Virus record (IMG/VR): IMGVR_UViG_2526164652_000007
Length of the DNA stretch: 7,979 nt
Direction: 5' to 3' (one strand)
Source: a virus
Taxonomy: Duplodnaviria; Heunggongvirae; Uroviricota; Caudoviricetes
Part shown: in pieces, positions 1 to 7,979 of the stretch
Layout of the letters: every line of letters begins with the position of its first letter
Numbering within the stretch: the stretch's first letter is position 1
Made by a program: the position numbers and the translations under genes
Notes under the pieces: model-generated
Seen by the model: the letters and a program-made list of their open reading frames with translations, nothing else
Databases searched by the model: none
What the model was told of the DNA's origin: nothing

Positions 1-5927: not shown

Positions 5928-6833
5928 TTAAGCAGCCATCTGATGATATTTTTCCCTGAAGGCTGCCGGGGAGATATTCCCCAGACGAGAGTGACGACGC
6001 TGACGATTGTAGAAAATCTCAATGTATTCCCGTATTACTGAGATGGCTTCATCCCGGTTATTAAAACGATAGTGGCTCAGGCTCTCATTTTTCAGCGTTC
6101 CCCAGAAGCTTTCCATCGGAGCGTTGTCGTAACAGTTACCTTTACGCGACATTGATGTTTTCAGACCAAACTGCTCCTGTATGACCCGGTAATCGTATGC
6201 GCAGTACTGTGAACCTCGATCAGAGTGGTGGATTAGCCCGGCAGGTGGGCGCTGGCTCCTGAGCGCCATAAACAGGGCTTTACCTGTCAGCTCTTTTGTC
6301 ATGCGCTCTCCCATGGCGTAGCCGACAATTTCACACGTATAAACATCTTTGATGCCAGCGAGGTACAACCATCCCTCCTGTGTGGCAACATACGTCAGGT
6401 CCGCCACCCAGACCTGATTTGGTGCTGTAGGAGCGAACGTCTGGTTCAGCAGATTTGGCGCAACTGGCAGATTGTGGTTCGGGTTCGTAGTCGCTCTGAA
6501 CTTGCGTTTCTGCTTACAGCGTAGCCTTAGCTCCTTACGAAGACGTGCCAGTCGGTCACGACCAACGATGATGCCATTCTCTGCCAGCTCCGTCTGGAGC
6601 CGCCGGGTTCCATATGTTTCGCGAGTGCGGATATGTGCCACCTTAATCTCCAGTTTTAGCCGCTCATCACTTTGTTTTCTGTCTGAGGGTTCATGCTGTA
6701 CCCAGTTGTAATAACCGCTCCTGGATACACCAAATACCTGACACATCGCTTCAATGGGAAATTGTTGTCGCCATTGTTCGATTAACGCGTATTTTTCAGC
6801 GACTCCTGTGCAAAATACGCTGTTGCTTTTTTT
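5928..6833 (-). CDS. IS600-like OrfB (DDE transposase), expressed as OrfAB by -1 frameshift near 6825-6833
   Basis: The -1 frame is open from the slippery site to stop TAA (5930-5928). It contains the DDE-type motifs WVADLTY, HSDRGSQY and CYDNAPMESFW and the C-terminus ...NRQRRHSRLGNISPAAFREKYHQMAA. Confidence 0.8.
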   Translation of the reverse strand, partial: KKSNSVFCTGVAEKYALIEQWRQQFPIEAMCQVFGVSRSGYYNWVQHEPSDRKQSDERLKLEIKVAHIRTRETYGTRRLQTELAENGIIVGRDRLARLRKELRLRCKQKRKFRATTNPNHNLPVAPNLLNQTFAPTAPNQVWVADLTYVATQEGWLYLAGIKDVYTCEIVGYAMGERMTKELTGKALFMALRSQRPPAGLIHHSDRGSQYCAYDYRVIQEQFGLKTSMSRKGNCYDNAPMESFWGTLKNESLSHYRFNNRDEAISVIREYIEIFYNRQRRHSRLGNISPAAFREKYHQMAA

Positions 6834-7084
6834 AATATATCTCGCTCAAGGCGAGCTTCATTTAACGCCTTACGCAGTTGCAGAATTTCAGATTCCAGTT
6901 CAGCCAGCGTGCGGGAACCAGGAGTACCGAGCCCTTTTCTGGCGGCGGTAACCCATTGTCCTAAAGTGCCTTCAGGAAGGGATAATCGGGAAGCGCCTTC
7001 ACTGATCGAAAGTTGATTTTCAAGAACCGTTCTGACAGCTTCGGCTTTGAACTCTTTAGAGTAACGTTGGGTTTTTCTGCTCAT
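6782..7084 (-). CDS. IS600-like OrfA (HTH), 100 aa
   Basis: ATG at 7084-7082 (minus); MSRKTQRYSKEFKAEAVRTVLENQLSISEGASRLSLPEGTLGQWV...RDILKKATAYFAQESLKNTR has the HTH plus leucine-zipper layout of IS3-family OrfA. Confidence 0.85.
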   Translation of the reverse strand: MSRKTQRYSKEFKAEAVRTVLENQLSISEGASRLSLPEGTLGQWVTAARKGLGTPGSRTLAELESEILQLRKALNEARLERDILKKATAYFAQESLKNTR

Positions 7085-7267
7085 TATTAGCTCCTTCTGA
7101 TGCCATTCTATTTCAGGAAGGAGTGTCCGTTAAACTCAGGCTACCTCACCTTTAGACTAAAGAGTTTGTAACGCTATGTAAGTGATTTTTTCTGGTTTAG
7201 ATATTTATATGTCCGGCCAAATTGAGGTGTGTTTAAATGTAATTGCACATTGATTGTAGGAGGAATA

Positions 7268-7447
7268 ATGAAAAACGCATTGCAGTTTTTGTTTGTTGCG
7301 TTCTGGTTGTTCGCATCATGTATGCCCATCATCTTCACAGCAAGGTATATGGAAAAAGTTGATGTTTTGATATTAATATTTGGATATATAAATGCCCTTT
7401 TTTTAGGGGTGTTCATGGCGGTCATGTGCATTGAATACTGGCGGTAA
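7268..7447 (+). CDS. small membrane protein (59 aa, two predicted transmembrane helices), unknown function
   Basis: GGAGG SD (7259-7263) 4 nt before ATG 7268; stop TAA 7445-7447. MKNALQFLFVAFWLFASCMPIIFTARYMEKVDVLILIFGYINALFLGVFMAVMCIEYWR has two hydrophobic stretches. AT-rich. The supplied ORF 7229..7447 is the same frame with a longer N-terminus. Confidence 0.5.
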   Translation: MKNALQFLFVAFWLFASCMPIIFTARYMEKVDVLILIFGYINALFLGVFMAVMCIEYWR

Positions 7448-7781
7448 ATACAGCGAACTCCATTGGTTTAGTTGGATATTTACTGTGCTGGACAAAAACG
7501 GTTTGCGGGGAAATCTTAGTTAAGTAGAATGACTGCGGGTGCTTGAGGCTATCTGCCTCGGGCACGAACACCAACGGCAGGTAGAGAAAAGCCCCAGTTA
7601 ACATTACGCGTCCTGCAAGACGCTTAACATTAATCTGAGGCCAATTTCATGCCAGACACATGTAGGTTAGCCTCTTACGTGCCGAAAGGCAAGGAGAAGC
7701 AGGCTATTGTTAACACCAAGCTGTAATGTCCCCTTTGAATCATTCTAAAATGTCCCCAGACAATTCTCTGGGGGATTTTTC

Positions 7782-7979
7782 ATGATCAAAGAGACTGTTA
7801 CGATGAGTCATAAGGAACTCCACCGACTTCAGATTATTCAGGAGTCAATTAATCGACATATTACTCAGGAACAAGCTGCGGCACGCATTGGCATTTCTAT
7901 TCGGCAGGTTAAACGTCTGGTGCAACGGTATAGAAATGAAGGGCCTTCTGGTCTGGTTTCCCACCGACGTGTGAGGTAG
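7782..7979 (+). CDS. 65-aa helix-turn-helix protein resembling the N-terminus of ISNCY/IS481-type transposases; ends at an amber codon on the last 3 bases of the window
   Basis: ATG 7782 (or 7803) with GGGGGA upstream; ...MSHKELHRLQIIQESINRHITQEQAAARIGISIRQVKRLVQRYRNEGPSGLVSHRRVR then TAG 7977-7979. The HTH-like pattern resembles transposase N-termini I recall. Whether it is a complete small gene, an OrfA or a nonsense-truncated transposase cannot be decided from the window. Confidence 0.4.
   Translation: MIKETVTMSHKELHRLQIIQESINRHITQEQAAARIGISIRQVKRLVQRYRNEGPSGLVSHRRVR

Follow-up and report, generated by a model that had tools for sequence, protein, structure and literature searches.

Several kinds of small membrane protein invite comparison with the short prophage gene described here. 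Peptides of the Hok/Gef family are very small, hydrophobic, prophage-borne and located in the inner membrane, and Hok has one helix. The hok type of mRNA has a long structured leader, an overlapping mok frame and an antisense Sok RNA, and in type I systems generally an antisense sRNA, encoded in cis or in trans, represses the mRNA of a small hydrophobic toxin. Phage proteins such as T4 Imm and HK97 gp15 serve in superinfection exclusion or in modulating membrane proteins of the host, and exclusion or membrane-protein modulation are the commonest roles of such prophage accessory proteins. Class II holins and pinholins of lambdoid phages, for example S21-68 of phage 21, have two transmembrane helices with glycine-zipper-like faces and a charged cytoplasmic C-terminal tail, and their genes stand beside an endolysin gene in the late lysis cassette. 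AcrZ and MgtS are small membrane regulators of E. coli K-12 found by ribosome profiling, and the Pfam family DUF4212 is a small two-helix family of unknown function.

The window analysed here, the whole of a 7,979-nucleotide stretch from a Caudoviricetes record, carries a very probable gene of 59 codons plus stop on the + strand (ATG at 7268-7270, TAA at 7445-7447). Its product of 59 aa is MKNALQFLFVAFWLFASCMPIIFTARYMEKVDVLILIFGYINALFLGVFMAVMCIEYWR. We refer to the copies of this gene as subfamily A and to its one distant relative as subfamily B. Like Hok/Gef peptides, the product is very small and hydrophobic, and its gene adjoins a hok locus; however, it has neither sequence similarity nor a Pfam match to Hok/Gef, has two predicted helices, lacks the C-terminal soluble segment of Hok, persists where hok has been destroyed, and over its gene neither a mok/sok-like leader nor an antisense RNA could be detected. 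With T4 Imm and HK97 gp15 it shares shortness, a make-up of mostly transmembrane helices, a place in non-essential early or 'moron' regions and a narrow taxonomic range, but this is a likeness of kind only, as the small protein has no detectable PHROG or PADLOC homology. Two helices with small-residue faces are common to it and the class II holins or pinholins, whereas the small gene lies upstream of Q and outside the lysis cassette, its C-terminus is only EYWR and no holin family matches it. AcrZ and MgtS resemble it in having fewer than 60 aa, in being hydrophobic and in having escaped standard annotation, and binding to a larger membrane protein is plausible for it as well; the small protein, in contrast, has two helices, and neither subfamily is present in the K-12 Rac region, so that it escaped those surveys, consistent with the absence of a name for it from K-12 small-protein surveys. 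DUF4212 is alike in size and two-helix architecture. Nevertheless, subfamily B matches it only weakly (E = 0.07; 13.9 bits, far under the 30-bit gathering cut-off), subfamily A does not match it, and no transporter gene adjoins the small ORF.

The small protein is best described as an unnamed, taxonomically restricted member of the prophage-encoded small membrane proteins and not as a new kind of system. We propose that positions 7268-7447 encode a predicted 59-residue helical hairpin of the inner membrane, and that the gene is one of the small, mosaic accessories of Qin/Rac-type lambdoid prophages in Escherichia and Shigella. It would occupy a variable slot where the early-right region ends, directly ahead of the conserved hok/sok-ydfU-rusA-Q block. 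Co-oriented with the early-right operon and lacking a recognisable promoter of its own, the gene is presumed to be transcribed with the phage delayed-early genes and would be translated from its own Shine-Dalgarno (SD) sequence. As a whole, that is, as a real inner-membrane hairpin gene, a prophage accessory and a mode of action taken together, we hold this explanation with slightly better than even confidence.

The predicted hairpin and its possible role

Two transmembrane helices are predicted on the + strand, helix 1 at 7277-7342 (residues ~4-25) and helix 2 at 7358-7432 (residues ~31-55), in agreement between hydropathy, alignment and an AlphaFold model. The 15-residue Kyte-Doolittle means reach 2.3 in the first stretch and 2.4 in the second, and the two are parted by the sequence RYMEKVD. 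AlphaFold, working from a shallow alignment of 9 sequences, returned a plain hairpin with helices at residues 2-26 and 28-58 (mean pLDDT 74, pTM 0.48). The charges of subfamily B (+2 at the N-terminus, -2 in the loop; subfamily A is less polarised with +1 and 0), read with the positive-inside rule, favour a hairpin with both termini in the cytoplasm, and the topology is thus probably N-in/C-in with a short periplasmic loop.

Residues that are invariant across the subfamilies are W13, S17, C18, P20, I21, I22 and T24 in helix 1, L36, F38, G39, N42, A43 and L44 in helix 2, where G47 is nearly invariant, and E56, W58 and R59 at the C-terminus (E56-x-W58-R59 motif). By their spacing, conserved residues line a single face of each helix, with W13/S17/C18/P20/T24 on the first and L36/G39/N42/A43/G47 on the second, which thereby combines a small-residue face, G39-x3-A43-x3-G47, with an intramembrane Asn. 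Small-residue faces and an intramembrane Asn mediate tight packing between helices. The conservation of one face per helix together with the C-terminal motif suggests, by analogy, that the protein works through specific intramembrane helix packing, and the conserved faces would then contact either another copy of the protein or a membrane protein of the host or the phage. Even so, the specific mode of action is put forward tentatively and with clearly less than even confidence.

Searches for a described homologue of the small protein returned little. Foldseek against the PDB gave insignificant, generic hairpins only (best E = 3), a profile search against PDB sequences gave no match, and Pfam, NCBIfam and PHROGs contained no match for the window protein at E <= 10. 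Zero families were hit in PADLOC-DB by either subfamily and zero in PHROGs, the sub-threshold DUF4212 match being the only hit for subfamily B. The first-pass annotation had offered a toxin, an exclusion factor or a regulator as candidate roles, and no homology of the small protein to known toxin, holin, defence or regulator families was found.

Judged by what such accessory proteins usually do, the role is most likely that of a modulator or exclusion-type factor and not that of a Hok-like pore-forming toxin. A stand-alone toxin or holin is less likely, since no antitoxin signature was found, since a holin-type tail and position are lacking, and since the gene is intact in decayed prophages. 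The corresponding alternative, that the ORF encodes a membrane-damaging peptide resembling a type I toxin or a class II holin that kills or arrests the cell, deserves weighing all the same: the product is very hydrophobic, it has the G39-x3-A43-x3-G47 face and a conserved intramembrane Asn, its gene adjoins hok in both subfamilies, and several natural alleles are interrupted or frameshifted, as if expression were costly. We nevertheless consider this alternative unlikely. Similarity to Hok/Gef, holin or toxin families is absent, neither a known antisense RNA nor an RNA family covers the ORF, the fold of the region is unremarkable, the charged C-terminal tail typical of holins is lacking and the gene stands outside the lysis cassette. 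The frame is moreover intact in 98% of the sampled loci and has been kept in ~1040 genomes in which hok is destroyed, which would be unexpected for a stand-alone toxin.

Evidence that the frame is probably a gene

The first-pass annotation, which was based on the letters and a list of ORFs, had described a 59-aa frame with a strong SD, an AT-rich composition and two hydrophobic segments to the right of IS600, and our analysis agrees with it on each of these points: the SD is AGGAGG at 7258-7263 and the ORF has a GC content of 37%. The coordinates it had given, 7149-7447, cover the 5' leader and the ORF. The program-made ORF list begins the same frame at an upstream GTG at 7229 (72 aa). Upstream of this GTG there is only GAGG, one base away, and ATG 7268 is therefore the credible start; as read from the + strand, the SD is separated from it by the 4-nt spacer AATA. 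The leader runs from the IS600 end to the start codon (7148-7267, + strand), so that 120 nt lie between IS600 and the small ORF, and its homology to the loci of E. coli IAI1 and of the phages begins at 7148-7151. In uninterrupted prophages, this leader is the spacer behind an upstream, mostly pseudogenised gene. The coding sequence and SD of the window are intact and equal to the common allele.

Composition and chance estimates both bear on whether the frame is fortuitous. The GC content is 36.5% for 7148-7536 and 47.7% for the window. The second codon position is T in 31 of the 59 codons, the first in 22 and the third in 14 (p = 0.005), and the GC content at the three positions of the small ORF (GC1 0.34, GC2 0.29, GC3 0.51) likewise gives a three-base periodicity. 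By itself, an ATG ORF with 59 codons or more is not rare in 389 nt of like composition (P = 0.17), whereas GGAGG followed by 3-9 nt, an ATG and a frame of 50 codons or more was rare in 20,000 first-order Markov simulations (P = 0.00085). A reading of the ORF as a non-coding RNA was rejected: Rfam has no RNA family over the small ORF, and the RNA fold of 7148-7460 is unremarkable (z = -0.83).

The deepest comparison is offered by the distant relative. When 1.84 billion representative proteins were searched exhaustively with phmmer, one such protein was returned, P0037, which has 59 aa, is 41% identical and aligns over residues 1-59 without indels (E = 1.2e-8). Identity between the genes of the two subfamilies amounts to 34, 42 and 28 of 59 at codon positions 1, 2 and 3 (heterogeneity p = 0.03; position 2 versus position 3, p = 0.014). 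By the method of Nei and Gojobori, pS is 0.71 and pN 0.34, corresponding to a dN/dS of ~0.2 with dS saturated. An excess of synonymous change was found in the frame of the small ORF only and in none of the other five frames, and this + strand frame is the only one that is open in both copies. When the same number of sites was changed at random in a neutral simulation, the frame stayed open in 3% of the runs (P = 0.03), and 17.1 +/- 2.4 identical residues were expected compared with the 24 observed (P = 0.005). At the DNA level, the subfamilies are detectably similar only over the 3' part of the ORF with ~25 nt past the stop and, farther downstream, in a hok fragment. The evolutionary test consists of this one deep comparison between only two divergent lineages, which are confined to Escherichia and Shigella.

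Variation within subfamily A was assessed in 120 loci that had been gathered by a DNA pattern in the 5' leader, independently of the state of the ORF, and of which 117 could be evaluated. The first-pass annotation had let its claim depend on conservation in related genomes, and the frame is conserved: all 59 codons are intact in 115 of the 117 loci (98%), and the equal-length relative at 41% identity differs from it by substitutions of the coding type. The upstream neighbour gene is frameshifted or truncated in most loci examined. Common polymorphisms are rarer in the ORF (5 of 180 nt) than in its flanks (16 of 168 nt; p = 0.012), and the 5' leader likewise varies more than the ORF does. At low frequency, alleles of the small ORF occur that are frameshifted, interrupted or duplicated internally. 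One locus (L086) that had been taken for a divergent protein with 53% identity proved to be 91% identical as DNA and to carry three 1-nt deletions and a 3-nt insertion; the copy is thus decayed or contains errors, and it was left out of the selection tests.

All 11 of 11 polymorphic sites in subfamily A are nonsynonymous (0 synonymous; P ~0.03 under neutrality given the mutation types), so that no recent purifying selection can be seen at the protein level, and the recent evolution of subfamily A may have been relaxed or diversifying. Variants at appreciable frequency include A16V, V31I, I37M, Y40H and M53T, and the variant residues M37 and H40 are those of the distant subfamily. The SD is polymorphic as well: an A>G change at 7261 gives AGGGGG in 60 loci, compared with 55 that have AGGAGG, and the SD is hence weakened in about half of them. 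In subfamily B, identity reaches at least 99% in 1037 of the 1043 full-length copies, and a selection test inside this subfamily was dropped because of this near-identity.

These data also speak to the reading that the ORF is non-functional, a fortuitous frame in an AT- and T-rich spacer that is hydrophobic by composition and has been kept by the recent spread of the prophage. It would agree with the fact that the copies of subfamily A are all at least 97.7% identical in DNA, with the exclusively nonsynonymous sites, the polymorphic SD and the failure to detect a promoter, as well as with a length that chance alone can give and a PGAP feature that is absent among the matches listed. We judge it quite unlikely, however, as several observations speak against it: a relative of equal length that has kept start and stop without indels and differs by coding-type substitutions, the rarity of an SD joined to such an ORF, the three-base periodicity, the lower polymorphism of the ORF than of its flanks, and a frame that is intact in nearly all loci next to an upstream neighbour that is mostly pseudogenised. 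Both signs of a gene that we looked for were found, an SD with a start codon and a frame kept in a divergent homologue with coding-type substitutions. On account of the chance probability of SD and ORF together, the periodicity, the coding-type relative, the intactness in 115 of 117 loci, the low polymorphism and the retention of subfamily B, we conclude that the + strand ORF at 7268-7447 is very probably a real protein-coding gene.

Prophage context and the hok/sok neighbour

Rightwards of 7148, the window consists of DNA of a Qin-type lambdoid prophage. In E. coli IAI1, the homologous DNA follows dicC, a ydaT-like gene, replication genes, a DUF977 gene and a methyltransferase gene, and the context is the same in the phages PhiR42_1 and vB_EcoS-640R1. 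In vB_EcoS-640R1 and two species-representative genomes, the small ORF is succeeded by an intact hok/sok, a 279-bp ORF, ydfU (DUF968), rusA and Q. The usual site of the segment is therefore between the replication genes and hok/sok-ydfU-rusA-Q, with the small gene co-oriented with the early-right operon.

In the window, this order is broken by IS600, which lies on the - strand at 5884-7147 (orfA 6782-7084, orfB 5928-6746), opposite in orientation to the small gene. Positions 5880-7147 match copies that carry the annotation 'IS3-like element IS600 family transposase' at 99.5-99.8% identity, with the end of the element at 7147/7148, so that its earlier identification as IS600 holds. None of the loci compared (IAI1, two phage records and three species-representative genomes) has IS600 at the matching point. 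To the left of the element, where the upstream operon would normally be, there is instead the truncated late region of another lambdoid segment; it carries, on the + strand, ydfU, rusA, Q, tRNA-Met, tRNA-Arg, STnc100 and a DUF1737 gene, and positions 871-1918 are 93.7% identical to the DNA that usually follows hok. From this likeness we conclude that the window contains two Qin-type prophage pieces in non-standard order, joined by IS600. The first-pass annotation had assumed that the DNA of the small gene was brought beside the prophage by a rearrangement associated with IS600. IS600 does join two segments and links this DNA to a different prophage segment, but the DNA itself is Qin-type prophage DNA and not foreign.

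To the right, the window holds the leader of a hok mRNA without the hok ORF (7490-7707, + strand), the left edge of the module lying at 7490-7518. The Rfam model RF01794 ('sok antitoxin') matches over its full length at 7537-7707 with 99.8 bits and in the sense orientation of the hok leader, and its final AUG aligns to ATT in the window. Identity to the intact locus of vB_EcoS-640R1 is 97% up to 7707 and ends inside the hok start codon, where the phage reads GGCTAT followed by G and the window GGCTAT followed by TGTTAAC. What follows is the left end of an element of the IS1202 family (7708-7979, + strand), which starts with TGT and contains an HTH ORF from 7782 with Pfam matches to HTH_28 and HTH_23. 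PGAP names the element 'IS1202-like element ISEsa1 family transposase', and its copy in IAI1 has 3302 bp, terminal inverted repeats matching at 19 of 26 positions and a 15-bp direct repeat. The insertion of this element thus decapitates hok in the window. The decapitated hok/sok type I locus, which the first-pass annotation had missed, is the only recognisable toxin element near the ORF.

Transcription of the small gene in its present position is a separate matter. A search for sigma-70-like promoters gave none on the + strand before subfamily A, and neither an antisense promoter nor a known sRNA family turned up near it; promoter-like sites near subfamily B were no more frequent than in shuffled sequences. 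In the window, transcription would need read-through across IS600 or an undetected promoter, and the severance by IS600 together with the loss of hok makes the present expression state of the small gene uncertain.

Subfamily B (P0037/P0042) is found in other surroundings. In strain NC101, it stands beside ttcA in a decayed prophage remnant with the order integrase fragment, DUF1627 fragment, ORF, pseudogenised metal-ABC permease, uspF and ompN, and it is intact in ~1040 genomes within such a decayed remnant with pseudogene neighbours. On one viral contig, three ORFs to the left of subfamily B resemble, by their translations, genes for a cytolethal distending toxin. At 55 nt past its stop codon, subfamily B is followed by what is left of the C-terminal half of Hok, interrupted by an in-frame stop (VTKKDLHQVRI*GGQMEVDIYT, compared with VTRKDLCEVRIRTGQTEVAVFT). 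In subfamily A, hok is intact in 85 of 117 loci and decapitated in 24 of 117.

Since both subfamilies adjoin hok sequence, the small ORF already stood next to hok before the subfamilies separated. This could mean that the small protein is a partner of hok/sok within one module, for instance a membrane-level modulator of Hok or an immunity factor, as the subfamilies share only 41% identity and yet both lie directly upstream of hok sequence. An obligate partnership had been entertained and was downgraded when hok blocks were found behind unrelated genes. In other prophages, hok blocks whose leaders are 93-98% identical stand before DUF968 and behind unrelated DUF551, QueH and DUF2326 genes, no relative of the small ORF lies beside these blocks, and homology to the window starts in them only at 7490-7518. 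A hok leader of this type occurs in ~4300 genomes compared with 1585 for the small ORF. Furthermore, loci whose hok is dead or decapitated still have an intact ORF, no partner gene is reported in a recent survey of the diversity and localisation of Hok, and the conserved gene order of lambdoid phages can explain the shared position. We thus regard a hok/sok partner as very improbable. Given the hok blocks that lack the ORF and the intact ORF where hok is dead, the small ORF is treated as a separate mosaic cargo gene in a variable slot before hok.

A broader form of this idea, which we mention as highly speculative, is that the two subfamilies form a class of prophage membrane factor, limited to Escherichia and not recognised before, whose association with hok is older than their divergence, for example as a modulator of or immunity to Hok or as a phage-exclusion determinant. 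If this were true, hosts would keep the gene after the decay of the prophage and of hok, and the all-nonsynonymous polymorphism would reflect diversifying selection in the conflict between phage and host.

Distribution and annotation of the small gene

Subfamily A is present in 1585 of 5426 complete E. coli genomes, and subfamily B as a single chromosomal copy in 1045 of the 5426. No PGAP feature covers either subfamily among the matches listed. A word-indexed protein search with subfamily A returned only near-identical proteins of E. coli and Shigella, and across the searches with both subfamilies the proteins found came only from E. coli and Shigella and were named 'hypothetical' or 'membrane protein'; neither the peptide strings nor the UniProt accessions had a match in the literature searched. 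Two GenBank phage records annotate the wrong strand at the small gene: an 85-codon ORF on the - strand (7431-7174) is a CDS in PV340562 ('hypothetical protein') and in ON470612 ('hornerin'), and, although it is also the longest ORF in the segment, we rejected it as the real gene with near certainty, as it lacks an upstream SD, is antisense to the phage early operon, would give a low-complexity, K- and N-rich product, contains 2 stops in the locus of the distant homologue and has no synonymous excess.

Small membrane proteins are systematically under-annotated, and the gene described here is a predicted prophage membrane gene that standard RefSeq annotation has overlooked among the matches listed, a modest addition to the list of missed small proteins. 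As a conserved coding gene, it would be a model for annotators to add. The small gene in the window is one piece of a prophage region scrambled by insertion sequences and by itself alters no established picture. Tractable carriers for experiments exist in the strains IAI1 and ATCC 8739, which have subfamily A behind an uninterrupted upstream operon, in NC101, which has subfamily B, and in the inducible ECOR13 phage PhiR42_1, and with this gene, several membrane functions of prophages are open to test, namely phage exclusion, the modulation of host transporters and an interplay with Hok.

DNA to the left of the small reading frame

The gene normally located upstream of the 59-codon membrane-protein reading frame (window 7268-7447, plus strand; here the small ORF) was intact in only one sampled locus (L005, about 1865-2380), where its 171-aa product had no Pfam match; most of the other loci inspected had a truncated version or one with a frameshift. 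In the window, the DNA corresponding to this gene is replaced by IS600 to the left of position 7148; where the gene is present, its stop codon directly adjoins the point that IS600 occupies in the window. The window stretches 871-1918 and 7148-7707 represent two pieces of Qin-type lambdoid prophage DNA whose order is non-standard. A 279-bp ORF and ydfU, which normally follow hok, are found approximately 6 kb left of the small ORF, and this segment is only 93.7% identical to the post-hok version in two related loci (L085 and L086). The misplaced order of the pieces together with this divergence suggests that two prophage regions were joined through an IS600-mediated junction.

At its left edge, the prophage segment has an ORF with a Pfam match to the HTH_Tnp_1 transposase domain (window 387-725, minus strand), which, judging by its sequence, we take to be an IS911-like orfA of the IS3 family. 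The tail of an interrupted allele of the small ORF, protein P0032, resembles the translation of window 670-966 (minus strand). This suggests that, in other genomes, a related element has inserted into the small gene. On its plus strand, beyond the gene for the Q antiterminator, the window carries tRNA-Met (CAT; 3566-3641), tRNA-Arg (TCT; 3743-3819) and the sRNA STnc100 (4516-4705; Rfam RF02076, 132 bits), followed by a DUF1737 gene (5311-5514).

Variation, annotation and relatives of the small ORF

Across 115 related loci, all 11 of the 11 polymorphic sites within window 7268-7447 were nonsynonymous and none was synonymous (neutral P about 0.03). Relaxed or diversifying selection could account for this pattern, although the numbers are small. 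The Shine-Dalgarno sequence is itself polymorphic at window position 7261, reading AGGGGG in 60 loci and AGGAGG in 55, a difference that could alter the translation efficiency between alleles. In CP178302 (L086, 2375-2930), a copy with 91% identity has lost the Shine-Dalgarno sequence, and its ORF lacks a single base at three places and has gained 3 nt at another; the allele has either genuinely decayed or been altered by assembly errors in homopolymers.

PGAP had placed no feature over the window-type ORF (subfamily A) or its 59-aa relative (subfamily B) among the RefSeq E. coli entries listed. An 85-codon ORF on the opposite strand (window 7174-7431, minus strand) is annotated in the GenBank phage records PV340562 and ON470612, once as 'hornerin'. 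Subfamily B (L088 4001-4300; in strain NC101, L089 6302-6478), which is 41% identical, is present in 1045 E. coli genomes, adjoining ttcA within the decayed remnant of a prophage, and a pseudogene fragment of the Hok C-terminus lies 55 nt downstream of it. On one viral contig, three ORFs situated to its left look, by their sequences, like cdtABC-like cytolethal distending toxin genes.

The 389-bp segment carrying the small ORF (window 7148-7536) had a single match outside Escherichia/Shigella, with 99% identity, on the 9.5 kb record NZ_CP069920.1 labelled as a Klebsiella oxytoca plasmid, which could reflect either transfer or misassignment.

The orphaned hok leader and the IS1202-family element

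Window 7537-7707 (plus strand) is an orphaned hok mRNA leader that matched Rfam RF01794 over its full length (99.8 bits). It carries ATT at the position of the hok start codon, and the window is devoid of the Hok coding region, hok being cut by the left end of an IS1202-family element (window 7708-7979). In E. coli IAI1 (L001, 6561-9862), this element comprises 3302 bp with TGT...ACA ends, an imperfect terminal inverted repeat (19/26) and a direct repeat of 15 bp, GGAGAAGCAGGCTAT. ISEsa1 itself has been reported to make no target site duplication (PMC10132070). That relBE integrated into an ancestral hokD is already on record (PMC6379469); a description of an IS1202-type vehicle of relBE with terminal inverted repeats and a direct repeat was not found in our literature search. 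The IAI1 element carries relB and relE, along with a decayed transposase, ydfW, flxA and ydfV, and beyond its right end comes hokD. The arrangement of relBE and hokD therefore appears to reflect a transposon that inserted at the start of hok.

What the first reader, a model, noticed from the sequence alone, without database searches (positions are those of the whole stretch)
7460..7979. Structured leader and RBS-sequestering hairpin ahead of an HTH ORF that stops at an amber codon on the window edge
A hairpin (stem TCCCCAG 7753-7759 / CTGGGGG 7768-7774, then ATTTTTC) sits directly before ATG 7782 and contains the likely SD; IS elements use this arrangement to block read-through activation of transposase. 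Upstream there is a plus-strand-specific 11-bp stem with two G-U pairs (7539-7549 / 7555-7565) and a 9-bp direct repeat TTAACATTA flanking a short palindrome (7597-7631). The ORF resembles transposase HTH N-termini but ends after 65 codons. It may be an IS left end with a nonsense-truncated transposase, an OrfA-type regulator, or an sRNA-plus-regulator locus.
Basis: partly seen in the sequence, partly recalled or inferred. Interest (0 to 1): 0.4.

Follow-up and report, generated by a model that had tools for sequence, protein, structure and literature searches.

The report
Orphaned hok/sok leader, hok-targeting transposon end
The stretch is not one regulatory unit: it is the leftover control region of a small toxin gene (hok/sok), cut off at the toxin's start codon by a transposon that repeatedly lands at exactly this spot in many different hok genes and, in complete copies, carries the relBE toxin-antitoxin pair, and that is itself cut in this window by a second insertion sequence (IS600), which supplies the 'amber codon'.

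Summary

1. The repeat and palindrome lie in the Sok-target region.
2. From 7708 on is the left end of an IS1202-family (ISEsa1-like) transposon: a 26-bp IRL, two AATGTCCCC sites, an SD-sequestering hairpin and transposase codons 1-63.
3. 7972-7979 (TGAGGTAG) is the first 8 bp of IS600. Its TAG is the 'amber codon', and five public contigs continue into IS600.

Complete copies elsewhere are 3.3-7.7 kb, end TGT...ACA, make 15-16-bp target duplications (GGAGAAGCAGGCTAT, the hok SD up to AT of the ATG) and carry relBE just inside the right end. The hokD/relF gene of the classical relBEF operon is therefore the displaced hok ORF, and this window holds its lost leader. 35 of 45 distinct left flanks involve the hok SD-ATG site, so the transposon appears to target hok. 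I found no description of this in the papers searched.

In this window everything is a dead remnant. The hairpin's role in blocking read-through translation is plausible but inferred.

The parts
5886..7149 (-). Complete IS600 (IS3 family, 1264 bp) with orfA at 6782-7084 and orfB at 5928-6746. Its IRL end faces the finding region.
   Evidence: It is 99.8-99.9% identical over 1264 bp to elements annotated 'IS3-like element IS600 family transposase'. ORFs are and the end sequences.
7151..7707 (+). Prophage DNA upstream of, and including, the hokD-type leader. It is collinear with an intact, uninterrupted hokD locus in E. coli 1EC213.
   Evidence: It is 99.3% identical to L002 2501-3056, where the hokD CDS starts at 3055. 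The match ends after 'AT' of the hok ATG.
7525..7530 (+). Candidate -10 (TAGAAT) of the hok promoter, with a possible -35 TTTGCG at 7502-7507. The transcript start is inferred at about 7537.
   Evidence: Read directly from the sequence. It lies 6 nt upstream of the first position of the Rfam model match. The consensus promoter scan did not call it, so this is inference only.
7537..7707 (+). [quoted passage not shown] It is orphaned: no hok ORF follows.
   Evidence: Rfam RF01794 'sok', 99.8 bits against a gathering score of 59, E 2.7e-22, full model length 1-157. It is homologous to 11 other Rfam-qualified leaders and shares their consensus structure. Fold z -3.9.
7539..7565 (+).
   Evidence: -20.9 kcal/mol, z -5.2. 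The 5' block GG(C/T)GCTTGAGGCT...GCCTC is conserved in all 12 aligned leaders. Its identity as the tac / metastable 5' hairpin comes from my own knowledge of hok mRNA folding.
7598..7632 (+). Hairpin region containing the TTAACATTA direct repeat and a 16-nt palindromic insert. It corresponds to the stem-loop that is Sok's target on the + strand and, on the - strand, the 3' stem-loop of Sok RNA.
   Evidence: Fold z -4.25. In the Rfam alignment the palindrome is an insertion into a consensus hairpin and is present only in this leader type. The assignment to Sok is by analogy with R1 hok/sok (own knowledge).
7649..7726 (+). Truncated mok-type ORF. ATG 7649 is in frame with the former hok ATG; the ORF now runs into the transposon and stops at TAA 7724-7726 (25 codons).
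   Evidence: Read from the sequence. In the intact locus, 19 codons plus the 51 hokD codons make 70 codons, which matches the 'about 70 codons' ancestral ORF mentioned in PMC6379469.
7693..7707 (+). Left copy of the 15-bp target-site duplication GGAGAAGCAGGCTAT (hok SD through 'AT' of the start codon).
   Evidence: The same 15-mer follows the transposon's right end in E. coli IAI1 (L001 12611-12625) and occurs once in the empty site of 1EC213.
7708..7733 (+). Left terminal inverted repeat (IRL) of the IS1202-family transposon: TGTTAACACCAAGCTGTAATGTCCCC.
   Evidence: Flanks in independent copies diverge exactly here. It matches the reverse complement of the right end, TGTCAACGCAAAGCAGAAGTGTCACC, at about 19 of 26 positions. 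The TGT terminus is typical of the family (PMC10132070).
7724..7757 (+). Two direct copies of (T/A)AATGTCCCC, at 7724-7733 and 7748-7757, 24 nt apart. They are presumed transposase-binding sites.
   Evidence: Both are conserved in relatives down to 53-64% protein identity. A second internal binding site near each end is described for the family in PMC10132070. Binding was not tested.
7753..7774 (+). Hairpin that pairs the inner binding-site UCCCCAG with CUGGGGG (the SD), followed by AUUUUUC and AUG.
   Evidence: Equivalent pairing is seen in 24 of 24 relatives. RNAalifold gave no formal consensus or covariation.
7782..7971 (+). Transposase codons 1-63 plus 1 nt (HTH domain only).
   Evidence: Pfam HTH_28 5e-13 and HTH_23. 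The intact 446-aa homologue hits NCBIfam NF033594 'ISNCY family transposase' at 462 bits against a cutoff of 250. Identity with E. coli IAI1 continues up to 7971.
7972..7979 (+). First 8 bp (TGAGGTAG) of a second IS600 copy. It supplies the last two codons and the TAG stop of the 65-codon ORF.
   Evidence: These 8 bp equal the reverse complement of the end of the IS600 copy at 7142-7149. In five public contigs carrying the identical ORF, the sequence continues TGAGGTAGCCTGAGTTTAACGGACACTCC...ATGAGCAGAAAA, which is IS600 orfA.

Best explanation
Window 7460-7979 is a junction of three selfish elements, not a leader plus its gene.

[quoted passage not shown] It holds the 5' hairpin, the mok start, the Sok-target region, the expected antisense sok gene, and the hok Shine-Dalgarno sequence.

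(2) At 7707/7708 an IS1202-family (ISEsa1-like) DDE transposon inserted into the hok SD-ATG, duplicating 15 bp (GGAGAAGCAGGCTAT). Complete copies are 3.3-7.7 kb, end TGT...ACA and carry relBE about 60 bp inside the right end. The cut-off hok ORF therefore lies directly downstream of relE, which is the relB-relE-hokD(relF) 'operon' of the E. coli Qin prophage. The element shows strong target preference for this hok site and one preferred orientation, so its transposase gene normally sits downstream of the hok promoter. The conserved hairpin that pairs the inner transposase-binding site with the transposase SD most likely keeps read-through transcripts untranslated (inferred).

(3) An IS600 copy inserted after transposase codon 63. 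Its terminal TGAGGTAG creates the TAG. In a near-identical complete genome (99.9% over 6.2 kb), the rest of the transposon, relBE-hokD and neighbouring chromosome have been deleted next to that IS600.

In this genome the locus is therefore a non-functional remnant. At most it makes Sok RNA, a truncated mok transcript and a 65-aa HTH peptide.
For: hok leader:
- Rfam RF01794 hit at 99.8 bits over the full model length.
- 99.3% identity to the DNA directly upstream of an intact hokD CDS, ending at 'AT' of its ATG.
- Shared consensus structure with 11 other Rfam-qualified leaders.

Transposon:
- The break in similarity falls exactly at TGTTAAC in independent copies.
- The right end ...CTGCTTTGCGTTGACA lies between relE and hokD in IAI1 and between relE and a hok ORF on IncHI2 plasmid pEh27_2. 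Each is flanked by a matching 15-bp duplication.
- Further complete copies of 3.3, 4.6 and 7.7 kb have 15-16-bp duplications.
- Simple 1.44-1.6 kb relatives share the same right-end sequence and make 15-17-bp duplications.
- RelB is 100% and RelE >=98% identical in all 10 complete copies found with the exact IRL and IRR strings of this element; these lie at five different 15/16-bp duplicated target sequences (Qin hokD-type, IncHI2 hok, two R1-like hok variants and L097, whose right flank is not hok).
- NF033594 at 462 bits for the 446-aa transposase.

Targeting:
- 31 of 45 distinct 45-nt left flanks are hok leaders of many sequence types, with the junction 14-17 nt from the first G of GGAG.
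- Four more flanks are tandem, nested or reversed uses of the same hok site.
- 11 of 18 sampled loci have a full Rfam hok-leader hit ending at the IRL.

IS600:
-.

Hairpin:
-.
Against: - Nothing here shows expression. The hok and sok promoters were not called by the consensus scan and are assigned by position and by analogy.
- The hairpin's two arms are each conserved for another likely reason (a protein-binding site and an SD).
- Some 'distinct' flanks differ by only 1-2 nt and may be one event, so the number of independent hok insertions is nearer 12-15 than 31.
- 10 of 45 flanks are not hok, so the specificity is a strong preference, not absolute.
- About 1.62 kb from the left end there is an internal IRR-like palindrome. 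A simple 1.6-kb IS form (ISEsa1 as listed, 1609 bp) may therefore also exist.
Confidence: 0.9

Rival explanations
1. The whole of 7460-7979 is the left end of one IS. The upstream hairpins are part of its regulatory leader, and the transposase gene was killed by a nonsense (amber) mutation.
For: An IS-type left end, an SD-containing hairpin and an HTH transposase N-terminus are indeed present.
Against: In independent copies the element begins at 7708, and everything to the left varies from copy to copy. 7537-7707 is a hok leader by covariance model and by 99% identity to an intact hokD locus. The TAG belongs to IS600's terminal TGAGGTAG, and five contigs continue into IS600.
Confidence: 0.03
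2. The 65-codon ORF is a functional small HTH protein, either an OrfA-like or truncated-transposase repressor of related transposon ends, maintained by selection. The leader plus hairpin would control it.
For: The ORF keeps its SD, its ATG and the complete first HTH. The identical 65-aa product is encoded on at least 5 contigs. Truncated transposases act as inhibitors in other systems (own knowledge: Tn5 Inh, IS1 InsA).
Against: Relatives encode one continuous 446-aa ORF with no frameshift site. The truncation point is an IS600 insertion in a lineage (most likely Shigella, inferred) with many IS600 copies (11-15 per plasmid record), next to a large deletion. The contigs sharing the ORF are near-identical DNA (98.3-100%), so their agreement says nothing about selection.
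Confidence: 0.06
3. The recurrent hok-leader/transposon junction does not reflect target-site choice. One ancestral insertion in a hok gene has spread to other hok loci by homologous recombination within the conserved hok flanks.
For: hok loci share conserved blocks on both sides of the junction, which could support recombination. Several flank types differ only slightly.
Against: The duplicated 15-16-mers differ between loci and match on both sides within each locus: GGAGAAGCAGGCTAT, GGAGAAGAAGGCCAT, GGAGATGTATGGGTCC and GGAGAAGAAGGCCATG. The junction offset varies from 14 to 17 nt. One insertion is 11 nt inside a hokE-type ORF but, like the other hok junctions, 15 nt from the first G of the SD (GGATATG). 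One insertion is reversed at the same 15-mer. Tandem insertions reuse the duplicated site (L164). A diverged relative (72% DNA identity) shows a clean 15/16-bp duplication at a non-hok site.
Confidence: 0.08

Closest known systems
[quoted passage not shown]
   Same: The window has the leader architecture: a 5' GGGUGCUUGAGGC hairpin, a mok start, a Sok-target stem-loop and an SD in a GCC-GAAA-GGC hairpin. It has a full-length Rfam RF01794 match. As in E. coli K-12, where hok loci are disturbed by nearby IS elements (own knowledge: Pedersen & Gerdes 1999), this locus has been hit by mobile DNA.
   Different: No Hok ORF follows (one search found none near the window-type junctions). The leader is separated from its toxin gene by a transposon inserted inside the SD-ATG. 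It also carries a 16-nt palindromic insert in the Sok-target hairpin.
relBEF (relB-relE-hokD) operon of the E. coli Qin prophage
   Same: The displaced partner of this leader is hokD/relF. In IAI1 the same leader-transposon junction lies 3.3 kb upstream of relBE-hokD. It is already published that plasmid-derived relBE integrated into an ancestral ~70-codon hokD ORF (Ramisetty & Santhosh 2016, as cited in PMC6379469).
   Different: The papers I could read do not name a vehicle, ends or a target duplication. Here relBE is shown to be cargo of a TIR-bounded transposon with a 15-bp duplication. K-12 itself has lost the leader, the IRL and most of the transposase gene (only ydfW/ydfX remain). The window's genome has lost the relBE-hokD side instead.
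IS1202 family (ISNCY), ISEsa1 and the ISTde1 subgroup
   Same: The transposase has HTH plus DDE (rve) domains and hits NF033594. The ends are TGT...ACA with imperfect ~26-bp TIRs and a second internal binding site. The 15-17-bp duplications match those reported for the ISTde1 subgroup.
   Different: ISEsa1 is listed as 1609 bp, TIR 15/22, 'no TSD detected' (PMC10132070). The copies studied here are 3.3-7.7 kb with cargo and clear 15-16-bp duplications. Their target is hok, not a random site or a dif site.
ISAjo2/ISAba32 subgroup of the IS1202 family (pdif/dif-targeting IS), and Tn7
   Same: Both show oriented, site-specific insertion at a fixed distance from a conserved short DNA feature by a TnsB-like transposase.
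   Different: The target here is the translation-initiation region of a toxin gene rather than a XerC/D site or attTn7. The duplication is 15-16 bp rather than 5 bp. No Tn7-type targeting proteins are evident. The recognition determinant is unknown.
Read-through protection hairpins of IS10/IS50-type elements
   Same: A stem-loop formed between terminal-repeat sequence and the transposase SD/AUG region, positioned so that transcripts entering from outside can form it (own knowledge of IS10 'fold-back inhibition').
   Different: This has not been shown experimentally for the family. A native promoter that would start inside the hairpin is only a guess (a conserved TAAAAT at 7746-7751). A T-run after the stem, which gives the terminator look, exists only in the enterobacterial clade.

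Membership tests
[quoted passage not shown] | hok mRNA leader matching the family covariance model above the curated threshold | tested here: met
   RF01794, 99.8 bits against a gathering score of 59, model positions 1-157 of 157, window 7537-7708 +.
[quoted passage not shown] | Hok/Gef toxin ORF (PF01848) immediately downstream of the leader | tested here: not met
   After 7707 comes transposon DNA. tblastn with six Hok proteins finds no Hok ORF in the window or next to window-type junctions. The cognate ORF is 3.3 kb away in E. coli IAI1 (PF01848 1.2e-23) and is deleted in the complete genome L003. This is therefore a remnant, not a complete locus.
[quoted passage not shown] | mok-type upstream reading frame coupled to hok | tested here: met
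   ATG 7649 is preceded by GAGG. It is in frame with hokD in the intact locus (70 codons) and is truncated here to 25 codons by the transposon.
[quoted passage not shown] | Antisense Sok RNA gene with its own promoter | tested here: inconclusive
   The minus strand has TTGCCT-17 nt-TAACCT at the position where R1 has the sok promoter (own knowledge), and a stem-loop followed by GGGGCUUUUCUCU. The consensus scans did not call a promoter or a terminator there. No expression data are available.
IS1202 family (ISNCY) transposable element | Transposase of the family (HTH + DDE/rve; NCBIfam NF033594) | tested here: met
   The intact 446-aa homologue (94% aa identity to the E. coli CEA224S Qin-prophage copy of this transposase) scores 462 bits against a cutoff of 250 and has an rve_3 hit. 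The window itself keeps only residues 1-63, the HTH.
IS1202 family (ISNCY) transposable element | Imperfect ~24-26-bp terminal inverted repeats ending 5'-TGT ... ACA-3', with a second internal repeat of the binding site | tested here: met
   IRL at 7708-7733. The IRR in complete copies is ...GGTGACACTTCTGCTTTGCGTTGACA, about 19 of 26 matching. Inner ATGTC sites lie about 24 nt in at both ends. The window holds only the left end.
IS1202 family (ISNCY) transposable element | Target-site duplication of subgroup-typical length | tested here: met
   Duplications of 15-16 bp in L001, L093, L097, L146, L169 and L059, and of 15-17 bp in simple relatives L071-L078. The window has only the left copy, 7693-7707.
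IS600 (IS3 family) | Sequence identity to IS600, including its terminal repeat | tested here: met
   5886-7149 is 99.8-99.9% identical to annotated IS600. 7972-7979 equals its first 8 nt, and five contigs with the same junction continue into IS600 orfA.
SD-sequestering / terminator-like hairpin guarding a transposase gene | Stable stem that includes the SD, conserved among relatives, with compensatory changes | tested here: inconclusive
   The stem is present, and pairing is predicted in 24 of 24 relatives with different stem extensions: CCCCAG/CUGGGG, CCCCG/CGGGG and CACC/GGUG. RNAalifold gave no consensus, and both arms are constrained for other reasons. No functional test was possible.

The most novel reading that the evidence does not exclude
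The ISEsa1-like element is a dedicated 'hok hunter'. It is an IS1202-family transposon that recognises the SD-ATG region of hok type I toxin genes and inserts there in one orientation with a 15-bp duplication. This uncouples the toxin ORF from its mok/sok control and places its own type II toxin-antitoxin cargo (relBE; a TacAT-like pair in a diverged relative) directly upstream of the orphaned toxin. That would be the origin of the textbook relBEF operon, and it would mean that ISEsa1's listed boundaries ('1609 bp, no TSD') are incomplete. The orphaned leader may continue to make Sok RNA.
Probability: 0.7. Interest if true: 0.65.

Novelty: new variant of a known kind. Interest (0 to 1): 0.55.

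Why it matters
For the window itself the result is clean-up. The 'structured leader, HTH ORF and amber codon' is genome wreckage of a kind typical of IS-rich Shigella genomes (my inference for this lineage): an orphaned hok/sok leader, a transposon stump and an IS600 end. It is not a new regulator.

The comparison needed to show this turned up something of wider interest.

- A member of the IS1202 family is known so far for dif/pdif targeting in one subgroup. This one repeatedly and precisely targets the translation start of hok toxin genes on plasmids and prophages across Enterobacteriaceae, and it carries relBE.
- This gives a concrete mechanism, with ends and a target duplication, for how relBE came to sit in front of hokD/relF in E. 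coli. It also explains why hokD lacks mok/sok.
- It suggests the ISfinder definition of ISEsa1 needs revising.
- It offers a simple test system for how a TnsB-like transposase without Tn7-type helper proteins finds a specific site.
- It flags annotation artefacts: 'YdfW' is the transposase C-terminus, and a 'DUF5431' ORF on plasmids is the mok frame.

Tried and rejected
- An exact-match scan of genome contigs for the 22-nt junction TTCCCACCGACGTGTGAGGTAG gave 0 hits. I think this is because that collection holds one genome per species (my inference). The exact-protein look-up gave the continuation instead.
- I searched for an inverted repeat of the left end within about 2 kb downstream in IAI1 and 20 other loci and found no convincing partner. 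This at first suggested a truncated or asymmetric IS. It was resolved when the true right end was found beyond relE.
- I considered that the hok leader might be part of the mobile element. I rejected this because the leader is about 75% identical between copies whose transposon ends are about 99% identical, and because many unrelated leader types occur.
- I considered that 'TGTTAACACCAAGCTGTAA' might be a variant hok coding start. I rejected this because it is the conserved IRL in non-enterobacterial relatives.
- RNAalifold on 24 transposase 5' UTRs gave no consensus structure.
- phmmer of the transposase against PDB sequences gave no hit. The TnsB similarity therefore rests on PMC10132070 only.
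- The consensus promoter scan of 7400-7979 found nothing on either strand.
- A possible short motif (GGCAA just left of the duplicated 15-mer) is seen in hok targets and some non-hok targets. It is not consistent enough across the 10 non-hok flanks to claim.
- I could not obtain Ramisetty & Santhosh 2016 to see how precisely they defined the relBE integration.
Full report
**Observation**

- The stem TCCCCAG 7753-7759 / CTGGGGG 7768-7774, then ATTTTTC and ATG 7782, is present. It is the only terminator-like site the scan finds in 7400-7979: 8 pairs, a 6-nt loop and a T-run, against 0.5 +/- 0.8 sites expected. It folds at -14.5 kcal/mol, with z -2.3 in a 46-nt context and z -2.9 in a 93-nt context.
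- The 11-bp stem 7539-7549 / 7555-7565 with two G-U pairs folds at -20.9 kcal/mol, z -5.2, and is clearly weaker on the other strand.
It lies around a GCGTC/GACGC palindrome, z -4.25.
- The ORF 7782-7979 has 65 codons and ends in TAG on the last base of the window. It carries HTH_28 and HTH_23 domains.

**What the 'structured leader' is**

An Rfam scan of the window gives a full-length hit of RF01794 ('sok', the hok/sok leader model) at 7537-7708 on the + strand: 99.8 bits against a gathering score of 59, E 2.7e-22. The repeat and palindrome sit in a consensus hairpin of the model, with the 16-nt palindrome as an insertion.

Window 7151-7707 is 99.3% identical to the DNA just upstream of an intact, annotated hokD gene in a prophage of E. 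coli 1EC213. The match stops after 'AT' of that gene's ATG. A three-way alignment shows the intact site ...GGCAAGGAGAAGCAGGCTATGAAGCAG.... The window follows it up to GGAGAAGCAGGCTAT and then diverges.

An upstream ATG at 7649, preceded by GAGG, is in frame with hokD in the intact locus (19 + 51 = 70 codons). This is a mok-type frame. Here it runs into foreign DNA and stops at 7724-7726.

By position, a -10-like TAGAAT (7525-7530) precedes the leader. By analogy with R1 hok/sok (my own knowledge), the antisense sok promoter and the Sok stem-loop fall inside 7598-7690 on the minus strand. The consensus scans called none of these promoters, so they remain inferences.

**What starts at 7708**

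In E. coli IAI1 the same junction lies in the Qin prophage. It is followed by a degenerate 'IS1202-like element ISEsa1 family transposase'. In strain CEA224S the reading frame is open for 446 codons. Copies 94% identical in protein are intact on Enterobacter, Raoultella and other plasmids. They hit NCBIfam NF033594, 'ISNCY family transposase', at 462 bits against a cutoff of 250, and have HTH and rve_3 domains.

Comparing copies in different contexts, similarity always begins at TGTTAACACC..., which is window 7708. The left end holds two direct (T/A)AATGTCCCC sites 24 nt apart, at 7724-7733 and 7748-7757. These sites are conserved in relatives down to about 55% protein identity from Hahella, Thiorhodospira and many MAGs. 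This fits the 'TGT end plus second internal binding site' layout described for the family (PMC10132070).

**The element is a transposon with cargo, and hok is its target**

No inverted-repeat partner lies within about 2 kb. On IncHI2 plasmid pEh27_2 the order is: hok leader | transposase - ISEsa2 - cytochrome b - CDF transporter - relB - relE | hok ORF. The relB and relE accessions are also found in E. coli Qin prophages: relB in IAI1 and CEA224S, and this relE in CEA224S (IAI1's relE differs by one residue).

The right end sits between relE and the hok ORF in both cases:
- IAI1: ...GGTGACACTTCTGCTTTGCGTTGACA | GGAGAAGCAGGCTAT | GAAG (hokD).
- Plasmid: ...GTTGACA | GGAGAAGAAGGCCAT | GAAA (hok).

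In each case the 15-mer is the same as the one that precedes the left end. The reverse complement of the right end matches the IRL at about 19 of 26 positions and has an inner ATGTC site at the same spacing.

Further complete copies have matching 15-16-bp duplications:
- 3.3 kb (Qin type).
- 4.6 kb (next to R1-like hok ORFs).
- 7.7 kb.
- A 4.27-kb diverged relative at a non-hok site, whose cargo includes a TacA/GNAT toxin-antitoxin pair.

Simple 1.44-1.6-kb relatives in Pseudomonadales and Nitrospirales MAGs end in the same ...TGCTTTGCGTTGACA and make 15-17-bp duplications. All ten complete copies found with the exact IRL and IRR strings of this element carry RelB (100% identical) and RelE (>=98%), ending about 60 bp from the right terminus. 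The relBE-right end-hok arrangement covers at least 80% of the query on 680 plasmid records.

**Target preference**

I pooled genome and metagenome loci that contain the exact IRL.
- There are 45 distinct 45-nt left flanks.
- 31 of them are hok leaders of many different sequence types. Their junction lies 14-17 nt (mostly 15-16) from the first G of the SD.
- Three more carry the hok 15-mer behind another element's right end (tandem or nested reuse, for example L164).
- One is the same site in reverse orientation, next to a Hok ORF.
- Ten are unrelated sequences.
- In 11 of 18 sampled loci a full Rfam hok-leader hit ends at the IRL.

Several observations make independent transposition a much better explanation than spread by homologous recombination: the duplicated 15-16-mers differ between loci but match within a locus, the offsets vary slightly, and one insertion lies inside a hokE-type ORF while keeping the usual 15-nt distance from the first G of the SD. 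Allowing for near-identical flanks, I estimate at least 12 independent hok insertions.

**Consequence**

The hokD/relF gene of the classical relB-relE-hokD operon is a hok ORF displaced from its mok/sok leader by this transposon. The window contains that leader. K-12 strains keep only the distal 261 bp of the transposase region (ydfW/ydfX) plus relBE-hokD, which is why hokD appears leaderless there.

It has been published that plasmid-derived relBE integrated into a ~70-codon ancestral hokD ORF (Ramisetty & Santhosh 2016, cited in PMC6379469). I could not read that paper.

The accessible literature on the IS1202 family lists ISEsa1 as 1609 bp with 'no TSD detected' (PMC10132070). It does not mention hok. 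A recent survey of Hok loci notes IS elements nearby but not this element. An internal IRR-like palindrome about 1.62 kb from the left end probably corresponds to the listed ISEsa1 boundary. That is an inference.

**The 'amber codon'**

Identity with IAI1 runs to 7971 (...CCCACCGACGTG). IAI1 continues GAAAGCGTCC... (GKRPNN...), whereas the window has TGAGGTAG. Window 5886-7149 is a complete IS600 on the minus strand (99.8-99.9% identity). Its end reads, reverse-complemented, TGAGGTAGCCTGAGTTTAACGG.

The exact 65-aa product is encoded on five public contigs, and in all of them the DNA continues TGAGGTAGCCTGAGTTTAACGGACACTCC...ATGAGCAGAAAA, which is IS600 orfA. The window is 99.9% identical over 6.2 kb to two of these contigs.

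In the complete genome CP026803.1, that IS600 is followed directly by mgtT/mgtS, an MFS gene, eamA and marBAR. The rest of the transposon, relBE-hokD and flanking chromosome are therefore deleted. The neighbouring accession CP026804.1 is a Shigella flexneri plasmid, so this is probably Shigella flexneri, by inference. The window simply ends 8 bp into a repeated IS.

**The hairpin**

In every one of 24 distinct 5' UTRs of the family, the minimum-free-energy fold pairs the inner site's UCCCC(UUU) with the G-rich SD. In the enterobacterial clade the stem is extended in different ways: CCCCAG/CUGGGG, CCCCG/CGGGG, CACC/GGUG and an A-U to G-C change at the base.

RNAalifold gave no consensus, and both arms are constrained by other functions, so covariation proof is lacking. 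A T-run after the stem occurs only in the enterobacterial clade, so SD sequestration is the conserved trait rather than termination.

Because the element lands downstream of the hok promoter in one orientation, a device that keeps read-through transcripts untranslated makes sense.

**Verdict**

In this genome the region is a remnant.

The comparative result looks new relative to the literature I could search and is directly testable. It is a hok-targeting IS1202-family transposon that carries relBE and explains relBEF.

Noticed in passing
window 4516-4705 (+): A full-length match to the Rfam sRNA STnc100 (RF02076, 132 bits, E 9e-30) lies in the prophage late region, downstream of the Q antiterminator and the tRNAs.
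   Followed up: no
window 3566-3641 and 3743-3819 (+): Two prophage tRNA genes follow the antitermination gene (2601-3422): tRNA with anticodon CAT (annotated tRNA-Ile in the E. coli 1EC213 homologue) and tRNA-Arg(TCT). A sub-threshold Trp_leader hit (27 bits) at 3423-3529 is probably chance.
   Followed up: no
window 5886-7149 (-) and 7972-7979 (+): Two IS600 copies lie in inverted orientation with their left ends facing each other. They bracket the 822-bp segment 7150-7971. No 3-bp duplication flanks the complete copy (GGC on one side, CTT on the other). The prophage order around it is rearranged relative to E. coli 1EC213: window 748-5885 matches L002 3605-8739, but window 7151-7707 matches L002 2501-3056. 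This points to IS600-mediated inversion or deletion. Two public contigs consist of just this segment plus IS600 ends.
   Followed up: partly
L001 10575-10724 (E. coli IAI1) and K-12 ydfW/ydfX: The annotated 'protein YdfW' is the C-terminal tail of the transposase reading frame; in CEA224S the ORF is open through it (446 codons). K-12 keeps only this distal 261-bp piece.
   Followed up: partly
L093 19862-19987 (-), plasmid pEh27_2: The ORF annotated 'DUF5431 family protein' downstream of relE overlaps a typical 52-aa Hok ORF (MKMPNQPIVLCILIV...) that is not annotated there. The reading frame offset by 1 nt from the Hok ORF, over the same stretch, hits PF17496 (DUF5431; profile positions 20-70 of 70), consistent with DUF5431 being the mok-type overlapping frame (my inference).
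   Followed up: partly
L010/L013/L016/L019/L023, about 1.61 kb from the transposon left end: An IS110-family element (ISEsa2) is inserted at the same position (GAGCGAGA|TATAGTC), inside a palindrome (AATGTCCGCT...AGCGGACATT) of the transposon. This is seen in copies that sit in different hok sites. Either ISEsa2 targets that palindrome, or the pair moves as a unit.
   Followed up: no
L124, L144 (metagenome contigs), left flank of the IRL: The hok 15/16-mer (GGAGAAAAAGGCTAT, GGAGTTGTATGGGTCC) is preceded by a different sequence ending ...GTGTGAACTTACACA. This looks like the right end of another TGT/ACA-type element, so a second element may use the same hok site. L164 shows a true tandem: right end | 15-mer | left end.
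   Followed up: no
L059 2927-7201 (Scandinavium hiltneri): A diverged relative (about 72% DNA identity) is 4.27 kb long, has a clean 15/16-bp duplication at a non-hok site, and carries a TacA-like antitoxin plus GNAT toxin pair next to its right end, along with two other enzymes. A type II toxin-antitoxin pair beside the right end may be a recurring cargo position in this group.
   Followed up: partly
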